Part shown: one piece after another, positions 1-64,000 of the stretch
Position numbering within the stretch: position 1 is the first letter of the stretch
Layout: every line of letters begins with the position of its first letter
Source of the DNA: Candidatus Omnitrophota bacterium
Lineage (GTDB): Bacteria; Omnitrophota; Gorgyraeia; Duberdicusellales; 4484-171
Direction of reading: 5' to 3'
Length of the DNA stretch: 64,000 bases
Assembly (NCBI GenBank): GCA_016935525.1
Contig: JAFGQU010000012.1
Location: 1,248-65,247 of the forward strand
The notes under the pieces: model-generated
Databases searched by the model: none
The model's input: the letters and a program-made list of their open reading frames with translations, nothing else
What the model was told of the DNA's origin: nothing
Translations under genes and position numbers: made by a program

Positions 1-80
1 TATGTTTATCGCGTCGTTTTTGGCTGAACGGTTTAGTGCCTTTACAATTATTATAAGTGTGGGTATAATAATTTTCTTTT

Positions 81-1394
81 TTGCCTGTTTCAACCCTAAG
101 AAGAACGATGATCCACGTAAAAGAACATAAAGAACCTCAACACGGCCGTCGTTGTGAAAAGTTCGTCACTCCCAAGAAATTGTATCTGCCGTTAAGCCAG
201 CATATCGGTAAACCCGCCGAGCTCAAAGTGAAATTAAAGGATCAGGTGAACGCCTTTGATGCGTTGGCCGAATATAGCGCTCTTGTGTCCAGCCGTATCC
301 ACGCTCCTTTGGGAGGAGTGGTGACTGCGATAGATAATTGCCCTCATCCGGTACTCCTGCGTAGCTTAGGTGTGACTCTTCAGTGTACGGGAGACTCCCC
401 GCAATTAACACAACGGGAACATATCGAGAACTTACATAAAGATGAACTGCTTGGCATTATCAAAGATGCCGGGATCGTAGGGATGGGCGGTGCGTGTTTT
501 CCCACTTATTTGAAGTTAAGTCCGCCTCAACCGGTCGATACGTTCCTGGTGAACGGGTGTGAATGTGAACCGTACCTTGCCTGTGATTACCGCCTGATGG
601 AAGAGGAGACCGAATCCATTTTGCGAGGAGCCGAACTCGTCGCCCGGATCATCGATCCTAAACAGATATATTTTTGTATTGAAGAAAATAAACCCGCCGC
701 GATAAAAAAATTCAATCTTGCTCTTTCTATGAAAAAATACCGGTTGCCGGAAAGCCGGCTCGTTATTTTAAAGTCCCAATACCCTCAAGGCGGGGAACGT
801 CAGTTGATCCATCAGGTCACCCGGCGGGCAGTACCGTGCGGAAAACTCCCGTTTGATGTGGGGTGTCTGGTCCAGAATGTGGCTACGTTGTGCGCGATAT
901 ATGAAGCGGTATACTTTTCTAAACCGCTGGTAGAAAGAATAGTCACGTTCGCCGGAGATTGTCTGCGTGAACCGAAAAACCTGTGGGTAAAAATCGGCAC
1001 TTCGATTAAAGAACTTTTTGACGAAAAGATCCTCGAATTTGACCGTGAACCGGAGAAAGTGATACACGGCGGTCCGATGATGGGGATCTCTATCGAGAAT
1101 CTCGATTATCCTATCCTGAAAGGTACATCCGGGGTACTGTTTTTTTCTAAAGATGAAGTGGCTCCACTTGAAGGAGTATGTATCCGCTGCGGACGCTGTG
1201 TCGATGCCTGCCCGATGAACCTTTTTCCCAGCGAGATCATCCGTAGGGTAAAACATAAACAGTTTGACCGGTTAGATGAAGTGTTTTTAAGTGATTGTAT
1301 TGAATGCGGATGCTGTACGTATGTCTGTCCGGCAAAGATACCTCTAGTGCATTATATAAAGGAAGGGAAACGGTATGCCCCTAAGAATAAGTAG
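81..1394 (+). CDS. rnfC: Rnf electron transport complex subunit C (RnfC/RsxC; NADH-binding, two 4Fe-4S ferredoxin motifs CIRCGRCVDACP and CIECGCCTYVCP)
   Basis: ORF translation aligns with RnfC/RsxC (LPLSQHIG, GGVVTAID, GMGGACFPT, two CxxCxxCxxxCP motifs); TTG start at 81, alternative ATG at 108; first gene of rnfCDGEAB. Confidence 0.85.
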   Translation: MPVSTLRRTMIHVKEHKEPQHGRRCEKFVTPKKLYLPLSQHIGKPAELKVKLKDQVNAFDALAEYSALVSSRIHAPLGGVVTAIDNCPHPVLLRSLGVTLQCTGDSPQLTQREHIENLHKDELLGIIKDAGIVGMGGACFPTYLKLSPPQPVDTFLVNGCECEPYLACDYRLMEEETESILRGAELVARIIDPKQIYFCIEENKPAAIKKFNLALSMKKYRLPESRLVILKSQYPQGGERQLIHQVTRRAVPCGKLPFDVGCLVQNVATLCAIYEAVYFSKPLVERIVTFAGDCLREPKNLWVKIGTSIKELFDEKILEFDREPEKVIHGGPMMGISIENLDYPILKGTSGVLFFSKDEVAPLEGVCIRCGRCVDACPMNLFPSEIIRRVKHKQFDRLDEVFLSDCIECGCCTYVCPAKIPLVHYIKEGKRYAPKNK

Positions 1395-2307
1395 TTCGCC
1401 TCATGTGCGCGCATCTGCCCATACTGGTTGGGTAATGCAGCAGGTCATCATCGCGTTATTGCCGGCGGTGGCCGCGGCGGTATATTTTTTCCGGCTATCC
1501 GCGGTATGGTTGATCTTTAATTGTATCATCAGTTGCGTGATGACCGAAGAGATCGTGTGCCGCTTGCGGCATAAACCTTCGACTATCCGTGACGCAAGCG
1601 CCGTTCTTACCGGTCTTTTGCTGGCGTTGATCCTTCCTCCGACAATTCCCTGGTACGCGGCAACGTTAGGCGGAATATTCGCGGTCCTGTTCGGTAAACA
1701 GATTTTCGGAGGATTAGGCCAAAACATCTTTAATCCGGCATTAATCGGCCGGGCATTTCTGATGGCGGCATACCCGGCGATGCTCACCCATTGGGTCAAT
1801 CCGGCCGGAGTGGATGCTGTCACCAGCGCTACGCCGCTGGCATTACGTAAATTTGACCAAATCATCACTCCTTTAGGCGACCTTTTTCTCGGTACGACAT
1901 CGGGAAGTCTGGGTGAGACCTCCGCACTATGTCTTTTAATCGGAGGAGTATATCTTTTTGCCCGTACTATCGCCGATTGGCGGATACCGTTTACGCTTAT
2001 GGTCACGGTCCTCGTGACATCGACAATATTCTATGTGATCGATCCGGTCTACGGGTCGCCGTTATTTCATCTTTTCAGCGGCGGATTACTTATCGGGGCG
2101 TTATTTATGGCGACTGACCCGGTGACTACTCCGGTCACGAAACTCGGACGATATATTTTCGCAATAGGATGTGCTCTCATGATTATGGTCATACGTTATT
2201 TTGGCGGGCTACCGGAAGGAGTGATGTATGCGATCCTGTTTATGAACGCGTTTGTCCCTCTGATCAACCGGTATACCGTCCCTAAACCATTAGGTTATGA
2301 AAGATAA
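1375..2307 (+). CDS. rnfD: Rnf complex subunit D (RnfD/NqrB family membrane subunit)
   Basis: N-terminus MPLRISSSPH matches RsxD MVFRIASSPY; polytopic membrane protein; GGLGQNIFNPA motif; overlaps rnfC stop. Confidence 0.85.
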   Translation: MPLRISSSPHVRASAHTGWVMQQVIIALLPAVAAAVYFFRLSAVWLIFNCIISCVMTEEIVCRLRHKPSTIRDASAVLTGLLLALILPPTIPWYAATLGGIFAVLFGKQIFGGLGQNIFNPALIGRAFLMAAYPAMLTHWVNPAGVDAVTSATPLALRKFDQIITPLGDLFLGTTSGSLGETSALCLLIGGVYLFARTIADWRIPFTLMVTVLVTSTIFYVIDPVYGSPLFHLFSGGLLIGALFMATDPVTTPVTKLGRYIFAIGCALMIMVIRYFGGLPEGVMYAILFMNAFVPLINRYTVPKPLGYER

Positions 2308-2848
2308 TTTAAAGATCATCAGCGTATTAACGATCATTACCGTTATCTGCGGGTTTATCCTGGCATTCGTCTTTACCTCAGCGCAAGGAAAGATCCAGGA
2401 GAACCAGAAACAGGCGATCTACCGGGCGATCACCACTATCGTTCCCGAAGCTGAGAATATCCAGGAGAAGACCTACGGTGAAGATCTGGTGTATGAACTT
2501 AAAGATAAAAACGGGGAGTTTTTAGGGTATGCCTATGTGACCGACGGACAGGGGTATCAGAGTACGATCAGTATCCTGTTTGCGGTCGACAAAGATATAC
2601 GGGATATCCTGGGTATAGATATTATCGAGTCGGTCGAGACTCCAGGGTTAGGTTCGCGGATCACCGAAGATGCGTTTAAAGATCAGTTTAAAAATGTCCC
2701 GTTAGCCGGTATATTTGAAGTGGTAAAAGAACTTCCGCAAAATCCTCATCAGATCCAAGCGATCACTTCCGCCACGGTATCATCGCGTGCGGTGGTAAGT
2801 ATCGTCAATGCGGGAATAGAAAAATTAAAAGCGATTTTAAAGAAATGA
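2297..2848 (+). CDS. rnfG: Rnf complex subunit G (FMN-binding, RnfG/NqrC family)
   Basis: N-terminal TM anchor, conserved TSATVSSRAV FMN-attachment motif; operon position. Confidence 0.8.
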   Translation: MKDNLKIISVLTIITVICGFILAFVFTSAQGKIQENQKQAIYRAITTIVPEAENIQEKTYGEDLVYELKDKNGEFLGYAYVTDGQGYQSTISILFAVDKDIRDILGIDIIESVETPGLGSRITEDAFKDQFKNVPLAGIFEVVKELPQNPHQIQAITSATVSSRAVVSIVNAGIEKLKAILKK

Positions 2849-3435
2849 ACAGTACACAATTGATCATAAAAGGGGTGTGGACCGATCATCCTATTTTCCG
2901 GCAGTTGTTAGGGATGTGTCCGACCCTGGCGGTAACGACATCCAGTATCAACGGTATTTCTATGGGGCTTGCGGTCCTGTTTGTCCTTTTCTTCTCCTCA
3001 TTTGTCGTCTCGCTTATCAAAAAGATCGTACCGTCTCAGGTACGGATCGCCGTGTATACCGTGATCATTGCCACGTTCGTTACGATCGTCGATATATTTT
3101 TAAAAGCGTATTTTCCCGATATCAGCCGGGCATTGGGCCCGTACATCCCCTTGATCATCGTAAACTGCATTATCTTAGGCCGGTGTGAGGTGTTTGCTTC
3201 CCGCCACTCACTGGGAGTGTCGTTGATCGATGCGTTGGCGATGGGAAGCGGGTTTACCTGGGGGCTTTTTGTATTAGGAAGTATCCGGGAACTCTTCGGC
3301 GCCGGAACGATCTTGGGATTTAAGATCATGCCGGCGTTCTATAATCCGTTGATCATCATGATCCTTCCGGCCGGGGCGTTTCTGGTGCTGGGGACGCTGG
3401 TCGGGGTGATGAACAAGATAGAACAAAAACGATGA
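2845..3435 (+). CDS. rnfE: Rnf complex subunit E (RnfE/NqrD family)
   Basis: LGMCPTLAVTTS motif, polytopic membrane protein; operon position. Confidence 0.85.
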   Translation: MNSTQLIIKGVWTDHPIFRQLLGMCPTLAVTTSSINGISMGLAVLFVLFFSSFVVSLIKKIVPSQVRIAVYTVIIATFVTIVDIFLKAYFPDISRALGPYIPLIIVNCIILGRCEVFASRHSLGVSLIDALAMGSGFTWGLFVLGSIRELFGAGTILGFKIMPAFYNPLIIMILPAGAFLVLGTLVGVMNKIEQKR

Positions 3436-4013
3436 AAGATCTATTACTGATCGTAGTCTCAACGGTACTGATTAATAATTTTGTATTAAGTTATTTTTTG
3501 GGGATCTGTCCGTTTCTGGGGGTATCGGGAAAATTATCTTCGGCAATCGGGATGGGATTAAGCGTCATTTTTGTCATGACGCTCTCTTCGAGTATCAGCT
3601 GGCTGATCTATCATCTGATCCTTATCCCCCTTGAGATCACTTTTTTATCCTATGTCGTCTTTATCCTGGTGATCGCTTCTTTGGTTCAGATCGTCGAGAT
3701 GTTTATCCGTAAATATTCTCCGCCGCTTTACCAGGCATTGGGGATCTATTTACCGTTGATCACGACTAACTGCGCTATTTTAGGATGCGCGTTATTCATG
3801 ATCGCCCGTAACTACGCGTTTTTACCGGCAGTCGTGTTTGGATTTTCCGCCGGGGTAGGGTTCACGTTAATATTGCTGGTCATGGCCGGTATCAGGGAAG
3901 AACTCCAGTTCAATGATGTCCCCGGCGTATTAAAAGGCGCTCCGATCACTCTGATCACCGCCGGGTTACTGGCGCTTTGTTTCATGGGATTTTCGGGGTT
4001 GATCAGCTCATAA
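3432..4013 (+). CDS. rnfA: Rnf complex subunit A (RnfA/NqrE family)
   Basis: LGICPFLGVSGK motif, polytopic membrane protein; translationally coupled to rnfE. Confidence 0.85.
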   Translation: MKDLLLIVVSTVLINNFVLSYFLGICPFLGVSGKLSSAIGMGLSVIFVMTLSSSISWLIYHLILIPLEITFLSYVVFILVIASLVQIVEMFIRKYSPPLYQALGIYLPLITTNCAILGCALFMIARNYAFLPAVVFGFSAGVGFTLILLVMAGIREELQFNDVPGVLKGAPITLITAGLLALCFMGFSGLISS

Positions 4014-4017
4014 AGAA

Positions 4018-4083
4018 AGTCGCTAGTCGCTAGTCTATAGTAAAAATAGACCAGAGACTAGAGACTAGAGACCAGAGACTAGG
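4018..4083. repeat. Intergenic word-repeat hairpin of the CTAGTC/CTGGTC family (agtcgctagtcgctagtct ... agaccagagactagagactagagaccagagactag)
   Basis: Imperfect inverted repeat made of degenerate 6-nt words; same word family recurs at 19734-19760, 23110-23150, 26089-26165, 35220-35260 and 39485-39565. Confidence 0.7.
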
Positions 4084-4084
4084 T

Positions 4085-4891
4085 ATGGAAATTGCCATTA
4101 AAGGTTTAATAGCATTAGGGTCGGTAGGATTTTTATTTTCCGTGTTACTCGCTTTTTTAAGTAAGAAGTTTCATGTGCGTGAAGACCCTCTTATCGAGAA
4201 GTTAAACGAAGCCTTACCGGGGATACATTGCGGTGCCTGCGGATATTCGGGATGTCATGCCTATGCCGAAGCTCTTGCCGCCGGTAAAGCCGATCCCACT
4301 ATGTGCCGGGCGGGTGGGGCCGAAAGCCAGAAGAGGATCGCCGCTCTATTAAAAGTCGAGGTGAAAAAACTTTCACCTCAGAAGATCGTCGTCCATTGCG
4401 GCGCGGATACTACTCAAAAAAAATCGTCGACACTCTATGTCGGCCCGGAATCTTGCGCGGCAGCTCACTTGTTGGGCGCGAAGATCGATTGTAAATACGG
4501 ATGCCTTTTTTTCGGTGATTGCGTAAAAATATGTCCGGTTGGTGCGCTTAAGATCAGTCAGGGAAAAGTATATGTCGACCATAAAAGATGTATCCGTTGC
4601 GGGAAATGCGTAGGCGCCTGTCCGCGTAACCTTATCGAACTCGTCACTGTTTCGCCGATTCAGCCGCTTTATTACGTGGCCTGCAGTAACCGGGAAAAAG
4701 CGTTATATGTCCGGGGAGTCTGCAGCCGGGGATGTATCGCCTGCGGTATCTGTGCCCGGATCGAGAACTCTCCATTTTATATCGAGAACAATATTTCCCG
4801 GATAAAGCGGGAAGGGGATATCGATATCCCGGCTGCCTCTTCCGCAAAAGATAAATGTCCGACGCACTGTATCGATAGCGACGATGTTTAA
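4085..4891 (+). CDS. rnfB: Rnf complex subunit B (RnfB; N-terminal membrane anchor, Cys-rich Fe-S cluster domains)
   Basis: CGACGYSGCHAYAEA N-terminal Fe-S motif plus multiple CxxCxxCxxxCP ferredoxin motifs; operon position. Confidence 0.85.
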   Translation: MEIAIKGLIALGSVGFLFSVLLAFLSKKFHVREDPLIEKLNEALPGIHCGACGYSGCHAYAEALAAGKADPTMCRAGGAESQKRIAALLKVEVKKLSPQKIVVHCGADTTQKKSSTLYVGPESCAAAHLLGAKIDCKYGCLFFGDCVKICPVGALKISQGKVYVDHKRCIRCGKCVGACPRNLIELVTVSPIQPLYYVACSNREKALYVRGVCSRGCIACGICARIENSPFYIENNISRIKREGDIDIPAASSAKDKCPTHCIDSDDV

Positions 4892-5279
4892 AGAAAAAGC
4901 AAAAGTCATAGCCAAAGACGCCGATACTCTGACGATCCGGTTTCAAAGAAAAGTCCAGTGCGGTTGTTGCCGGTTGGGTAACCTTTGCGCGCCGCGTGAG
5001 GAAAAAACGGTGCTGAAAGTCCGGCCGCATATTGATGCCAAAGAAGGAGATATGATCGAAGTCGGTATAGAAGAAGCAAAGCCCCTGCTTATCAGTGTGC
5101 TCTTGTTTTTGGTTCCGACCGTAATATTGTTGGCCACTCTTATCCTTGTGCGCCGTTGGGGTGAATTTCGTTCTTTTTTCTTAAGTATAGTGAATATTTC
5201 TGTGTATTTTGTGTTCCTTAAAATGCTTTTAAAAAGAAAACCGTTTGATTGTTCACTCATGATATTGAGGAAACTATAA
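4884..5279 (+). CDS. RseC/MucC-family protein (SoxR-reducing-system accessory; positive regulator of sigma-E family), C-terminal TM helices
   Basis: N-terminal soluble domain with CGCC...C motif followed by two TM helices, typical architecture and position directly after rnfB. Confidence 0.5.
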   Translation: MFKEKAKVIAKDADTLTIRFQRKVQCGCCRLGNLCAPREEKTVLKVRPHIDAKEGDMIEVGIEEAKPLLISVLLFLVPTVILLATLILVRRWGEFRSFFLSIVNISVYFVFLKMLLKRKPFDCSLMILRKL

Positions 5280-5930
5280 ATGAGTAGAAAACATGTAAAA
5301 CGCACGACGCACGACGCACGACGCACGACCAATATAGCGGTATTAGCTTCCGGTAACGGGAGTAATTTCGAAGCGATCGTCGGCGCGATAAAAAGAGGAT
5401 ATATCAAGAAGACCTGCGTGAAGCTGTTGATCACCGATAAAGAAAAAGCCTATGTGCGTGTTCGCGCCGAACGGTTAGGGATCACACAGCTCTATATAAA
5501 TCCGCGAGAGTATAACACCGGCGGCGCGTTCGATAAAAAACTGATCCAGGTCCTTAAGAAAGAAAAAATCGGGCTTGTAGTACTTGCCGGGTACATGAGG
5601 ATACTTACACCGGTTTTTGTGAAAAAGTTCAAGAACAAGGTCATTAATATCCATCCGGCATTGCTGCCGGCATTTAAAGGTGCCCGGGCGATCGGTGATG
5701 CGTACCGTTATGGAGTGAAAATAACCGGGGTAACCGTGCATTTTGTCGATGAATGTATCGATCACGGCCCGATTATCGCGCAGAAACCGTTACCGGTGAA
5801 GAAAGGCGAATCTTTATCCGGTCTTGAAAGACGTATTCATCGCGCGGAACATACACTGTATCCTCTGGTGATAAAAAAAATAAGTGAAGGTAAAGTAAAA
5901 GTCCGTAACCGTCATGTCCAGGTCGGTTAG
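5280..5930 (+). CDS. purN: Phosphoribosylglycinamide formyltransferase
   Basis: NIAVLASGNGSNFEAI, LVVLAGYMRIL, INIHPALLPAFKG motifs; N-terminus carries an unusual 7-nt tandem repeat. Confidence 0.85.
   Translation: MSRKHVKRTTHDARRTTNIAVLASGNGSNFEAIVGAIKRGYIKKTCVKLLITDKEKAYVRVRAERLGITQLYINPREYNTGGAFDKKLIQVLKKEKIGLVVLAGYMRILTPVFVKKFKNKVINIHPALLPAFKGARAIGDAYRYGVKITGVTVHFVDECIDHGPIIAQKPLPVKKGESLSGLERRIHRAEHTLYPLVIKKISEGKVKVRNRHVQVG
5303..5330 (+). repeat. Tandem heptanucleotide repeat (CGCACGA)x4 inside the purN 5' coding end
   Basis: acgcacgacgcacgacgcacgacgcacgacc read directly; encodes RTTHDARRTT; related ACGAC-word arrays at 24605-24640 and 35168-35185 are intergenic. Confidence 0.8.
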
Positions 5931-6354
5931 CATATTGTGCGTTCTCTTTTTGTTCCTGAACATCCAGGGGGTGTCCGCTCAGGAGACCGTCCGGGCAACC
6001 GTGAATAAGGGAGAGGCCGTAACTGGTGAGATATTTACCTATACGGTGATAGTCGAAGGCGAATTGCACTCGCCCCAGGTAACTATTCCTGAATTCGGTC
6101 CCCTGAAAGTAGCCGGGCAGAGTTCATCACGCAGTTACCGGGTGCGTAACGGAAGACGGCGGGTGCAGATGGAGTTTGTGTATCACCTGGTTGCCTATGA
6201 ACCGGGAGAATATACGTTAGATGGGGTCGAGGTGAAAGACGGACAGAAAGTTTTCCGTTCTGATAAAGTGACGGTTAAAGTGACCGGGGAACCTATTGAT
6301 ATCGATAAAGAACGTGAACTGGAAAAATTTCGCGGGGGAGCAATCAGTCTATAG
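5914..6354 (+). CDS. Secreted hypothetical protein (cleavable signal peptide, beta-rich)
   Basis: N-terminal signal peptide LCVLFLFLNIQGVSAQE; no recognisable catalytic motif. Confidence 0.5.
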   Translation: MSRSVSILCVLFLFLNIQGVSAQETVRATVNKGEAVTGEIFTYTVIVEGELHSPQVTIPEFGPLKVAGQSSSRSYRVRNGRRRVQMEFVYHLVAYEPGEYTLDGVEVKDGQKVFRSDKVTVKVTGEPIDIDKERELEKFRGGAISL

Positions 6355-6360
6355 GAAGTA

Positions 6361-6482
6361 AAAATATCCAATGACCAATTTCCAAGCACCAAATAAGATC
6401 CAAGTTCCAATGACTGAAACGGATTTATTTGATTATTGATAATTTGGTGATTGGTTATTATTTGGTTATTGGGATGTGATGT
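6361..6482. repeat. ACCAATTTCCAAG / TTGGTTATTGG word-repeat module (family G)
   Basis: ccaatgaccaatttccaagcaccaaataag...ttggtgattggttattatttggttattggg; a second copy lies at 36176-36338; both sit immediately upstream of a gene start. Confidence 0.7.
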
Positions 6483-6524
6483 TTGGTGATTATACGGGAT
6501 ATAAGTAAAAGAAAGGAAAAAGCT

Positions 6525-7808
6525 ATGGCGACGATCAAGTCAGTACATGCACGGGAAGTATTGGATTCACGCGGTAACCCTACGGTGGAAGTCGAATGCA
6601 CCTTAAATACCGGCATTCTTGCCCGGGCGATCGTACCCAGCGGCGCCTCTACCGGAGAATTCGAAGCGTTAGAATTACGCGATAAAGACACTACACGGTA
6701 TAAAGGCAAAGGTGTCCTTAAAGCCGTCGAGAATGTAAATACAAAGATCGCCCGTAAAGTAAAAGGTAAACCGGCGGATTTTCGTAAAATCGATACATTA
6801 CTTTTAGATATGGACGGGACGGAGAACAAATCTTCACTGGGAGCAAACGCGATGCTGGGAGTATCTTTAGCCGTCGCTCATGCCGCGGCAAAAGAGAAAA
6901 AAGTCTCGCTTTACAAATATTTAAATCCCAAAGCATACCTTCTTCCCGTTCCGATGATGAATATTTTGAACGGAGGAGTACATGCCGATAATAACCTGGA
7001 TATCCAGGAATTCATGATCATGCCCTGGGGATTCCCGACGTTAAGACGGGCCCTGCAGGCCGCCTGTGAGGTGTTTCATACTTTGAAATTGATCCTTCAT
7101 TCAAAAAAACTTTCTACTTCGGTCGGTGATGAAGGCGGGTTTGCTCCGAACTTAAAATCGAACGAAGAAGCGTTACAACTGATCATTCAGGCGATAAAAA
7201 AAGCGGGATACAAACCGGAAAAAGAGATCGCGTTGGCCTTAGACCCCGCCGCCAGTTCCTTTTTTCAAAAAGAAAAGTATCTGACCGGCGGACATTACCT
7301 TATCGAAGGGAAACGGGTCGATGCCTCCTATATGGTCAAGTATTACAAAAAACTTCTCGATAAATATCCGATCATTTCTCTCGAAGACGGCCTGGCCGAA
7401 GAAGACTGGGAAGGTTGGCAGCGGTTGACCGACGAGCTCGGAGGAAAAATCCAGGTGGTCGGCGATGATTTGTTTGTGACCAATACCGAACGGTTATCCC
7501 GGGGCATAAAATCAGGTGCGGCAAATTCCATCTTGATCAAAGTCAATCAGATCGGTACCTTATCAGAAACGCTGGCGGCGATCGATTTGGCATTTAAACA
7601 TAAATATACCGCCGTGATATCTCATCGTTCCGGCGAGACCGAAGATGTGACTATCGCTCATCTCGCGGTATCGACCGGCTGCGGCCAGATCAAAACCGGA
7701 AGTTGTTCCCGTACCGACCGGATCGCTAAATATAACGAGCTGTTGAGGATCGAAGAGGAGTTAGGAAGAAAAGCGCGGTATGCGGGAAAAACTGTTCGGA
7801 AAAATTGA
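6525..7808 (+). CDS. eno: Enolase (phosphopyruvate hydratase)
   Basis: [25 protein letters not shown]-terminus, SHRSGETED motif; long ORF begins at 6483 but the conserved start is the ATG at 6525. Confidence 0.95.
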
Positions 7809-8079
7809 TTCGCTCACCTTATTACGTTTTGGCGCATTGCTTTTAGCCCTGGGCCTTCTGGGAGCGATTGTCTATTTTCCGACCTATTCGCACCTTCAGA
7901 AATTACGAAAAGAGAACAAACGGATCGAGTCCGATATCGAACAATTACACGATGAGATCACTGAATACGAACAGATGCTGAAAGGTATAAGAGAAAATCC
8001 CGATTATTTCGAAAAAATCGCCCGGGAGAACTTAGGAGTTATCAAAGATAACGAAATAATCATTGACATACAGGAGTAA
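7780..8079 (+). CDS. Septum formation initiator family protein (FtsB/DivIC-like)
   Basis: Single N-terminal TM helix then coiled coil; conserved position after eno. Confidence 0.6.
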
Positions 8080-8173
8080 GTTGATACAATTGGACTAATT
8101 CAATAAATTAAATATTTTAATTAATTTATTGTATCTCTTTCCCAAAATCATCTATATTTAATGTGGTTTTGAT

Positions 8174-8250
<77 letters not shown>

Positions 8251-8484
8251 ATTCTGTGAAATCGTTTATTTTGTTTGTGAGTGTAACGGTTCTCCCGCAT
8301 CATAACATAGCTATATAGCGGGACCCCGTAATCACATGTCCCTATCCTTCCTTTAATAATATATTATATATTAATAACTCAATCTTCGCAGGCACGGGTA
8401 AGATATTATTCGTAAAACTACGAATTTATACTACAGGTAAACTAATTATAAAAAATTATTGCATTTAATGCGATATTTGTTAGA

Positions 8485-11133
8485 ATGAATTTGATGAAAA
8501 AGTTCGCTTTTTCACTGGTTATTTTTATGTATAGCCTAGGATTTTATTCGCTTTTATACAGCCAACCTCCCGGAGCCCAGGAACTCTTTAGATTAGGAAA
8601 ACAATATCTTGAGGAAGGCGATAGAGAAGAAGCGGTACGTATGTTTGAAATGAGTCTTTCCGCAGACCCTTCTTATAAAGAACCGCAGGTGTATCTTGCC
8701 CGTATCCGTCGGGATGCTATCCACCAAAACTTAAATCGTTATGATAAAGGCCAGATGCGTGAGGAGTCCTCATCTTCCGGCGCGGTGCAAAGCATGTTAC
8801 AGAAACCACCGTATTCGACCGCGAAACCTGAATCTTCTTCCGGCGGAGTTATCTTTAAAGGCCAATATCAGATGGGCGCCGGGTTCACCAGCGATGACGG
8901 ATACTGGAAACGTTCGGATTATAATCTGAACGAAACGAATTACCGGATGTTAAGCGATGACGGTTTTAATCAAAGAGAGAATACCTATGATCCGGCGATC
9001 TTTTCTTTTCTGCGTTTTGATCTAGATTATCCGGCACCCGAGGAAGGATGGGGCGTGCATTCCAAATTCGATATCAGTCCCTGGAGTTTTATCGGAGAAT
9101 CCGATCGGGTTACCGTGACCAGCCTTTGGGGTGACCGCGCTGACGTTGAATTGAAATACTGGGCAAATACCGGATATACTTTTTCTCAGACGATGAAAAC
9201 TGAGATCTTCGGTAACGCTTTTAACCTTCCCGAACTGAAAGTTGAAGATGATAAAGTCGCAGCGACTCAGGTGGCCGCAAACTGGGGCGATGTGTTTACT
9301 ATTCCCGAATTAAAAATTCACCGGGATTTCTGGCCAGTACGTGAACTCAATATGTATTATGAAGGCGACGGCCACCATATCGAAATCTTTCCGGTCGCGC
9401 TGGAAGATAAAGCGTACACTTCCGATGATCCGATCGGCCTCTCCAACCATCGCACGTACTGGGAAGAATCGCAGTGGTTGACGTCCTGGGTACCCGGAAA
9501 CAATAATACCGGAGCCGGAGATTATTCTCCGGGCGAATGGGATGATTCTCTGGCTTTTTTAGTACGTGATGCCGGAAACGTCCGGTTGACGAATTTACGG
9601 GGGATGTCGTTGGGTATGGATTGGGATGACGCTGTGTTTGATTTCGTGATCGCTTCTCCCAAGACTCTCTGGCAGGATTACGATTCGTTCGATACGCTCA
9701 ATAGTTTCAGCCGCCTGAAAATATCCGCGGCAGATAATCTTACGGTCGGCGGCCTCTACGGGATGAAGATGGGGTATAAAGAGAACGGTCTGGACGCGTT
9801 CAATCATGTCTGGGGAATAGACGCCAATTACGGAATGACTCCTGAGACGCAGCTCTTTTTTGAAGTCGCGACTTCCATTTCCGAATATGACCGTAAATCT
9901 ACTTTCGAACAGGAGAAAAAAGGCAGCTCTTACCATATTTCTCTGATACATTCTTCGGGAAACGAATTCGGTAAAAACTATTTCGAACTTAATCCTGAAA
10001 AGAATGAGCCGTTTTACCGGTCGCGGTTCTCGTTTACCCGTATGGATGGGGCATTCGAGAGCGCGCTTTCCAGTCACCGGTTTACCCGGGACGATACGTT
10101 CTGGGGGAGACATCTTACATTCCGGCAGCCTTACCGGCAGTTTTTTGCCGGGTTGTATGATTCGTCAATGGATTGGTATTATGTGGATCAGTTCCGTATC
10201 GGTGACGGTGTAGATTCGGGAAGAGATACGTTTAGTTTTCGTTATGAATCATTTAATCTTTTAGATGCTAAGTTGGACATGTTATTCGATATGCGTAACG
10301 TCCATACCACCGACGGAGCTTTTCTTGAAAACGTGAGCCGTTTGGAGACGACCTACCGGGCAACCGAGGACACTACCTTCAAAGCGTTAGGGCTGTACCA
10401 TAAATTGCCGCATACGGTTACCGGAGTGGATCCGGTCATGAAGACTTCGGATGATTTTTCTATTGCCAATAGCGAGATCGATGACGGCCAGGACCCTACC
10501 CTCAAGACGGTTTCGGTGGGAGGTGAACACTGGTTTACCGACTGGTGTGCGGCAAACGTTATCTGGGAACATACCAACGACGTGACGCTTGCGTATGATA
10601 ATTTTCCCCGCGGCCTCTTAAACGGCAGCGACACTTCATTGGTCCTGGGAAATTACCGGTATGACCGGACCTGGCTTTACAGCCAGCAAGATTTTCCCGA
10701 ACCGCCGTATCCTTATTTCGATATTTTTAAAGTCGGGTTTAAAGTGCAACCTTCGGATACGTTGAATATATATCTGGATTGGACCCGCAATGAATATGAA
10801 TGGGCTCAGATCATTGATGATAACATGAATCATGTGGGGCTGCAGGTCGAATATCTCCCGATGGATACACTGGGGATGTATTTTCGTTACGTATATTCCC
10901 GGATGAAAGATATCTCGGAACTGGTCGAAGACGGACGGATCGTCAAGCGCGACCACCATAATTTTGCCTGGGAAGCGCGGTATCGTCCCGAAAAAGACCG
11001 GGAATTTATTCTGCAGTACGGTGTGGGTAGAGGAGCGTACCTGGGGACCTCCACATCGACTCCGTTCGGAGGAGATGTGCCGGTATTGGATACGCAACAT
11101 ATTGTAAGACTGTATTATCAACAGGAGTTTTAA
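8485..11133 (+). CDS. Large outer-membrane-type protein (signal peptide, N-terminal TPR-like segment, beta-rich body, C-terminal Phe)
   Basis: Signal peptide; aromatic-rich alternating pattern and C-terminal ...YYQQEF typical of OM beta-barrels; no closer assignment possible. Confidence 0.45.
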   Translation: MNLMKKFAFSLVIFMYSLGFYSLLYSQPPGAQELFRLGKQYLEEGDREEAVRMFEMSLSADPSYKEPQVYLARIRRDAIHQNLNRYDKGQMREESSSSGAVQSMLQKPPYSTAKPESSSGGVIFKGQYQMGAGFTSDDGYWKRSDYNLNETNYRMLSDDGFNQRENTYDPAIFSFLRFDLDYPAPEEGWGVHSKFDISPWSFIGESDRVTVTSLWGDRADVELKYWANTGYTFSQTMKTEIFGNAFNLPELKVEDDKVAATQVAANWGDVFTIPELKIHRDFWPVRELNMYYEGDGHHIEIFPVALEDKAYTSDDPIGLSNHRTYWEESQWLTSWVPGNNNTGAGDYSPGEWDDSLAFLVRDAGNVRLTNLRGMSLGMDWDDAVFDFVIASPKTLWQDYDSFDTLNSFSRLKISAADNLTVGGLYGMKMGYKENGLDAFNHVWGIDANYGMTPETQLFFEVATSISEYDRKSTFEQEKKGSSYHISLIHSSGNEFGKNYFELNPEKNEPFYRSRFSFTRMDGAFESALSSHRFTRDDTFWGRHLTFRQPYRQFFAGLYDSSMDWYYVDQFRIGDGVDSGRDTFSFRYESFNLLDAKLDMLFDMRNVHTTDGAFLENVSRLETTYRATEDTTFKALGLYHKLPHTVTGVDPVMKTSDDFSIANSEIDDGQDPTLKTVSVGGEHWFTDWCAANVIWEHTNDVTLAYDNFPRGLLNGSDTSLVLGNYRYDRTWLYSQQDFPEPPYPYFDIFKVGFKVQPSDTLNIYLDWTRNEYEWAQIIDDNMNHVGLQVEYLPMDTLGMYFRYVYSRMKDISELVEDGRIVKRDHHNFAWEARYRPEKDREFILQYGVGRGAYLGTSTSTPFGGDVPVLDTQHIVRLYYQQEF

Positions 11134-11134
11134 G

Positions 11135-12112
11135 ATGAAGACGAATGAACGATACGCGATCGGGGTAGGGTTAAATCTTTTTGACGCGCAGGCCATTCTC
11201 ATGCGTGAAGACGGTAAAGAGATCACGAGTATCGAACGGCGGCGTAAATCGGTCGATGCGAATGAAACTCTTAATATCCTGCTTTCGTTATTTGACGATA
11301 TCCTCACGAAATCAGCACGGTATAAAGGAAAGATCGTGGGAGCGGGCGTAGCTCTCGGGGGGATCGTCGATCAGAAAAAAGGGGCGGTATACTGGCCGCA
11401 AAAGCAGGAAGCGTCATATGTGCGTATTTCTATCCCGTTTAAAAAATACCTTGAAGAAAAACTGAATTTGCCCATTTCCATGGTCAATGATACCAACGCC
11501 TGCGCCTGGGCGGAATATATCGTCAATTACCATAAATATAAGCATCTCCTTTATATGTTTTCCGGGTCCGGGTGCGGGTTTATCCTTAATGAGAAACTCT
11601 ATACCGGCCATGACGGAGGAGCCGGTGAGCTTCAGGTGACTCCTCACCGTGATATGGCTTCTATCCAGGGAGATTTCGGGTTTCTGGCGCCATGGGACCA
11701 GGATATGGGGATCATCCGGCGACTGAAGAATCTCATCTCTACCGGCCGGCGTACTTCGTTGATCAAAAGAATCAATGCGATAGGCGAACTTTCTCTGGAG
11801 GATGTGTTTCAGGAATCCAAAAAGGACAAACTCGCAAAGGAGGTGTTGGCCGAAGCTGCGTATGCTTTGGGAGTGAAGATATCTTTCTTGATCAATTTGC
11901 TTAACCCGGAAGTCGTGATCATCGGCGGCGGATTTGAAGAAGCCGGCGACCACTTTTTAGAAGAAGTGAATAAGACGACGAAGAAGTTTTCATTCAGTCT
12001 CCTGCGGCGCAATGTCAAGATGTATTACTCGACTTTGGGCCGGAAAGCCTCCGCAATCGGGGCGGCATACCGTGTCTTCGAAGAAAAATCTTTACACCAA
12101 GAGAATGAATGA
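11135..12112 (+). CDS. ROK family protein (sugar kinase / regulator)
   Basis: MVNDTNACAWAEY and MFSGSGCGFILNEKLYTGHDGGAGELQ match ROK signatures. Confidence 0.6.
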   Translation: MKTNERYAIGVGLNLFDAQAILMREDGKEITSIERRRKSVDANETLNILLSLFDDILTKSARYKGKIVGAGVALGGIVDQKKGAVYWPQKQEASYVRISIPFKKYLEEKLNLPISMVNDTNACAWAEYIVNYHKYKHLLYMFSGSGCGFILNEKLYTGHDGGAGELQVTPHRDMASIQGDFGFLAPWDQDMGIIRRLKNLISTGRRTSLIKRINAIGELSLEDVFQESKKDKLAKEVLAEAAYALGVKISFLINLLNPEVVIIGGGFEEAGDHFLEEVNKTTKKFSFSLLRRNVKMYYSTLGRKASAIGAAYRVFEEKSLHQENE

Positions 12113-12154
12113 TATAATTTATGTAAATAATTTATTTAACCAAGGAGGTGATTA

Positions 12155-13330
12155 ATGGGAAGGAATCTGCCGCTCATAATACTGCTTATACTTTTAATCG
12201 TAAGTGGTTTTATAGCGCTAAAATTTTATACCGATGCCCAACAACTCTACACCGAGAAACAGAACCTCGTCAATGAGAATACAGAGTTGCTCAATGAAAA
12301 TAGAAGCCTGAAAAAACATAAAGAACGTCTGGAAAAAGAAAGTAAAGAATTCGAACAACGCTGGAGAGAAGTGCTCCAGGAGTTGTCCGAAGCCGAAAGA
12401 AAATTAAAAGACGATGATGCTCGGTATCAACAGGTCAGGAAAGAGCGGGATATCCTGGAGAAGAAACTCAAGGAAGGCCCGAAAGTCGTCGTCACGGAGA
12501 AACCTCAGGCTAAACAGGAAGATAAAGCTCTCCCGGAGCATTGGGAATCAGTAGTCCGGGCCAAAGCCGAACTTGAAGCCCAACTGGAAGGGTTAAATAA
12601 AGAACTTCTTGATACCCGCGCAAAGATCGCGGAGTTAGATAAAAACAACAAAGAGCTCAGCATCAAGATCGACGAACTTACCAAAGTGAAAGAACGTCTG
12701 GAAAAAGATGCCGAGTTCAAAGAAAGAACTATGCAGATCATGAGTAAGGATCTTGTGAATGAGAGGGAAAAACGCCAGGCTTTGGATAAAGAAGTCGGGA
12801 AACTTCGTGACGATAACATCGGATTGAAACAGGAGATGATCCTTGCCAATAAGGAAAAATCACGACTTCAAAATAACCTGAAGAACGCGCTGGAGACCCG
12901 TCAAGATCTGGAACGGAAAGTCAGCGAAATAGAAAAAGTGCTGAAAGAAAAGTCGTTGTTATTCGAACAATTAAAAGATGAGCTTGTAGATACCTTGCAG
13001 GTCAGTGAGGATATCGCGGCATCTTCGTCGGTAACTCTTCCGCCGATCGTAGTAGAACAGAAGCCCCAGGTCAAGATGCAGCCTGATGTAGGCGCGGTCG
13101 CAACCGGTATCATGCAGGGGAATGTCCTTGCCGTGAACCAGAAAGAACGGTTTGTGATCATCGATCTCGGCGCCGATGCCGGAGTAAATACCGGAGATGT
13201 CTTTGAAGTGTATCGCGGTAACCGGTTTATCGGGTTGGTGGAAGTCATTGAGACCAGACGAGAAGTCTCTGCCGCCGATATCAAGAGCGGATCGGCGATT
13301 GTTGAGAACGATACGGTAATATCAAAATAA
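12155..13330 (+). CDS. Membrane-anchored coiled-coil protein with C-terminal beta domain
   Basis: N-terminal TM helix, ~280 aa of K/E-rich heptad coiled coil, C-terminal FVIIDLGADAGVNTGDVFEVYR domain. Confidence 0.4.
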   Translation: MGRNLPLIILLILLIVSGFIALKFYTDAQQLYTEKQNLVNENTELLNENRSLKKHKERLEKESKEFEQRWREVLQELSEAERKLKDDDARYQQVRKERDILEKKLKEGPKVVVTEKPQAKQEDKALPEHWESVVRAKAELEAQLEGLNKELLDTRAKIAELDKNNKELSIKIDELTKVKERLEKDAEFKERTMQIMSKDLVNEREKRQALDKEVGKLRDDNIGLKQEMILANKEKSRLQNNLKNALETRQDLERKVSEIEKVLKEKSLLFEQLKDELVDTLQVSEDIAASSSVTLPPIVVEQKPQVKMQPDVGAVATGIMQGNVLAVNQKERFVIIDLGADAGVNTGDVFEVYRGNRFIGLVEVIETRREVSAADIKSGSAIVENDTVISK

Positions 13331-13364
13331 AAAGAAATTTCTTTAACATAGAAATTAATTAGCT

Positions 13365-14360
13365 GTGGCCCCTGAGAAAATAACTATTAACGAAGTTGCC
13401 CGGGAAGCTGGAGTATCGATTGCTACAGTTTCCCGGTATCTTACCAGCCCGATCTCGATCAAAAAAGAAAACCGGTCAAGAGTTGAACAGGCGATTAAAT
13501 CATTGCACTATAAGCCTTATGTCTATGCCCGTAAACTTGCCGGCGGTAAACTGGGAGTGTTCGGGCTGGTTATCCCCGGGTATGAAGGAATATTCTACTC
13601 TTTTTATGCGTTAGAAATATTACGGGGGATGGGATTTGAATTAAAAAATATCAATAAAGATCTCTATCTGCACATCTATTGGGGAGAAGACCGGCTCAAT
13701 TCGTCGTTAGTCGACGGGATCATCTTTGCCGATGTGTTAGAGAACGAACGTCAGCTTAAACGGATCCTGAAAGAAAAAATACCTTGCGTGGTGATCAACA
13801 AAAAAACTGATGACCTTGAGGTAAGTTATGTCGCCATCGATAACTTCAAAGGAGCCTACCGGGCTACCGAACACCTGATCAAACAGGGCCACACTAAGAT
13901 TGCCCATATTGCCGGAGACCTGCGCGTTGAGTCCGCTCAGGAACGTTTGTCCGGGTACCGCAAAGCGCTCAGTGATCATAAACTCAACGTGCGCGATAAC
14001 TTTATGAAAGAAGCTCATTTTTCAAGACCGGAAGCCCGCCGGGTAGTTGAAGAGTTGTTTTCGCAAAGTGAGGTTCCTACGGCGATCTTTGCCGGAAGCG
14101 ACGATATGGCTTTAGAGGTATTCCATTTTGCTCAGAAAGAAAATATTAAGTTTCCCGAAGATCTGTCCTTGATCGGGTTTGACGATAATCCGTTGTGCAT
14201 GTATGAAAACCTGGAATTGACGACTGTCCGTCAACCGATCCGGGAGATGGTCTCTGTCGCTGTCGATATTTTGAAAAAAACAGTCGATAAAAAAGAAGGA
14301 ATAGTGAAAAAGATGCTCGAACCGGAACTGGTTATCCGCAAGAGCGTCAGCGCTGTATAG
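13365..14360 (+). CDS. LacI family transcriptional regulator
   Basis: N-terminal HTH INEVAREAGVSIATVSRYL plus periplasmic-binding-protein-like effector domain; GTG start. Confidence 0.8.
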   Translation: MAPEKITINEVAREAGVSIATVSRYLTSPISIKKENRSRVEQAIKSLHYKPYVYARKLAGGKLGVFGLVIPGYEGIFYSFYALEILRGMGFELKNINKDLYLHIYWGEDRLNSSLVDGIIFADVLENERQLKRILKEKIPCVVINKKTDDLEVSYVAIDNFKGAYRATEHLIKQGHTKIAHIAGDLRVESAQERLSGYRKALSDHKLNVRDNFMKEAHFSRPEARRVVEELFSQSEVPTAIFAGSDDMALEVFHFAQKENIKFPEDLSLIGFDDNPLCMYENLELTTVRQPIREMVSVAVDILKKTVDKKEGIVKKMLEPELVIRKSVSAV

Positions 14361-14556
14361 ATGCCTTTCACCAAAAGGGCAAGACCTGCTCTCTTGATGA
14401 ATATACTTATTCACATCGTTTGATGAATACGTTTCTTCTTCAATAGGTAAAAATGGGGAAAGAGATCCTACTGGATCAAGAGGGATTGTTTGAACAACGT
14501 AGCTATATTTTGTGGATAAGCTGTGGATGAGCACAACATATTGTATTTTCTCCTTG

Positions 14557-14585
14557 ACAGAGGAGTTTGGATTGATAAAATGAGT
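14557..14585 (+). promoter_or_regulatory. Candidate sigma-70 promoter for nrdJ (TTGACA-16-TAAAAT), giving a ~210-nt leader
   Basis: ttgacagaggagtttggattgataaaat read directly; prediction only. Confidence 0.3.
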
Positions 14586-14797
14586 TCTGCCGTATATTTC
14601 CTGTCACAATATTGTTTGATTCTGCCGCATACGTATCCTTTGGGTTTGGTAGAAAGGGGGGGAGGAAGCCAATCCATGGTGGTAATCAATGAAAGAGGCG
14701 GCTTTGGATGAACCACCACAATAGGAATAAAAACCTGTATTATTTACTCTGCGGCTTCACCGCGGAGTGTTTGTTTCAAAACTGAAGGAGCCGAATT

Positions 14798-17122
14798 ATG
14801 GATCAAAATCTTCAATTTTCCGCCAATTCTCTGACCGTCCTCAAAAAACGTTACCTTAAAAAAGATGCAAGCGGCGAAGTCTGTGAATCTCCTAAACAGA
14901 TGTTGGAAAGAGTTGCCGGAGCTATCGCCGGAATCGAACGGCGTTACGGAGCTTCCCGTAGCGTAGTACAGGAAGTGGAAGACGCTTTTTTTAATATGAT
15001 GGCAGAACTTAAGTTCATGCCTAATTCTCCTACACTGATGAATGCCGGAAAAGATCTGGGCCAGCTTTCGGCATGTTTTGTCGTTCCGGTCGAAGATTCC
15101 ATGGAATCTATTTTCGATGCGATAAAAGCTACCGCGCTTATTCATAAGACCGGCGGAGGTACGGGATTTAGTTTTTCTCAATTACGTCCTAAACGAAGTA
15201 TGGTCAAATCGACCGGAGGTGTCGCCTCAGGGCCGGTTTCGTTTATGAAAGTGTTTGACGCGGCGACTCAAGCCGTGAAACAGGGCGGGACCCGCCGGGG
15301 AGCGAACATGGGGATATTACGGGTCGATCATCCCGACATCAAAGAGTTCATTACCTGTAAAGAGAAGGAAGGAGATATTTCTAATTTTAATATTTCGGTC
15401 GCAGTCACCGATGAGTTTATGGAAAAGGTAGCCCGTAACGAATCCTATTCATTGGTCGACCCGCGTACGCACGAGGTAGTCGAAGAAATATCGGCTCAGG
15501 AAGTTTTTGATATGATCACTCAAGGCGCCTGGAAAAACGGCGAACCGGGAGTCGTCTTTATCGATAAGATAAATAGCGGGAATCCTACCTCTCATTTAGG
15601 GGCGATCGAGAGTACCAACCCTTGCGGCGAACAGCCTTTGTTACCGTTTGAATCGTGTAATTTAGGTTCGATAAACCTGGCTAAGATGCTGAAGGTCAAC
15701 GCTCAGGGGAAATATGAAGTCGATTGGGAAGAGCTGGGAAGGGTGACTCATCTGGTCACACGGTTTTTAGATAACGTCATCGATGCCAACAAATTCCCTT
15801 TACCCCAGATCAAGGAGAATACCACCCGTACCCGTAAAATAGGGTTAGGGATCATGGGCTGGGCGACGATGCTGGGATTTTTAGAGGTCCCTTACGAAAG
15901 TGAGGATGCCTTGAAACTGGCAAAAGAGTTGATGAATTTTATTCATACCCAGTCTAAAGAAGAGTCTATTTCTCTTGCCCGGGACCGGGGAGTATTTCCG
16001 TCCTGGCGGGGAAGTGTATGGGAAGAACAGGGAATAAAGATAAGGAACGCGACCCTTACGACGATCGCTCCTACCGGTTCGATAAGTATTATCGGAGGCC
16101 CGACGTCTACCGGTATCGAACCATTTTTCTCGCTGGTCTACTACCGTAATATTTTAGACGGAGAGAGGCTGTTGGAGGTCGAACCCAGTTTCGAATATGT
16201 CGCAAAAAAACGCGGTTTCTATTCGGAAGAATTAATGAAAAAAATCGCCTCCGGTGAAAGTATCCAGAAGATGCCGGAAATCCCGGATGATATCAAATTG
16301 ATGTTCAAAACGGCGCTGGAAATATCGCCGCTGATGCATGTGAAGATGCAGGCGGCTTTTCAGGAAGGGACGGATAACGCGGTATCAAAAACGATCAATC
16401 TGCCTAATAGCGCGACATTGAACGATGTAAAAGAGGCTTTGATTTATTCATATAAGCTGGGTTGTAAAGGGATGACGCTTTACCGTGACGGGTCACGCAG
16501 TGTCCAGGTGTTGACGGTAGGCAATGAAAAGAAGACTCAGCAGGAACAGGCTCTCAGTGAAGATTCTTCGCTCCGGATGGCGGTTGTCCATCCCAAACCC
16601 CGGCCGGAAATGATCATGGGGACTACGACTAAGATCACTACCGGGTGCGGTAATCTCTATATCACCGTCAATCAGGATCCTGACGGAGAGTTTTTTGAAG
16701 TGTTCACTCAGATGGGAAAAGCCGGAGGATGCGCGGCATCACAGCTGGAAGCGGTGGGGAGATTGATATCACTGGCGTTGCGCGGCGGAGTGGACCTTAA
16801 AGTCGTGGTCGAACAGTTGAAAGGTATCCGTTGTCCTTCTCCTAACTGGATGAACGGGAAAAAGATATTTTCCTGTGCCGATGCGATCGCGAGAGTCCTG
16901 GAAAAACGGGCCGCCGATCAAAAACAGCTGGTCAATATCAAGGTCTCTCAGGCCGAAGAAGAATTGGCGCTTAAGGTCACATCTGCTGCGCAGACGACCG
17001 TCAAAGTGAAAAAGGTCAGCCGGCTCAAGAATGTGGTAGGAGTATGCCCTGATTGCGGTTCGGCCTTGCGGCATCAGGAAGGCTGCCTGCTCTGTGACGC
17101 CTGCGGGTATAGTAAATGTTAA
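14798..17122 (+). CDS. nrdJ: Adenosylcobalamin-dependent (class II) ribonucleoside-diphosphate/triphosphate reductase with C-terminal Zn-ribbon
   Basis: Class II RNR motifs (NPCGEQPL, FESCNLGSINL, TIAPTGS); C-terminal CPDCG...CLLCDACG zinc ribbon. Confidence 0.9.
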   Translation: MDQNLQFSANSLTVLKKRYLKKDASGEVCESPKQMLERVAGAIAGIERRYGASRSVVQEVEDAFFNMMAELKFMPNSPTLMNAGKDLGQLSACFVVPVEDSMESIFDAIKATALIHKTGGGTGFSFSQLRPKRSMVKSTGGVASGPVSFMKVFDAATQAVKQGGTRRGANMGILRVDHPDIKEFITCKEKEGDISNFNISVAVTDEFMEKVARNESYSLVDPRTHEVVEEISAQEVFDMITQGAWKNGEPGVVFIDKINSGNPTSHLGAIESTNPCGEQPLLPFESCNLGSINLAKMLKVNAQGKYEVDWEELGRVTHLVTRFLDNVIDANKFPLPQIKENTTRTRKIGLGIMGWATMLGFLEVPYESEDALKLAKELMNFIHTQSKEESISLARDRGVFPSWRGSVWEEQGIKIRNATLTTIAPTGSISIIGGPTSTGIEPFFSLVYYRNILDGERLLEVEPSFEYVAKKRGFYSEELMKKIASGESIQKMPEIPDDIKLMFKTALEISPLMHVKMQAAFQEGTDNAVSKTINLPNSATLNDVKEALIYSYKLGCKGMTLYRDGSRSVQVLTVGNEKKTQQEQALSEDSSLRMAVVHPKPRPEMIMGTTTKITTGCGNLYITVNQDPDGEFFEVFTQMGKAGGCAASQLEAVGRLISLALRGGVDLKVVVEQLKGIRCPSPNWMNGKKIFSCADAIARVLEKRAADQKQLVNIKVSQAEEELALKVTSAAQTTVKVKKVSRLKNVVGVCPDCGSALRHQEGCLLCDACGYSKC

Positions 17123-17127
17123 TTAGG

Positions 17128-17235
17128 TTCGACCCGTTCGCGCGTGCTCGCGTTCGCCCGTTCAAATAACGTTTAGAAGATAATATTGGATATTTGATGA
17201 AGAACGGGTAAAACGGGGTAACGGGAAAACGGAGG
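17128..17235. repeat. AACGGG word-repeat hairpin module (cccgttcgcgcgtgctcgcgttcgcccgttc ... gaacgggtaaaacggggtaacgggaaaacgg)
   Basis: Inverted CCCGTT/AACGGG word arrays; related modules at 35095-35135 and 55968-56060; all follow gene 3' ends. Confidence 0.65.
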
Positions 17236-17257
17236 TCCGATCTCACCATATATATCC

Positions 17258-17641
17258 ATGCATTGCCATAAGAAGAAGATTTATTATCATGATACCGATT
17301 GCGGGGGTGTGGTGTATTACGCCAATTACCTTAAATATCTGGAGGAAGCCCGTACCGAATTTTTCGCCGCGAACAAGATAGATCTGAAAGAATTATCAAA
17401 GCAGGGAACGTTATTTGTCGTATCTTCGGTTGAAATGTCTTACCGCTCACCGGCCCGCTACGGCGATGAGATAGGGGTATATACTTCGATCGAAAAGGCC
17501 CGCAGTGCCAGCCTGATGTTTTTTCAGGAGATAAAACGCGGTGACATGATCCTGGCTGAGTGTCGTACTCTGCTGGTCTGTGTAAACGGGCAGATGTCGC
17601 CTCAAATAATCCCATCGTCTCTAAAGGAGTCTCTGGCATAA
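17258..17641 (+). CDS. Acyl-CoA thioesterase, YbgC/4HBT (hotdog) family
   Basis: YHDTDCGGVVYYANYLKYLEEAR matches 4HBT thioesterase N-terminal motif. Confidence 0.75.
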   Translation: MHCHKKKIYYHDTDCGGVVYYANYLKYLEEARTEFFAANKIDLKELSKQGTLFVVSSVEMSYRSPARYGDEIGVYTSIEKARSASLMFFQEIKRGDMILAECRTLLVCVNGQMSPQIIPSSLKESLA

Positions 17642-17789
17642 TTTTTTAACCGGGAAAGGGGAGAGGAGTTTTACCCTTTGTGTAAGAGGGTTTTTGCTGC
17701 CGGCTTCCCCCTTGACTATTTTCCATTATTATAATATACTTAAGGTAGTTAATTATTAGGATAATGAATTATTAGGGAGGTTAATCAAT

Positions 17790-18248
17790 ATGGGAAAAGA
17801 CAAGAGATTGGAACGGTTTATCGAAGAAGTGTCCCGAATCATGCCTCAGGTCCTCCAGGGGATATTCCGGCGGCAAAGAGCCGACCTTTTGGCGAAAGGC
17901 GAGATCTCTATCCCCCAGTTTCTGCTTATGTTTCTCCTGTGCCGCAAGGGGTTTATGAAGATGAAAGATATCGCGCATGAATTGAACGTGAGCCTGCCGG
18001 CGACGACCGGCCTGGTAAACCGGCTGGTAAGGGACGGACGGGTAAAACGTATTCCCGATGAAAAAGACCGCCGGGTAGTATATATAGGTATTACATCAAG
18101 AGGGAAACAGGTGGTGAATACCGTGCGAAATCAGCGTAAAAAGCTGTTTACGGAAGTATTCAGCAATATATCCGAGAAAGAACGAGTTCAGTATCTTAAG
18201 GTGTTACGTAAAGTCGCAAAATATGTTCAGGTTCATGAAGAAAAATAA
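17790..18248 (+). CDS. MarR family transcriptional regulator
   Basis: Winged-helix MarR signature (MKDIAHELNVSLPATTGLVNRLVRDGRVKRIPDEKDRR). Confidence 0.8.
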   Translation: MGKDKRLERFIEEVSRIMPQVLQGIFRRQRADLLAKGEISIPQFLLMFLLCRKGFMKMKDIAHELNVSLPATTGLVNRLVRDGRVKRIPDEKDRRVVYIGITSRGKQVVNTVRNQRKKLFTEVFSNISEKERVQYLKVLRKVAKYVQVHEEK

Positions 18249-19725
18249 TATTTTATATACTGCTTTATCGGTGGTCTTATTCTGCCTTGTGTCCTGGCAA
18301 AGGATACCGGCTTTTGCGCACACGGCTGAAGCTTCGTCGGTTTTTGAGATCGACAGCCAAAAGGTGGCGGACCTGGCTCTTTCTAACTCACTCGATATCC
18401 AGATCGCCCGGTTCGATACTTATATTAAACGGACCGAATTGAACAAGGTCCGGTCTCTTTTCGATACGTTTCTTAACGCCGGGATCGAATATGCCAGTGA
18501 TGAAAAAGCGGTGGCCAGTACATTTTTGGGTACCAAAACAAGCAGTAATGTCTATTCATTGGGGATCGAGAAAAAATTACCCAGCGGGACCGCGATCAGC
18601 GTCGAAGCAAAAGATGAACGCACTCATACCGATTCTTCGTTTGCCACGATCAATCCCGCTCATGAGGCGACTGTAGAACTTACGCTTACTCAGGAGTTAG
18701 GGAAGAACTTTTTCGGTATAGCGGACCGATCAGAAGTGAAACTGACTAAACTCGATATCGAGAATGCCGAATACACGACACTTTCCGATATCGAAGATGC
18801 GCTGTATGAGACTTTGAAAAGCTACTGGAACCTGGTATTGAAAGAAGAGGCGCTTCGGATACGCCGCCAAATGCGTACTCAGGCCGACCGGCTTTATAAG
18901 ATCTATCAGGATAAATTCGATATGGGTATGGTCGAGGATGTCGATATGGCCGAGATCCGCGCGCATCTTAAGATCCTTGATACCGGGGTGCTCAACGCCG
19001 AACTTGAGAAAGAAACGGCTAAGAACGATTTGTTGTTTCTCCTTAACCTGGACGATCCCGCGGTCGTCCTTGTCCCCCGCGATACTTTAGAAACCGAGCC
19101 GCATACCGTAGACCTTTATGAAAAAGTGACCGGAGCGATCGCTTTCCGGCGTGATTACCGGAAAATAGAAAACGAACTCAAAAAACATAATATCGAACTC
19201 GCGGTCAAAAAGAACGCGTTATGGCCCGAGATCGATCTTGAGGCTTCTTATACGAAAAACGGCCTTGATTCAAAATATCGCGAAGCCTGGTCGGAAAGCA
19301 CCAATAAAGACCATGACGAGATATTTTTAGGATTGACTATCCGTCTTTCTCTGGAAAACAATCAGGCTCGTTCGGAGCTGGATGCGGCCCGGCTTCAAAA
19401 AGAGCAGTTATTATTGTCGCTTAAACGTATCGAACGGACCGTCTTGCGTGATATCAATAATCAGGTGATGACCGTGAACACGTTGAAAAACAAGGTGGAT
19501 TTAACGGGAGAGCTTGTGGGGTTTCAGGCAACCAAGTTAGCCGAGGAGCATAAACGGTTAGGCTGGGGCCGGTCGAATGCCGATGTCATGGTACGGTATG
19601 AAGACGATCTGCTTGGCGCTCAACTTGATTATGCTATGGCGTTATACCAGTACCGGATAGGTATTCTTGAGCTCGCCCGGAGGCAGAATATACTTTTAAA
19701 TGAGTATTGGACAGGAGAGCTGTAG
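18223..19725 (+). CDS. TolC family outer membrane efflux protein
   Basis: Signal peptide, two repeats of the TolC alpha/beta architecture, length ~500 aa. Confidence 0.75.
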   Translation: MFRFMKKNNILYTALSVVLFCLVSWQRIPAFAHTAEASSVFEIDSQKVADLALSNSLDIQIARFDTYIKRTELNKVRSLFDTFLNAGIEYASDEKAVASTFLGTKTSSNVYSLGIEKKLPSGTAISVEAKDERTHTDSSFATINPAHEATVELTLTQELGKNFFGIADRSEVKLTKLDIENAEYTTLSDIEDALYETLKSYWNLVLKEEALRIRRQMRTQADRLYKIYQDKFDMGMVEDVDMAEIRAHLKILDTGVLNAELEKETAKNDLLFLLNLDDPAVVLVPRDTLETEPHTVDLYEKVTGAIAFRRDYRKIENELKKHNIELAVKKNALWPEIDLEASYTKNGLDSKYREAWSESTNKDHDEIFLGLTIRLSLENNQARSELDAARLQKEQLLLSLKRIERTVLRDINNQVMTVNTLKNKVDLTGELVGFQATKLAEEHKRLGWGRSNADVMVRYEDDLLGAQLDYAMALYQYRIGILELARRQNILLNEYWTGEL

Positions 19726-19730
19726 AAAGT

Positions 19731-19814
19731 TGATGGTCTATAGTCCATAGTCGATAGTTACGGATATTGGGTGCAGGGTATCGGGTGCCGAACGACGAAC
19801 GACTAACGACGATG
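19731..19814. repeat. Composite intergenic repeat: CTAGTC-type words + GGGTGCAGGGTATCGGGTGCCG + AACGACG words
   Basis: ggtctatagtccatagtcgatagtta / gggtgcagggtatcgggtgccg / aacgacgaacgactaacgacg read directly; modules recur elsewhere. Confidence 0.7.
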
Positions 19815-19830
19815 TAAAAAAGGAAATACA

Positions 19831-22800
19831 ATGAGTCTGCCGCGGTTCAGCGTAAATCAGTCTCTATTTGTGAATCTAGTCTCGGTGATCTTACTTATCA
19901 TCGGGATGATTACGGTATTCGGTACTAACCGGGAGATATTTCCTAATGTCGATTTCGATATTGTCAGTATTACTACCGCTTATCCCGGGGCGACGCCGGT
20001 GGATGTCGAGAAGCTGATCACGGTGCCGATTGAGAAAGAACTGAAAGAGGTCGACGGGATCGATGAGATATCGTCGTCATCGGCTTCCGGGGTATCGTTT
20101 CTTATCGTGAAAATAGACCCGGACGAAAGTAATAAACAGAAAGTGATCCGTGACATCCAGAGTGCCGTCGACCGGGTCAAGGACCTTCCCAAAGATATAG
20201 CCGCCGATCCGATCGTGACCGAAATAACCAATAAACAGTATCCGGTGATCGAGGTGTCGTTGTCCGGTAAGATGGATGAAAAGAAGATGCATTATTATGC
20301 CGACGCGCTTGAAGATCTGATTGAAGACCTGCCATCGGTCGCCCGGATCACTAAATCGGGATATCGTGACCGGGAAATACAGGTACGGGTCGATCCGGTA
20401 AAGATGCGCGATCAGTATCTATCGTTTGATGAGATAGAACAGGCCCTTTCTACCCGTAACGTCAGCCTTCCGGCCGGAGAACTTAATACCGAGGCTATTG
20501 AATATAGCGTGCGGACTACCGGAGAGTTCCAGACTGCCGATGAGGTTGCCGAAGTCATTGTCCGGGCAAACGATCTGGGGAACTGGATACGGATAAAGGA
20601 TGTGGCCGATGTGTTCGATTCGTTCAAGAAAGAAACAATCGTCTATAAGACTCTGGGGACCCGTTCGATAAACCTTGTCGTTTTGAAGAAAGAGAAAGGC
20701 GACGCCATCACGCTGGTCGACGACATAAAAGCTACCTGCAACCGGTTTTTAGAACATATAGACGATGATCTTCAGATATCCTATGTGAACGATTATTCGT
20801 TTTTTGCCCGGCGCCGGCTTAACGTGCTTAAAAATAACGGTTGGGCCAGTCTGGTCCTGGTCATCGCGTCGATGCTTTTGTTTTTACAGCCGCGGGTAGT
20901 GTTCATGACGGTATTGGGTATCCCGATTGCGTTTTTGACCACGTTCATCGCGATGGGGATGTTGGGCATTACGATCAACCTGGTCAGTATGTTCGGTTTG
21001 ATCATCGTACTCGGTATGCTCGTCGATGACGGGATCATTGTCGCCGAGAACGTGTACCGCCATCTGGAAGAAGGGATGCCGCCGCGGCGGGCCGCGGTGA
21101 TGGGTGCCGAAGAGGTGATGGGCGCGGTCACTGTCGCGATCATGACCACGATCGCCGCTTTTTCTCCACTTTTATTTATGACCGGAATATTGGGGAAATT
21201 TATCCGCAACATCCCTACCGTCATTATCATCGCGCTCGTCGCTTCGCTTGCCGAGGCGCTGATCATTCTGCCCAGCCATCTTGCCGATTTCATGAAAGCT
21301 CAGACCCATATCGTACGTGACCATGAGAATGACGAATCGCAAAGGCCGTGGCTCAGGGCGATTTTGCGGTTTTATACCCGTATCGTGACCGCGGCGGTCA
21401 ACCGTAAATATAAGGTGCTGGGCGGTTTTACCGTCGCGCTTATCGTAAGCGCCATATTGGCTAACGTCGCGTTAAAGTTTATTCTTTTTCCGGACGCGGG
21501 AATAGATTTCTTTTTTATACGGGCTGAGGCTCCTATCGGTACGCCGCTTGTCAAAACCAACGAATTGATCACGCCGATAGAAGAGATCGTTTCCGAATTA
21601 CCTGGCGATGAACTGGATACCTATGTCACCTCAGTCGGGAAGATGTCGGAAGACCGTAACGACCCGTATTCGCAAACGGCAAGTCATCTGGCCCAGATTA
21701 CGGTATATCTTTATCCCGAACATGACCGGGTACGGAAAGCCGATGAGATCATCGAAGAAGTCCGTAATAAGATCAAAGCCGCGGGTATCGGAGGGTTTAC
21801 CGATCTCCGGTTCGATAAAGCCGAGACCGGCCCGCCGGTAGGGAAAGCGGTCGAAGCCAAGATCCGCGGTGAAGACTTTAACGTGCTTGATAAGATCGCT
21901 TTTGAATTCATAGATTATTTGAAAAAACTGCCCGGTACTACCGATATTGCCTGGGATCATAAACCGGGAAAAGAAGAGATCTTGGTCAGTATCGACCATA
22001 AAAAAGCGACGTATGCCGGCGTGTCGGTAAGCCAGATCGCCAAGACCGTCCGCGCTGTCTTCGAAGGGAATATCGCGACCAAGATCAAACCGGTGAAAGC
22101 CGAAGAAGAAACCGACGTGACGGTGATGTTTCCCGAAAGTTCGGCTGACGATCTGGACGTATTTGAGAATATCCTGGTGCGTAACAATCAGGGGAACCTT
22201 GTCCCGTTGCATAAAATAGCCGAAATCAAACAGGTTCCCGGTACGACCGCGATCAGCCATTTAGACGGAAAAAGAGTCGTGACCGCTTCAGCCAATGTCG
22301 ACACCAATAAGACGACTTCGCTTGAGGTGAACCGGAAATTGCAGGAAAAATTCAAAGATATCTCACAACGTTATTTGGGATATTCGGTCGAATATCAGGG
22401 AGAACAGAAAGATACCGTTGAATCGTTACAGAGTCTGCTGAAAGCTTTCTTTTACGCGTTTCTGGTCGTCTATCTTATCCTGGCATCGTTTTTCCGTTCA
22501 TTGGTTCAGCCGTTCGTGGTGATGCTGGCGATTCCGTTCGGACTTATCGGGGTGGTGTTCGCGTTTATTGTCCACGGAATGCCGCTTTCGTTCATGGCGA
22601 TATTGGGGATCGTGGGATTAAACGGGATCGTGGTGAACGATTCTATCGTACTGGTGGATAAAATCAATAACTTGCGCCGGGAAGGCCTGCCGCGGCGCGA
22701 TTCGATCATCAAAGCCGGGCAGATGCGTATCCGGCCGGTACTTTTGACTACGATCACGACTGTCGGAGGGTTATCGACGGTCGCTTACGGGATCGGGGGG

Positions 22801-22995
22801 AAAGACCCGTTTCTGGTGCCGATGGCTCTTTCGATCTGTTGGGGTATCGCTTTTGCGACTGTATTGACGTTGATCGTGATCCCCTGTATTTATTCTATTA
22901 TAGACGATATTACCGTAAAACTTACCCGCCATTCCAGCCTGATCACTACCGATAAAGTGAATAATCACAACGGTAATCCCTGGCTGAAACCTTAA
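19831..22995 (+). CDS. Efflux RND transporter permease (AcrB/CzcA superfamily)
   Basis: 1054 aa, 12-TM RND topology with two large periplasmic loops; no adaptor (MFP) gene between tolC and this gene. Confidence 0.85.
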   Translation: MSLPRFSVNQSLFVNLVSVILLIIGMITVFGTNREIFPNVDFDIVSITTAYPGATPVDVEKLITVPIEKELKEVDGIDEISSSSASGVSFLIVKIDPDESNKQKVIRDIQSAVDRVKDLPKDIAADPIVTEITNKQYPVIEVSLSGKMDEKKMHYYADALEDLIEDLPSVARITKSGYRDREIQVRVDPVKMRDQYLSFDEIEQALSTRNVSLPAGELNTEAIEYSVRTTGEFQTADEVAEVIVRANDLGNWIRIKDVADVFDSFKKETIVYKTLGTRSINLVVLKKEKGDAITLVDDIKATCNRFLEHIDDDLQISYVNDYSFFARRRLNVLKNNGWASLVLVIASMLLFLQPRVVFMTVLGIPIAFLTTFIAMGMLGITINLVSMFGLIIVLGMLVDDGIIVAENVYRHLEEGMPPRRAAVMGAEEVMGAVTVAIMTTIAAFSPLLFMTGILGKFIRNIPTVIIIALVASLAEALIILPSHLADFMKAQTHIVRDHENDESQRPWLRAILRFYTRIVTAAVNRKYKVLGGFTVALIVSAILANVALKFILFPDAGIDFFFIRAEAPIGTPLVKTNELITPIEEIVSELPGDELDTYVTSVGKMSEDRNDPYSQTASHLAQITVYLYPEHDRVRKADEIIEEVRNKIKAAGIGGFTDLRFDKAETGPPVGKAVEAKIRGEDFNVLDKIAFEFIDYLKKLPGTTDIAWDHKPGKEEILVSIDHKKATYAGVSVSQIAKTVRAVFEGNIATKIKPVKAEEETDVTVMFPESSADDLDVFENILVRNNQGNLVPLHKIAEIKQVPGTTAISHLDGKRVVTASANVDTNKTTSLEVNRKLQEKFKDISQRYLGYSVEYQGEQKDTVESLQSLLKAFFYAFLVVYLILASFFRSLVQPFVVMLAIPFGLIGVVFAFIVHGMPLSFMAILGIVGLNGIVVNDSIVLVDKINNLRREGLPRRDSIIKAGQMRIRPVLLTTITTVGGLSTVAYGIGGKDPFLVPMALSICWGIAFATVLTLIVIPCIYSIIDDITVKLTRHSSLITTDKVNNHNGNPWLKP

Positions 22996-23040
22996 TCGGG
23001 ATACCCAAAATATTTCCATCTCAATCTCTATTCTATCGGG

Positions 23041-23150
23041 AGCCGAGTACAGGGTTACAGGGCAGGGATAGGGTGCCGGGTTTCGGGTATCGGGTGGAGG
23101 GTGAAAACTATAGACCGTAGACCGACGACTAGCGACTATTTTTATCCGCT
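23041..23150. repeat. Composite intergenic repeat (GGGTGCCGGGTTTCGGGTATCGGGTGG words followed by CTATAGACCGTAGACCGACGACTAGCGAC words)
   Basis: Direct reading; shares words with 19769-19790 and, inverted, with 33017-33060. Confidence 0.7.
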
Positions 23151-23266
23151 GGCCGCTATTTAACTGTTGCACCATTATGTAAAGGTGATACAATTATCCT
23201 CTGATATTTTAAGGGCGGAAGGGGATACGCCTGCATATTTACAGGGTTTATCACTAAACTTGCGAG

Positions 23267-23668
23267 GTGCTTCTTATGAAAAAACAAATTTATCTGATTC
23301 TCATCGGGATATTTTTACTGTCGGGTTGTTCACTGATAAAGAATAAAGGGCCCTTACTTACCCTGAAAAGTATCGGGGATAGCCAGCGTCAGATAGGTAA
23401 ATATATCGAAAAACAGAAAGGCCTGTTTACATTACTTGTTGACGATATAAAAAACGATGAATTACCCAAAAACCTTACCGAAGCACAGATAACATCCCGT
23501 TACGGGGCCCCGGTCGTCGTTACCGAGCTCGACCGTACCAAGAGGCGCCTTCTTTACCGTTATCCTAAAAAATATTATACTTCCGACCGGGTTTATTTTT
23601 ATATTGACGATGGGATTATGACCCGTTGGGAATATATCCCTTACAAAAACGAGCTGGTATCAAATTAA
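23267..23668 (+). CDS. Hypothetical lipoprotein
   Basis: Signal peptide with lipobox LLSGC. Confidence 0.5.
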   Translation: MLLMKKQIYLILIGIFLLSGCSLIKNKGPLLTLKSIGDSQRQIGKYIEKQKGLFTLLVDDIKNDELPKNLTEAQITSRYGAPVVVTELDRTKRRLLYRYPKKYYTSDRVYFYIDDGIMTRWEYIPYKNELVSN

Positions 23669-23713
23669 CCCGATTTCCCCGATACGGTATATTGACAGAA
23701 CCTTTCTCTTTGC

Positions 23714-24445
23714 ATGCACTATACAAAAAGGATAGAGGATAAACCGATAAAGAAGTATATTTTCAAAACTTTGACCGGAATCATGGTCTTGTGTATCGGT
23801 AGTACGTCTTTGAACGCGGCGCCGTCTTATGGTACAGGGATGCTCGATAAGCGACAGGCCGTAATCGGTACCGAAACCTACACCCTTTTTGACCGTGACC
23901 TGGAAGATTCTCAGGGGTGCATCCGGTCGTTACAGCATTTTTTTCTTCTTTCTTACGGGGTATTCGATTGGTTGACTATAGATCTAAAAGGCGGCGCCGG
24001 GTATATCAAACAGAACCCTGCGAATGCTGCGGAACTCGATTATCCCACTTCTTTCGCCGGCGGATACGGATTCAGGATAAAGCTATATGAAAACGAAAAC
24101 CATTCCTTACGCGCGGTATTCGGGTTCCATCATATCAGCGTACATCCCCGGTCGATTCGGGTCAACGGGACCAAAAGGCGGGCGATACTGGATGACTGGC
24201 AGACCGAGTTGCTTTTTTCAAAAGATATGTTCGGGACGACTCCTTATCTGGGCACAAAATGGTCACGAGTCGATTATATCCATTGGGAAAACGGTACCCG
24301 TAAACGCCGGATGTCCGATCTGACCAGAAGCATAGGCCTTATTGCCGGAATCGATATCCCGCTGACCCAAGAGGTTTCACTTAACCTTGAAGGCCATTTT
24401 ATGGATGAAAAAGCATTTTCAGCGGCATTTCTATATTCGTTCTGA
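23714..24445 (+). CDS. Hypothetical outer-membrane beta-barrel protein (probable start at internal Met ~23783)
   Basis: Signal peptide MVLCIGSTSLNA, alternating amphipathic strands, C-terminal ...FLYSF. Confidence 0.45.
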   Translation: MHYTKRIEDKPIKKYIFKTLTGIMVLCIGSTSLNAAPSYGTGMLDKRQAVIGTETYTLFDRDLEDSQGCIRSLQHFFLLSYGVFDWLTIDLKGGAGYIKQNPANAAELDYPTSFAGGYGFRIKLYENENHSLRAVFGFHHISVHPRSIRVNGTKRRAILDDWQTELLFSKDMFGTTPYLGTKWSRVDYIHWENGTRKRRMSDLTRSIGLIAGIDIPLTQEVSLNLEGHFMDEKAFSAAFLYSF

Positions 24446-24640
24446 CCAGTTTAATGTCACACGACACACCCGTGAGTCTCACGACAACGGGGCAAGCGCG
24501 TCATCCCGTGGAATTCGGAGAATTCCCGGGACTGAATCCCCGAAATTTATCAGTGATAAATTTCAGGGGGCATAGTCACACGTGAATAAAAACTCAAAAT
24601 CAAAAACGAACGACTCACGACGTACGACGAGCGACGGGAA
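24440..24640. repeat. Composite intergenic repeat: GTCACACG-family module plus ACGAC word array
   Basis: gtcacacgacacacccgtgagtctcacgacaacggggcaagcgcg ... catagtcacacgtg ... gaacgactcacgacgtacgacgagcgacgg. Confidence 0.65.
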
Positions 24641-24642
24641 GT

Positions 24643-26088
24643 ATGATTATAAAAAATAACAAAGAAGACTTTCTAAGTTACCTCGAAGATACCTCAAATA
24701 TCGAGGGCCATGCCGAATCGCTGTATATTCCTCACACGCAGGATGAACTTGTCACGCTGGTCGCCAGGTGTAACCAGGAAAAAATACCGCTTACCATTTC
24801 CGCGGGCCGTACCGGGACAACCGGAGGATGTGTCCCCCAAGAAGGGGTGCTGGTGAGTCTTGAAGAGTTTAACCGGATACTGTCTATCGATAAAGAACAT
24901 AAACGGGTATCGGTCCAGGCCGGTGTAGTGCTTGAAGACCTGGAACGGGAATTAAACCGTCACCGGCTTGCCTTAAGGGCGCAACCGACCGAATCGCTTG
25001 CGTGTGTGGGAGGCGCGGTATCCACAGCCGCCTCGGGAGTGCGAGGGTACCGTTGGGGAGGTATACGCAAGTACGTTGAACGGATCAAGATCTTATTCGT
25101 CGACGGCACGGTCTTTGATATCTGTCGCGGCGAGATTTTTGCTCATCAGGGAAAAATAACGGTCCCTTTAGGCGGCCGGACAAAAGAAATACGATTGCCT
25201 TCTTACCGTATGCCGCACACTAAAACTCAGGCCGGATATTTTGTCGCTCCCGACATGGACCTGATCGATCTTTTTATCGGGAGCGAAGGTACGTTGGGGA
25301 TTATTTTAGAAATAGAATTCAGCGTCCAGGAGTTAGCTGAAGAGATATTTGATTGTATCGTGTTTTTTAAAGAAGAGAAAGACGCGTTCCGGTTTGTGGA
25401 AACAATTAAAGAAAAAAAATCTAAAAAGGCTCTTAACCCGACCAGCCTTGAATTCCTCGATGCCCGGTCTTTGAGATTTTTAGGTGAAGAATACCCGCAG
25501 GCCGCCTCTTACGCTGCGGCGGTATATATCGAGCAGGAAGAATCCTCCCCGGTATCTTCGATAGCCGCCTGGATTGAGCTTATCGAATCATCCGGCGCGC
25601 TGCCGAATGAGACCTGGTTCGGCGACAGCATCCTTACCCGGAAAAAGATATTTGAGTTTCGGCATAAACTGCCGCAACGTATCAACGAATTTCTCAAAAC
25701 CCATCGTCAACGTAAGCTCTCGACCGACGTCGCGGTGCCGGAAGAAAGGTTTCTTGAGATGTACGGATTCTATGCAAAAGAAGGCGCTTCCAGCGGTATT
25801 GAATTCGTCAATTTCGGGCATATCGGCGAAAATCATCTCCATTTCAACTTTTTACCGCGTAACGATGACGAATATAGGAAAGCCAAAGAATATACTTCCA
25901 AGTTTATTAAAAAAGCCATAGAATTAGGCGGTACGGTTTCGGCGGAACACGGTATCGGGAAACTGAAAAAAGAGTCTCTCCTTTTGATGTACGGGGAAGA
26001 AGCGGTCGGCCAGATGCGGGTGTTAAAGGGGCAGTTCGATCCCAACTGGATATTGAACCGGGGCAACATCTTTGATTGCAAGGAATAG
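24643..26088 (+). CDS. FAD-binding oxidoreductase, FAD-linked oxidase (GlcD/D-lactate dehydrogenase-like) family
   Basis: PCMH-type FAD-binding domain (ISAGRTGTTGG, GSEGTLGIILEIEF) plus C-terminal oxidase domain. Confidence 0.75.
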   Translation: MIIKNNKEDFLSYLEDTSNIEGHAESLYIPHTQDELVTLVARCNQEKIPLTISAGRTGTTGGCVPQEGVLVSLEEFNRILSIDKEHKRVSVQAGVVLEDLERELNRHRLALRAQPTESLACVGGAVSTAASGVRGYRWGGIRKYVERIKILFVDGTVFDICRGEIFAHQGKITVPLGGRTKEIRLPSYRMPHTKTQAGYFVAPDMDLIDLFIGSEGTLGIILEIEFSVQELAEEIFDCIVFFKEEKDAFRFVETIKEKKSKKALNPTSLEFLDARSLRFLGEEYPQAASYAAAVYIEQEESSPVSSIAAWIELIESSGALPNETWFGDSILTRKKIFEFRHKLPQRINEFLKTHRQRKLSTDVAVPEERFLEMYGFYAKEGASSGIEFVNFGHIGENHLHFNFLPRNDDEYRKAKEYTSKFIKKAIELGGTVSAEHGIGKLKKESLLLMYGEEAVGQMRVLKGQFDPNWILNRGNIFDCKE

Positions 26089-26165
26089 TTTCTGGTCTCT
26101 AGTTTCTAGTCTCTGGTGTCTGGCCTTTTTACTGGTGACTAAAGACCAGCGACTAGCGACTAAAT
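26089..26165. repeat. CTAGTC/CTGGTC word-repeat hairpin
   Basis: tttctggtctctagtttctagtctctggtgtctgg ... aaagaccagcgactagcgactaaat. Confidence 0.7.
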
Positions 26166-26240
26166 AGGGGCTTGGAAATTTCTGCGGATATGATAATATA
26201 TACTTTAAAAGGCAAGCCATAAAAAAGAGGAGGTGTTGCT

Positions 26241-26567
26241 ATGGCTAAAAGTTCAATAGGATTAGAGGAAAATGTAGCATCATTGTTGTGTTACCTTTTA
26301 GGATGGATTTCCGGTTTAATATTTCTGTTATTAGAACGGGACAACAAAACTGTCAAATTTCATGCTATCCAATCGTTGGTAACGTTTCTCGGGTTACATG
26401 TCATTTCGATCATCCTGGCGTTTATCCCGTTTCTGGGATGGGCGGTAGCTTCGTTGATCTCGATCTTGGCGATCGTACTATGGATCTTTATGATGGTAAA
26501 AGCTTATCAGGGAGAAAAGATCAAGTTGCCGATTGCCGGCGAGATAGCCGAGAAACATTCCGCTTAA
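26241..26567 (+). CDS. DUF4870-type small membrane protein
   Basis: LLCYLLGWISGLIFLLLERDNKTVKFHAIQSL matches the DUF4870 signature; 3 TM helices. Confidence 0.6.
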   Translation: MAKSSIGLEENVASLLCYLLGWISGLIFLLLERDNKTVKFHAIQSLVTFLGLHVISIILAFIPFLGWAVASLISILAIVLWIFMMVKAYQGEKIKLPIAGEIAEKHSA

Positions 26568-26579
26568 TATATCGTATAG

Positions 26580-26975
26580 ATGAAACGGCATTTAACGGTT
26601 GTTGCCGCCTGTATCACCGACGGTGAGCAGGTGCTTATTTGTCAACGCAAGGAAGATGATGCGTTCGGATTGCTCTGGGAATTTCCCGGCGGGAAAGTAG
26701 AGGACGGAGAAGATTTAGCAAGCGCGATCATCCGGGAGATCGAAGAAGAGCTGGGAGTCACGGTAAGCGTGGGCAGAGAACTCGGTATCTTTGAGGATGA
26801 AAACGAGACTCTCAAGATCACCGTACACCTTCTGGAAAACAAGATCATCCTCGGTACACCCCAGACCCGTGACTGTAACGCTATCCGGTGGGTCGGGATA
26901 GGCAAGCTTGATTCGTTTGACCTCGCGCCGGTAGACAGAAAGATAACGAGATTTTTACAGGGGAACACAAGATGA
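26580..26975 (+). CDS. mutT: NUDIX hydrolase (MutT-like 8-oxo-dGTP diphosphatase)
   Basis: Nudix box GGKVEDGEDLASAIIREIEEELGV. Confidence 0.8.
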   Translation: MKRHLTVVAACITDGEQVLICQRKEDDAFGLLWEFPGGKVEDGEDLASAIIREIEEELGVTVSVGRELGIFEDENETLKITVHLLENKIILGTPQTRDCNAIRWVGIGKLDSFDLAPVDRKITRFLQGNTR

Positions 26976-27541
26976 ACGAAAGTACACGGTTAAAGAAGGC
27001 TGCAGTGATGAAAGCGGAGCTTCTGGCGTTACTCAAGAAAGACGCCTATTTTAAAAAGGAAATAACGTTATCTTCCGGAAAGAAGAGTAACTTTTATATC
27101 GATGTGCGCCGGGTGAGCCTTTCCAGTTACGGGCTATACCTGCTTTCCCATTGTCTCTGGGATATGATCAAAGATGAAGATATTGCCGCGATCGGCGGCC
27201 CGACATTAGGGGCGGACCCGATTGTCGGCGGCCTTTGTATGGTCGCCGCCGATGAACAACGCGCTCTTGGCGGGTTCCTTATCCGTAAAACCCCAAAAAA
27301 ACACGGCCAACAACAGCTTATTGAAGGAAAAGAACTCCCCGCCGGTACCCGGGTGGTCCTGCTCGATGATGTCGCGACCAGCGGCGGATCGTTTATCAAC
27401 GCGTTGGCAGTGATGAAAGAGAATAACATCGATGTTGTGAGATGCCTCTGTGTAGTCGACCGGCAGGAAGGGGCGTGTGAGGAGATAGAGAAAGCCGGTT
27501 CTTCACTGACGGCGTTGTTTGTAAAAAAAGACTTTCTTTAA
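26972..27541 (+). CDS. pyrE: Orotate phosphoribosyltransferase
   Basis: PRPP-binding motif VVLLDDVATSGGS; length and N-terminal hood region typical of PyrE. Confidence 0.8.
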   Translation: MNESTRLKKAAVMKAELLALLKKDAYFKKEITLSSGKKSNFYIDVRRVSLSSYGLYLLSHCLWDMIKDEDIAAIGGPTLGADPIVGGLCMVAADEQRALGGFLIRKTPKKHGQQQLIEGKELPAGTRVVLLDDVATSGGSFINALAVMKENNIDVVRCLCVVDRQEGACEEIEKAGSSLTALFVKKDFL

Positions 27542-27705
27542 TGTGCTGCACGGGAAATACGCTCAACTTCGTTTTCGCGAAATATACTTCGCTTCGCTTC
27601 GTGAAATAAATTGAAATACATGGAAAAAATGAGGTATTTCGTGAACGGAGTGAACATATTTCACGAGCGTCAGCGAATATATGTCGTCCCGTCAGGGACA
27701 TATTT
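27541..27705. repeat. GAAATAC/GTATTTC word-repeat module (family F)
   Basis: gaaatacgctcaacttcg...gaaataaattgaaatacatgg...gtatttcgtg...catatttcacgag...gggacatatttcatatg; a second copy lies at 54880-55010. Confidence 0.65.
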
Positions 27706-27708
27706 CAT

Positions 27709-28488
27709 ATGTTAATTGTTCTACTTCTCTCTATTTTTCTTTCCGCTTGTGTCTCTACCGAATATAACGTCACGACTCATCGCGAAGATATCATGTTTTA
27801 TTCTGCCGACCGGGAAGTCGCGATGGGCCAAAGCGTTGCCAAACAGGTTGCTCAATATTACAAAATATCGCAAAACCCTTTTTATGTGGGCCGGGTAAAA
27901 GAGATGGGGGCGAAAATAGCCGAAGTCTGCGATCGTCAAGAGATCTCCTATTATTTTTATGTACTGGAACGTAAAGAAGACGATACCGATACCGAACCGT
28001 TGATCAACGCGTTCGCGTTACCCGGCGGGTATGTCTACATTTTTAAAGACCTTATGGACCTTCTGGATACCGAGGATGAACTCGCTTTCATTTTAGCGCA
28101 TGAAGTCGGGCATGTCGTTGCCCGGCACAGCATTAAAAAACTTCAGGCGATCATGGGATATAACCTGGTCGCGGCCGCGGCGACTCAAGTGAAGACCGGG
28201 CCGGGATTTCAGGAAGGATTGTCGTTGGCGATGTTACAGATCTTATCGGCATATTCGCAGGAAGATGAGTTCGATGCCGATGAACTTGCCGTTCAATACC
28301 TTACCCGGTTAGGATATGACCCTCTTTCGGGGATCGCGGTGATGGAAAAATTGTATGAAGCGAACAAAAAACAGCCGCGCCGGCCGCTGATGTATTTTCG
28401 TACCCACCCTTATGCCGCTCAACGTATCGGAAATATCAAAAAACAGTTGGGGATGCCGCTGGATATTTCCGATTATATGAACAAATAA
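27709..28488 (+). CDS. M48 family zinc metallopeptidase (lipoprotein)
   Basis: Lipobox LSACVS; HEVGHVVARH zinc-binding HExxH motif with downstream E. Confidence 0.75.
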   Translation: MLIVLLLSIFLSACVSTEYNVTTHREDIMFYSADREVAMGQSVAKQVAQYYKISQNPFYVGRVKEMGAKIAEVCDRQEISYYFYVLERKEDDTDTEPLINAFALPGGYVYIFKDLMDLLDTEDELAFILAHEVGHVVARHSIKKLQAIMGYNLVAAAATQVKTGPGFQEGLSLAMLQILSAYSQEDEFDADELAVQYLTRLGYDPLSGIAVMEKLYEANKKQPRRPLMYFRTHPYAAQRIGNIKKQLGMPLDISDYMNK

Positions 28489-28494
28489 TAGGCT

Positions 28495-29454
28495 TTATAG
28501 TGAGGATGCCTGGTTTAACGCGAACAGGACAATACAGCCCATAAGATTGTGAAGGCTGTGGAAGAAAATACTGTTGACCATGTTATGGGTGCGTTCGTAA
28601 AGAAAACATAACATGAAACTGAGGATAAATAACGGCAATACTACATTGTAAGTACGGTGGATCAACGAAAAGATGAGCGATACCAGGATAGTCGTCGCGA
28701 TAAACGACATACGTTTCCTTAACCAACCGTAAAGGAACCCGCGGAAAAAAAGTTCTTCGACGATAGGCCCGAGAACGACGATCTGAAGTATCAACAGATA
28801 CCGGGCCGGGTCATCTTTAAGCATAAAGTAAAGCGGGATCGCCGGGTTAAGGCCGGATTTAAGATGAAGAGAGCTTGCGATGAAATGGTTTACGAATGCC
28901 GCGGGAAAGATCAGCCATACGGTGATCGCGTAAAGGCCGGCGGCTTTAAACGGGATAAAATGATCTTTTCTTATCCCGAGTTCGGAAAACGGAATATACC
29001 GGGCGAGGATAAAAAATACGGATATCTCTAAGAAGATATTATAGAATATGGTGATCCGCGGCCAGTTGTTGTCGGGCCCGAATACAGCGATACCCAAAAT
29101 AGCGAGAGTCGCTAAAAACGTCGTCGCGGTGATAAGAGTGATGATCTTTAAATTATATTGATGGTCATAATGAAGCGTGGTCGTCCCGGGAGCTTGCGGA
29201 AACACTTTTTGTTTACGTAACGCCTGTATTATCCAGAATGCCGCGATCCCGATCCCGCCGGTAAACAGGATGAAATAGACAAAAAATACCAGCCGGAAAT
29301 ACGGCGCGTCCATAAAATTCTCCGATATGTCCGGGAGGGTAGGTATATCTTCCTGAGGCATTCCGGCGATATGATGAGTGGCCATCTGTACGGCAAACGC
29401 GCCCAACACGAAAATGATCGACAGGAAAATGAAAAGTTTGATTTTTTTAGTCAT
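28495..29454 (-). CDS. CPBP family intramembrane metalloprotease (CAAX protease-like)
   Basis: EELFFRGFLYGWL (EExxxR) and downstream FxxxH motifs, 7-8 TM helices; start taken at internal ATG 29454 (MTKKIKLF); the long ORF extends to 29559. Confidence 0.7.
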   Translation of the reverse strand: MTKKIKLFIFLSIIFVLGAFAVQMATHHIAGMPQEDIPTLPDISENFMDAPYFRLVFFVYFILFTGGIGIAAFWIIQALRKQKVFPQAPGTTTLHYDHQYNLKIITLITATTFLATLAILGIAVFGPDNNWPRITIFYNIFLEISVFFILARYIPFSELGIRKDHFIPFKAAGLYAITVWLIFPAAFVNHFIASSLHLKSGLNPAIPLYFMLKDDPARYLLILQIVVLGPIVEELFFRGFLYGWLRKRMSFIATTILVSLIFSLIHRTYNVVLPLFILSFMLCFLYERTHNMVNSIFFHSLHNLMGCIVLFALNQASSL

Positions 29455-29532
29455 AGTCTTTATAATTTTCTCATAAGACTCTAATGAGATTGTAAGGGGA
29501 AATCGGGTAATACACAAGGGGAAAATTCTAAT

Positions 29533-29575
29533 ATACGGGTCACATAGACACAAGGTCACAGAGTCACACGTGATT
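29533..29575. repeat. GTCACACG-family repeat (gggtcacatagacacaaggtcacagagtcacacgtg)
   Basis: Direct reading; family recurs at ten or more loci. Confidence 0.7.
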
Positions 29576-29789
29576 TAATGTCCGTCTTACGAATATCGGT
29601 TATGAAGCCCGTATCGGTATTCGTCTTTCGGTCACGGTTTTTAAAAAAAGTCGTTGCCGTTAACCGGCCGACGGAACCTGCCCGCCCTCACGAATGTTCG
29701 GGAGCAGGCGGACGGGCATCGTTACCGTTTGCCGAATGACGAATGATCACGTCATGTGTCGTGTGACATGGAGCAGTAAAGGAGAGATC

Positions 29790-30467
29790 ATGAAGAAACT
29801 AGCCGTATTGATGATATTATTATCGATGAGTATCGTCGCCTGCGGCCAGGGCGCCGAAAGAATAAAATTACCCCAGCCGCGATATAAGGGTGAAGCCTCT
29901 TTTGAAGAGGCGTTATATGCCCGTCATTCAGTACGCAGTTACGGATGTAAAGGGTTGATTCTTGATGAGATCTCTCAGTTACTCTGGGCGGCGCAGGGGA
30001 AATCCCAAAGCGGAAAACGTACCGCGCCGAGCGCGCACGCGTCTTATCCTATCGATGTCTATCTTGTGGTAGGGAAAGCCGAAGGGTTAGCCGGCGGGTT
30101 ATACAAATATGATCAGCCCGGCCATCAGCTTATCAAGGTAAAAGACGGCGACTTGCGTCACGAATTCCTGGTTGCCTGCCGCGGACAAGGGCAGGTGTTG
30201 ACTGCTCCGGTATCTATTGTATTGGTATGTCCTGAACGTAAAGATGAGATGAAATTCGTGTATATGGAAGCCGGACATATTGCCGAGAACGTGTATTTAC
30301 AGTCAACGGCGCTTAACCTTGGTACGGTTGTTATCGCGGGATTTGATGAAACAAAACTGAACGAGTTTCTGGGGCTTACCGAAGGCTCCCAACCCCTCTA
30401 TGTGATGCCGGTAGGGAGCGAGAGCGGCGGATGTAAAAAATGTCAGGGTGATGAATGTCCGAAATAA
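29790..30467 (+). CDS. SagB/ThcOx-type nitroreductase-family protein with signal peptide and Cys-rich C-terminal tail (GGCKKCQGDECPK)
   Basis: Signal peptide MKKLAVLMILLSMSIVACG; nitroreductase-fold motifs (ARHSVRSY, LLWAAQG, AGHIAENVYLQSTALNLG); long ORF starts at 29694. Confidence 0.65.
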   Translation: MKKLAVLMILLSMSIVACGQGAERIKLPQPRYKGEASFEEALYARHSVRSYGCKGLILDEISQLLWAAQGKSQSGKRTAPSAHASYPIDVYLVVGKAEGLAGGLYKYDQPGHQLIKVKDGDLRHEFLVACRGQGQVLTAPVSIVLVCPERKDEMKFVYMEAGHIAENVYLQSTALNLGTVVIAGFDETKLNEFLGLTEGSQPLYVMPVGSESGGCKKCQGDECPK

Positions 30468-31159
30468 TATTTACCTCAAGCGGCGGGAAAGACAGTATGT
30501 TCGCGTTATATACTCTGCAACAGTCCGGGATGTATCATATCGACAGGTTATTGACTACTATAACCGAAGGGTATGACCGGATCAGTATGCATGGGGTAAG
30601 ACGGCAACTGATTCATCAACAGGCCCGATCGCTCAGGATCCCTCTTGATATCGTTGAAATACCGAAAGACTCCTCGAATGAGGAGTATGAACAGCGGATG
30701 GGAAAGACGTTACTGCGCTATAAAGAACGTGGTATCGGCTCGGTCGCCTTCGGTGATCTGTTTTTAGAAGATGTGCGCGCGTACCGGATAAAGAACCTTT
30801 CAAAAGTATCTATGGACGCGATATTCCCGTTATGGGGCCAGGCTACGTCTTTACTCTCTCGCGCGTTCATCAATGCCGGGTTTAAAGCGATAGTGACCTG
30901 TGTTGATTCACACGTATTAGACCGGTCGTTTGTCGGGTGCGACTATGACGGCAAGTTTCTTGATGAGCTGCCGGATAGAGTAGACCCTTGCGGAGAAAAC
31001 GGGGAATTCCATTCGTTTGTCTATGACGGGCCGAATTTTTCTTATCCGGTAAGATTCGAAAAAGGCCGGATCCTATTAAAAAATAACCGGTTCTGGTATT
31101 GTGATCTGATCGAGACGGGTCGTGTAATGAAAAAAGAAGGAGTGGAAGAAGATGGATAA
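30455..31159 (+). CDS. PP-loop superfamily ATP pyrophosphatase (MJ0570 / diphthine-ammonia-ligase-like, COG2102)
   Basis: N-terminal SGGKDS PP-loop motif; overlaps upstream gene stop. Confidence 0.6.
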   Translation: MSEIIFTSSGGKDSMFALYTLQQSGMYHIDRLLTTITEGYDRISMHGVRRQLIHQQARSLRIPLDIVEIPKDSSNEEYEQRMGKTLLRYKERGIGSVAFGDLFLEDVRAYRIKNLSKVSMDAIFPLWGQATSLLSRAFINAGFKAIVTCVDSHVLDRSFVGCDYDGKFLDELPDRVDPCGENGEFHSFVYDGPNFSYPVRFEKGRILLKNNRFWYCDLIETGRVMKKEGVEEDG

Positions 31160-31886
31160 AAAAAATGTAATATTCTTAAGTATTGTCCTGATACTCTTTT
31201 CTGCCGGATGTGTCAAAGGGCCCGATGAAGCGGGAGAAAAGTTCAAGGTAATTGCTGAAGGATGTTTTAAAGATATGATGTCTTCTCAGATAGAACCCTG
31301 GAATTTAAAAGATCATTCCGAAGAGGAAATAGCAAAAGATAAAGAACGAATACAGGCGATTGTGAAAAAAACTCAGGAAAAATTGAGGCAGTTGGTGAAA
31401 GAGTATCCGCGCAGCCGTTGGGCCGACGATTCCCAGTCTTTACTCGCGTTTCTGTTATTAGAAACCCCGCCGCAACGTATGGAAGCGTTAAAATATTTAA
31501 TTGAAACGTATCCGCACGGTAGGTTCGAGGCGTGGACTGAAGAAAAATTCGGCCCTCTTTTGATCCGGGTAGAAGGTTTTCCTATGGAAGCGTCCGCGCG
31601 GATCGATCTTGTGGCAACGTATCTTATGGCCGGAGATATCGATAAAGCGGAAGAGACGCGATTAGCGCTGATAAAAAAGTATCCGAAACTAAAAGATCAG
31701 TTCTCTCAATCTCTGTTACCGCCGGATATAAATACGCAGGCGGGTGGTTGTTCGAATTGCGTGAACTGTCAGGGACAATCAGGAACAGTACCGGAGAATG
31801 AACCGGGGCAGCCGGCGGCATCTAAATCCTGCGGGAGTTGTCAGGAGAAGGCTAAGATGAGGGAAGCAACCGGGATAAAAGAGTAG
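31152..31886 (+). CDS. Lipoprotein with helical (TPR-like) body and Cys-rich C-terminal tail (GGCSNCVNCQGQSG...CGSCQEK)
   Basis: Lipobox LFSAGC; C-terminal tail resembles the tail of the upstream nitroreductase-family protein. Confidence 0.5.
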   Translation: MDKKNVIFLSIVLILFSAGCVKGPDEAGEKFKVIAEGCFKDMMSSQIEPWNLKDHSEEEIAKDKERIQAIVKKTQEKLRQLVKEYPRSRWADDSQSLLAFLLLETPPQRMEALKYLIETYPHGRFEAWTEEKFGPLLIRVEGFPMEASARIDLVATYLMAGDIDKAEETRLALIKKYPKLKDQFSQSLLPPDINTQAGGCSNCVNCQGQSGTVPENEPGQPAASKSCGSCQEKAKMREATGIKE

Positions 31887-31990
31887 GGTCACACGACACA
31901 TCCCGCACCGATATTTACATATCTAGCGGGACCCCGCTGTATAAAAATATTACGGAGCGGGGCGTCACATAGTCACACGTAATTGCGTTT
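31885..31990. repeat. GTCACACG-family repeats flanking a TAGCGGGACCCCG hairpin
   Basis: gggtcacacgacacatcccgcac ... ctagcgggaccccgctgtataaaaatattacggagcggggcgtcacatagtcacacgt; the TAGCGGGACCCCG word also occurs at 8315-8330. Confidence 0.65.
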
Positions 31991-31995
31991 ACCCG

Positions 31996-32538
31996 TTGAG
32001 GGGAAGAAATAGAGTATATATGGAGATGGAAAGGGTACTGGAGACGCCGAAAAAGATCAATCAAGAGTTTCTCGTCGAACATCCCCGGTTTGTAACCCAA
32101 AAACTGGTAGTCCGGCCGGCCGAAATATTTCGCGGCCCGCGGTTAGTGTTAAACGGAGAAGTACAACCGGAAATAGAGGGGAAATTTACCGTCACCGACG
32201 ATATCGGGAAAGAAACCGTGGTACGGTTGCTTTATAATATCGTCGATCCGGTCCCTATTATCGAGATCGACGGTGATCAGATATCGCTGGTCAAACCATT
32301 CCTGTGGTATCAACGGGTATGGGTCGGGTTACCGTTATTATTGATCTTTGTCGGTAAACTGTTCGGCGCGTTGTTAGGTATCGTTGCCGTACTCGTGAAC
32401 ATCCGCGTGTTTCGTAGCGATAAACCGCTGATCATCAGGTACCTGCGTATCGCTTGGGTCAATATCATGATGGCGCTGGTGTATTTCGTCCTCGCCTCGA
32501 GTTTTATGATGTTTATCAATTTGCTGAGACTGAAGTGA
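31996..32538 (+). CDS. Hypothetical membrane protein (N-terminal soluble domain, two C-terminal TM helices)
   Basis: ORF with good coding periodicity; no recognisable domain. Confidence 0.4.
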   Translation: MRGRNRVYMEMERVLETPKKINQEFLVEHPRFVTQKLVVRPAEIFRGPRLVLNGEVQPEIEGKFTVTDDIGKETVVRLLYNIVDPVPIIEIDGDQISLVKPFLWYQRVWVGLPLLLIFVGKLFGALLGIVAVLVNIRVFRSDKPLIIRYLRIAWVNIMMALVYFVLASSFMMFINLLRLK

Positions 32539-32654
32539 ATCACGTCACACGACACACGTCACATAGTCACACGTCGAAAAATTCCAATATACAATAAACA
32601 AATTACAAAATAGGGTCTACTATTTAGGAGATGTGTTGACAAAATGAAGAGATT

Positions 32655-32892
32655 CCAACCACAGAGGACACCGAGGGCACGGAGTAAAAATGAGAGGTTT
32701 CAATGAGAAGATATTTGGTTTCTTCCCATCGATGTTCGATGGGGGTCTCTTTGCAAAAACGGGAGAAAACCGGCAAAATATTTTCCGGTTTTCTTCGTTT
32801 TTACAAAGAAATACGCTTTTATGGAATAAAAGCACGAAACCAAATATCTTCATCTCTTCTCTGTGGAACTCTGTGAGCTCTGTGGTTAAATC
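32655..32892. mobile_element. MITE-like element copy 1 (TIR ttCCAACCACAGAGG ... CTCTGTGGTTaaat; cargo unrelated to copies 2 and 3)
   Basis: Shares ~30-bp termini with the elements at 35851-36089 and 37287-37526; interior full of hairpins; no ORF of significance. Confidence 0.6.
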
Positions 32893-32927
32893 TTCCCGGA
32901 TGGTTAATCCCTAGTAAATTAGTAAAG

Positions 32928-33070
32928 ATTTACGTCACACGTTGCCCTTCGGGCTCGCGAAGATGAGCACAGATTGAGAAGACCACAGATGATTGCAGAT
33001 ATCCTCGTATCCCCCCACCCTGCACCCGATACCCTGTACCCGGCACCCGAGATAGTAGAAACTGGACAGG
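32928..33070. repeat. Composite repeat: GTCACACG words + conserved 80-bp module + inverted GGGTGCAGGGTATCGGGTGCCG family
   Basis: 32932-33015 is ~90% identical to 48160-48237 (gcccttcgggctcgcgaagatgagcacagattgagaagaccacagatgattgcagatatcctcgtatcccc). Confidence 0.75.
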
Positions 33071-33298
33071 GAAAAGTGGAAAGGGGACAGGGGATTTGGG
33101 TTGAAAGATAGAGAAAATGGGGGTATTATAAAAAATAAGTGAGGTATCTAGTATAGACTATATAGAATTTATATCTATGAGGTTCACCTTTATAGACATA
33201 GGTATAAAAAGTTGACAAATCCCCTCTAAATATGGTATATTTAAATTGGTCAGTTTAATTGACTGGTCTTTTAAATAGACTACAAATAGGAGATAAAA

Positions 33299-33577
33299 AT
33301 GGCACACCTAACTATTACTACAACCAGTAACGCGAAAGCAAAATTTATTTCTATGGTACGGAAGGTTCATGATTTAGGACAGGCTTACATGATCACCCAT
33401 AGGGGAGAAGATTCTGCTGTATTGTTAAGCCATGAAGATTATGAAGGCCTTTTAGAGACAATTGATATTTTAAAAAATAATAAGATTATTGCGGAAATCA
33501 TGCAATCTTTGAAAGATCTCGAAGAGGGGGTCATCCATTCCTTTGAGGAAGTTGTTGGCAGACAACAGAAAAAATGA
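33299..33577 (+). CDS. Type II antitoxin, Phd/YefM family
   Basis: YefM-like N-terminal motif (AKAKFISMVRKVHDLGQAYMITHRGEDSAVLLSHEDYEGLLET); 4-nt overlap with toxin gene. Confidence 0.8.
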   Translation: MAHLTITTTSNAKAKFISMVRKVHDLGQAYMITHRGEDSAVLLSHEDYEGLLETIDILKNNKIIAEIMQSLKDLEEGVIHSFEEVVGRQQKK

Positions 33578-33864
33578 ACCGACAGAACGTTTATAGCATT
33601 TCTTTTACCCGCACTTCTAAAAAACAATTTAATTTTCTCCCCGGCAAAATAAAGAAAGAAATTGCTAAAATCTTAGAAGAAGAGTTAGCGTATAATCCTC
33701 TTTTAGGAAAGCCGCTGCAAGGGCCATTGAAGGGATTGCGTTCTCAAAGAGTCGGAGTGCTGAGGATCATATATAAGATAGTGCAAGACGAATTGGTTAT
33801 AATAGTGATCAGTCTTGAGCATAGGAAAAGTGTATATCGTAGCCACAAATTGAAGAAGAAATAA
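33574..33864 (+). CDS. Type II toxin, RelE/ParE family
   Basis: 96 aa; RelE-fold motifs (YSISFTRTSKKQF, LRSQRVGVLRIIYKI); ATGA overlap with upstream antitoxin. Confidence 0.75.
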   Translation: MNRQNVYSISFTRTSKKQFNFLPGKIKKEIAKILEEELAYNPLLGKPLQGPLKGLRSQRVGVLRIIYKIVQDELVIIVISLEHRKSVYRSHKLKKK

Positions 33865-33971
33865 CTTCCCTTTGTGCTCTCCCGAAGTGTCGTTCCCTGA
33901 ATGGACCGTCGTTCGTCGACCGTCGCACGTGATTCGTCGTTAGTAAGCAGAAACGGGTAGAAAGAAAAAAT

Positions 33972-34688
33972 ATGGGAAATGATATTGTGAAAATCATAAT
34001 ATATTCTTTATTTTCCGGGATTACCATATTTCTCGGAGGATTACTGGCATTGCTATTTGAAAAAATGCCAAGATGGAATATGAGAGAGTACATAGTACAT
34101 ACTTCAATCGCTTTTGGCGGAGGAGTGTTGGTTGCCGCGGTTGCGTTTGTCCTTACCCCGCGTGGTATCGAACTGTTTGCGGTACAGAAATTCACGTTGA
34201 TATTTCTTGCCGGCTCGGTCACGTTTTTTCTTATCGACCGGGGTCTCGAACGAAAAGGCGGTGCCGTCGCTCAGGTATTGGCGATGATGATGGATTTCGT
34301 ACCGGAAGCGATCGCGTTAGGTGCGGTATTTGCGCACGATCATCGGACCGGATTACTGTTAGCGTTGTTTATCGGGTTACAGAATTTGCCGGAATCGTTT
34401 AACGCCTATTCAGACCTGCGAAGCAGCGGGTTCGGCCCGGTACGGATATTGTCGGCCTTTGTCCCGTTAAGTCTTACCGGTATCGCCGGCGCGTTGTTAG
34501 GGAACCGTTTCCTCATCGATAGGCCTCAACTTATTGCTGGGTTGATGTTGTTTTCTGCCGGGGGGATATTGTATCTTATCTTCCAGGATATCGCGCCGTT
34601 ATCGAAAGTGAGACGGCGCTGGGGTCCGGCTTTGGGGGCGACGATAGGATTTGTTATCGGGATGATCGGGACAAAAATGTTGGGATAA
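33972..34688 (+). CDS. ZIP family metal (Zn/Fe) transporter
   Basis: Eight-TM ZIP topology, conserved HD..H and GLQNLPE motifs (FAHDHRTG, GLQNLPESF). Confidence 0.75.
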   Translation: MGNDIVKIIIYSLFSGITIFLGGLLALLFEKMPRWNMREYIVHTSIAFGGGVLVAAVAFVLTPRGIELFAVQKFTLIFLAGSVTFFLIDRGLERKGGAVAQVLAMMMDFVPEAIALGAVFAHDHRTGLLLALFIGLQNLPESFNAYSDLRSSGFGPVRILSAFVPLSLTGIAGALLGNRFLIDRPQLIAGLMLFSAGGILYLIFQDIAPLSKVRRRWGPALGATIGFVIGMIGTKMLG

Positions 34689-34691
34689 ATA

Positions 34692-34768
34692 AGAACGTAA
34701 CGCGGGACGCGACACGCGTAACGCGTGGAAATCCCTCCGGGCAGTTAATTCCTAGTAAATTTGTAAAG
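34692..34768. repeat. ACGTAACGCGG word repeat + TAATYCCTAGTAAATTWGTAAAG module
   Basis: aacgtaacgcgggacgcgacacgcgtaacgcgtgg ... ttaattcctagtaaatttgtaaag; related copies at 43522-43560 and 32905-32930. Confidence 0.65.
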
Positions 34769-34815
34769 TTCCATAAAAACCCGTTCTCGTTGAAAAGAAC
34801 GGGCAGATTGTGTTC

Positions 34816-34911
34816 TGGCGGAGAGGGTGGGATTTGAACCCACGGTCCCACTTTAGGGCGGGACTTCCGATTTCGAATCGGACCCATTCAACCGGGCTCT
34901 GGCACCTCTCC
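34816..34911 (-). tRNA. tRNA-Ser (anticodon CGA), long variable arm
   Basis: Reverse complement reads GGAGAGGTGCCAGAGCCCGGTTGAATGGGTCCGATTCGAAATCGG...GTGGGTTCAAATCCCACCCTCTCCGCCA; encoded CCA; hairpin terminator downstream at 34775-34800. Confidence 0.85.
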
Positions 34912-35286
34912 GATACATAGCGGATAGCTGTTAGCGGATAGAACGATTTATATGAAAAAATTCTCTTCTCGTCTAATCTCTAGCCGTTTGCCGTTATACG
35001 CTGGATTTCTGATAAGTTTACCGTGAACCGATGATTCCGTCAAGGTGGCCCTTAATAACCAGATCACACCTCGTAGGTGTGATCTTTGAGGTTTTTTAAC
35101 GACGGGCTGAACGGGCAAACGGGATAACTTGATAATCCGTCAAGATTGAGGATTCGAAAGGTTTTTAGACTCACGACGTACGACTTTCTGTTTTTTCTTG
35201 CTACTTACTATCGGATAATTTCTGGTCTACGGACTATCGAATGTGGTCTCTGGTCTTTCGTCTCACCGCTATCCGCTCACCGCTAT

Positions 35287-35715
35287 TCAAAAGTCCTGCC
35301 GTATCGCGATTGCTTCGTCTTCGTCAAGCCGGCCGTCATGGTTGATATCGTACATCTGTTCGAAATGGGTCACGGCCGGGGCGGATCCCGATTTCTTTAT
35401 TTCTTTATATTTATCGTATAATAACCGTTTGGTCTCGGCCGGCATTAACCAGCCGTCTTTGTCTCGATCGTATTGTTGTTCGGCGAAGTTAGAGACCATA
35501 TATTGGTAGGTACGCCATTCCCGGCGTTTGTCTATCCATTTGTTTGATACCCGGTCCCGTTCGGTTTGGAACAGGTTGTATTGGACTTTTTCGGTACGAG
35601 TGATTTTCCCGTCACGGTTTAAATCGACCGGATGGTACCGGTGGGTATGGGCGCATCCCGGCATAAGAGAAATAGTCATCAGGCCTACCATGAGGATGTT
35701 CAGCCGTTTGTTCAT
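35287..35715 (-). CDS. EF-hand calcium-binding lipoprotein
   Basis: Lipobox LMPGC; two DxDxDG-type loops (DLNRDGKITRTE, DINHDGRLDEDE). Confidence 0.6.
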   Translation of the reverse strand: MNKRLNILMVGLMTISLMPGCAHTHRYHPVDLNRDGKITRTEKVQYNLFQTERDRVSNKWIDKRREWRTYQYMVSNFAEQQYDRDKDGWLMPAETKRLLYDKYKEIKKSGSAPAVTHFEQMYDINHDGRLDEDEAIAIRQDF

Positions 35716-35850
35716 ATAGATCTTATTTTAACAAATTACCGGCAATTTTCAATTTTTTGATATAAAAAATATCTATGCCATTCATAGATCTATTGATAAT
35801 TATAGGGTTTTTTGTATTATTCCAGAAGATGCGTCCATAGAACGGATGGC

Positions 35851-36089
35851 TTTTCAACCACGGAGGACACAGAGAGCACAGAGAGGAATTGAGGGTATCC
35901 TCAATATTTGAGAAAATCTGTAATACTCAAACGCTCATTGAGCGTTTTGGGTCAGGGAGCGCAGGGCGCGTAAATAAAAAGGATTTTTTATTTCGCTGCC
36001 TGCGCTCCCTGAATGTTCCTGCGAGAGATATCTCGCAGGGTAATTACAGATTTTTTGCTCCGTGAACTCCGTGAGCTCTGTGGTTAAAT
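35851..36089. mobile_element. MITE-like element copy 2 (TIR ttCAACCACGGAGG ... CTCTGTGGTTaaat; internal 118-bp module in orientation A)
   Basis: Near-identical termini to copy 3; interior = three hairpins bounded by 12-bp inverted repeats AAAATCTGTAAT/ATTACAGATTTT. Confidence 0.75.
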
Positions 36090-36175
36090 ATCTTTCTGTG
36101 TAAAAAGGCCTTTTCGATTATACAAAATATCATAGTTGTCAAAGGGTACCGGAAACGGTATAATTAACCTTAATA

Positions 36176-36338
36176 TATATAAATATGGATTAAAATAACC
36201 AATTTCCAAGATACAATAACCAAATAATAACCAATAATCAAATTTCAATAACCAAACGAAGACTAAATACATTATTTGGTCATTGGGGATTGGGATTTGT
36301 TTGTATCTTGTTCCTTGGTTATTGGTGATTTAAAACGT
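36176..36338. repeat. ACCAATTTCCAAG / TTGGTTATTGG word-repeat module (family G, copy 2)
   Basis: accaatttccaagatacaataaccaaataataacc...ttccttggttattggtgatt; related to 6361-6482. Confidence 0.7.
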
Positions 36339-36339
36339 T

Positions 36340-37182
36340 ATGGGACAAATAGCGAACGGACAATCGGTAAAGCTGTACTTAGACCTCTTGAAAAAGACCC
36401 TTACCTTTACGTTATGGCCGGAACCGCCTCTGCCGGTTGAAATATTCAGTTATAAATATCCGGTACCGACCAGGATATTCTTTAAGATCCTTTCGGCACT
36501 ATGCCGGGTAGGGAAAATGCGGTTAGTGAAAGACCGCAGGTTCGCGTCCGGCGAACGGGAACAGGGACGGGTCTGGCCGGGATATGCCGATACGATGATC
36601 GGTCTTGCCCGGCTTGATAATATCCAGGAATGCGCTGAAACCGTGATCAAAGAGAACGTGCCCGGCGATCTTATCGAAACCGGGGTATGGCGCGGCGGTG
36701 CCTGTATCTTTATGCGGGCAGTCCTTGCTGCCTACGGTATTGTCGGCCGGAAAGTGTATGTATGTGATTCGTTTGAAGGGTTGCCGAAACCGGATGAGGA
36801 GAAATATCCCGCCGATAAAGGCGATACGCATCATGTCCATCAGTTTATCGCGGTATCGCAGGAGGAAGTTGAACATAATTTCCGGAAATACGGGTTACTT
36901 GACGAACAGGTCGTGTTTCTTAAAGGATGGTTTAAAGATACGTTACCGGCCGCGCCGATCGAGAAGATCGCCCTTATGAGGTTAGACGGCGATATGTATT
37001 CATCGACTATCGACGCGTTACAGAACCTGTACCCGAAACTGTCGCCGGGCGGGTTCTGTATTATCGACGATTACGCGTTGAAAGGATGTAAACAGGCTGT
37101 TGACGATTATCGTCGTGACCACGGTATTGCCGCGCCGATCCGCACCGTCGATTGGACCGGAGTATACTGGCGAAAAGAATAG
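36340..37182 (+). CDS. Class I SAM-dependent O-methyltransferase, TylF/MycF (macrocin O-methyltransferase) family
   Basis: TylF-family motifs (GDLIETGVWRGGACIFMRAVLAAY, VCDSFEGLP, GWFKDTLP, MRLDGDMYSST); flanked by MITE-like copies. Confidence 0.7.
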   Translation: MGQIANGQSVKLYLDLLKKTLTFTLWPEPPLPVEIFSYKYPVPTRIFFKILSALCRVGKMRLVKDRRFASGEREQGRVWPGYADTMIGLARLDNIQECAETVIKENVPGDLIETGVWRGGACIFMRAVLAAYGIVGRKVYVCDSFEGLPKPDEEKYPADKGDTHHVHQFIAVSQEEVEHNFRKYGLLDEQVVFLKGWFKDTLPAAPIEKIALMRLDGDMYSSTIDALQNLYPKLSPGGFCIIDDYALKGCKQAVDDYRRDHGIAAPIRTVDWTGVYWRKE

Positions 37183-37286
37183 CGTAGCCGGCGTTTCCCT
37201 GCCTATTTGTCTTATCTAGAGACTATGTTATAATTGACCCATTATGAATCGTATTGTTTAGAAGATGTGTTTGCAGGGTGAAGGTA

Positions 37287-37526
37287 TTTCAACCACGGAG
37301 GACACAGAGAGCACAGAGAGGAATTGAGGGTATTCTCAATATTTGAGAAAATCTGTAATCATCCTGCGAGAAGCATCTCGCAGAAACGTTCAGGGAGCGC
37401 AGGCGGCAAAATAAAATATTCCTTTTATTTACGCGCTCTGCGCTTCCTGACCCAAAACGCTCAATGAGCGTTTGAGTATTACAGATTTTTTTTGCTCTGT
37501 GAACTCCGTGAGCTCTGTGGTTAAAT
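37287..37526. mobile_element. MITE-like element copy 3 (same termini as copy 2; internal 118-bp module inverted, orientation B)
   Basis: Reverse complement of copy-2 interior aligns at ~88% to copy-3 interior while the flanks stay co-linear. Confidence 0.75.
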
Positions 37527-37542
37527 TTCTTGAATTATACAT

Positions 37543-38490
37543 ATGGATGTAGTATTTTTCGCGATAATCAACCTTTTTTTCATTATCCTGCTCGGGTTCT
37601 ATCTGTACCGGAAAACGGTCCTTACCGAAGAATCGTTGAAATTCCTCACGTTTTTCGTGATCAACCTGTCGGTACCGTTTTTGTTTTTCTCGACGATCAT
37701 CCGTACGTTCGATCCGCGTCATAGCCCGCACGTGACGACGTTTTTAGTGTTAAGTGTTACGGTATTTCTTGTCGGTATCGCCGTCGGGTATATTTTTTCG
37801 TTGTGGTCGCCGCGCCCGGTACGCCGGGAATTCCTGAGCCTTGCCGCGTTCCAAAACGGCGGGTATTTACCGATGAACCTGGCGTTATTCCTGTTTTCGG
37901 CCGCGGATAAAGATACGTTCTTGGTCTATATATTTTTGTATCTTTTAGGGTTTAACGTATTGATGTGGTCGATCGGGAGTTTCCTGATATTCCGGAATAA
38001 AGATGCCAGGTTCGAGTTGCGGTCGTTATGTACGCCGCCGGTATTGAGTACTGCTATCGCGGTCGTGCTGGCGTATACCGGGTACGCCCGGTACGTACCG
38101 GAGGTAGTGTTGAGTCCGATGAAGATCATCGGTGACGTAAGTTTTCCGGTTTCAATGATCATCCTGGGGGCGTGGCTTGCGAAAAGCCGGATACCGCGCG
38201 GGTTTTCCGAGATCAAACCGTTACTTAATGTCGCGATAGTGAAACTGGTGATCGTACCGGCACTGTTTTTTGTCGCGGCGCTTAAACTGGATATCATGCC
38301 GTTTTTAGGTTTGTTTATCGTGATCGAAGCCAGTATGCCGTCAGCGGCGACGATGCCGATCATCGCGAACATACATAACGCCAATAGTGAGTTTACTTCT
38401 CAAGGAGTGTTTTTTACCCATCTGGTAGCGCTCGTTACGGTACCGGTATGGATCGAGTTATATTTGAAAGTAACCGGGTTTATGTTATGA
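37543..38490 (+). CDS. AEC (auxin efflux carrier) family transporter
   Basis: 10-TM protein with AEC-family N-terminal motif (AIINLFFIILLGFYLYRKTVLTEESLKFLTFFVINLSVPFLFF). Confidence 0.7.
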   Translation: MDVVFFAIINLFFIILLGFYLYRKTVLTEESLKFLTFFVINLSVPFLFFSTIIRTFDPRHSPHVTTFLVLSVTVFLVGIAVGYIFSLWSPRPVRREFLSLAAFQNGGYLPMNLALFLFSAADKDTFLVYIFLYLLGFNVLMWSIGSFLIFRNKDARFELRSLCTPPVLSTAIAVVLAYTGYARYVPEVVLSPMKIIGDVSFPVSMIILGAWLAKSRIPRGFSEIKPLLNVAIVKLVIVPALFFVAALKLDIMPFLGLFIVIEASMPSAATMPIIANIHNANSEFTSQGVFFTHLVALVTVPVWIELYLKVTGFML

Positions 38491-38948
38491 AAGTTGTTGC
38501 CACCCATCGTAAAGCACGGCATAATTACGATATCCTGGAAACCTATGAAGCCGGGATGGAACTTAAAGGGATGGAAGTGAAATCGTTACGGTTACGCGGC
38601 TGTTCCATCGACGAAAGTTTTGCCCGGGTCGAAAACGGTGAAGTATTCTTATATAACATGCATATCCCCGAATATAGTCAGGCATCGTATTTCCAGCCGG
38701 ATACCCGGCGTATCCGTAAACTTTTGTTGCATAAAAAAGAAATCAAACGGTTGATCGGCGTGACGACACAGAAAGGGTTGACCCTTATTCCGTTAAAAGT
38801 CTATTTTACCGACCGGGGGGTCGCGAAAGTACAGATCGCCGTCGGAAAAGGGCGTAAACTGTATGATAAACGGAAAAAGATGAGGGCGGAGATCACTAAA
38901 AAAGAAGCTGAACACGAAATGCGCCGCCATGCCAAACGTAAAGGTTGA
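38487..38948 (+). CDS. smpB: SsrA-binding protein
   Basis: KVVATHRKARHNYDILETYEAGMELKGMEVKSLR matches SmpB nearly residue for residue; start at ATG 38487. Confidence 0.9.
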   Translation: MKVVATHRKARHNYDILETYEAGMELKGMEVKSLRLRGCSIDESFARVENGEVFLYNMHIPEYSQASYFQPDTRRIRKLLLHKKEIKRLIGVTTQKGLTLIPLKVYFTDRGVAKVQIAVGKGRKLYDKRKKMRAEITKKEAEHEMRRHAKRKG

Positions 38949-39015
38949 TAAATATCGTAAACCCGGTATAATTTTAAATTCATATAGAGTTCTTTAAAAA
39001 TATAATAAAATGTCC

Positions 39016-39285
39016 GGGCCGTGAGCTTCCCGATGTCGCCCGACGGCTTATCGGGATCAGCCTGAAGAAGAGCATTAAGGTTGCTGACAATCGGCTCCAG
39101 GCAGCGAGGGCTTCCGAGCCCAAGGTTGCTGGTTCAACGCTCGGATGTGGTTCGTTGACATTGATTTTGTGAAGTTTCGTCCAAGAACGTGCGGAGGTAG
39201 GCTGTTCGGGAACGAGTCGTCGGATACACTGACCCCTCGGGGTGATTTCGCCTACGGCGAAAAGTGTATACAGTTCCAGCACGGC
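39016..39285 (+). ncRNA. tRNA-Lys-derived RNA-like locus (degenerate tRNA-Lys copy with ~65-nt and ~130-nt insertions at D-loop and T-loop positions), preceded by a TATAAT box
   Basis: GGGCCGTGAGC matches the 5' acceptor/D-stem of the downstream tRNA-Lys; gagcccaaggttgctggttc and ttccagcacggc match its anticodon-3'/T-stem and acceptor-3' segments; a -10 box at 39001-39006; occupies the position where ssrA is often found. Confidence 0.4.
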
Positions 39286-39319
39286 ATATATAATGTTTTT
39301 TTTAAATTGATAAATATTC

Positions 39320-39392
39320 GGGCCGTTAGCTCAATTGGCGGAGCAGGGGCCTCTTAAGCCCAAGGTTGCTGGTTCGATTCCAGCACGGCCCA
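39320..39392 (+). tRNA. tRNA-Lys (anticodon CTT)
   Basis: GGGCCGTTAGCTCAATTGGCGGAGCAGGGGCCTCTTAAGCCCAAGGTTGCTGGTTCGATTCCAGCACGGCCCA; cloverleaf verified by hand. Confidence 0.9.
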
Positions 39393-39398
39393 CGTACC

Positions 39399-39483
39399 GC
39401 GCGGGTGGCGGAACTGGCAGACGCGCTAGATTCAGGTTCTAGTGGGTAACTCCGTGGGGGTTCAAATCCCCCCTCGCGCACCA
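39399..39483 (+). tRNA. tRNA-Leu (anticodon CAG), long variable arm, encoded CCA
   Basis: GCGCGGGTGGCGGAACTGGCAGACGCGCTAGATTCAGGTTCTAGTGGGTAACTCCGTGGGGGTTCAAATCCCCCCTCGCGCACCA. Confidence 0.9.
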
Positions 39484-39484
39484 T

Positions 39485-39565
39485 TTATAGTCGATAGGAT
39501 ATAGTCTCTAGTCGCTGGTCTTTAGTCTCCAGTAAAAAAGACCAGAAACCAGAGACTGAAGACTG
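39485..39565. repeat. CTAGTC/CTGGTC word-repeat hairpin (tagtctctagtcgctggtctttagtctccagt-aaaaaa-gaccagaaaccagagactgaagactg)
   Basis: Direct reading; could also act as the terminator of the tRNA cluster. Confidence 0.7.
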
Positions 39566-39571
39566 CTTGCC

Positions 39572-39994
39572 ATGCATAAATTCGAGATCATCGAACATGC
39601 CGCGGATGTAGGATTAAGAGTATACGGCAAGGACTATAAAGAGTTGTTTTTAAACGCGGCCTGGGGAGCATGCGCGCTCCTGGTCGATGATTTGCCTTCC
39701 GAGAGAGATACCCGTCCGGTCGAACTTACCGCCTCGACAATCGAAGACCTGCTTGTCGATTGGCTGAACGAACTGGTTTCGTTATTTTACGCGGAAAAGT
39801 TTTTACCGAAAGATATCGAAATACAGATCCATCAGGAAGAGTCGAGCTGTGAACTTGTTGCCGAACTTATCGGCGGACAATATGATCCGTATACACAAAA
39901 AGTGAATATGGAGGTAAAAGCCGCAACCCACCATAAACTGCATATCGAACAAAAAGAAGAATATCTCGAAACGCAGATAATTTTTGATGTCTAA
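39572..39994 (+). CDS. Archease (RtcB activator)
   Basis: MHKFEIIEHAADVGLRVYG N-terminal archease signature; paired with rtcB. Confidence 0.8.
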   Translation: MHKFEIIEHAADVGLRVYGKDYKELFLNAAWGACALLVDDLPSERDTRPVELTASTIEDLLVDWLNELVSLFYAEKFLPKDIEIQIHQEESSCELVAELIGGQYDPYTQKVNMEVKAATHHKLHIEQKEEYLETQIIFDV

Positions 39995-39999
39995 CGTCA

Positions 40000-40135
40000 C
40001 GTCACATAGACACATAGTCACAAGGTCACACGTGTCTAAAAAAACAGAATATCAATTTGTCTGGATTCTTTCGTGTGACGTGTGTCGTGCTTGCCCCGTT
40101 GCGTAAACTCAAGGGGTGACTGTGTGACTTGGAAG
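40000..40135. repeat. GTCACACG-family composite repeat (includes gcttgccccgttgcg, the inverse of cgcaacggggcaagc at 48141-48155)
   Basis: gtcacgtcacatagacacatagtcacaaggtcacacgtg ... gtgtgacgtgtgtcgtgcttgccccgttgcg ... ggggtgactgtgtgac. Confidence 0.7.
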
Positions 40136-40140
40136 CATTT

Positions 40141-41589
40141 ATGAGTATCCCACTCGAAAAATTAACCGAGTATAAGTACCGTATCCCTAAAAGTTATAAA
40201 GCGGGGATGCGGGTCGACGGTATTGTCTATATCGATGAGAAGATGTTGCCGTCACTCGTTGATGATAACGCGTTAGATCAGGTCGCGCATGTCGCGTTCC
40301 TTCCCGGTATTGTGAAATATTCGTTGGCAATGCCCGATATCCATTGGGGATACGGGTTTTGTATCGGCGGAGTTGCCGCGACCGATATCGCCCAAGGCGG
40401 GGTGATATCACCGGGCGGGGTCGGGTTTGATATTAATTGCGGTGTAAGGCTCTTACGTACGGATCTTGATGTTTCCGACCTGAGCGGAAAAATAGAAAAA
40501 ATAGTGAACAACCTTTATCATCATGTCCCTTCCGGAGTCGGGTCAAAAGGCGAGGTAAAGGTGTCCCGGCAGGAACAGAAACGGTTGATGATCAACGGCG
40601 CTCAATGGGCCGTATCTCGCGGGTTCGGTACGCCGGACGACCTGGAATATTGCGAAGAAAACGGCGCGATGGAAGGCGCTGACCCCGATACCGTATCCGA
40701 CCGGGCGTATGAACGAGGGAAACAACAGGCCGGGACATTGGGAAGCGGGAACCATTTTCTTGAAGTACAACGGGTTGAAGAGATATTCGATATTGACGCG
40801 GCAGGAGTATTAGGGGTCTGGCCTGGACAGATAATGGTAATGGTCCATACCGGGTCACGCGGGTTCGGATATCAGATCTGTGATGAATACGTACGGCTCA
40901 TGCGGAACTGTCTTACCAAATATAAAATAGAAGTACCGGACCGGCAACTTGCCTGCGCGCCGGTAAATAGCCCGGAAGGGAAACAGTATCTTGGCGCGAT
41001 GCGCGCTGCGGCAAATTATGCCTGGGCAAATCGGCAGGTGATCACTCATCTGGTACGGGAAAGTTTTGAAAAAGTGTTTTCAAAAAGCTGGCAGACGATG
41101 GGGATGGACCTTGTGTATGATGTCGCGCATAATGTCGCGAAAATAGAGACTCATACCGTAGACGGTGAGAAAAAGAAATTATGTGTCCATCGTAAAGGCG
41201 CGACCCGTTCGTTCGGCCCGAACAACAGCGATATCCCTTCGAAATATCAGGGTATCGGTCAGCCGGTGATCATTCCCGGAGATATGGGCCGGGCGTCGTA
41301 TCTGTTGGTCGGGACCGCTCATGCGGAAGAAGAGACGTTCGGTACGACCTGTCATGGCGCCGGCCGGTTGAAATCACGGCATGAAGCGTTGAAGACTATC
41401 AGGTTCGATCAGTTGATGAAAGAGTTGAAAGAAAAAGGGATCGAAGTCCGGGCGACCGGGAAAAAGACGATCGTGGAAGAAGCGCCGCAGGCGTATAAAG
41501 ATGTGAACGATGTGGTCGATATCGTCCATCGTGCCGGCCTGTCTAAACGGGTGTGCCGGATGAAACCTCTTTGCGTGGTGAAAGGATAA
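40141..41589 (+). CDS. rtcB: RNA-splicing ligase RtcB (3'-phosphate/5'-OH RNA ligase)
   Basis: Conserved metal- and GTP-binding motifs (GGVGFDINCGVRLL, HNVAKIE, HAEEETFGTTCHGAGR). Confidence 0.9.
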   Translation: MSIPLEKLTEYKYRIPKSYKAGMRVDGIVYIDEKMLPSLVDDNALDQVAHVAFLPGIVKYSLAMPDIHWGYGFCIGGVAATDIAQGGVISPGGVGFDINCGVRLLRTDLDVSDLSGKIEKIVNNLYHHVPSGVGSKGEVKVSRQEQKRLMINGAQWAVSRGFGTPDDLEYCEENGAMEGADPDTVSDRAYERGKQQAGTLGSGNHFLEVQRVEEIFDIDAAGVLGVWPGQIMVMVHTGSRGFGYQICDEYVRLMRNCLTKYKIEVPDRQLACAPVNSPEGKQYLGAMRAAANYAWANRQVITHLVRESFEKVFSKSWQTMGMDLVYDVAHNVAKIETHTVDGEKKKLCVHRKGATRSFGPNNSDIPSKYQGIGQPVIIPGDMGRASYLLVGTAHAEEETFGTTCHGAGRLKSRHEALKTIRFDQLMKELKEKGIEVRATGKKTIVEEAPQAYKDVNDVVDIVHRAGLSKRVCRMKPLCVVKG

Positions 41590-41684
41590 TGCACGTCACA
41601 TGTCACACGACACACGTCATACGTAGGAGCGTGGAGAAATGCGGGTTTGCTATTAGGAAAATTATATAATATAATTGTTTAAAT

Positions 41685-42956
41685 ATGTTGGACGCGAAGT
41701 TTATAAGACAGAATCCGGATGTCGTGCGCGAGGCGCTTAAAAAGCGGAACGATCGTTACGATCTTGACGCGTTTTGCGAGTTAGACGAGAAACGCCGGCT
41801 GATTTTGGCGAAGGTCGAGGAGATAAATGCCGCCCAGAACCGGATCGATCAGGAAATACAATCGTTGATCAAAACAAAAAAAGATCCCAAACCGAAGATA
41901 GAGGAAGGGAAAAAGCTTAAAACCGATCTTGTCCGGATCAACGGCGAATACGCCCGCCTTAACGAACAGTTTAAAACTGAACTTTTAAAAATACCGAATA
42001 TCCCGCACGAGTCTCTCCCGGTAGGCGACGCCTCGCACAATAAGGTCGTCCGGGAAGGCGGTACGAAAAAAGAATTTAAATTCGCTCCGCGTGACCATAT
42101 CGAGTTAGCCGAGGCCCTCGATATCATCGATTTCAAACGCGCGGCAAAACTTTCCGGTTCGAATTTCGTGTTATTTAAAGGCGACGGCGCGCGGTTAGTC
42201 CGGGCGTTGATCAATTTCATGCTGGATATCCATACCGACGAACACGGGTATAAAGAGATCGTCCCCCCGGTTATCGTGAACCGCGATTCGATGACCGCGA
42301 CCGGCCAGTTGCCGAAATTGGAAGAGGATATGTATGTGACCAAAGAGGATGGCCTGTTTCTGATCCCGACCGCGGAAGTCCCGCTCACCAATATCCATCG
42401 TAACGATGTGTTGGAGTATGATGAGTTACCGATACAATATACCGCCTATACACCCTGTTTTCGCCGGGAAGCCGGTTCTTACGGGAAAGATACCCGGGGC
42501 CTTATGCGGGTACATCAGTTCGATAAAGTGGAACTGGTAAAGTTCGTCAAGCCCGATACTTCATATGACGAACTTGAAAAACTGTTGGCACATGCGATAA
42601 AGATCATTGAATTGTTGGGGATACCGTACCGGGTATTGTTGCTCGCAAGTGGTGATATCAGTTTTGCCGCGGCAAAATGTTATGATATCGAGATCTATGC
42701 GCCCGGCCTTGACCGGTGGCTGGAAGTATCGAGTTGTTCGAATTTCGAAGATTTCCAGGCCCGCCGCGGGAATATCCGGTATAAAGACCCCGATATGGGA
42801 AAGATGCAGTTTGTCCATACGTTAAACGGGTCGGGCGTGGCTCTGGCGCGGCTGATCGTCGCGATACTTGAGAATTATCAAAACGAAGACGGTTCGATAG
42901 AAATACCCGAACCGTTAAGGAGGTATATGAATGGCAAAGTACGAATCGAGAAGTAA
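41685..42956 (+). CDS. serS: Serine--tRNA ligase
   Basis: N-terminal coiled-coil tRNA-binding arm plus class II aaRS motifs (FRREAGSYGKDTRGLMRVHQF, GSGVALARL). Confidence 0.9.
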   Translation: MLDAKFIRQNPDVVREALKKRNDRYDLDAFCELDEKRRLILAKVEEINAAQNRIDQEIQSLIKTKKDPKPKIEEGKKLKTDLVRINGEYARLNEQFKTELLKIPNIPHESLPVGDASHNKVVREGGTKKEFKFAPRDHIELAEALDIIDFKRAAKLSGSNFVLFKGDGARLVRALINFMLDIHTDEHGYKEIVPPVIVNRDSMTATGQLPKLEEDMYVTKEDGLFLIPTAEVPLTNIHRNDVLEYDELPIQYTAYTPCFRREAGSYGKDTRGLMRVHQFDKVELVKFVKPDTSYDELEKLLAHAIKIIELLGIPYRVLLLASGDISFAAAKCYDIEIYAPGLDRWLEVSSCSNFEDFQARRGNIRYKDPDMGKMQFVHTLNGSGVALARLIVAILENYQNEDGSIEIPEPLRRYMNGKVRIEK

Positions 42957-43518
42957 TTATCTGATCACGCTGGCGAAATTCGTTTTCTTTCTCATCTTTT
43001 TCTGTTTTATGGTAAAACTTACCGGGAACCTGCTTTCGGATATGCAGTCGATCGCTACGTTGAGCCTGAAAGTGTTCTATGTCTCCATATTCTCGGCGCT
43101 CATGTTTTACCTGTTTATCGCCGATCTGAACACTATTTACGACCATATCCAGAACTTTTTTTTCCGTCATTCGTTCGTAAACCTTATCTTACCTTCGGTA
43201 CTGGTGCTTCTGGCGCTGGGATATTTTATTATTCCCAAGATATGGAGCTTATCGTTCGATAAAGATACGTTTGTATTTTTAGGCGGGTTTATCCTGATGA
43301 TCCATCTTATCTATATCGCGCAACAGACTCGCGAGGGGAGTTTCGTGGGATTTGTGAACTATCTGTTCATGTTCAGTACATTATATGTGGTCAGTATCTT
43401 CTTGTTCGCGGTCTATCTACGGGTCGCGTTCCCGCTTAATATCGGTGACCTTATCGTCCACAGTTTTAACGATAGTACCCGCCTGGTCGTGGATCTGTAT
43501 AAGCAGATCGTGCATTAA
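42931..43518 (+). CDS. Hypothetical integral membrane protein
   Basis: Five or six TM helices; no recognisable domain. Confidence 0.4.
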   Translation: MAKYESRSNYLITLAKFVFFLIFFCFMVKLTGNLLSDMQSIATLSLKVFYVSIFSALMFYLFIADLNTIYDHIQNFFFRHSFVNLILPSVLVLLALGYFIIPKIWSLSFDKDTFVFLGGFILMIHLIYIAQQTREGSFVGFVNYLFMFSTLYVVSIFLFAVYLRVAFPLNIGDLIVHSFNDSTRLVVDLYKQIVH

Positions 43519-43521
43519 GGA

Positions 43522-43700
43522 AGACGTAACGCGGAATGCGACACGCGTAACGCGTGAGGGGAATACCGAATGTACACTTCCGAAGTGTACAAAGGGGGTA
43601 GCGGTGAGCGGTTAGGAATAGTCGATAGTGTATAGTTTTCCCCCCTCCACCCGATACCCTATCATTATTCGCCACACGACACATAGTCTCACGTTAAAAA
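43522..43700. repeat. Composite repeat: ACGTAACGCGG words, GTACAC palindrome, CCACCCGATACCCT words, GTCACACG words
   Basis: acgtaacgcggaatgcgacacgcgtaacgcgtgagg ... gtacacttccgaagtgtac ... cccctccacccgataccctatcattattcgccacacgacacatagtctcacg. Confidence 0.65.
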
Positions 43701-43778
43701 GTACAAAAATAAAACGAAAACCTCCGGCAGCTTCGTGAGTTGCCGGAGGTCTATTATATCTGTAATAGAGATACTTTA

Positions 43779-64000: not shown

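What the first reader, a model, noticed from the sequence alone, without database searches (positions are those of the whole stretch)
19769..19790. A GGGTGCAGGGTATCGGGTGCCG word family is present in both orientations at five loci
Copies occur at 19769-19790, 23055-23105 (tandemly expanded: gggatagggtgccgggtttcgggtatcgggtggagggtg), 33017-33060 (inverted: ccccaccctgcacccgataccctgtacccggcacccg), 43622-43670 and 48225-48250. The family is a three-letter (G/T/C) word on one strand and always sits next to GTCACACG or CTAGTC modules. G-runs spaced by 3-4 nt could form G-quadruplex-like structures on the G-rich strand.
Basis: seen in the sequence. Interest (0 to 1): 0.5.

Follow-up and report, generated by a model that had tools for sequence, protein, structure and literature searches.

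The report
G-rich heptamer repeat arrays, Omnitrophota
The "word family" is a set of short head-to-tail arrays of a 7-base unit (GGGT plus three variable bases), found in five gene spacers and inside one gene of an Omnitrophota chromosome; it is a known kind of bacterial simple repeat, only its longer copies could fold into G-quadruplexes, and no function is shown.

Summary
The five reported loci are real and far beyond chance: GGGTNNNGGGTNNNGGG gives 11 matches against 0.04 expected. The family has a strict 7-nt period, (GGGTNNN)n. There is a sixth copy, a 42-nt in-frame insertion inside mnmA. The family is only one of about a dozen period-7 or period-8 word families (AGTCTCT, GTCACAC, CGAACGA, CCCGTTC, CCAAT and others) that fill the spacers of this Candidatus Omnitrophota chromosome. 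Period-7 self-similarity covers 3.4% of intergenic windows and 0.06% of coding windows.

All six copies are colinear on one core, GCACCC-GATACCC-TG(T/C)ACCC-GGCACCC. They differ by unit-sized gaps and share their flanks in a mosaic pattern. The family is absent from orthologous spacers of the nearest relative.

Only three copies are canonical G-quadruplex motifs and one more is borderline. Orientation is 3:3 relative to replication and shows no bias relative to transcription.

The best reading is degenerate heptanucleotide simple-sequence repeats, of the same kind as the GGGNATC repeats of Xanthomonas and Nostoc and the cyanobacterial STRR. I infer that they arise by slippage and spread by template switching or recombination between arrays, and that G4 potential is a by-product. 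This is a new member of a known kind, of modest interest.

The parts
19769..19790 (+). GGGT-heptamer array, copy 1: GGGTGCA GGGTATC GGGTGCC G. It has 3 units and lies in the spacer between the outer-membrane efflux gene (18223-19725) and the RND pump gene (19831-22995).
   Evidence: G4Hunter 1.20 with only 3 G-tracts; no G4 in the fold
19736..19758 (+). Adjacent TAGTC-type heptamer array (GTCTATA GTCCATA GTCGATA GT) in the same composite spacer.
19789..19812 (+). Adjacent CGAACGA heptamer array in the same composite spacer.
23052..23103 (+). GGGT-heptamer array, copy 2: GGGTTACA GGGCA GGGATA, then GGGTGCC GGGTTTC GGGTATC GGGTGGA GGGTG. It has 8 G3 tracts and starts 57 nt after the RND gene stop codon.
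   Evidence: two canonical PQS, G4Hunter 1.52; three-layer G4 in the minimum-energy fold
23108..23137 (+). Adjacent GACTA-type array (TATAGACCGTAGACCGACGACTAGCGACTA), the complement of the TAGTC family. This junction is shared with copy 4.
33011..33050 (-). GGGT-heptamer array, copy 3, C-rich on the + strand: GGGTGCC GGGTACA GGGTATC GGGTGCA GGGTGGG GGG.
   Evidence: (I8: 33 nt, 88% complementary to copy 2); PQS and G4Hunter 2.0; a hairpin outcompetes G4 in the fold
32932..33014 (+). 83-nt dispersed repeat (D2) that directly abuts copy 3. A second copy at 48156-48238 (93% identical) abuts copy 5.
   Evidence: not structured (z about +0.6); no Rfam match
33063..33103 (+). Neighbouring G-rich heptamer array of another family (GGACAGG / GGAAAGG). 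It does not form a significant hairpin with copy 3.
   Evidence: (z -0.56)
43640..43662 (-). GGGT-heptamer array, copy 4: GGGTATC GGGTGGA GGGGGG. It lies in a convergent spacer, with a TAGTC array upstream and a CACACG array downstream.
   Evidence: 3 G-tracts; two-layer G4 only
48234..48250 (-). GGGT-heptamer array, copy 5, a 2-unit remnant: GGGTGCC GGGG. It lies in a divergent spacer between the D2 repeat and TATCATTGTTCG plus a CACACG array.
   Evidence: (D2, D4); G4Hunter 1.08
48156..48238 (+). Second copy of the 83-nt D2 repeat.
60436..60477 (+). That is 6 x 7 = 42 nt = 14 codons (GCRVQGHGWRGPGM), an in-frame insertion in the interdomain linker of mnmA (59791-60900).
   Evidence: (I17); gap of 14 residues against solved MnmA structures; absent from the 13 nearest homologues; PQS, G4Hunter 1.72

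Best explanation
The family consists of degenerate heptanucleotide simple-sequence repeats, (GGGTNNN)n. It is one of about a dozen period-7 or period-8 word families that populate the spacers of this Candidatus Omnitrophota chromosome.

The six copies descend from one higher-order sequence of about 20-35 nt: GGGTGCC-GGGTNNN-GGGTATC-GGGTG(C/G)A-GGGTG.

Proposed mechanism, all of it inferred:
1. Units are gained and lost in 7-nt register by replication slippage.
2. Whole arrays, sometimes with neighbouring modules, are copied to new sites by microhomology-primed template switching or recombination between arrays.
3. Copies persist where they do little harm. That means spacers, including intercistronic ones, and once a protein linker, where 6 units keep the reading frame.

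The G-quadruplex potential of the longer copies follows from the unit's sequence. It is not the property that defines or maintains the family. No trans-acting partner or regulatory role is shown.
For: SHOWN:
- Period 7. TRF and regular-expression scans find the arrays. At least 14 of 21 matches at lag 7 covers 3.4% of intergenic windows against 0.06% of coding windows. Every other period scores lower, and the next best is 14.
- Beyond chance: 11 matches against 0.04 expected.
- One family among many. The same spacers carry AGTCNCT/GACTAGA, GTCACAC, CGAACGA, CGTAACG, CCAAT/TTGG and CCCGTTC/AACGGG arrays.
- Common descent and unit-sized length changes. All six copies align colinearly on GCACCC-GATACCC-TG(T/C)ACCC-GGCACCC. 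Copies 2 and 3 are 88% identical over 33 nt. Copy 4 matches copy 2 across the junction TATAGTTTTC...CTCCACCCGATACCC, with a 14-nt (2-unit) gap in the flanking TAGTC array. Copy 4 also lacks the two units GAAACCC GGCACCC that copy 2 has before TATC. Flanks are shared in a mosaic: copies 3/5 share upstream D2, copies 4/5 share downstream TATCATTRTTCG-CACACG, and copies 2/4 share the upstream TAGTC array.
- Recent, lineage-specific gain. The mnmA copy is a 42-nt in-frame insertion absent from 13 nearest homologues and from solved MnmA structures. The native codons just 3' of it (CCG GGT GAA) already read GGGTGAA, which is the last unit of copy 2, so a microhomology is available. In most relatives the efflux-protein and RND pump genes abut with no spacer at all.
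- Turnover. Orthologous spacers of the closest relative (L002, 81% identity in the RND protein) carry different word families. Only one of about six array-bearing spacers keeps the same words. Yet L002 shares 45% of its array 7-mers with the window, against a median of 11% for other relatives.
- A phylum-wide tendency, and not confined to the phylum. Period-7 arrays run at 8.0 per 10 kb of spacer against 0.28 per 10 kb of coding sequence across 66 Omnitrophota sequences, the window plus 65 relatives' loci. The count is 28 per 100 kb in the window and 4 per 100 kb in unselected metagenome contigs.
- Agreement with the described class. Rehm et al. 2015 (PMC4692102) report heterogeneous (GGGANTN)n arrays with positions 1-4 conserved, about 90% intergenic, equal on both strands, often in inverted pairs, and differing in length between sister species.

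INFERRED: slippage and template switching as the molecular processes, and near-neutrality.
Against: - No population or strain data could be obtained. The nearest genome is only 81% identical in the RND protein, so slippage-type length polymorphism was never observed directly.
- Mismatches within arrays cluster in 2-3 columns and leave a 4-5-nt core invariant: 190 invariant columns against 171.5 +/- 3.6 in permutations. This could mean selection on the core. It could also come from duplication of 14-nt double units, which my null model does not include.
- The same spacers carry arrays in both the window and L002 even though the words differ. That could mean the presence of an array is itself useful.
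- No mechanism explains the preference for 7 nt. The only idea on record is a polymerase-footprint idea that Rehm et al. attribute to their reference 33.
Confidence: 0.6

Rival explanations
1. The arrays are selected G-quadruplex elements. On DNA or on the mRNA they modulate transcription, translation or transcript stability of neighbouring genes, for example by bracketing the RND efflux pump gene.
For: - Copies 1 and 2 flank the RND gene on its sense strand.
- Three copies are canonical G4 motifs, and 4 of the window's 6 motifs (1.1 expected) lie in the family.
- ViennaRNA places a G4 in the minimum-energy fold for copies 2, 4 and 6.
- Related (GGGAATC)n oligonucleotides form G4 in vitro (Rehm 2015).
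Against: - Three of the six copies have fewer than four G3 tracts.
- Orientation is 3:3 on the two strands, with no consistent relation to transcription.
- There is no preference for four units; the copies have 2, 3, 3, 5-6, 6 and 5+3.
- The family is absent from orthologous spacers of relatives.
- Heptamer families without G-runs occupy equivalent positions.
- Rehm et al. themselves found no regulatory role.
Confidence: 0.15
2. The arrays and their flanking modules (D2, TAGTC arrays, CACACG arrays) are parts of small non-autonomous mobile elements, like REPIN, MITE or the Nostoc SDR. An enzyme encoded elsewhere in the genome copies them.
For: - The copies are colinear and have mosaic flanks.
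- The 83-nt D2 repeat is 93% identical at two sites 15 kb apart.
- The 9-nt direct repeat CGACACACG flanks D2 plus array at 48157 and 48256.
- There is a clean 42-nt insertion in mnmA.
- About 100 nt of hairpins are inserted within a GTCACAC array relative to L002.
- One short-read contig of the same sample ends inside an array spacer: L190 at window position about 4077, in the 4048-4082 array. Another, L001, ends at about 24529, inside that hairpin insertion within the GTCACAC spacer.
Against: - No transposase, RAYT or integrase is encoded among the window's 50-odd proteins.
- The GGGT loci have no terminal inverted repeats and do not fold better than shuffles (z -0.6 to -1.3).
- The 'target duplication' is itself a unit of the common CACACG array.
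- Copies differ by whole units, as slippage predicts.
- D2 has no homologue in about 1 Mb of relatives.
Confidence: 0.15
3. The arrays are iterated binding sites for a protein or RNA partner that reads a 4-nt core (GGGT) every 7 nt, in the way proposed for the TAACTGA repeats of Beggiatoaceae.
For: - Each unit has an invariant GGGT core and variable positions 5-7.
- Variable columns are clustered across 43 arrays.
- Arrays lie within operon spacers that are probably transcribed, such as the rnf operon and the MarR-efflux operon.
Against: - At least ten different cores coexist in one genome, and the cores change between lineages. One reader protein cannot explain them.
- Both orientations occur.
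- One copy is inside a coding sequence.
- No candidate binding protein was identified.
Confidence: 0.07

Closest known systems
G-rich heptameric SSRs of the GGGNATC type: (GGGAATC)n in Xanthomonas and (GGGGA(C/T)T)n in Nostoc PCC 7120 (Rehm et al. 2015, PMC4692102)
   Same: - 7-nt unit with a G3 tract at a fixed position.
- Heterogeneous units with positions 1-4 conserved.
- About 90% intergenic and equal on both strands.
- Array lengths not conserved between related genomes.
- The longer arrays are G4 motifs.
- The unit GGGTATC fits GGGNATC.
(searches compared)
   Different: - The core is GGGT and the tail is variable; there is no GGGAATC unit.
- Only 6 copies occur in 64 kb, with no preference for four units.
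- The host is a small-genome Omnitrophota bacterium, not Xanthomonas or a cyanobacterium.
- In the window, inverted pairing is seen for other word families but not for GGGT.
STRR, the short tandemly repeated repetitive heptanucleotides of heterocystous cyanobacteria (Calothrix, Anabaena, Nostoc). The description of three tandemly repetitive heptanucleotides in Calothrix PCC 7601 is taken from Rehm's introduction. The name STRR and the unit sequences are from my own memory.
   Same: - Several different heptamer words per genome.
- Tandem and intergenic.
- Function unknown.
   Different: - Different unit sequences and a different phylum.
- The arrays here are short (2-8 units) and degenerate.
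TAACTGA direct repeats of marine Beggiatoaceae, cyanobacteria and Bacteroidetes (MacGregor 2015, PMC4679880)
   Same: Intergenic heptamer direct repeats of 2-6 copies in operon spacers.
   Different: - There it is a single dominant word, placed just upstream of start codons, and a translational role was proposed.
- Here there are many words, in both orientations, with no fixed distance to start codons.
REP / BIME / REPIN elements with their RAYT transposases (Bertels and Rainey 2011, PMC3116915)
   Same: - Short repeats dispersed through spacers, including intercistronic ones.
- The window's other word families form arm/anti-arm hairpins (z -3 to -9), so they may behave like REP hairpins in transcripts.
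   Different: - The GGGT copies are direct arrays, not palindromes.
- No RAYT is encoded in the window.
- The internal structure has a 7-nt period.
Small dispersed repeats (SDR) embedded in tandem heptameric repeats of Nostoc punctiforme (Elhai et al. 2008). Cited from my own memory; the paper is mentioned in PMC3116915.
   Same: Small hairpin elements sit inside heptamer arrays here too. CCCGTGAG...ACGGGGCAAGC occurs at about 24468, 40078(-) and 48128, and a 100-nt hairpin cluster lies inside a GTCACAC array.
   Different: - There is no sequence similarity.
- Mobility is not shown here.

Membership tests
G-rich heptameric SSR, GGGNATC type (Rehm 2015) | Head-to-tail units of exactly 7 nt, at least 2 units | tested here: met
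G-rich heptameric SSR, GGGNATC type (Rehm 2015) | G3 tract at fixed unit positions, with positions 1-4 conserved and the others heterogeneous | tested here: met
   GGGT is invariant in nearly all units, and the tails are GCC, ATC, GCA, GGA, TTC, ACA and others
G-rich heptameric SSR, GGGNATC type (Rehm 2015) | The authors' operational rule: the array contains at least one GGGAATC (Xanthomonas) or GGGGA(C/T)T (Nostoc) unit | tested here: not met
   Neither unit occurs. The nearest is GGGTATC, in 4 of the six copies
G-rich heptameric SSR, GGGNATC type (Rehm 2015) | Strong bias to non-coding DNA and no strand bias | tested here: met
   5 of 6 copies are intergenic and orientation is 3:3
G-rich heptameric SSR, GGGNATC type (Rehm 2015) | Preference for four units, the number needed for a G4 | tested here: inconclusive
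   Unit counts are 2, 3, 3, 5-6, 6 and 5+3. Six copies are too few to judge
G-rich heptameric SSR, GGGNATC type (Rehm 2015) | K+-dependent G4 formation by the oligonucleotides in vitro | not testable with these tools
   Predictions only: canonical motif in 3 of 6 copies, and G4 in the ViennaRNA minimum-energy fold in 3 of 6
Canonical intramolecular G-quadruplex motif (G3+N1-7)x3 G3+ | Four or more G3 tracts with loops of 1-7 nt | tested here: inconclusive
   Met by copies 2, 3 and 6. Not met by copies 1 (3 tracts), 4 (3 tracts, one of them G6) and 5 (2 tracts)
Cyanobacterial STRR | Heptamer words STRR1-3 in heterocystous cyanobacteria (definition from memory) | tested here: not met
   The organism is Candidatus Omnitrophota and the unit sequences differ
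REP / REPIN | Imperfect palindrome of 20-40 nt that forms a hairpin | tested here: not met
   The GGGT loci fold no better than shuffles (z -0.6 to -1.3). Other word families in the window do fold (z -3 to -9)
REP / REPIN | An associated RAYT (Y1 transposase) gene | tested here: inconclusive
   None is encoded among the window's proteins. The rest of the genome was not available
MITE | Terminal inverted repeats plus a target-site duplication | tested here: not met
   No terminal inverted repeats were found around the arrays. The only flanking direct repeat, CGACACACG at 48157 and 48256, is itself a unit of the neighbouring array
CRISPR array | Repeats of 20-50 nt separated by unique spacers of similar length | tested here: not met
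   The units are contiguous 7-mers with no spacers
Any curated RNA family (Rfam 15) | A match at the family's gathering score | tested here: not met
   Only five tRNAs were found in the window

The most novel reading that the evidence does not exclude
The many heptamer-word families of Omnitrophota spacers might be an undescribed, self-propagating system rather than passive slippage products. In this reading, short higher-order arrays (a 4-5-nt core plus a variable linker) are copied between sites by a dedicated or hijacked template-switching mechanism. The families would be inherited at genus level while individual insertions turn over, and the arrays could invade coding sequences in frame, as in mnmA. 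The arrays would then be a source of spacer hairpins, G4 motifs and protein-linker insertions in streamlined nanobacterial genomes.
Probability: 0.12. Interest if true: 0.6.

Novelty: new member of a known kind. Interest (0 to 1): 0.3.

Why it matters
Heptanucleotide repeats are a long-noted and unexplained oddity of some bacterial genomes, such as Xanthomonas, Nostoc and Beggiatoaceae. This window adds three things:
- It shows the phenomenon in Candidatus Omnitrophota, an uncultured phylum of very small cells. The library searches found no paper that mentions such repeats in this phylum.
- It gives a compact example in which the copies can be shown to be related by descent. They are colinear, have unit-sized gaps and share flanks in a mosaic.
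- It gives a clean case of an array inserted in frame into an essential tRNA-modification gene.

On the practical side, these arrays coincide with breaks in short-read assemblies of this organism, and they inflate G4-motif counts, so G4 censuses in such genomes need to take them into account. The finding does not reveal a new mechanism or function.

Tried and rejected
- Hairpin or terminator role for the GGGT loci. Their folds are no better than shuffles and no terminator-like or promoter-like sites coincide with them. The genome has ordinary hairpin-plus-T terminators elsewhere.
- RNA-level selection, tested by strand asymmetry of folding. 7 of 11 hairpin spacers fold better on +, 4 on -. This is inconclusive.
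- Known RNA family. None was found. The D2 repeat is unstructured.
- Microevolution in close strains. There are none: the protein database holds only the genome itself and an 81% relative. Exact-protein look-ups gave only two short contigs from the same sample, and one look-up failed.
- Census in relatives. (GGG N4)x2 GGG arrays are rare in 1 Mb of Omnitrophota loci and absent from the closest relative's 23 kb.
- Metagenome scan for GGGTATCGGGTGNAGGG.
  - 85 of the 120 hits lie outside any period-7 array. Most of these look like chance or coding matches.
  - 35 lie in period-7 arrays from contigs of GC 0.37-0.71. They include telomere-like (CCCTAAA)n arrays (L171, L179, L187) and bacterial arm/anti-arm arrays (L131, L143).
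  - None is clearly this lineage.
  - These contigs make a poor background control because they were selected by the pattern.
- FtsK-orienting (GGGNAGGG) or Chi-like polar motif. Rejected because both orientations occur within a region of uniform skew.
- Spacer-type preference. Arrays per kb are similar in co-directional (1.06), divergent (0.89) and convergent (0.62) spacers.
- Core conservation test. It is significant against a simple permutation null, but the null ignores duplication of double units, so I do not use it as evidence of selection.

Full report
**Observation**

Read in register they are head-to-tail arrays of a 7-nt unit, GGGT plus three variable bases.
- 19769-19790 (+): GGGTGCA GGGTATC GGGTGCC G.
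- 23052-23103 (+): three irregular units, then GGGTGCC GGGTTTC GGGTATC GGGTGGA GGGTG.
- 33011-33050 (-): GGGTGCC GGGTACA GGGTATC GGGTGCA GGGTGGG GGG.
- 43640-43662 (-): GGGTATC GGGTGGA GGGGGG.
- 48234-48250 (-): GGGTGCC GGGG.

GGGTNNNGGGTNNNGGG matches 11 times against 0.04 +/- 0.2 in dinucleotide shuffles. The 'three-letter word' description is wrong, since A makes up 9-18% of the G-rich strand. The ranges given for loci 4 and 5 include neighbouring modules.

A sixth copy was missed, at 60436-60477: GGATGCC GGGTACA GGGTCAC GGGTGGC GGGGACC GGGAATG.

**Context**

The window is a housekeeping stretch of a Candidatus Omnitrophota chromosome. It encodes the Rnf complex, enolase, ribonucleotide reductase, RtcB/archease, SerRS, SmpB, MnmA, NadA and NifU among others.
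- The RND pump at 19831-22995 is 65-81% identical to proteins of Omnitrophota MAGs.
- GC content is about 47%.
- GC skew is positive throughout, and almost all genes lie on the + strand.

**The family is one of many**

TRF and a lag-7 self-similarity scan show that the spacers are built from short degenerate arrays of period 7, sometimes 8, 9 or 11. The words include AGTCGCT/TAGTCTC and their complement GACCAGA/GACTAGC, GTCACAC, CGAACGA, CGTAACG, CCAAT/TTGG, CCCGTTC/AACGGG and GAAATAC.
- At least 14 of 21 matches at lag 7 covers 3.4% of intergenic windows and 0.06% of coding windows. No other period comes close except 14.
- Many spacers carry an array followed by an array of the complementary word. 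These fold into long imperfect hairpins (z -3 to -9).
- The four GGGT spacers tested do not fold better than shuffles (z -0.6 to -1.3).

It simply reflects composite spacers.

**The copies are related by descent**

Pairwise and multiple alignments show all six copies are colinear on the core GCACCC-GATACCC-TG(T/C)ACCC-GGCACCC.
- Copies 2 and 3 are 88% identical over 33 nt.
- Copy 6 follows the unit order of copy 3.
- Copy 4 equals copy 2 across the junction with a TAGTC array, apart from a 14-nt (two-unit) gap in that array. It also lacks two GGGT units before TATC.
- Copies 3 and 5 share an upstream 83-nt repeat (D2, 93% identical).
- Copies 4 and 5 share the downstream TATCATTRTTCG plus CACACG array.

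Independent slippage at six sites would not reproduce the same order of variant units. The family is therefore a dispersed higher-order repeat that later changed length by whole units.

**Gain and turnover**

The mnmA copy is 42 nt, or 14 codons (GCRVQGHGWRGPGM), between the HUP and PRC-barrel domains.
- Solved MnmA structures show a gap of exactly 14 residues there.
- None of the 13 nearest homologues (53-65% identity, mostly Omnitrophota) has the insertion.
- The native codons immediately 3' (CCG GGT GAA, the conserved P-G-E/D) read GGGTGAA, the terminal unit of copy 2. This offers a microhomology for template switching. That step is inference.

Three comparisons with relatives bear on turnover:
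- In most relatives the outer-membrane efflux gene abuts the RND gene with no spacer, so the spacer holding copy 1 is derived.
- In the closest relative (L002, syntenic, 81% identity in the RND protein), the orthologous spacers also carry arrays but of different families. Only 24446-24642 and L002 14517-14612 keep the same words.
- L002 has no GGGT array in 23 kb, yet it shares 45% of its array 7-mers with the window, against a median of 11% for other relatives. Word families are inherited over genus-scale distances while individual arrays turn over.

**Distribution**

- Across 66 Omnitrophota sequences (the window plus 65 relatives' loci), period-7 arrays occur at 8.0 per 10 kb of spacer against 0.28 per 10 kb of coding sequence. 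There is no clear preference for co-directional, convergent or divergent spacers.
- Each lineage uses its own words.
- Density per 100 kb is 28 in the window, 8 on average in relatives and 4 in unselected metagenome contigs.
- A metagenome scan for GGGTATCGGGTGNAGGG found 35 of 120 hits inside period-7 arrays, on contigs of GC 0.37-0.71. Some are telomere-like (CCCTAAA)n and others are bacterial arm/anti-arm arrays. (GGGTNNN)n arrays are therefore widespread.

**G-quadruplex test**

- Canonical motifs occur in copies 2 (two motifs), 3 and 6.
- The G4Hunter maxima for copies 1 to 6 are 1.20, 1.52, 2.00, 1.84, 1.08 and 1.72.
- Copies 1, 4 and 5 have only 3, 3 and 2 G3 tracts.
- With quadruplexes allowed, ViennaRNA puts a G4 in the minimum-energy RNA fold of copies 2, 4 (two layers) and 6, but not of copies 1, 3 or 5.
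- The window has 6 canonical motifs against 1.1 expected, and 4 of them lie in the family.
- Orientation is 3:3 on the two strands.
- Relative to genes, three copies are sense (1, 2, 6), one is antisense (3), one lies in a convergent spacer (4) and one in a divergent spacer (5).

Some copies pass the threshold, and there is no orientation bias.

**Comparison with what is known**

The closest description is Rehm et al. 2015 (PMC4692102). They report heterogeneous (GGGANTN)n heptamer repeats in Xanthomonas and GGGGA(C/T)T repeats in Nostoc. These have positions 1-4 conserved, are about 90% intergenic, sit equally on both strands, often form inverted pairs, differ between sister species, form G4 in vitro, and have no function identified.
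- The present family matches these properties, except for the exact unit and the four-unit preference, which is untestable with six copies.
- Other relatives in kind are the three tandemly repetitive heptanucleotides of Calothrix PCC 7601 (known as cyanobacterial STRR, a name I supply from memory) and the TAACTGA repeats of Beggiatoaceae (PMC4679880).
- REP/REPIN elements (PMC3116915) resemble the window's hairpin-forming families in behaviour. Membership fails for the GGGT loci, which are not palindromes, and no RAYT is encoded in the window.
- Library searches found no paper linking Omnitrophota with such repeats.

**Verdict**

The G4 interpretation is only partly supported. The best explanation (confidence 0.6) is a degenerate heptanucleotide simple-sequence repeat family that changes length by slippage and spreads by template switching or recombination between arrays, with G4 potential as a by-product. 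Periodicity, descent, unit-sized length changes, lineage-specific gain and turnover are shown. The molecular processes and near-neutrality are inferred. This is a new member of a known kind, and interest is modest.

Noticed in passing
window 60436-60477 (mnmA, 59791-60900): A six-unit GGGT heptamer array (42 nt, 14 codons, GCRVQGHGWRGPGM) is inserted in frame in the linker between the HUP and PRC-barrel domains of MnmA. It is absent from solved MnmA structures and from the 13 nearest homologues. The codons just 3' read GGGTGAA, a possible microhomology.
   Followed up: yes
window 5300-5329: A perfect (ACGCACG)x4.3 array sits in the first 17 codons of the ORF called for purN (5280-5930). The Pfam match starts at residue 18. 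The true start is probably downstream, which would make the array intergenic.
   Followed up: partly
window 35913-36054 and 37348-37489: 142-nt inverted repeats, 89% complementary, flank a TylF-like O-methyltransferase gene (36340-37182). Additional 80-nt direct repeats (35845-35924 and 37280-37359, 95% identical) lie just outside. This looks like a cassette bracketed by repeats.
   Followed up: no
window 32932-33014 and 48156-48238: An 83-nt dispersed repeat (D2, 93% identical) directly abuts GGGT copies 3 and 5. It is unstructured (z about +0.6), has no Rfam match, and has no homologue in about 1 Mb of relatives. At the second site the 9-mer CGACACACG flanks D2 plus array on both sides.
   Followed up: partly
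window 24470-24570 compared with L002 14517-14612: Relative to the orthologous spacer of the closest relative, the window has about 100 nt made of three hairpins (z -4.6) inserted inside a GTCACAC array. One of the hairpins (CCCGTGAG...ACGGGGCAAGC) recurs at 48128-48166 and, inverted, at 40078-40121.
   Followed up: partly
window 54910-55015: 11-nt-period GAAATAC arrays are followed by the complementary GTATTTC arrays. Together they form the most stable spacer hairpin in the window (-42 kcal/mol, z -9.4), between a Cys/Met PLP enzyme gene and a PALP enzyme gene.
   Followed up: partly
window 4014-4084: An AGTCGCT/GAGACTA arm and anti-arm hairpin (z -4.3) fills the whole 71-nt spacer inside the rnf operon, between the second Rnf-Nqr membrane-subunit gene (3432-4013) and the Fe-S subunit gene (4085-4891). 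It is therefore presumably part of the polycistronic transcript.
   Followed up: partly
L001 (8676 nt) and L190 (5267 nt), contigs of SRR13394437: Two independent short-read contigs of the same organism end inside array-bearing spacers. L190 ends at about window 4077, inside the 4048-4082 array. L001 ends at about window 24529, inside the hairpin insertion in the GTCACAC spacer. This fits assemblers breaking at dispersed repeats.
   Followed up: partly
window 33299-33864: A Phd/YefM antitoxin and ParE toxin pair lies in the 1.4-kb gene-poor, repeat-rich stretch that also holds GGGT copy 3.
   Followed up: no
window 43779-47813 (-) and 8485-11133 (+): Two large ORFs (1344 aa and 882 aa) have no significant Pfam domain. 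The second shows only faint TPR hits.
   Followed up: no
L171, L179, L187 (metagenome contigs): Hits of the GGGT pattern fall in long degenerate (CCCTAAA)n arrays. These are plant or algal-type telomere-like repeats and are presumably eukaryotic. They share the GGGT-plus-3 heptamer form.
   Followed up: no
L005 and L006, upstream of the RND gene: In these relatives the efflux-protein to RND pump junction carries near-perfect long palindromes instead of heptamer arrays. Different lineages have filled the same junction with different structured inserts.
   Followed up: no

What the first reader, a model, noticed from the sequence alone, without database searches (positions are those of the whole stretch)
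29533..32600. A repeat-bracketed three-gene module: exported SagB-type nitroreductase, PP-loop ATPase and Cys-tailed lipoprotein, with a shared GGC-x2-C..C-QG C-terminal tail (candidate undescribed system)
The three translationally coupled genes (29790-30467, 30455-31159, 31152-31886) are bounded on both sides by GTCACACG-family repeats (29533-29575; 31885-31990; 32541-32580). The first is a SagB/ThcOx-type nitroreductase-fold protein with an unusual secretion signal peptide. The second is a COG2102/MJ0570-type PP-loop ATP pyrophosphatase (SGGKDS), a family that carries out amidation/adenylation on diphthamide but has unknown function in bacteria. The third is a lipoprotein. Both exported proteins end in similar Cys-rich tails: ...ESGGCKKCQGDECPK and ...QAGGCSNCVNCQGQSG...SCGSCQEKAKM. 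SagB-type dehydrogenases normally partner with YcaO cyclodehydratases in thiazole/oxazole peptide maturation. Here no YcaO is present and an adenylating PP-loop enzyme takes the adjacent position. This suggests a different ATP-dependent modification chemistry acting on, or anchored by, Cys-rich C-terminal tails (metal binding, a sorting tag, or a substrate motif). A membrane protein of unknown function follows at 31996-32538.
Basis: inference. Interest (0 to 1): 0.7.

Follow-up and report, generated by a model that had tools for sequence, protein, structure and literature searches.

The report
Omnitrophota envelope operon with Cys-tailed proteins
A small three-gene operon in an uncultured Omnitrophota bacterium joins two exported proteins that share an odd cysteine-rich tail with a cytoplasmic enzyme whose relatives sit in vitamin B12 uptake operons; it is not a new peptide-modification system, and only the tails remain unexplained.

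Summary
The sequence observations hold. Three overlapping genes encode a SagB-like nitroreductase-fold protein with a signal peptide, a DUF71/COG2102 PP-loop ATPase, and a TPR lipoprotein. Both exported proteins end in Cys-rich tails that share GGCxxC…CQG, found nowhere else in the window.

The proposed mechanism is not supported:
- The signal or membrane anchor is shared by nearly the whole SagB-like subfamily, which has FMN-bound crystal structures (BT_0217, BF3017).
- Gene 1 and its tail-bearing orthologues have deleted the Lys-Tyr segment that is catalytic in azoline oxidases.
- The PP-loop protein has no signal peptide and carries the ENGEFH signature of the bacterial "DUF71-B12" branch.
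- Among 80 metagenomic relatives of the PP-loop gene, none of the 55 with enough upstream flank has a SagB-like neighbour. 18 follow TonB-dependent receptors, and 10 of 20 loci scanned carry a cobalamin riboswitch upstream.
- The gene 1–gene 2 adjacency recurs only in a narrow clade (87% and 67% identity relatives).
- The GTCACA repeats are dispersed intergenic elements of this genome, not module borders.

Best reading: a lineage-restricted operon of two envelope proteins with thiol- or metal-binding tails plus a cobamide-salvage-type cytoplasmic enzyme. A unified cobamide-capture role is possible but weakly supported.

The parts
28495..29454 (-). Divergently transcribed CPBP/Rce1-like intramembrane glutamic protease (319 aa from the ATG at 29454; motifs EExxxR, FxxxH and HxxxN intact). 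Its position next to gene 1 is conserved in L006 and L008.
   Evidence: PF02517 1.9e-19; sub-threshold hits to MrtJ/MrtS/MroQ; gene call in L001; N-terminus conserved upstream of gene 1 in L006/L008
29455..29533 (-). Single-copy conserved non-coding segment. On the minus strand it reads TTGTGT-17 nt-TACAAT about 35 nt upstream of the CPBP start, so it is probably the CPBP promoter or leader (inference).
   Evidence: Conserved in L006/L007/L008; unique in the window; not flagged by the consensus scan because the -35 hexamer matches only 3 of 6
29539..29570 (+). Block of four period-8 repeats (GTCACATA GACACAAG GTCACAGA GTCACACG). An inverted copy lies at 29754-29767, 23 nt before the gene 1 start.
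29790..30467 (+). Gene 1: exported SagB-like FMN nitroreductase-fold protein, 225 aa. Signal peptide with lipobox-like IVAC (Cys18). FMN motif RHSVRSY and EAGH are retained. The KYGERG (Lys-Tyr) segment is deleted between residues 153 and 154.
   Evidence: pLDDT 90.8; 8CQS/3HOI are the top structural matches
30417..30464 (+). Gene 1 C-terminal extension SESGGCKKCQGDECPK (Cys215, Cys218, Cys223). It is absent from 117 of the 120 listed homologues and predicted to be disordered.
30455..31159 (+). Gene 2: cytoplasmic DUF71/COG2102 PP-loop ATP pyrophosphatase, 234 aa. SGGKDS at 30479-30496 and ENGEFH at 30995-31012. It has no signal peptide.
31152..31886 (+). Gene 3: lipoprotein (LFSAGC lipobox) with an all-helical TPR body resembling BamD, YbgF and LpoP. 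It belongs to a small family of ~190-aa secreted proteins or lipoproteins.
31710..31883 (+). Gene 3 C-terminal extension of 58 aa, with GGCSNCVNCQG (Cys200, 203, 206) and SCGSC (Cys227, 230). None of the 27 aligned relatives has a comparable extension; it is predicted mostly disordered.
31888..31979 (+). Intergenic repeat element: GTCACACGACACA starts 2 nt after the gene 3 stop, then two GC-rich hairpins, then GTCACATAGTCACACG.
   Evidence: fold z -2.4
31996..32538 (+). Gene 4: membrane protein with no family match (a more likely start is the ATG at 32020). The repeat element separates it from gene 3, and there is no evidence that it belongs to the unit.
32544..32573 (+). Repeat block (GTCACACGACACACGTCACATAGTCACACG) starting 6 nt after the gene 4 stop.

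Best explanation
This is a lineage-restricted operon in an Omnitrophota genome, not a peptide-modification system.

Gene 1 is an extracytoplasmic, membrane-tethered FMN nitroreductase-fold protein. It belongs to a very large family of N-terminally anchored or secreted SagB-like proteins of unknown physiological role. In this clade it has lost the Lys-Tyr catalytic segment of azoline oxidases and gained a three-Cys tail.

Gene 3 is a small periplasmic TPR scaffold lipoprotein that has gained a five-Cys tail with the same GGCxxC...CQG core.

The most likely mechanism (inferred, not shown) is that the two exported proteins work together in the envelope. The TPR protein would act as a binding partner, and the flexible Cys tails would act as thiol or metal-binding arms, through metal coordination or thiol-disulfide chemistry near the flavin site.

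Gene 2 is co-transcribed but acts in the cytoplasm. It does what its family does elsewhere: ATP-dependent chemistry on a carboxylate or amide, of the kind predicted for cobamide salvage or remodelling.

The overlapping starts reflect the compact gene packing that is common in this genome. The GTCACA blocks are dispersed intergenic elements of this genome.
For: Shown:
- Family assignments.
- The anchor or signal peptide is shared by most of the 120 listed homologues of gene 1.
- The nearest solved structures are the FMN-bound BT_0217 and BF3017, at TM 0.86-0.87 over the target.
- The K-Y segment is deleted in exactly the three tail-bearing sequences.
- Both tails are additions relative to their own families and are predicted disordered.
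- The shared motif is unique to these two proteins in the window.
- Gene 3 has a TPR fold like BamD and YbgF.
- Gene 2 has no signal peptide, keeps all family invariants and carries ENGEFH.
- Gene 2's family sits in riboswitch-BtuB-like-DUF71-DUF6580 operons.
- No SagB-like neighbour occurs among the 55 PP-loop loci with enough upstream flank.
- The arrangement is kept only in close relatives.
- Gene overlaps are frequent elsewhere in the window, e.g. 2297/2845/3432 and 26580/26972.
- The repeats are dispersed.
Against: - The gene 1-gene 2 overlap is preserved down to 53%/67% identity, and in the sample tail presence coincides perfectly with PP-loop adjacency. That could reflect a functional link rather than inheritance within one clade.
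- Partnership between genes 1 and 3, and metal or thiol function of the tails, are inferred only. There is no complex model, no metal-site prediction, and conservation of the gene 3 tail could not be tested.
- Most family members have Sec-type or TM signals rather than Tat signals, so it is unexplained how an exported protein would acquire FMN.
- In a rough NJ tree, gene 2 lies outside the riboswitch-linked clade, so its substrate is extrapolated from relatives about 50% identical.
Confidence: 0.5

Rival explanations
1. Unified cobamide (B12) capture and salvage module. The two lipoproteins would bind or reductively process corrinoids at the cell surface or in the periplasm, using a nitroreductase fold as in CblC or BluB, with tail Cys thiolates as cobalt ligands. 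The DUF71 enzyme would then remodel the imported corrinoid in the cytoplasm.
For: - Gene 2 carries the DUF71-B12 signature ENGEFH.
- 10 of 20 scanned loci of relatives have a cobalamin riboswitch ahead of a BtuB-like receptor.
- In an archaeal clade, a membrane-anchored homologue of gene 1 (P0005, 49% identity) is followed after an 8-nt gap by a true CobS, at 145 bits against a cutoff of 110.
- The organism encodes the B12-dependent reductase NrdJ at 14798-17122.
- Nitroreductase-fold proteins act in B12 chemistry (BluB, CblC), and Cys-Co ligation is known in BtuM (own knowledge, not tested here).
Against: - There is no cobalamin riboswitch in the window or in any SagB-like locus, even at a permissive threshold.
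- No B12 transporter or other cob/cbi gene lies near the operon.
- Gene 2 falls outside the riboswitch/TBDT clade in the tree.
- Four other independent SagB-like contexts show nothing related to B12.
- The CobS adjacency comes from a single clade.
Confidence: 0.17
2. One reading: a new ATP-dependent modification system in which the PP-loop enzyme replaces YcaO and, together with the SagB-type flavoprotein, modifies the Cys-rich tails.
For: - The tails resemble Gly/Cys-rich azole-peptide cores; GGCSNC resembles my recollection of the microcin B17 core (own knowledge, not checked here).
- Tail presence and PP-loop adjacency coincide in all three tail-bearing lineages.
- Dph6-family enzymes can act on a protein-bound carboxylate (PMC3541065).
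- Gene 1 passes the TIGR03605 SagB domain model.
Against: - The catalytic Lys-Tyr segment is deleted in exactly these proteins.
- The enzymes are in different compartments: gene 2 is cytoplasmic, genes 1 and 3 are exported.
- Gene 2 is an unremarkable member of a very large family (8000 scored hits, ~60% identity) with all invariants kept, and none of 55 relatives is next to a SagB-like gene.
- No YcaO, leader peptide or separate precursor was seen. The only upstream small ORF (29578-29739) is not conserved in L006.
Confidence: 0.05
3. The tails are C-terminal processing or sorting signals recognised by the adjacent, syntenic CPBP (Rce1-like) protease, perhaps with the neighbouring M48 peptidase. 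This would be analogous to CAAX processing or to the Mrt-type CTERM sorting systems.
For: - The divergent CPBP-gene 1 arrangement is conserved in L006 and L008.
- The CPBP protein gives its best, sub-threshold, hits to the sorting proteases MrtJ and MrtS.
- An M48 peptidase lies next to it.
- All three gene 1 orthologues end in C-x-K.
Against: - The tails lack the transmembrane helix and basic cluster that define known CTERM sorting signals.
- Cys is at position -3, so there is no CAAX box.
- The gene 3 tail ends differently.
- All CPBP hits are far below the family cutoffs (47.6 vs 75; 39.5 vs 130).
- The M48 protein is a LoiP/BepA-like lipoprotein, not a Ste24-type enzyme.
Confidence: 0.07
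4. The tails have no specific function. They would be lineage-specific C-terminal extensions that arose by stop-codon loss into the spacer or ribosome-binding region and were kept by drift. The operon would be a chance juxtaposition.
For: - The gene 1 tail overlaps the RBS and start region of gene 2.
- The tails are predicted to be disordered.
- The exact GGCxxCQG motif is not kept in the 53% identity orthologue.
Against: - The three Cys of the gene 1 tail keep similar spacing at 53% identity.
- Two unrelated proteins share a motif that occurs nowhere else in 18.5k residues.
- The gene 3 tail is 58 aa with five Cys, too long and too Cys-rich for a neutral read-through.
Confidence: 0.1

Closest known systems
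BT_0217 / BF3017-type FMN nitroreductases of Bacteroides (PDB 8CQS, 3HOI) and the wider exported 'SagB/ThcOx family dehydrogenase' group
   Same: The nitroreductase fold and the (I/V)KLPxP start of the mature domain are the same, and the RxSxR and RTAPSA FMN motifs are kept. Identity is 35-37% and TM 0.86-0.87 over the target. More than 1400 homologues were found, most with an N-terminal signal, lipobox or TM anchor.
   Different: Gene 1 adds a three-Cys tail and lacks the KYGERG segment that most exported family members keep. The Bacteroides proteins also lack K-Y and have DAGI in place of EAGH. No physiological function is established for any of them.
Azoline oxidases of azole-peptide and NRPS pathways (McbC, ThcOx, BmdC; TIGR03605 SagB domain)
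   Same: Same branch of the superfamily. TIGR03605 is passed at 98.3 bits; the family profile matches ThcOx at 3e-22 and McbC at 1.7e-13.
   Different: The catalytic Lys-Tyr is deleted. There is no YcaO or cyclodehydratase partner and no precursor peptide. The protein is exported rather than cytoplasmic. It is only 20-21% identical to ThcOx and McbC.
DUF71/COG2102 bacterial branch ('DUF71-B12', de Crecy-Lagard et al. 2012, PMC3541065), as distinct from true diphthine-ammonia ligase Dph6
   Same: SGGKDS PP-loop and the ENGEFH signature in place of Dph6's EGGE/DxE. The profile matches PF0828 (3RJZ) at 8e-25. Relatives 49-54% identical lie in cobalamin-riboswitch/BtuB-like operons.
   Different: No B12 gene or riboswitch is adjacent here. 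Gene 2 sits in a sister clade with varied neighbours. It scores below the Dph6 and PAB0415 equivalog cutoffs. The family's biochemistry has not been demonstrated.
Periplasmic TPR lipoproteins (BamD/YfiO, YbgF/CpoB, LpoP)
   Different: The HMM scores are far below the BamD cutoffs (19.7 vs 81.4). The protein is only ~190 aa before the tail, and it carries a unique 58-aa Cys-rich extension. It is not BamD.
CPBP-dependent C-terminal sorting signals (MYXO-CTERM, JDVT-CTERM, Synerg-CTERM) and eukaryotic CAAX processing (Rce1 plus Ste24)
   Same: A Gly/Cys-containing C-terminal motif on exported proteins, next to a CPBP protease and an M48 peptidase.
   Different: There is no TM helix or basic tail after the motif, and no CAAX spacing. 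All protease HMM hits are sub-threshold.
Dispersed intergenic repeats such as REP/BIME elements and MITE-like elements
   Same: Short, multi-copy and intergenic. They are often placed just after stop codons, sometimes as inverted pairs flanking hairpins, and they break assemblies.
   Different: They have a period-8 tandem octamer structure (GTCACAnn). Relatives carry different octamers at the same position. No family was assigned.

Membership tests
Azoline oxidase (TOMM/cyanobactin SagB-type dehydrogenase) | Match to the SagB domain model TIGR03605 above its cutoff | tested here: met
   98.3 bits against a cutoff of 78.4
Azoline oxidase (TOMM/cyanobactin SagB-type dehydrogenase) | Conserved catalytic Lys-Tyr pair (McbC K201/Y202) | tested here: not met
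   ThcOx WKYHD aligns to family positions 167-168 (KYGERG). Gene 1, P0002 and P0003 have an 8-11 residue deletion there; gene 1 reads CPERKDEMKFV, with no Tyr. The role of the motif comes from PMC6395948.
Azoline oxidase (TOMM/cyanobactin SagB-type dehydrogenase) | Genomic partnership with a YcaO cyclodehydratase and a precursor peptide | tested here: not met
   The neighbours within ±5 kb that were annotated include no YcaO; two small flanking genes rely on the precomputed Pfam labels of L001, and gene 4 matches no family. The upstream small ORF is not conserved. The rest of the window was not scanned for YcaO.
Azoline oxidase (TOMM/cyanobactin SagB-type dehydrogenase) | Cytoplasmic enzyme acting in a synthetase complex | tested here: not met
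   The signal peptide with a lipobox-like Cys is conserved in the orthologues and across the family.
FMN-dependent nitroreductase superfamily | Nitroreductase alpha+beta fold with FMN-phosphate-binding RxSxR | tested here: met
   PF00881 2e-23. The AF2 model has pLDDT 90.8 and its top Foldseek hits are FMN-bound nitroreductases. RHSVRSY is present. FMN binding itself was not tested.
Diphthine-ammonia ligase Dph6 | EGGE/DxE motif and a score above the Dph6 equivalog cutoff; organism makes diphthamide | tested here: not met
   ENGEFH replaces the motif. TIGR03679 scores 87.4 against a cutoff of 197.3. Bacteria lack diphthamide (PMC3541065).
DUF71-B12 branch of COG2102 | PP-loop SGGKDS plus the ENGEF/YH signature | tested here: met
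   Both are present and invariant in alignment A1.
DUF71-B12 branch of COG2102 | Clustering with B12 transport or salvage genes, or a cobalamin riboswitch | tested here: not met
   Not met at this locus: there is no riboswitch and no btu or cob neighbour. It is met for other family members, where 10 riboswitch-linked loci were found. Gene 2 is in a different clade in the NJ tree.
BamD/YfiO | Score above the TIGR03302/PF13525 cutoffs | tested here: not met
   19.7 against 81.4, and 23 against 25. Only a generic TPR fold similarity is seen.
Bacterial lipoprotein | Signal peptide ending in a lipobox with an invariant Cys | tested here: met
   Gene 3: LFSAGC, with LFFTGC in the L096 orthologue. 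Gene 1: IVAC, NVAC and NIAC with the Cys conserved, although position -3 is atypical. No dedicated predictor was available.
CTERM sorting signals handled by CPBP/Mrt proteases | Signature motif followed by a TM helix and a basic cluster at the C-terminus | tested here: not met
   The tails end ...CQGDECPK and ...KMREATGIKE, with no hydrophobic segment.

The most novel reading that the evidence does not exclude
The GGCxxC...CQG tails mark a previously undescribed functional tag shared by envelope proteins of a small Omnitrophota clade. One version is a cobalt/corrinoid-binding or other metal-binding arm that couples an exported flavoprotein and a TPR lipoprotein to a cytoplasmic DUF71 enzyme, forming a new kind of cobamide acquisition route. 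This would also give the first functional handle on the very large family of exported SagB-like nitroreductases.
Probability: 0.15. Interest if true: 0.65.

Novelty: new variant of a known kind. Interest (0 to 1): 0.3.

Why it matters
The proposed new ATP-dependent tail-modification system is very unlikely, so the finding should not be pursued on that basis. Three smaller points remain of interest.

1. Exported or membrane-anchored SagB-like flavoproteins form a very large family across CPR bacteria, archaea, Chloroflexota and others. It has crystal structures but no known role. This clade shows that the family can lose its Lys-Tyr catalytic segment and gain a Cys-rich tail.
2. My own metagenome sample reproduces the 2012 prediction that bacterial DUF71 PP-loop enzymes belong to B12 uptake operons. 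It adds an uncharacterised membrane partner, DUF6580.
3. Two unrelated envelope proteins share a Cys tail, which suggests a lineage-specific metal or thiol function that could be tested biochemically.

Tried and rejected
- **Mis-called start for gene 1:** rejected. The RBS, the orthologues and the whole family support the signal peptide.
- **Repeats as module borders or mobile-element ends:** rejected. The same blocks follow unrelated genes across the window, and the module's base composition matches its surroundings.
- **Structured RNA or riboswitch in the 335-nt leader or the other intergenic regions:** no Rfam match, even at E<=1.
- **Conserved non-coding segment upstream of gene 1 as a regulatory RNA:** more simply explained as the promoter or leader of the divergent CPBP gene. 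This rests only on my reading of the hexamers, because the consensus scan did not flag it.
- **Gene 3 as an orphan:** the word-indexed search found only the gene itself. Exhaustive HMMER then found 41 distant relatives, all aligning to the body only.
- **Tails against Pfam at E<=1:** nothing meaningful.
- **Single-protein genome-contig scan:** only 4 loci, all Bacteroidota, none informative on synteny.
- **Literature on 8CQS/BT_0217:** only a strain list in a drug-metabolism paper, with no function given. B. thetaiotaomicron B12 lipoprotein papers report no nitroreductase fold. No paper mentions DUF6580.
- **B12 link for the SagB-like family in general:** seen in one archaeal clade (CobS) but not in four other contexts. 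I therefore kept it as a rival explanation, not as the main one.

Full report
**What is in the sequence**

The window comes from a Candidatus Omnitrophica (Omnitrophota) metagenome-assembled genome. Three + strand ORFs lie at 29790-30467, 30455-31159 and 31152-31886 and overlap by 13 and 8 nt.

Gene 1 matches Pfam Nitroreductase (2e-23) and passes the SagB domain model TIGR03605 (98.3 bits, cutoff 78.4). Gene 2 matches Diphthami_syn_2 (7.5e-31) and carries SGGKDS. Gene 3 gives only weak, sub-threshold BamD/YfiO and TPR hits.

Gene 1 begins MKKLAVLMILLSMSIVAC and gene 3 begins MDKKNVIFLSIVLILFSAGC. Gene 1 ends ...GGCKKCQGDECPK, and gene 3 ends with GGCSNCVNCQG...SCGSC.... In a proxy proteome of 58 ORFs (18,534 residues) from the window, GGC..C and CQG each occur exactly twice, only in these two tails. 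The per-protein chance of such Cys enrichment is about 1.6e-3 and 1.3e-3. The other Cys-rich C-termini in the window are NrdJ (confirmed) and ORFs with Fe-S-like or zinc-finger-like Cys motifs that I did not annotate. So the descriptive part of the finding is correct.

**The repeats**

GTCACACG occurs 13 times in the window against 0.9 expected. The repeats form period-8 blocks (GTCACAnn/GACACAnn). They are not specific to this module.

Blocks start 2-11 nt after the stop codons of unrelated genes at 24456, 40001 and 41595, as well as after gene 3 (31888) and gene 4 (32544). Further copies lie at 43678, 48077-48130 and 32934. Paired blocks enclose GC-rich hairpins, with fold z-scores of -5.0 at 24450-24595 and -2.4 at 31880-31995.

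An independent Logan assembly of the same organism (L001) spans exactly from one block to another, window 24543-31926. That is the behaviour expected of multi-copy repeats. The motif is absent from the other 100-odd loci apart from chance singles. At the equivalent position, relatives carry different octamers. The module's base composition matches its surroundings. These are therefore dispersed intergenic elements of this genome, locally dense here, and not a frame around a cassette.

**Gene 1**

The search returned 1455 homologues. Most of the 120 listed have an N-terminal signal peptide, lipobox or single TM anchor, followed by a conserved IKLPxPxY start of the mature domain. They come from CPR bacteria, Bathyarchaeia, Nitrososphaerota, Dehalococcoidia and others. 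So the 'unusual' secretion signal is the family norm, and the start is not mis-called. NCBI's own model truncates it (P0001, 213 aa).

The closest solved structures are the FMN-bound nitroreductases BT_0217 (8CQS) and BF3017 (3HOI). The azoline oxidases ThcOx, BmdC and McbC are more distant. The AlphaFold model is confident (pLDDT 90.8) except for the tail, where pLDDT falls to 62 and then 53.

The Cys tail occurs only in the three closest sequences: the window protein, P0002 (84% identity, GGCKKCQGAECPK) and P0003 (53%, KCGCKGGACKK).

The most telling observation concerns the catalytic Lys-Tyr of azoline oxidases. In McbC this is K201/Y202 (PMC6395948). It corresponds to the family's conserved KYGERG segment, because ThcOx WKYHD aligns there. 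Most exported family members keep this segment. Gene 1, P0002 and P0003 have an 8-11 residue deletion that removes it; gene 1 reads CPERKDEMKFV, without a Tyr. Gene 1 is therefore in the SagB-like branch by HMM, but it fails the catalytic-motif, partner and compartment tests for an azoline oxidase.

**Gene 2**

This is a typical member of a very large bacterial family: 8000 scored hits, about 60% identity, called TIGR00290 by JGI. It keeps every invariant residue of an alignment of 26 members, including CGENGEFH.

De Crecy-Lagard et al. (PMC3541065) split DUF71/COG2102 into true Dph6 enzymes (EGGE/DxE) and a bacterial 'DUF71-B12' branch (ENGEF/YH). In their data, 75 of 102 members of the bacterial branch neighbour B12 transporters.

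I tested this independently on 80 metagenomic loci. Among immediate neighbours, 18 of 55 upstream genes are TonB-dependent receptors and 11 of 61 downstream genes are DUF6580 membrane proteins. I scanned 20 of these loci for RNA families, and 10 have a cobalamin riboswitch (55-90 bits, gathering score 31.5) upstream on the same strand, ahead of the large ORF that precedes the PP-loop gene. Two of these receptors were checked, and both score best against the vitamin B12 receptor model, although below its equivalog cutoff.

So the family is not of 'unknown function in bacteria'; it has a well-supported link to cobamide uptake. There are caveats. In a rough NJ tree, gene 2 and its SagB-linked orthologues fall in a sister clade whose neighbours are varied: MFS, CCG/FAD oxidase, DUF3795, flavodoxin-like, and a Ste24-type M48. 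This window has no riboswitch, even at a permissive threshold.

**Gene 3**

The word-indexed search found only the gene itself. Exhaustive HMMER then found 41 distant relatives (~30% identity among the closest). Most are 185-195 aa and have signal peptides or lipoboxes, and they align only to residues ~4-186. None of the 27 aligned relatives has an extension comparable to the 58-aa Cys-rich tail.

**Is it a conserved module?**

Within a narrow clade, yes.
- L096 (PP-loop protein 87% identical) has the end of a gene 1 orthologue with the tail (...GGCKKCQGAECPK*), then the PP-loop gene, then a lipoprotein N-terminus homologous to gene 3.
- L006/L007 (53%/67% identity) keep gene 1 with a Cys tail, the same 13-nt overlap with the PP-loop gene, and the divergent CPBP gene upstream. 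The contig ends before any gene 3 equivalent.

Beyond that clade, no.
- None of the 80 metagenomic PP-loop loci has a SagB-like neighbour at E<1e-5; 55 of them have at least 700 nt upstream and 61 at least 700 nt downstream. The one exception is a weak generic nitroreductase on the opposite strand in L091.
- Another Omnitrophota genome places its PP-loop gene between an MFS transporter and a GIY-YIG gene.
- Five SagB-like contexts from other clades have no DUF71 neighbour.

Overlapping starts are common throughout this compact window, so they are weak evidence for functional coupling.

**How it most likely works**

Shown: the family memberships, the export signals, the loss of K-Y, the tails as lineage-specific additions, and the narrow distribution of the adjacency.

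Inferred: genes 1 and 3 act together in the envelope as a tethered flavoprotein and a TPR partner. Their flexible Cys tails would serve as metal-binding or thiol-redox arms. Gene 2 acts separately in the cytoplasm on a cobamide-type substrate. I put this at about 0.5.

The main rival, at about 0.17, is that all three genes serve cobamide acquisition. The support for it:
- the DUF71-B12 signature in gene 2;
- a true CobS (145 bits, cutoff 110) 8 nt downstream of an archaeal gene 1 homologue in three samples;
- NrdJ in the window, 13 kb upstream;
- known B12 chemistry on nitroreductase folds (BluB, CblC; own knowledge).

Against it: no riboswitch or transporter is present here, and four other SagB-like contexts show nothing related to B12 (and above).

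A CPBP/M48 tail-processing model gets about 0.07; the tails lack the TM helix and basic cluster of CTERM signals and have no CAAX spacing. A 'functionless extension' model gets about 0.1.

**Novelty and verdict**

All three proteins belong to known families. What is particular here is a clade-specific variant: an exported SagB-like protein that has lost its Lys-Tyr segment and gained a Cys tail, next to a TPR lipoprotein with a matching tail. This makes it a new variant of a known kind, of modest interest.

The tails are a real and unexplained feature. Conservation of the gene 3 tail could not be tested, because only 45 residues of its orthologue are available.

Noticed in passing
window 24456-24582, 29539-29570, 29754-29767, 31888-31979, 32544-32573, 32934, 40001-40128, 41595-41614, 43678-43693, 48077-48130: Period-8 GTCACAnn/GACACAnn blocks begin 2-11 nt after stop codons of unrelated genes. 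They often occur as two blocks, or as inverted copies, enclosing stable hairpins. Relatives carry different octamers at the same position: L006 has TTACCAGA/TCACCAAG/TTGCCAGT, and L008 has GATTACAG-type units. Their function is unknown; termination or insulation is possible.
   Followed up: partly
window 29455-29533 (minus strand): This non-coding segment appears more conserved than the flanking genes. It is shared with L006, L007 and L008 and is single-copy in the window. It reads TTGTGT-17-TACAAT about 35 nt upstream of the CPBP start. In L008, a ~130-nt insertion separates it from the start codon.
   Followed up: partly
L063 1360-5424; also L041, L047, L058, L072, L079, L082, L085, L086, L089: A recurrent metagenomic operon has the order cobalamin riboswitch, BtuB-like TonB-dependent receptor, DUF71 PP-loop enzyme, DUF6580 membrane protein. 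No paper in the library mentions DUF6580, which makes it a candidate B12-related inner-membrane component.
   Followed up: partly
L103 4001-5511, L104, L105: A membrane-anchored archaeal SagB-like protein (P0005) is followed after an 8-nt gap by a true cobS (adenosylcobinamide-GDP ribazoletransferase). This hints at a cobamide link for part of the exported SagB-like family.
   Followed up: partly
P0001-P0120 (homologues of window 29790-30467): This is a very large family of extracytoplasmic SagB-like flavoproteins in CPR bacteria, archaea, Chloroflexota and others. It has a conserved IKLPxPxY start and a retained azoline-oxidase-like KYGERG motif. Most members have Sec or TM anchors; at least one (P0092, TRRELLK) has a Tat-like signal. 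How FMN is acquired outside the cell is unclear.
   Followed up: partly
window 27709-29454; L017 2751-3992: An M48 metallopeptidase lipoprotein and a CPBP/Rce1-like protease sit side by side just upstream of the operon. The pairing recalls the eukaryotic CAAX-processing pair Ste24/Rce1. The nearest outgroup PP-loop locus (L017) has a Ste24-type M48 gene immediately upstream. This is probably a coincidence.
   Followed up: no
window 33299-33864: A Phd/YefM antitoxin (3.2e-12) and a ParE toxin (2.2e-07) form an overlapping pair in a lower-GC stretch (0.37-0.39). A ZIP-family metal transporter follows at 33972-34688.
   Followed up: partly
window 32580-33298: About 700 nt contain no convincing ORF but several inverted repeats (for example 32707-32722/32836-32851 at 100%, and 32756-32802), along with promoter-like and terminator-like sites. 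No Rfam match was found.
   Followed up: no
window 14798-17122: A class II, adenosylcobalamin-dependent ribonucleotide reductase NrdJ (1156 bits, cutoff 961), so the organism requires a cobamide.
   Followed up: yes
window 29790-29825: The NCBI protein for gene 1 (P0001, 213 aa) starts at an internal Met (MSIVAC...) and so loses the signal peptide. The JGI and Logan calls, and the orthologues, support the 225-aa form.
   Followed up: yes

What the first reader, a model, noticed from the sequence alone, without database searches (positions are those of the whole stretch)
32655..32892. A third MITE-like copy shares only the termini, so the family has conserved ends and variable cargo
The element at 32655-32892 starts ttCCAACCACAGAGGACACCGAGGGCACGGAG and ends CTCTGTGGAACTCTGTGAGCTCTGTGGTTaaat. 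These are the same terminal-inverted-repeat words as the two copies flanking the methyltransferase. Its ~180-bp interior is unrelated and is made of nested hairpins (cccatcgatgttcgatggg; gaaaaccggcaaaatattttccggttttc; gaagatatttggtttc...gaaaccaaatatcttc). Shared ends with modular interiors are typical of MITE families mobilised in trans. The two short ORFs overlapping it (32690-32914 +, 32620-32853 -) are probably not genes.
Basis: seen in the sequence. Interest (0 to 1): 0.55.

Follow-up and report, generated by a model that had tools for sequence, protein, structure and literature searches.

The report
Foldback repeat with shared word-built ends
The 238-base element is a real third copy of a hairpin-shaped intergenic repeat whose ends, built from three 9-base "CACAGAG" words, match its two neighbours while its interior does not. 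The same ends turn up in bacteria of many phyla and in phage contigs, so this is an unnamed, widespread kind of repeat and not a private MITE of this genome.

Summary
Copy C (32657-32891) shares its left end (70-76%) and right end (78-84%) with copies A and B. Its interior is at shuffled-sequence level (49-60%).

A profile of 126 such ends from other genomes finds only the six arms of A, B and C in the window. The three copies also share a 5' extension, AGRAGATGYGT. The central 118 nt of A and B are inverted relative to each other.

The window comes from a Candidatus Omnitrophota chromosome. A syntenic relative lacks all three copies. B lies between the transporter gene's promoter and its start codon, with a duplication of at least 16 bp (about 28 bp) of the start region. 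These are derived insertions, and the methyltransferase is not a cassette.

The MITE reading is only partly supported. There is no 2-10 bp target duplication and no transposase partner. The same word-run ends occur alone, nested, or bracketing whole phage genes. They are found in at least 8 phylum-level groups and more than 120 viral contigs.

No Rfam family and no paper in the searched library covers them. Most likely this is a non-autonomous foldback repeat whose shell is the conserved unit.

The parts
32626..32896 (+). Copy C, whole unit: 5' extension, word-built hairpin and short tail (about 271 nt)
   Evidence: Boundaries come from the three-way alignment, the AGRAGATGYGT hits and the sequence itself.
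32626..32656 (+). 5' extension of C. It begins AGGAGATGTGT and is shared only with A and B.
   Evidence: The motif has 3 hits in the window against 0.15 expected. Each lies 31-35 nt before a left end.
32657..32684 (+). Left end of C: AACCAC AGAG GA CAC CGAG GG CAC GGAG, three 9-nt words
   Evidence: HMM hit with E = 2.6e-7.
32859..32891 (+). Right end of C: CTCTGTGGAACTCTGTGAGCTCTGTGGTTAAAT. It contains the 23-mer found across phyla.
   Evidence: HMM hit with E = 4.6e-6.
32707..32851 (+). Inner shell of C: a perfect 16-bp inverted repeat (32707-32722 / 32836-32851) enclosing three small hairpins. This is the unique 'cargo'.
   Evidence: Fold. No other copy anywhere. Identity to A/B is at shuffled level.
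35824..36097 (+). Copy A, between the divergent EF-hand gene and the TylF promoter
   Evidence: Absent from the orthologous spacer of L051.
37260..37532 (+). Copy B, inserted between the AEC transporter promoter (-10 at 37229-37234) and the live start codon at 37543
35925..36042 (.). Central segment of A, bounded by the 12-bp inverted repeat AAAATCTGTAAT (35913-35924) / ATTACAGATTTT (36043-36054). It is inverted relative to B.
   Evidence: Repeat family I1. Identity is 89% as reverse complement against 64% direct.
37360..37477 (.). Central segment of B, in the opposite orientation to A. Bounded by 37348-37359 / 37478-37489.
37232..37259 (+). Left copy of the duplicated target at B. It holds the old AEC start, now a dead 5-codon ORF ATGAATCGTATTGTTTAG (37244-37261). 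The stop codon of that ORF is completed by the first two bases of the element.
   Evidence: Alignment to the empty sites in L051 and L053. L051 positions 10000-10015 align to both sides of B.
37533..37558 (+). Right copy of the duplicated target at B, with the live AEC start at 37543 (MDVVFF.., against MNVVFF.. in relatives)

Best explanation
Copy C is the third local member of a family of non-autonomous 'foldback' repeats in a Candidatus Omnitrophota chromosome.

**The conserved shell.** The conserved unit is an outer shell. On each side, reading inward from RWTTRA-CCAC, there is a run of three 9-nt words (RGAG-NN-CAC). In this family the shell also carries a 5' extension (AGRAGATGYGT...) and a tail (AAAT-N-TCTT). 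The two runs are inverted, so the unit folds back on itself.

**The cargo.** What lies between the runs is free to differ. In C it is one set of nested small hairpins. In A and B it is another set, which has also flipped between its own 12-bp inverted repeats.

**What is shown.**
- The units are derived insertions into intergenic DNA.
- At least one insertion (B) duplicated about 16-28 bp of the target.
- B separated a gene from its promoter without killing it.

**What is inferred.**
- A trans-acting protein recognises the repeated words at the ends, because each arm keeps the word sequence rather than perfect complementarity to its partner.
- Cargo differences arise by insertion of other small palindromes into the central loop and by flip-flop recombination between arms.
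- The effect on the host is mainly a long stable stem-loop in the transcripts that read through it.

**Wider class.** The shell belongs to a much larger class of word-run inverted repeats. They occur across phyla and in phages. They can enclose a 10-nt loop, small hairpins or whole genes.
For: **Family and boundaries**
- Word hits and the extension motif are confined to the three copies.
- The three-way alignment and the segment identities show shared ends with an unrelated interior.
- A profile of 126 foreign arms finds only these six arms in the window.

**Structure**
- Fold z-scores are -10.5 to -11.9.

**Derived insertions**
- Syntenic L051, L052 and L053 have short spacers without the elements. 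TylF is conserved in place.
- A duplicated start region with a dead remnant ORF flanks B.

**Interior flip**
- The central segments of A and B are 89% identical as reverse complement, between 12-bp inverted repeats.

**Sequence-level conservation of the arms**
- Over 28 distinct paired elements, 630 positions are Watson-Crick. There are 67 non-wobble mismatches, which by eye fall mostly in the NN spacers, while the words stay constant.

**Shell with variable content elsewhere**
- Simple 66-80-nt hairpins occur in Bacteroides and Gemmatirosa.
- Nested forms occur in L012, L043, L054, L076 and L092.
- The number of words per arm varies from 1 to 7.
- One related element, in a MAG labelled Chlamydiae, is a bona fide MITE with a 10-bp target duplication. 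The word hairpin sits in its centre (L005).

**Not a strong terminator**
- B lies between the only recognisable AEC promoter and the AEC-smpB genes.
Against: - No short target-site duplication flanks A or C. Flanking trinucleotides at paired elements are complementary, so they are part of the repeat rather than direct.
- A duplication of about 28 bp is unusual for DDE transposases.
- No autonomous partner was found. Inverted runs 0.5-3.6 kb apart bracket terminase, portal and aminotransferase genes, not transposases.
- Most ends in viral contigs (167 of 181) have no partner within 1.5 kb.
- Exact 23-mer conservation in genomes of 33-62% GC fits a selected function at least as well as selfish spread.
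- Large surveys find MITEs mostly genus-specific (PMC11602168).
- Only three copies, all within 4.9 kb and in one orientation, can be seen. The rest of this genome was not available.
- With the two relatives being closer to each other (78%) than to the window (70-71%), only B is polarised as an insertion, by its duplication.
Confidence: 0.5

Rival explanations
1. The element is a functional gene-boundary 'punctuation' element, not a transposon. The word-run inverted repeats would be selected cis-acting sites, for example long processing or stability stems in RNA, or binding arrays for a conserved host or phage factor. They would spread by recombination and horizontal transfer. A, B and C would be elaborate local versions.
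For: - Word sequence is conserved across at least 8 phylum-level groups and in phage contigs.
- The outer side of the run abuts stop or start codons, with gaps of 0-30 nt in many loci.
- The run ends 4 nt before a terminase ATG and 7 nt before ATGs in L002 and L003.
- Inverted runs bracket phage core genes.
- In the window, 12 of 29 word-runs of all kinds start no more than 10 nt after a stop codon.
- Word-run modules are 85-97% identical between the window and L051, while genes are 67-78% identical.
Against: - There is no consistent orientation relative to flanking genes.
- There is no strand bias in folding or in wobble pairs.
- Arms are not kept complementary in the spacers.
- No Rfam family matches.
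- The relatives do without A, B and C at the same spacers.
- B's duplicated target is the signature of an insertion event, not of a conserved regulatory site.
Confidence: 0.3
2. The element is a family of structured non-coding RNA genes of about 270 nt. Each would be transcribed from an upstream promoter, with the word-built stem closing a rod-like RNA.
For: - Promoter-like sites lie 4-31 nt upstream of the 5' extension of each copy: 35793-35820 for A, 37207-37234 for B and 32566-32595 for C.
- The copies have sharp common 5' and 3' boundaries.
- Predicted structure is very stable.
- RNA fold energy is 3-5 kcal/mol better on the + strand for all three copies.
Against: - Promoter-like hits in the region are not enriched over shuffles (15 against 11.6).
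- The interior is unrelated between C and A/B, and is inverted between A and B. This is hard to reconcile with one RNA function.
- No Rfam match.
- Absent from relatives.
Confidence: 0.1
3. The elements are integron attC-like or Xer/dif-like recombination sites that mark gene cassettes: TylF between A and B, and the Phd/ParE module after C.
For: - The right end finishes GTTAAAT, which fits the attC R' consensus GTTRRRY. It also resembles the outer XerD arm TTATGTTAAAT. Both consensus sequences are taken from general knowledge.
- A and B flank a single gene, and a toxin-antitoxin pair follows C.
Against: - TylF, Phd and ParE sit in the same neighbourhood in a relative that has none of the elements.
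- No integrase was found among the window ORFs scanned.
- The ends are direct 9-nt word arrays. They are not two inverted binding boxes around a 6-8 bp spacer.
- Sites elsewhere are scattered singly rather than in arrays.
Confidence: 0.03
4. The shared ends are chance or low-complexity similarity. They would reflect only the general richness of short tandem words in this organism's intergenic DNA.
For: Much of the window's intergenic DNA is made of degenerate 7-9-nt word-runs, often in inverted pairs.
Against: - CACRGAG words are confined to the three elements (13 of 14 hits, 0.47 expected).
- The same three places also share a non-repetitive 11-mer extension and flanking bases.
- The HMM finds no other hit.
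Confidence: 0.02

Closest known systems
Bacterial MITEs, for example Correia/NEMIS elements of Neisseria and ERIC elements of enterobacteria (properties from general knowledge; MITE survey PMC11602168)
   Same: Small, noncoding and intergenic, with inverted ends and a fold-back structure. Present or absent between related genomes. Can sit between a promoter and a gene. ERIC-type elements also exist as short and long forms that differ by internal insertions.
   Different: No 2-10 bp target duplication and no matching transposase. The ends are arrays of 9-nt direct words. The same ends are shared across phyla and phages, whereas MITE clusters are overwhelmingly genus-specific.
REP / BIME / REPIN elements mobilised by RAYT (TnpA-REP) HUH enzymes (PMC6006769)
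   Same: Intergenic palindromic repeats, often just after stop codons. Occur singly or as inverted doublets forming long hairpins. Mosaic combinations of modules. High copy number in some genomes (at least 71 places on two Gemmatirosa megaplasmids).
   Different: The arms are not themselves small hairpins, and there is no GT[AG]G 'foot'. No RAYT gene was seen. The word sequences are absent from that survey's REP tables. REP families are species- or genus-specific.
Foldback (FB) transposons of Drosophila (from general knowledge)
   Same: Long terminal inverted repeats that are themselves built of short degenerate tandem repeats, with variable repeat number. The central region is heterogeneous and unrelated between copies.
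   Different: FB elements are eukaryotic and kilobase-scale, and some copies carry coding sequences. No homology is implied. The resemblance is architectural only.
PeSL (promoter-early stem-loop) cassettes of T4-type phages (from general knowledge)
   Same: Short repeated intergenic regulatory stem-loop modules that bracket genes in phage genomes and are thought to mediate modular shuffling.
   Different: PeSLs carry a recognisable early promoter and are confined to one phage group. No promoter can be recognised in the word-runs.
Hairpin-associated small inversions ('flip-flop') in chloroplast DNA, and parvovirus terminal hairpins (from general knowledge)
   Same: The segment between two short inverted repeats exists in both orientations, as between the centres of A and B.
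   Different: Here the two orientations are seen in two paralogous copies, not as isomers of one locus. The inversion rate is unknown.

Membership tests
MITE | Terminal inverted repeats | tested here: met
   The left and right word-runs are inverted (21-22 of 30 positions complementary). Both arms match one profile read inward.
MITE | Small (under about 600 bp) and without coding capacity | tested here: met
   Units are 271-274 nt. ORFs over them are palindrome artefacts with no Pfam hit.
MITE | Short direct target-site duplication (2-10 bp) flanking each copy | tested here: not met
   No short direct repeat flanks A or C. B has a duplication of at least 16 bp, about 28 bp. At paired elements elsewhere the flanking trinucleotides are complementary, not direct.
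MITE | Insertion polymorphism (filled versus empty sites) | tested here: met
   L051, L052 and L053 have empty TylF-AEC spacers. L051 also has an empty EF-hand-TylF spacer. For C the upstream gene is not orthologous, so that site is only suggestive.
MITE | Many dispersed copies in the same genome | not testable with these tools
   Only this 64-kb window and a 1.39-kb read-assembly contig of the organism are available. Three copies lie within 4.9 kb.
MITE | An autonomous element with the same ends that encodes the transposase | tested here: not met
   No transposase or integrase was found among the 30 larger window ORFs scanned with Pfam. Ends 0.5-3.6 kb apart in other loci bracket terminase, portal or aminotransferase genes. 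Whole genomes were not searched.
REP/REPIN (RAYT-associated) | Unit is a short imperfect palindrome with a conserved 5' GT[AG]G tetranucleotide at its foot | tested here: not met
   The arms are direct 9-nt word arrays starting RWTTRA-CCAC. They are not listed among REP sequences in PMC6006769.
REP/REPIN (RAYT-associated) | A RAYT (TnpA-REP) gene flanked by the repeats somewhere in the genome | not testable with these tools
   The genome beyond the window is not available. None was seen among the window ORFs scanned.
Integron attC site / gene cassette | Cassette gene is mobile together with its attC; arrays of cassettes lie next to an intI gene | tested here: not met
   TylF and Phd/ParE are conserved in place in a relative that lacks the elements. 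No integrase was found among the ORFs scanned.
Integron attC site / gene cassette | R''/L''...L'/R' boxes with RYYYAAC ... GTTRRRY | tested here: inconclusive
   GTTAAAT fits GTTRRRY. The left ends here read TTTCAAC or TTCCAAC, so the first base is not R. No L boxes can be recognised, and no attC model was available.
Rfam structured RNA families | Match to a curated covariance model | tested here: not met
   Only tRNAs reach gathering score. Nothing over the elements at E <= 5. Simple hairpins in Bacteroides and Gemmatirosa give only sub-threshold eukaryotic miRNA-precursor hits.

The most novel reading that the evidence does not exclude
The ends of this element would be one instance of an undescribed class of gene-boundary inverted repeats, RWTTRA-CCAC(RGAG-NN-CAC)n. 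The class is carried across phyla and by phages. It would be recognised by a conserved trans-acting factor that reads the 9-nt words. The repeats can enclose anything from a short loop to whole genes. The many other 7-9-nt word-run hairpins that fill Omnitrophota intergenic spacers would be the same kind of object with other words.
Probability: 0.3. Interest if true: 0.8.

Novelty: new variant of a known kind. Interest (0 to 1): 0.6.

Why it matters
**Why the case is unusual.** Intergenic palindromic repeats such as REP, ERIC, Correia elements and MITEs are normally private to a species or genus. Each is tied to its own enzyme. Here a repeat has ends that are recognisable, down to exact 23-mers, in at least 8 phylum-level groups:
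- Omnitrophota, Acidobacteriota, Bacteroidota and Gemmatimonadota;
- Ignavibacteria, Thermodesulfobacteriota/Deltaproteobacteria, Stahlbacteria and a Chlamydiae-labelled MAG;
- more than 120 viral contigs.

No Rfam family covers it, and no paper in the searched library contains its word sequence.

**What it would mean if true.** If the words are read by a shared factor, this is a general and overlooked piece of bacterial and phage genome punctuation.

**Why it is testable.** Simple versions sit in cultured, genetically tractable Bacteroides, in the gmd-fcl and dnaN-exonuclease spacers.

**Local consequences.**
- Such an element can land between a promoter and a start codon and be tolerated.
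- The TylF methyltransferase 'flanked by two copies' is not a mobile cassette.

Tried and rejected
- **Integron or Xer site idea.** It was prompted by GTTAAAT and by single genes between copies. It was rejected by synteny with L051 and the absence of an integrase.
- **Terminator.** The stems are not followed by a T-run. B lies upstream of AEC-smpB with no promoter-like site between the element and the gene.
- **Outward promoter (TGGTTAAAT as an extended -10).** The position equivalent to -11 is never A. The same end also abuts the 3' ends of convergent genes.
- **Shine-Dalgarno or stop-codon junction element.** 83 of 115 viral instances have TAA/TGA/TAG before CCAC. Only 10 of those end an upstream ORF, and there is no orientation bias to the flanking genes.
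- **RNA strand test by wobble pairs.** There is no bias.
- **DnaA-box resemblance (TTAACCACA against TTATCCACA).** There is one mismatch at a conserved T and no supporting context.
- **Apparent interior flip between L032 and L033.** It turned out to be inversion of the whole element.
- **Transposase between distant inverted ends.** The genes there are terminase, portal and aminotransferase.
- **Literature searches** by sequence words and by topic found nothing relevant. REP tables in PMC6006769 lack the words.
- **Target duplications at A and C.** Only weak AT-rich similarities were found, so the result is inconclusive.

Full report
**1.

The element reads exactly as quoted. From AACCAC (32657) to GGTTAAAT (32891) it is a closed fold-back.
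- The outer stem is made of three 9-nt words per arm. The left arm is AACCAC-AGAG-GA-CAC-CGAG-GG-CAC-GGAG. The right arm is CTCTGTG-GAA-CTCTGTG-AG-CTCTGTGG-TTAAAT.
- Inside it is a perfect 16-bp inner stem (32707-32722 / 32836-32851).
- Inside that are three small hairpins.

As single-stranded DNA it folds at -64.5 kcal/mol against -26.2 +/- 3.5 for shuffles (z = -10.9). Copies A (35855-36089) and B (37290-37526) fold the same way.

**2. Shared ends, unrelated interior**

| Segment | C vs A/B |
|---|---|
| Left part | 70-76% |
| Right part | 78-84% |
| Interior | 49-60% |

Shuffled interiors give 52.9 +/- 2.9% (maximum 60.5%). The interior of C has no other copy in the window or in about 1 Mb of fetched DNA.

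The similarity of the ends is not a by-product of general word richness.
- The double word CACRGAGNNCACRGAG (up to 2 mismatches) has 14 hits against 0.47 expected. Thirteen lie in A, B or C.
- A profile HMM built from 126 arms taken from other genomes and phage contigs finds exactly the six arms of A, B and C (E 1e-8 to 5e-6). The next hit has E = 2.3.

- All three copies carry AGRAGATGYGT 31-35 nt upstream of the left arm. These are the only three occurrences in the window. All three end AAAT-N-TCTT. The unit is therefore about 271 nt with sharp common boundaries: C 32626-32896, A 35824-36097, B 37260-37532.
- The central 118 nt of A and B are 89% identical as reverse complements and 64% identical read directly. 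They are bounded by the 12-bp inverted repeat AAAATCTGTAAT / ATTACAGATTTT. The outer 80 and 44 nt of A and B are direct and 95% identical, so only the core has flipped.

The small ORFs over the elements have no Pfam match.

**3. Context**

The window is ordinary chromosome. Identified genes include Rnf, enolase, class II ribonucleotide reductase, an RND efflux pump, SmpB, archease-RtcB and SerRS. No transposase or integrase was found among the 30 larger ORFs scanned with Pfam. Every named homologue of the AEC transporter (37543-38490) is annotated Candidatus Omnitrophota or Omnitrophica.

A syntenic contig from a relative, L051 (GCA_964483625.1, about 70% aa identity), carries much of the same gene neighbourhood: nitroreductase, Dph-like, ZIP, Phd, ParE, tRNA-Ser, EF-hand, TylF, AEC, SmpB, archease, RtcB. 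The ZIP gene sits in a different position.

| Spacer | L051 | Window |
|---|---|---|
| TylF-AEC | 65 nt | 360 nt |
| EF-hand-TylF | 123 nt | 624 nt |

L052 and L053 also have 65-69-nt TylF-AEC spacers. L051 has no CACRGAG double word in 16 kb. TylF is therefore ancestral at this position. It is not a cassette delivered between two repeats.

**4. B is an insertion with a long target duplication**

In the relatives the AEC promoter-like sequence (TTGTCT-17-TATAAT) sits 9 nt before the ATG:

    TATAATTATCCCATTATGAACGTGGTGTTTTTT

In the window the same promoter is followed by:

    TATAATTGACCCATTATGAATCGTATTGTTT|AGAAGATG...[B]...AAATTTCTTG|AATTATACATATGGATGTAGTATTTTTC

- The left copy is a dead 5-codon ORF. 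Its stop codon is completed by the first two bases of B.
- The right copy carries the live start (MDVVFF.., against MNVVFF.. in relatives).
- BLAST aligns L051 positions 10000-10015 to both sides of the 282-nt insertion.

The duplication is at least 16 bp and probably about 28 bp. This polarises B as an insertion. That matters because the two relatives are closer to each other (78%) than to the window.

B now lies between the only recognisable promoter and AEC-smpB. By inference it cannot be a strong terminator in this orientation.

No comparable duplication could be established for A or C. The gene upstream of C is not orthologous to its L051 counterpart.

**5. The ends are not private to this genome**

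The exact 23-mer CTCYGTGAGCTCTGTGGTTAAAT occurs in 16 loci of 10 species-representative MAGs. Their labels are:
- Acidobacteriota, including a 4.8-Mb single-chromosome MAG assembly
- Pyrinomonadaceae
- Ignavibacteriaceae
- Chitinophagales and Cytophagales
- Thermodesulfobacteriota and Deltaproteobacteria
- Stahlbacteria
- Chlamydiae

It also occurs in 33 metagenome contigs. Their GC content ranges from 33 to 62%.

Close variants with GGAC spacers occur elsewhere too.
- They fill at least 71 places on the two megaplasmids of cultured Gemmatirosa kalamazoonensis, as hairpins nested inside GCAGAGG-word hairpins.
- They form simple 66-80-nt hairpins in Bacteroides ovatus and B. finegoldii, in the gmd-fcl and dnaN-exonuclease spacers.
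- They occur in more than 120 IMG/VR viral contigs.

The pooled consensus reads inward RWTTRA-CCAC-A-GAG-GA-CAC-A-GAG-RR-CAC-R-GAG.

The arrangements are diverse.
- About half of the 23-mer loci have a partner arm, giving hairpins of 77-332 nt with unrelated interiors.
- The others are solo.
- L021 and L029 have the two arms in reversed order.
- In the Chlamydiae-labelled MAG the word hairpin is the centre of a 220-bp MITE. That MITE has its own outer inverted repeat and a 10-bp target duplication (L005).
- L012, L043, L054, L076 and L092 show nesting.
- Word number varies from 1 to 7 per arm.
- In viral contigs 167 of 181 ends have no partner within 1.5 kb.
- Where inverted ends lie 0.5-3.6 kb apart they bracket terminase, portal or aminotransferase genes, not transposases.

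The outer side of a run usually abuts a gene boundary, either a stop or a start, often within 0-30 nt. There is no preferred orientation to the flanking genes.

Across 28 distinct paired elements the arms keep the words but not complementarity. There are 630 Watson-Crick positions, 37 G-T, 22 A-C and 67 other mismatches. By eye the mismatches fall mostly in the 2-nt spacers. This points to sequence-level rather than purely structural constraint.

**6. The wider habit of this genome**

Many spacers in the window are built from degenerate 7-9-nt word-runs, often as inverted pairs.
- Examples are AGACYAG, GTCACAnn, CCCGTTC/GAACGGG, AACCAAT and GAAATAC.
- Twelve of 29 runs start no more than 10 nt after a stop codon.
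- Such modules are 85-97% identical between the window and L051 although they sit at different spacers. Genes are only 67-78% identical.

The CACRGAG shell is one word family among many. It is the one that is demonstrably shared across phyla.

**7. What it most likely is**

The best reading (about 0.5) is a non-autonomous foldback repeat whose shell is the conserved, recognised unit and whose content is free.

Shown:
- family membership
- structure
- derived insertion
- a long target duplication at B
- the core inversion
- shell-with-variable-content elsewhere

Inferred:
- a trans-acting protein reads the words
- cargo changes by nested insertion and flip-flop recombination
- the host effect is a long stem in read-through transcripts

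The main rival (about 0.3) is that the word-run repeats are selected gene-boundary sites, either RNA processing or stability stems or protein-binding arrays. In that case A, B and C would be elaborate local forms. Cross-phylum conservation, position at gene boundaries and bracketing of phage core genes favour this reading. The lack of orientation or strand bias, the absence from relatives and B's duplication argue against it.

An ncRNA gene family (about 0.1), attC/Xer sites (about 0.03) and chance (about 0.02) are less likely, for the reasons given in the rival list.

**8. Comparison with known kinds**

- The element works like a MITE or REPIN. It fails two defining MITE tests here: a short target duplication and a transposase partner. 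It fails the REP foot test.
- Its ends built of short tandem words with a heterogeneous centre resemble Drosophila Foldback elements in architecture only.
- MITE clusters are reported to be overwhelmingly genus-specific (PMC11602168).
- The RAYT/REP survey (PMC6006769) does not list these words.
- Rfam 15 has no matching family.
- Full-text searches for the word sequences return only eukaryotic primers.

I file it as a new variant of a known kind. There is a reasonable chance that the wider class is something not yet described.

**9. Limits**

- The rest of this genome could not be searched.
- Taxon labels of MAGs are as deposited.
- Gene calls in fetched loci are crude ORF calls.
- Nothing about transcription or protein binding could be tested.

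Noticed in passing
window 39007-39316: Between smpB and tRNA-Lys lies a stretch of about 310 nt. It begins GGGCCGTGAGCT and ends CAGTTCCAGCACGGC, which are tRNA-Lys-like acceptor and T-arm pieces around about 300 nt of insert. It is conserved in L051 11559-11993 (74-86%). Neither ARAGORN nor any Rfam model, tmRNA included, calls it. It may be an unusual tmRNA or an interrupted tRNA.
   Followed up: partly
window 14511-14532: TGTGGATAAGC occurs twice in tandem. This gives two perfect DnaA-box 9-mers, about 270 nt upstream of the class II ribonucleotide reductase gene at 14798-17122.
   Followed up: no
window 36194-36330 (also 6363-6493): An AACCAAT/ATTGGTT word-run hairpin sits between the TylF promoter (36136-36164) and its ATG (36340). 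It is absent from L051. A 23-mer of it is shared with the unrelated metagenome contig L018, which also carries a CACAGAG run next to it.
   Followed up: partly
window-wide, e.g. 4018-4082, 17127-17232, 26086-26162, 39487-39570, 40001-40100, 54913-55011, 55966-56066: Many intergenic spacers are inverted pairs of degenerate 7-9-nt word-runs with A-rich loops. Twelve of 29 runs start no more than 10 nt after a stop codon.
   Followed up: partly
window 32543-32574, 41592-41624; L051 7155-7186, 8520-8545: The CGTCACACGACACACGTCACATAG word-run is 96-97% identical between the window and L051, while genes are 67-78% identical. In both genomes it starts 2-3 nt after the stop codon of non-homologous genes.
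   Followed up: partly
window 32932-33014 and 48156-48238; L051 8041-8112: An 83-nt module with CACAGATT-type words is 93% identical between two window spacers. It is 86% identical to a different spacer in the relative, so modules relocate between spacers.
   Followed up: partly
L051 9966-10003 and 9078-9104; L053 905-943: In the relatives TATAAT lies 9 nt before the ATG of both the AEC and TylF genes. This geometry suggests leaderless or near-leaderless mRNAs.
   Followed up: no
L005 7390-7620 (also L012, L015, L016, L009): The MAG labelled Chlamydiae carries a multi-copy MITE of about 220 bp. It has the outer inverted repeat GGCTTTGTTGCGTAAT... and a 10-bp target duplication, GATACAGTAG, in L005. 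The CACAGAG hairpin is at its centre. L012 has a further palindrome inserted in that centre.
   Followed up: partly
L100 3839-3863; L165 2819-2843: In a group of related 60%-GC phage contigs a word-run ends 4 nt before the start codon of the large terminase gene. Runs in inverted orientation bracket the terminase region.
   Followed up: partly
window 43779-47813 (-) and 8485-11133 (+): ORFs of 1344 aa and 882 aa have no Pfam domain at E <= 0.001.
   Followed up: no

What the first reader, a model, noticed from the sequence alone, without database searches (positions are those of the whole stretch)
32932..33015. A conserved ~80-bp module is present twice, 15 kb apart (32932-33015 and 48160-48237), as a candidate small RNA or mobile module
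The sequence gcccttcgGgctcgcgAagatgAgcacagattgagaagaccacagatgatTgcagaTatcctcgtatcccc recurs at 48160-48237 with only ~7 substitutions. In both copies it is preceded by GTCACACG words and followed by the CCACCCGATACCCT word family. It contains a stem-loop (cttcgggctcgcgaag) in which one substitution between the copies lies in the loop. The 22-mer cacgtcgaaaaattccaatata (32570-32591) also recurs exactly at 48261-48282. Such conserved length and sequence, against a background of otherwise degenerate word repeats, suggests a functional unit: an sRNA, a protein-binding site or a mobile module.
Basis: seen in the sequence. Interest (0 to 1): 0.6.

Follow-up and report, generated by a model that had tools for sequence, protein, structure and literature searches.

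The report
Two-copy intergenic mosaic repeat, not sRNA
The 83-base sequence really does occur twice in this uncultured Omnitrophota genome, but it looks like a recently copied piece of the short-word repeat DNA that fills the gaps between genes here, not a small RNA gene or a regulatory unit.

Summary
The repeat is real: 32932-33014 and 48156-48238, 83 nt, 77/83 identical, far beyond chance. An independent assembly of the same run spans copy 1. The functional reading is not supported.

- **Structure:** neither strand folds better than shuffled sequence. The two copies give different best folds, and no pair shows a compensatory change.
- **Other signals:** there is no Rfam match, no promoter or terminator framing the module, and no conserved ORF.
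- **Composition:** the centre of the module (GCACAGAT..CCACAGATGATTGCAGAT) is itself a CACAGAT word array. Related Omnitrophota carry such arrays next to tRNA genes.
- **Mosaic setting:** the module sits in a patchwork of short units that recur in different orders and with different divergence: GTCACAC words, a GTTAATC..TAAATT piece, CACCC words and a 24-mer.
- **Nearest relative (SerS 82% identical):** the tRNA-Ser promoter beside copy 2 is conserved, 39 nt at 90%. The module is absent.
- **Mobility:** no integrase or transposase lies in the window, and housekeeping genes lie between the copies.

Best reading: a young duplication of BIME/STRR-like intergenic repeat DNA, probably by recombination or gene conversion through the flanking word arrays. 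Interest is low. The genome-wide paired word arrays are the more notable feature.

The parts
32932..33014 (+). Module copy 1 (83 nt). It consists of the end of a GTCACACG word run, a GC-rich piece TTGCCCTTCGGGCTCGCGAAGATGA, a CACAGAT word cluster GCACAGATTGAGAAGACCACAGATGATTGCAGATATCC, and TCGTATCCCC.
   Evidence: It is spanned by the independent Logan contig L135.
48156..48238 (+). Module copy 2 (83 nt, 6 substitutions relative to copy 1). It lies between the divergent 1344-aa ORF (- strand) and the tRNA-Ser(tga) promoter.
32896..32931 (+). Upstream piece 'C' of copy 1 (CCCGGATGGTTAATCCCTAGTAAATTAGTAAAGATTT). It is homologous to 48053-48078 and, at 92%, to 34744-34768.
48053..48078 (+). Upstream piece 'C' of copy 2 (CCCGCATTGTTAATCGGTTATAAATT), about 73% identical to the copy 1 piece.
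48079..48155 (+). Extra segment present only in copy 2. It holds GTCACA words and the hairpin element CCCCGTGAGCTTCGCAACGGGG. That element recurs at 40078-40131 (- strand, 92.6% over 54 nt) and in looser form near 24460.
   Evidence: (I10).
33015..33104 (+). CACCC/TACCC heptamer word array (33015-33050) and its loosely complementary GGG-word arm (33066-33100), downstream of copy 1.
   Evidence: (I6, I9, I21).
32539..32591 (+). GTCACAC heptamer array directly after the stop codon of ORF 31996-32538, followed by the exact 24-mer CACACGTCGAAAAATTCCAATATA (units A1-B).
48239..48285 (+). Right flank of copy 2: a short CACCC word, TATCATTGTTCG, a CACACG word and the 24-mer (units E-A1-B). This is the same unit order as at 43637-43714.
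43637..43714 (+). A third instance of the E-A1-B mosaic (CCACCCGATACCCTATCATTATTCGCCACACG...TTAAAAAGTACAAAAATAAAAC), without the module.
   Evidence: (D8).
34744..34768 (+). A third copy of piece 'C' (GTTAATTCCTAGTAAATTTGTAAAG), not followed by the module.
32622..32892 (+). MITE-like element with CACAGAG / CTCTGTG word-array ends. It sits in the first intergenic region between units A1-B and C. Relatives lie at about 35845-36094 and 37280-37531.
   Evidence: (D2, D3, I1).
48326..48364 (+). Context only: the tRNA-Ser promoter (TTGACG-17-TAAACT). It is conserved with the other tRNA-Ser gene (35014-35044, - strand) and with relative L137, and serves as a positive control for detectable conservation.

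Best explanation
The 83-nt 'module' is a young, two-copy segment of non-coding mosaic repeat DNA. It is not a gene for a structured RNA and not a dedicated regulatory site.

In this Omnitrophota genome the gaps between genes are built from arrays of 7-10-nt 'words'. Families include GTCACAC, CACCCGA/TACCCTG, GACTAGA, AACGGGT and CCAATNN. They are often paired with the complementary array, giving long imperfect hairpins. A few short non-array pieces lie among them. These units recur in different combinations and orders.

The module is one such stretch: a short GC-rich piece followed by a CACAGAT word cluster. It is bounded on the left by GTCACACG words and on the right by CACCC words.

The step I infer rather than show is how it was copied. 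The most likely route is homologous or microhomology-driven recombination, or gene conversion, primed by the word arrays that flank it at both loci. The arrays then expanded or contracted, which would account for the extra 75-85 nt in copy 2.

Any function would be the generic one of the word-array landscape, such as transcript 3'-end or DNA-structure elements. That function is itself unproven and is not specific to this 83-mer.
For: **Shown**
- The repeat is real and non-random, and copy 1 was assembled independently.
- Intergenic DNA here is dominated by period-7/8/9 arrays. TRF finds 27 merged arrays in 64 kb, 4.2 per 10 kb, many directly after stop codons.
- Paired arrays fold well: window 26086-26166 has z -4.1. 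In related contigs, L084 990-1102 has z -10.6 and L096 9878-9962 has z -4.1.
- The centre of the module is a CAGAT word cluster, and the only two such clusters in the window are the two copies.
- Relatives carry CACAGATGAT arrays around tRNA-Lys, including a 17-nt exact match ACAGATGATTGCAGATG-type stretch at L084 5086-5102. One also has a CACAGAT/ATCTGTG hairpin upstream of tRNA-Ser(tga) in L096.
- The layout is mosaic. The first intergenic region reads A1-B-MITE-C-A2-D-E, the second reads C-A2-D-E-A1-B, and 43637-43714 reads E-A1-B. A lone C lies at 34744. The units differ in divergence: D 93%, C 73% or 92%, B 100%.
- Identity drops sharply exactly where the word arrays begin on both sides.
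- The module's 93% identity is typical of the other dispersed repeats in the window.
- There is no sign of RNA structure, covariation, an Rfam family, a promoter-terminator frame or a conserved ORF.
- The two copies sit differently relative to transcription units. Copy 1 is 394 nt downstream of a + strand gene and upstream of the phd/parE promoter. Copy 2 lies between divergent promoters.
- In the closest relative found (SerS 82% identical), the tRNA-Ser promoter is conserved (39 nt, 90%) but the module is absent.

**Inferred:** the recombination or gene-conversion mechanism.
Against: - Only two copies and one genome could be examined.
- The 27-nt identical core and the higher identity of D compared with its upstream piece C (93% against 73%) could reflect selection rather than youth.
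- With two sequences and 6 substitutions, the covariation test has almost no power.
- Absence from a relative at about 82% SerS identity does not exclude a species-specific function.
- The gene next to copy 2 (1344 aa) and the one next to copy 1 (180 aa) have no homologues, so orthologous intergenic regions could be compared only for the tRNA-Ser side of copy 2.
- The promoter scan covers sigma-70-type sites only.
Confidence: 0.6

Rival explanations
1. The unit C-A2-D-E (about 115-200 nt), or the 83-mer within it, is a small non-autonomous mobile element (MITE- or REP-like). It would be mobilised in trans and insert into or next to word arrays.
For: - The homology boundaries are sharp.
- The order of units in the two intergenic regions looks circularly permuted.
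- A genuine MITE-like family lives in the same regions (D2, D3, I1).
- Both copies adjoin lineage-specific genes: the phd/parE toxin-antitoxin pair and a 1344-aa ORFan. In relatives the tRNA-Ser locus holds different genes.
- The Logan assembly breaks 3 nt before copy 2, which is consistent with further repeated sequence in the sample.
Against: - No terminal inverted repeats or target-site duplications are visible at the boundaries.
- Only two copies occur in 64 kb.
- None of the window ORFs checked is a transposase, integrase or RAYT.
- The Logan contig runs through copy 1 without a break, so no near-identical extra copy of copy 1 is likely. This step is an inference from how k-mer assemblers behave.
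- The exact core has no hit in the GTDB genomes, JGI metagenomes or IMG/VR. A blastn search with copy 1 and its flanks (32896-33050) finds nothing in plasmids or phages.
Confidence: 0.2
2. The module is a binding site or array of sites for a DNA- or RNA-binding protein. Candidates are the CACAGAT..CACAGATGAT..GCAGAT direct words. It would act on neighbouring genes or on chromosome structure.
For: - The module contains three CAGAT-type words within 32 nt, and the 27-nt core is identical between copies.
- Heptamer direct repeats have been proposed as regulator binding sites in other bacteria (PMC4679880).
Against: - The neighbouring genes are unrelated (phd/parE versus tRNA-Ser and an ORFan), and the module sits differently relative to their promoters.
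- The relative that keeps the tRNA-Ser promoter lacks the module.
- There are only two sites in 64 kb.
Confidence: 0.08
3. The module encodes a small regulatory RNA, in two paralogous copies.
For: Its length (about 80 nt), its intergenic position and its 93% identity with an invariant 27-nt core fit the general profile. Unstructured, seed-type sRNAs do exist (general knowledge).
Against: - The module folds no better than shuffled sequence on either strand, and the two copies fold differently.
- No pair shows a compensatory change, and one substitution breaks the proposed stem.
- There is no Rfam hit.
- No promoter-like site lies upstream and no terminator-like site lies downstream in either copy.
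- The nearest relative does not conserve it.
Confidence: 0.07
4. Copy 2 is an assembly or binning artefact: a mis-joined fragment or a strain variant of copy 1 placed at the wrong locus.
For: The stretch 48154-48491 is not covered by any Logan contig I could retrieve. It is bounded by repeated sequence, the hairpin element on one side and a tRNA on the other.
Against: - The copies differ at 6 sites, and the flanks differ on both sides.
- The unit order around copy 2 cannot be derived from the first intergenic region by simple variation.
- Even if the fragment were misplaced, the sequence would still exist a second time in the sample.
Confidence: 0.03

Closest known systems
BIMEs / REP-associated mosaic elements of enterobacteria and pseudomonads
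   Same: Both are intergenic, non-coding and lie mostly at gene 3' ends. Both are built from a small set of short units that recur in different combinations and orders. Many units can form imperfect hairpins.
   Different: The units here are arrays of degenerate 7-10-nt words, not 35-nt REP palindromes. The 83-mer itself is not palindromic. No RAYT transposase was seen in the window. There is no sequence similarity to any plasmid or phage record.
Short tandemly repeated heptamers: cyanobacterial STRR, and the TAACTGA direct repeats of Beggiatoaceae, Cyanobacteria and Bacteroidetes (MacGregor 2015, PMC4679880)
   Same: Both are tandem 7-nt words confined to intergenic DNA, with a strand bias. 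GTCACA occurs 19 times on the + strand and twice on the - strand in intergenic DNA. Their function is unknown and their distribution across lineages is patchy.
   Different: This genome has many different word families rather than one. The words are degenerate at 1-3 positions. Arrays are often paired with their complement to form long hairpins, and they lie mainly just after stop codons, not just upstream of start codons. The 83-mer is only partly periodic: its CAGAT cores are spaced 16 and 10 nt apart.
MITEs
   Same: The module is a short non-coding sequence present in more than one intergenic site. A real MITE-like family with word-array inverted ends lies 40 nt upstream of copy 1.
   Different: The module has no terminal inverted repeats and no target-site duplication, and only two copies are known.
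Bacterial trans-acting sRNA genes
   Same: The size and the intergenic position are similar.
   Different: There is no own promoter or terminator, no stable or shared fold, no covariation, no Rfam family and no conservation in the nearest relative.

Membership tests
Structured small RNA (any Rfam family) | A match to a curated covariance model. | tested here: not met
   Nothing but five tRNAs reaches gathering score in the window. E-value scans of both intergenic regions, up to E = 5, give no hit overlapping either copy.
Structured small RNA (new family) | A fold more stable than shuffled sequence and shared by the copies, with compensatory substitutions. | tested here: not met
   Fold z-scores are +1.03 and -0.11 on the + strand, and +0.88 and +0.32 on the - strand, with different best folds in the two copies. 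No compensatory pair is seen, 0 of 16 and 0 of 23. The power of this test is very low with two sequences.
sRNA gene | Its own promoter upstream and a terminator downstream. | tested here: not met
   The sigma-70 and intrinsic-terminator scans find none that frame either copy. The sites found belong to phd/parE, the tRNA-Ser gene and the MITE-like element. Other promoter types are not covered.
sRNA gene | A discrete transcript. | not testable with these tools
   No expression data are available.
MITE | Terminal inverted repeats. | tested here: not met
   No inverted repeat is reported at the boundaries of the 83-mer or of the longer C-to-E unit.
MITE | Target-site duplications, and many copies with both empty and filled sites. 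| tested here: inconclusive
   No flanking duplication is visible. Only two copies occur in 64 kb.
REP / BIME | Mosaic combinations of a few short intergenic units. | tested here: met
   Units A1, B, C, D and E recur in different orders at 32539-33050, 48053-48285, 43637-43714 and 34744-34768.
REP / BIME | The unit is an imperfect palindrome (REP hairpin). | tested here: not met
   The 83-mer has no excess fold stability. Neighbouring paired word arrays do, with z from -1.9 to -4.1 in the window.
REP / BIME | An associated RAYT (IS200/IS605-type Y1 transposase) in the genome. | tested here: inconclusive
   None appears among the window ORFs scanned against Pfam and NCBIfam. The rest of the genome was not available.
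STRR / heptamer direct repeats | Tandem head-to-tail copies of a 7-nt word in intergenic DNA. | tested here: inconclusive
   This is met for the flanks: period-7 arrays at 32541-32575, and period 14 (two alternating heptamers) at 33016-33048. The 83-mer itself is not called by TRF, and only irregularly spaced CAGAT words are present.
att sites of an integrated island or prophage | Direct repeats flanking an integrase-bearing accessory segment, one of them overlapping a tRNA gene. | tested here: not met
   The 15 kb between the copies holds SmpB, SerS, RtcB, archease and three tRNA genes, and no integrase. Copy 2 ends 193 nt upstream of tRNA-Ser and does not overlap it.
Small protein gene | An ORF with a start codon and conserved product in both copies. 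| tested here: not met
   Frame +0 is open, and 3 of the 6 substitutions are synonymous in it. However, the only start codons give peptides of 41 and 30 aa whose C-terminal halves are unrelated.

The most novel reading that the evidence does not exclude
The 83-mer is the specific, non-array core of a previously undescribed kind of dispersed element in Omnitrophota. In this reading, a unit bounded by degenerate word arrays is copied between intergenic regions by machinery that recognises those arrays. Alternatively, it yields an unstructured regulatory RNA. The genome-wide paired word arrays would then be the footprints of that system.
Probability: 0.12. Interest if true: 0.55.

Novelty: new member of a known kind. 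Interest (0 to 1): 0.2.

Why it matters
The module on its own matters little. It is one more dispersed intergenic repeat in a repeat-rich genome, and treating it as an sRNA candidate would be a false lead.

The setting may be worth attention. An uncultured Omnitrophota lineage has intergenic DNA largely built from many families of degenerate 7-10-nt words. These are often arranged as complementary arrays that fold into long hairpins with periodic mismatches. I found no paper describing this in the library searched. If these arrays have a role, such as transcript 3' ends, genome structure or recombination hotspots, the two-copy module is a small example of how they reshuffle intergenic DNA.

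Tried and rejected
**Searches for further copies, all negative**
- Exact core scans of GTDB species genomes, JGI metagenomes and IMG/VR gave 0 hits.
- blastn against plasmids and phages gave no match.

**Searches for related loci**
- The search for related loci with the neighbouring histidine kinase on genome contigs returned only paralogues at 40% identity or less.
- Look-ups meant to extend beyond the window or reach the NCBI contig returned only short Logan contigs or nothing.
- Homologue searches with the two genes nearest the copies, the 1344-aa and 180-aa ORFs, found only the proteins themselves. Orthologous intergenic regions were therefore unavailable on those sides.

**Readings tested and rejected**
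- Rfam, at gathering score and at permissive E-values, gave no hit on the module. The miRNA-like hits at 32745-32813 are the hairpin of the MITE-like element and are chance-level.
- A coding reading is rejected because the C-termini are not conserved.
- An att-site or genomic-island reading is rejected because housekeeping genes and no integrase lie between the copies.
- A sigma-54 promoter in GGCACCCTATCATTGT was checked by eye. The spacing is 2 nt too long, so I rejected it on the sequence alone.
- 'Half of a word hairpin' finds no support: the window has no complementary ATCTG-word cluster anywhere.
- nhmmer of the module against 1.6 Mb of fetched loci gave only weak hits (E 0.0015-0.006), and these turned out to be CAGATGAT word arrays.

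Full report
**Observation**

The two stretches are there as described. The repeat finder gives one 83-nt direct repeat, 32932-33014 versus 48156-48238, at 93% identity and 15,224 nt apart. A direct comparison shows 6 substitutions, at module positions 4, 21, 29, 35, 63 and 69. Three sub-patterns of the module each match only these two places at up to 3 mismatches, and shuffled sequence gives none.

A gapped alignment shows that similarity continues upstream (CCCGsATkGTTAATC..TAAATT), at about 73% identity. In copy 2 it is interrupted by roughly 75-85 extra bases made of GTCACA words plus a small hairpin element.

**Is it an artefact?**

The organism is an uncultured 'Candidatus Omnitrophica bacterium' MAG. 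The protein next to copy 2 carries locus tag JXD21_03535 and lies on a 117-kb contig. Logan contigs assembled independently from the same run, SRR13394437, match the window exactly.

- L135 equals window 32758-34843 and spans copy 1 with both flanks.
- Around copy 2 the Logan contigs stop at 48153 and resume at 48492, so that 338-nt stretch rests on the MAG alone.

The copies differ at six sites and have different flanks. A copy-paste artefact is therefore excluded. A misplacement of copy 2 is unlikely but was not tested.

**Setting**

The window is ordinary chromosome, with nearly all genes on the + strand. They include the Rnf complex, enolase, B12-dependent ribonucleotide reductase, an RND efflux pump, SmpB, archease, RtcB, SerS, methionine and thiamine synthesis genes, NifS and five tRNAs. 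No transposase, integrase or RAYT was found.

- Copy 1 lies in a 760-nt gap between a 180-aa ORF and a phd/parE toxin-antitoxin pair. It is upstream of that pair's strong promoter at 33212-33241.
- Copy 2 lies between a divergently transcribed 1344-aa ORFan and the promoter of tRNA-Ser(tga) at 48329-48357.

The two copies therefore have no common position relative to transcription units.

**The background is the key**

Printing all intergenic regions and running TRF shows that they are largely made of arrays of degenerate 7-10-nt words. Families include GTCACAC, CACCCGA/TACCCTG, GACTAGA/GACCAGA, AACGGGT, ACGACGA, CCAATNN and GAAATAC. There are 27 merged arrays in 64 kb, many starting right after a stop codon.

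Arrays often face their complement across a short spacer and then fold well. Window 26086-26166 has z -4.1, 17123-17236 has z -1.9 and 6372-6475 has z -2.0. GTCACA is strongly intergenic and strand-biased: 19 of its 26 + strand occurrences fall in the 11% of the window that is intergenic, against 2 on the other strand.

**Anatomy of the module**

Read against that background, the 83-mer has four parts:
- the last GTCACACG word;
- a GC-rich piece, TTGCCCTTCGGGCTCGCGAAGATGA;
- a cluster of CAGAT words, GCACAGAT-TGAGAAGAC-CACAGATGAT-TGCAGATATC;
- the piece TCGTATCCCC, which runs into the CACCC array.

The two copies are the only CAGAT-word clusters in the window, and no complementary ATCTG cluster exists.

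The surrounding pieces form a mosaic. The first intergenic region reads A1 (GTCACAC array), B (24-mer), MITE-like element, C, A2, D (module), E (CACCC array). The second reads C, A2 (expanded), D, E, A1, B. The stretch 43637-43714 reads E, A1, B-like, and a lone C sits at 34744-34768. The units differ in divergence: D 93%, C 73% or 92%, B 100% and the hairpin element 92.6%. Different units therefore have different histories. The module's identity is typical of the window's other dispersed repeats, such as the MITE-like ends at 95%.

**Tests of the sRNA idea**

- Neither strand of either copy folds better than dinucleotide shuffles (z +1.03, -0.11, +0.88, +0.32), and the best folds differ between copies.
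- Larger contexts are also unremarkable, with z -0.3 and -1.2.
- RNAalifold finds no pair with a compensatory change on either strand.
- Rfam gives nothing at the module, even at E up to 5.
- No promoter-like site precedes either copy and no terminator-like site follows it.
- One reading frame stays open through both copies, with 3 of 6 changes synonymous. The only possible starts give 41- and 30-aa peptides with unrelated C-terminal halves, so I do not regard it as coding.

**Comparative evidence**

The exact core is absent from GTDB species genomes, JGI metagenomes and IMG/VR. A blastn search with copy 1 and its flanks (32896-33050) finds nothing in plasmids or phages.

Using SerS as a handle, I fetched 51 metagenome loci from related Omnitrophota (SerS 43-82% identical over the best-matching segment; the full-length matches reach at most 70%). 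They share the tRNA-Lys / archease / RtcB / SerS / tRNA-Ser synteny. None contains the module. The best nhmmer hits (E 0.0015-0.006) are CAGATGAT word arrays:
- In L084, CACAGATGAT arrays flank tRNA-Lys and include a 17-nt identity to the module.
- In L096, a GATTACACAGAT / ATCTGTG array hairpin followed by a T-run sits between the 194-aa ORF and tRNA-Ser(tga). That is the same neighbourhood as copy 2 (fold z -4.1).

Paired word arrays are thus a feature of the lineage. L084 990-1102, just after a tRNA-Arg, has z -10.6.

The closest relative found is L137, a Logan contig from SRR22808021 with SerS 82% identical. It has a radical-SAM gene where this genome has the ORFan. It keeps the tRNA-Ser promoter (39 nt, 90%) but nothing resembling the module. 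That promoter is also shared with the window's other tRNA-Ser gene. It serves as a positive control: functional non-coding sequence is detectable at this evolutionary distance.

**Explanation**

I conclude, with confidence of about 0.6, that the module is a recent two-copy duplication of mosaic word-array intergenic DNA and not an independent functional unit. The following points are shown:
- the repeat is real;
- its centre is made of words;
- the layout is mosaic;
- identity drops sharply where the arrays begin;
- RNA-gene signatures are absent;
- the nearest relative does not conserve it.

The copying mechanism is inferred. I favour recombination or gene conversion primed by the GTCACAC and CACCC arrays that flank both copies, with later expansion or contraction of the arrays.

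The rivals are a small mobile element (0.2), a protein-binding site (0.08), an unstructured sRNA (0.07) and a mis-join (0.03).

**Comparison with known systems**

The module behaves like the mosaic intergenic repeats of enterobacteria (BIMEs) in its modular recombination. Its word arrays resemble cyanobacterial STRR and the TAACTGA heptamer repeats described by MacGregor 2015 (PMC4679880). It is not a member of any of those families by sequence. The 83-mer also fails the palindrome criterion for REP and the terminal-repeat criterion for MITEs. A search of the paper library for Omnitrophota intergenic repeats found nothing relevant.

**Limits**

Only 64 kb of one genome and two copies were available, so the covariation and copy-number tests are weak. 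No expression data exist. The promoter scan covers only sigma-70-type sites.

**Verdict**

Interest is low (0.2). The more notable feature is the lineage-wide system of paired degenerate word arrays, recorded under things noticed in passing.

Noticed in passing
window 6355-6482, 17123-17236, 19726-19830, 22996-23150, 24446-24642, 26086-26166, 33865-33971, 34689-34730, 39483-39571, 39995-40128, 41590-41630, 43519-43700, 54913-55011, 55967-56066: Intergenic DNA is largely built from arrays of degenerate 7-10-nt words belonging to many families. Arrays often start right after a stop codon and often face the complementary array, giving long hairpins with periodic mismatches (z -4.1 at 26086-26166). 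GTCACA words are strongly intergenic and strand-biased, 19 against 2. I found no description of this for Omnitrophota in the paper library.
   Followed up: partly
L084 990-1102 and 5085-5490; L096 3950-3985, 5429-5500, 6158-6196, 7741-7975, 9878-9962; L097 1906-2004; L113 1525-2059: Related Omnitrophota contigs (SerS 52-70% identical) carry the same kind of paired word arrays, but with different word families in each genome. They typically flank tRNA genes or follow ORFs. L084 990-1102, after tRNA-Arg, folds with z -10.6. The architecture seems conserved while the words are not.
   Followed up: partly
window 35845-36094 and 37280-37531 (also 32622-32892): Two copies of a MITE-like element of about 250 nt, in direct orientation, bracket a TylF-type O-methyltransferase gene (36340-37182). 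Their ends match directly at 95%. The internal 142 nt matches better in inverted orientation (89%) than in direct orientation (70%), which suggests an inversion between short internal inverted repeats. The element's ends are themselves CACAGAG / CTCTGTG word arrays.
   Followed up: partly
window 48326-48364 (+), 35014-35044 (-); L137 4594-4631: A conserved promoter, CTTGACGGAATC..GTTcACGrTAAACTT, precedes both tRNA-Ser genes of the window. It also precedes tRNA-Ser(tga) of the nearest relative, at 39 nt and 90% identity.
   Followed up: yes
window 43779-47813 (-): A 1344-aa ORF lies on the strand opposite to almost all its neighbours. It has no Pfam domain and no homologue other than itself in a 5.8-billion-protein search. 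GC skew turns negative across it. Relatives have other genes at this spot between the 195-aa ORF and tRNA-Ser: a radical-SAM gene in L137 and a 91-aa ORF in L096. The locus looks like an insertion hotspot.
   Followed up: partly
window 24452-24505 (+), 40065-40131 (-), 48114-48166 (+); also 31887-31980 and 8293-8328: A small hairpin element, CCCCGTGAGCTTCGCAACGGGG flanked by GTCACAC words, occurs three times. Two of the copies are 92.6% identical over 54 nt. A second hairpin type, TCCCGCA...TAGCGGGACCCCG, occurs twice (D14, I10).
   Followed up: no
window 24543, 31926, 32758, 34843, 39454, 48153, 48492: Every end of the Logan contigs from the same run falls inside a repeated element or a tRNA gene. 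This suggests that these elements have further near-identical copies in the sample.
   Followed up: no
window 39320-43518; L084-L096, L130, L137: The gene order tRNA-Lys(ctt) / archease / RtcB / SerS / small ORF / tRNA-Ser is conserved across these Omnitrophota. The anticodon of the downstream tRNA-Ser varies: tga, gct or gga.
   Followed up: no

What the first reader, a model, noticed from the sequence alone, without database searches (positions are those of the whole stretch)
35851..37526. Two MITE-like elements bracket a TylF-family methyltransferase gene, and their internal 118-bp module is inverted between the two copies
The ~240-bp elements at 35851-36089 and 37287-37526 share near-identical termini. 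The left end reads tttcAACCACGGAGGACACAGAGAGCACAGAG...AAAATCTGTAAT and the right end reads ATTACAGATTTTTTGCTCYGTGAACTCCGTGAGCTCTGTGGTTaaat. That gives terminal inverted repeats of the AACCACRGAG/CTCTGTGGTT type. The segment between the inner 12-bp inverted repeats (AAAATCTGTAAT / ATTACAGATTTT) consists of three hairpins (aacgctcattgagcgtt; cagggagcgcagg...cctgcgctccctg; cctgcgagagatatctcgcagg). Its reverse complement in copy 2 aligns at ~88% to copy 3, while the outer flanks stay co-linear. The hairpin order is therefore reversed in one copy. This looks like an invertible or bi-orientable cargo module inside a non-autonomous element. The two elements sit in direct orientation 1.2 kb apart and enclose a single gene, a macrocin-O-methyltransferase-family enzyme, plus a family-G repeat. 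That arrangement resembles a composite, mobilisable cassette. No transposase or invertase gene is present in the window.
Basis: seen in the sequence. Interest (0 to 1): 0.85.

Follow-up and report, generated by a model that had tools for sequence, protein, structure and literature searches.

The report
Palindromic repeats with flipped core
Two copies of a small non-coding palindromic repeat sit on either side of an ordinary, resident methyltransferase gene in an Omnitrophota genome; their 118-bp core really is flipped between the copies, but nothing shows a switch and the "mobile gene cassette" reading is wrong.

Summary
Copy 2 (35856-36085) and copy 3 (37291-37522) share near-identical flanks. 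Their 118-bp interior matches at 88% only as a reverse complement, against about 60% direct or self-reverse-complement. The interpretation mostly fails. The window comes from a Candidatus Omnitrophica MAG. Two syntenic relatives carry the same EF-hand / TylF methyltransferase / transporter / SmpB gene order with spacers of 124 and 66-70 bp and no elements. So the methyltransferase is resident, and the elements (plus the "family-G" repeat) are separate insertions into promoter-proximal DNA, not a composite cassette. The element is about 266 bp and asymmetric: a 31-nt leader, arms of three CACRGAG units 9 bp apart, a side hairpin, and a 142-bp module closed by a perfect 12-bp inverted repeat around three hairpins. 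A third copy has the same frame and a different module. The arm motif is widespread, including in phage contigs. No recombinase or transposase lies in the window, the core holds no promoter or terminator, and the core is more diverged (14/119) than the flanks (4/114). The flip is best read as an old, fixed rearrangement across the inner repeat, or as core acquisition in either orientation. Active switching could not be tested without reads.

The parts
35824..36089 (+). Copy 2, full element: leader 35824-35855 (AGAAGATGCGT block); left arm 35856-35886; side hairpin H0 35887-35912; inner repeat 35913-35924; core 35925-36042 (H1 35929-35947, H2 35952-36012, H3 36018-36039); inner repeat 36043-36054; right arm 36055-36085; tail AAAT
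37260..37526 (+). Copy 3, full element, same frame as copy 2. Core 37360-37477 is inverted: H3' 37363-37383, H2' 37390-37450, H1' 37455-37473. Inner repeats 37348-37359 and 37478-37489
32626..32891 (+). Copy 1: same leader block, arms and tail. Unrelated interior with its own closing repeat (GATATTTGGTTTC / GAAACCAAATATC) and a short-long-short set of three hairpins
36340..37182 (+). TylF/MycF-family methyltransferase gene. Resident, not cargo: it sits at the same syntenic position in L131 and L133, which lack the elements
36136..36164 (+). Promoter-like site of the methyltransferase gene (TTGTCA-17-TATAAT), conserved in L131. Copy 2 lies just upstream of it
36168..36330 (+). 'Family-G' palindromic repeat: a separate insertion between the -10 box and the ATG of the methyltransferase gene, absent in the relatives
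37207..37248 (+). Conserved promoter (TTGTCT-16-TATAAT) plus the vestigial start ATGAA (37244-37248) of the transporter gene. In the relatives the -10 box is followed after 9 nt by the ATG. In the window copy 3 is inserted right after this point
37543..38490 (+). Mem_trans (AEC-family) transporter gene, followed by smpB. Its start codon is now about 300 bp from its ancestral promoter

Best explanation
These are copies of a modular, non-coding, MITE-like palindromic repeat. In the lineage of this Omnitrophota genome they inserted independently into AT-rich promoter-proximal DNA on either side of a resident methyltransferase gene. Copy 2 sits just upstream of that gene's promoter. Copy 3 sits between the -10 box and the near-leaderless start codon of the downstream transporter-smpB operon. 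Each element consists of a 31-nt leader, two arms of three CACRGAG units, a side hairpin, and a 142-bp four-way-junction module closed by a perfect 12-bp inverted repeat. The opposite core orientation is an old, fixed rearrangement. The breakpoints fall inside the only perfect inverted repeat of the element, as expected for homology-dependent recombination or replication template switching between the two repeat arms. It is not a programmed switch. Shown: the anatomy, the inversion, absence at orthologous sites in relatives, no recombinase in the window, and unequal divergence between segments. Inferred: the inversion mechanism, co-transcription as a long structured 5' leader, and mobilisation in trans.
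For: Inversion and anatomy. Leader and tail specific to the three copies. Empty orthologous sites in two syntenic relatives. A different palindrome fills the copy 1 site in the relative. Modularity: copy 1 has the same frame with another core. Colinearity switches exactly at the edges of the 12-bp perfect repeat, whereas the arms pair only in 7-bp blocks. Flanks 4/114 versus core 14/119 differences, Fisher p=0.025; leader 17/46. No promoter or terminator consensus in the copy 2 or copy 3 core. No recombinase or transposase family in the window. The arm motif is widespread, with paired elements of 76-335 bp.
Against: Only two copies of this core exist in the data, so the flip is a single event and its mechanism is inferred. 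A target-site duplication is not established: a ~20-bp direct repeat at copy 2 (46 of 2000 shuffles), nothing significant at copy 3. No cognate transposase was found anywhere. If flanks and core share one history, the higher core divergence needs an extra assumption, either constraint or gene conversion acting on the colinear flanks only. Most arm-motif hits in phage contigs are solo sites at gene starts, so the arms may be functional sites and not transposon ends.
Confidence: 0.5

Rival explanations
1. Nested element. The 142-bp module (12-bp repeat plus three hairpins) is itself a small mobile palindrome. It inserted independently, in either orientation, into the centre of two pre-existing copies of the outer frame.
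For: Copy 1 carries the same frame with an unrelated module. L123, another Omnitrophota MAG, has the same AAAATCTGTAAT repeat around different hairpins, next to a different (CACGAAG-type) arm on one side only. The core is more diverged than the flanks, as expected if they have separate histories. Short paired elements with no cargo exist in the superfamily.
Against: No direct duplication flanks the module. It would require two insertions at exactly the same base of the frame. No solo copy of the module or of its repeat exists in the window or in the collections.
Confidence: 0.25
2. Programmed invertible switch. A recombinase encoded elsewhere flips the core between the 12-bp repeats to regulate the downstream genes.
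For: Perfect inverted repeats lie exactly at the breakpoints. Both copies lie in promoter or 5'-leader regions of genes.
Against: No recombinase in 64 kb. No promoter or terminator consensus inside the core in either orientation. The two cores differ by 12% and are not homogenised. Each hairpin is itself palindromic, so flipping changes little apart from hairpin order and loop sequence.
Confidence: 0.08
3. Composite transposon or mobilisable cassette: the two elements mobilise the methyltransferase gene between them. A related variant is that they are integron attC-like sites.
For: Two direct copies bracket a single gene. The right end GTTAAAT fits the attC core GTTRRRY; this is my own comparison with the consensus from established knowledge.
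Against: The methyltransferase is at the same position in two relatives that lack the elements, with spacers of 124 and 66-70 bp. Its GC of 0.50-0.53 equals that of its neighbours. No integrase is present. At 230-266 bp the element exceeds the attC size range. The left end TTTCAAC does not fit RYYYAAC.
Confidence: 0.02
4. Cis-acting structured RNA. The element is kept because, once transcribed, its hairpin and four-way junction stabilise, process or attenuate the downstream mRNA. The conserved architecture reflects RNA function.
For: Four modules with unrelated sequence share the same fold, with z-scores of -9 to -16. All three copies are co-oriented with the downstream genes, and copy 3 lies between a conserved promoter and its gene. 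The + strand folds 3-5 kcal/mol better in all three full elements. The L123 module has 5 G-U pairs on one strand against 1 on the other, and -63 against -44 kcal/mol.
Against: No Rfam match. The strand bias in the window copies is small, and in copy 3 the core's better strand is the antisense one. Stem differences between copies are single transitions with no compensatory pairs. 57 of 60 ORFs are on the + strand, so co-orientation carries little weight.
Confidence: 0.15

Closest known systems
Bacterial MITEs, e.g. Correia elements of Neisseria (reviews PMC10969869, PMC3184786)
   Same: Small, non-coding, with terminal inverted repeats, multi-copy and intergenic. They insert next to or inside promoters and 5' leaders and fold into long hairpins when transcribed. 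They show presence/absence polymorphism between relatives and exist as structural subtypes.
   Different: The arms are three 9-bp-spaced heptamer units and not a plain terminal repeat. There is an asymmetric 31-nt leader. No clear short target duplication and no cognate IS were identified. The core is a four-way-junction module found in both orientations.
REP / BIME / REPIN elements with RAYT transposases (PMC3733652)
   Same: Palindromic intergenic repeats arranged as mosaics of modules in either orientation. Several families occur per genome, and intergenic hotspots are filled differently in relatives.
   Different: No GTAG or CGTC head, a much larger unit, no RAYT gene in the window, and periodic heptamer arms.
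Site-specific invertible DNA segments (fimS, hin and the invertons detected by PhaseFinder-type read mapping; from established knowledge)
   Same: A short segment bounded by inverted repeats, lying in a regulatory region and found in two orientations.
   Different: No adjacent recombinase and no promoter or terminator in the segment. The two orientations are seen at two different, 12% diverged loci and not at one locus.
Flip/flop isomers of parvovirus terminal hairpins (from established knowledge)
   Same: A stem closing small asymmetric internal hairpins that exists in two forms, each the inverted complement of the other.
   Different: In parvoviruses the whole terminal palindrome is inverted by hairpin transfer during replication. 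Here only the part inside the perfect 12-bp repeat is inverted, while the arms and side hairpin stay colinear.
Short tandemly repeated heptamers (STRR) and small dispersed repeats of cyanobacteria (recalled from memory, not checked here)
   Same: Intergenic arrays of 7-9-nt units in several families per genome, with small elements nested in one another.
   Different: Different phylum and unit sequences. Here the arrays come as inverted pairs that close a cargo.

Membership tests
MITE | Small (<~600 bp), non-coding | tested here: met
   About 266 bp. All frames are interrupted and the short ORFs are not conserved between copies.
MITE | Terminal inverted repeats | tested here: met
   AACCACRGAG..CAC.GAG..CACRGAG on both ends, inverted. 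They are imperfect because the 2-nt spacers do not pair.
MITE | Multiple dispersed copies | tested here: met
   Three copies in 64 kb.
MITE | Presence/absence at orthologous sites | tested here: met
   The copy 2 and copy 3 sites are empty in L131; the copy 3 site is also empty in L133.
MITE | Target-site duplication of fixed length | tested here: inconclusive
   Copy 2: a 21-bp direct repeat with 18 matches, reached by 46 of 2000 shuffles. Copy 3: only ATGAA/ATGGA, not significant.
MITE | Cognate autonomous IS with the same ends | tested here: not met
   None in the window. Far-spaced terminus pairs in phage contigs enclose terminase, DnaB and AAA genes, not transposases. The whole genome could not be searched.
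REP/REPIN-RAYT | 20-40-bp palindromic unit with a GTAG or CGTC head, and a RAYT gene flanked by units | tested here: not met
   The ends read AACCAC, and no Y1 transposase family is in the window.
Site-specific inversion switch | Inverted repeats at the borders of the segment | tested here: met
   A perfect 12-bp AAAATCTGTAAT / ATTACAGATTTT at both loci.
Site-specific inversion switch | Dedicated serine or tyrosine recombinase, usually adjacent | tested here: not met
   No such Pfam family in the 64-kb window. The rest of the genome was not searched.
Site-specific inversion switch | Both orientations at one locus within a population | not testable with these tools
   Only one assembly and fragmented Logan contigs of SRR13394437 are available. 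Those contigs break at repeated k-mers and carry no orientation information.
Site-specific inversion switch | Orientation-dependent promoter, terminator or coding end inside the segment | tested here: not met
   The consensus scans find none in the copy 2 or copy 3 core.
Composite transposon / gene cassette | The enclosed gene is absent from the orthologous site in relatives and travels with the flanking elements | tested here: not met
   The gene is present at the same site in L131 and L133 without elements.
Integron attC | 57-141-bp site with RYYYAAC...GTTRRRY cores, and an IntI integrase | tested here: not met
   The element is 230-266 bp. The left core TTTCAAC does not fit, and no integrase is in the window.
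Known RNA family (Rfam 15) | Match at or near the gathering score | tested here: not met
   Only tRNAs reach threshold. The best sub-threshold hits over the elements have E>1.

The most novel reading that the evidence does not exclude
The 142-bp four-way-junction module is a functional unit, either an RNA or a recombination substrate. Its architecture, and not its sequence, is conserved across Omnitrophota, and it can be flipped in place between its perfect 12-bp repeats by a trans-acting enzyme. That would give a dispersed set of small invertible regulatory modules riding on a widespread CACRGAG-armed repeat shared with phages.
Probability: 0.07. Interest if true: 0.7.

Novelty: new member of a known kind. 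Interest (0 to 1): 0.3.

Why it matters
As it stands, this is a tidy example of how small palindromic repeats remodel promoters and leaders in an uncultured phylum. One insertion separates a near-leaderless gene from its promoter by about 300 structured bases. It also shows that a gene bracketed by two repeats need not be mobile. The repeat family itself does not appear to be described: I found no Rfam match and no literature hit for its sequence. Its arm motif is common in environmental bacteria and phages. A census of cargo types and orientations in complete genomes could show whether small palindromic repeats exchange or flip their cores as a rule.

Tried and rejected
1. Finding more copies of this subfamily failed everywhere.
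   - The inner-repeat pattern gave nothing in viral contigs.
   - In genome contigs it gave 5 hits, of which only L123 is related.
   - In metagenome contigs it gave 2 chance hits inside coding sequence.
   - The core-hairpin pattern gave nothing in viral contigs.
   - A left-flank pattern was rejected by the tool and never run.
   - A translated element used as a protein query, to catch spurious ORFs, gave no hit.
2. Extending the source genome also failed. Look-ups of edge genes returned only Logan contigs of SRR13394437, adding about 1.2 kb on the left and 3 kb on the right, with no new copy.
3. The Logan contig ends fall where shared 31-mers end, so they say nothing about orientation heterogeneity.
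4. A long (17-27 bp) target duplication at copy 3 looked plausible by eye, but it was not significant in flank-versus-flank or anchored tests and I dropped it.
5. The short ORFs starting at the leader's ATG (MCLQGEG..., MRP*, MC*) are not conserved, so the leader is not coding.
6. Promoter-like hexamers precede all three copies, but at variable distance and no more often than in shuffles, so they are not counted as part of the element.
7. Literature searches for the arm sequence and for Omnitrophota repeats found nothing relevant.

Full report
**Observation**

The sequence is as described. Copy 2 (AACCAC...GTGGTT, 35856-36085) and copy 3 (37291-37522) share a 69-nt left flank (68/69 identical) and a 43/45-nt right flank (42/45).

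The 118 nt between the inner repeats AAAATCTGTAAT / ATTACAGATTTT align at 105/119 (88%) only when one copy is reverse-complemented. Direct alignment gives 60%. Each interior against its own reverse complement gives 59-60%. The interior is therefore not a palindrome and the inversion is real. None of these matches is expected by chance in the window.

**Refined anatomy**

- The arms are three CACRGAG heptamers spaced 9 bp apart, in inverted orientation at the two ends. The 2-nt spacers of the left and right arms do not pair, so the arms are complementary only in 7-bp blocks.
- A side hairpin (35887-35912) lies outside the inner repeat and stays on the left in both copies.
- The element is asymmetric and longer than TIR to TIR. 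The block AGRAGATGYGT occurs exactly three times in 64 kb, each time 31-32 nt before AACCAC (0.15 matches expected). GTGAGCTCTGTGGTTAAAT ends all three copies.
- The full spans are 32626-32891, 35824-36089 and 37260-37526.
- Whole elements fold at -108 to -124 kcal/mol, with z-scores of -11 to -14.

**Modularity**

Copy 1 has the same leader block, arms and tail but a completely different interior.

That interior has the same architecture as the others: a 12-14-bp closing repeat around a short, a long and a short hairpin, i.e. a four-way junction. The core of copies 2 and 3 folds this way in both orientations. So does a module in another Omnitrophota MAG (L123). The L123 module is bounded by the identical AAAATCTGTAAT repeat but has different hairpins and only one arm, of the CACGAAG type. 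Frame and cargo therefore reassort.

**The arm motif is a superfamily**

- About 14 hits form short paired elements of 76-335 bp.
- Most of the roughly 170 hits are solo sites of about 40 nt. Their consensus is ggtTTAACCACAGAGGACACAGAGGACACGGAGggggag, and many lie at or just before gene starts in the gene's orientation.
- The contigs are genuine phages: terminase, DnaB and AAA genes lie between the sites.
- No Rfam family matches, and the literature search found no description.

**Source and synteny, the decisive result**

The methyltransferase is 100% identical to a protein of an NCBI MAG named Candidatus Omnitrophica bacterium, on a 117-kb contig. Its nearest relatives, at 81% and 79% identity, sit on contigs L133 and L131.

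L131 is colinear with window ~24.8-42.7 kb. It has the order EF-hand protein (-), TylF methyltransferase, Mem_trans transporter, SmpB, archease, RtcB, and L133 has the methyltransferase, transporter, SmpB part.

Their spacers are 124 bp (EF-hand to methyltransferase) and 66-70 bp (methyltransferase to transporter). The window's are 625 and 361 bp. Alignment shows that copy 2, the family-G repeat and copy 3 are all absent from the relatives. The methyltransferase has the same GC as its neighbours.

The methyltransferase is therefore a resident gene, and the elements are later, separate insertions. The composite-cassette reading is refuted.

**Insertion sites**

- Copy 3. In both relatives a conserved promoter block (TTGTCT-N16-TATAAT) is followed after 9 nt by the transporter's ATG (TATAATTATCCCATTATGAACGTGGTG), a near-leaderless arrangement. 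In the window the block and a vestigial ATGAA are kept at 37207-37248. About 295 bp containing copy 3 follow, and the gene restarts at ATGGATGTAG (37543).
- Copy 2 lies just upstream of the conserved methyltransferase promoter (TTGTCA-17-TATAAT, 36136-36164).
- The family-G palindrome lies between that promoter's -10 box and the ATG (TATAATTAA|...|TAAAACGTTATGG).
- At the copy 1 site the relative carries a different periodic palindrome, of the CCCGTT/AACGGG family. Such spacers are hotspots.
- Target duplication is unresolved. Copy 2 has a 21-bp direct repeat with 18 matches (46 of 2000 shuffles reach the score). Nothing is significant at copy 3.

**The inversion**

Colinearity switches to inverted exactly at the edges of the perfect 12-bp repeat, the only perfect inverted repeat in the element.

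Divergence differs between segments: flanks 4/114, core 14/119 (p=0.025), leader 17/46 (core versus leader p=0.0006). So the flip is not recent. Either the flanks are constrained or homogenised, for example by gene conversion between the two direct copies 1.4 kb apart, which cannot extend into an inverted core. Or core and frame have separate histories.

The core contains no promoter or terminator consensus. Pfam finds no transposase, invertase or integrase in the 46 long ORFs scanned (nine of them have no match at all), and the other 14 of the 60 long ORFs carry ordinary annotations from the contig look-ups.

I favour a rare homology-driven inversion across the inner repeat (confidence 0.5 for the overall picture). 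Independent nested insertion of the module in either orientation is the main rival (0.25). A programmed switch is unlikely (0.08) but cannot be excluded without reads.

**RNA or DNA**

The + strand folds 3-5 kcal/mol better than the - strand in all three full elements and has 1-2 more G-U pairs. In copy 3, however, the core's better strand is the antisense one. Differences in stems between the two cores are single transitions with no compensatory pairs.

Only L123 shows a strong RNA-like asymmetry: -63 against -44 kcal/mol, and 5 G-U pairs against 1. Co-orientation with genes carries little weight, because 57 of 60 ORFs are on the + strand.

A cis-acting RNA role, as a structured 5' leader, is plausible for copy 3 from its position. 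It is not demonstrated.

**Comparison and verdict**

The elements behave like bacterial MITEs or REP-type mosaics. They are small, palindromic, multi-copy, polymorphic between relatives, and inserted in regulatory DNA. Two MITE criteria are not met or unresolved: the target duplication and a cognate IS. The REP/RAYT, integron attC and composite-transposon criteria fail.

The family appears undescribed and has unusual arms and a bi-orientable four-way-junction core. Even so, I rate it a new member of a known kind, of modest interest (0.3). Its two headline interpretations are refuted (cassette) and unproven and unlikely (switch).

**Dead ends**

No further copy of this subfamily could be found by DNA patterns or by protein searches. 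The rest of the source genome could not be reached. The Logan contig ends are explained by shared k-mers.

Noticed in passing
window 36168-36330: The 'family-G' palindrome (CAATAAC/CCAAT-type periodic arms) is itself an insertion between the -10 box and the ATG of the methyltransferase gene. The relatives read TATAATTAAAAAGTTATGG there. A related copy lies at 6363-6493.
   Followed up: partly
window 37207-37248; L131 10860-10905; L133 900-945: The transporter-smpB operon of the relatives looks near-leaderless (TATAAT + 9 nt + ATG). The promoter block is about 90% conserved across three genomes, while the rest of the spacer cannot be aligned.
   Followed up: partly
L002-L121 (viral contigs), e.g. 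L011 470/703, L018 1132/1362, L112: A solo ~40-nt motif of three CACRGAG units recurs at gene junctions of genuine, GC-rich phage contigs, usually in the gene's orientation and containing GGAGG. Its function is unknown.
   Followed up: partly
window 32932-33014 and 48156-48238; L131 8940-9011: An 83-nt repeat, 93% identical within the window, is 86% conserved in the relative. That is more conserved than the surrounding intergenic DNA. There is no Rfam hit.
   Followed up: no
window 4004-4088, 26086-26165, 39481-39538; 29539-29572, 40001-40034; 23071-23103, 33016-33048, 60436-60466: At least five other intergenic repeat families are built from 7-9-nt periodic units (AGACYAG, GTCACAnn, ACCCnnn, ...), often as inverted pairs. 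Some are shared with L131.
   Followed up: partly
window 32575-33211 versus L131 8086-8276: The same intergenic site is filled by different palindromic repeats in the two genomes. The window has family-G-like + copy 1 + others; the relative has a CCCGTT/AACGGG periodic palindrome.
   Followed up: partly
L123 6263-6402: The module of the other Omnitrophota MAG folds much better on one strand (-63 against -44 kcal/mol; 5 G-U pairs against 1). This RNA-like asymmetry is absent from the window's copies.
   Followed up: partly
L124 3376-3497 and L126 6865-6986 (Saccharibacteria): A hairpin-rich ~120-bp palindrome bounded by the same 12-nt repeat AAAATCTGTAAT lies between convergent genes in two Saccharibacteria genomes. 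It could be chance or a distant relative.
   Followed up: no
window 39015-39094; L131 12458-12537: An 80-nt stretch between smpB and the tRNA genes is 86% conserved in the relative and has no Rfam match. No tmRNA was detected in the window, although smpB is present.
   Followed up: no
whole window: 57 of 60 long ORFs are on the + strand, an unusually strong strand bias.
   Followed up: no
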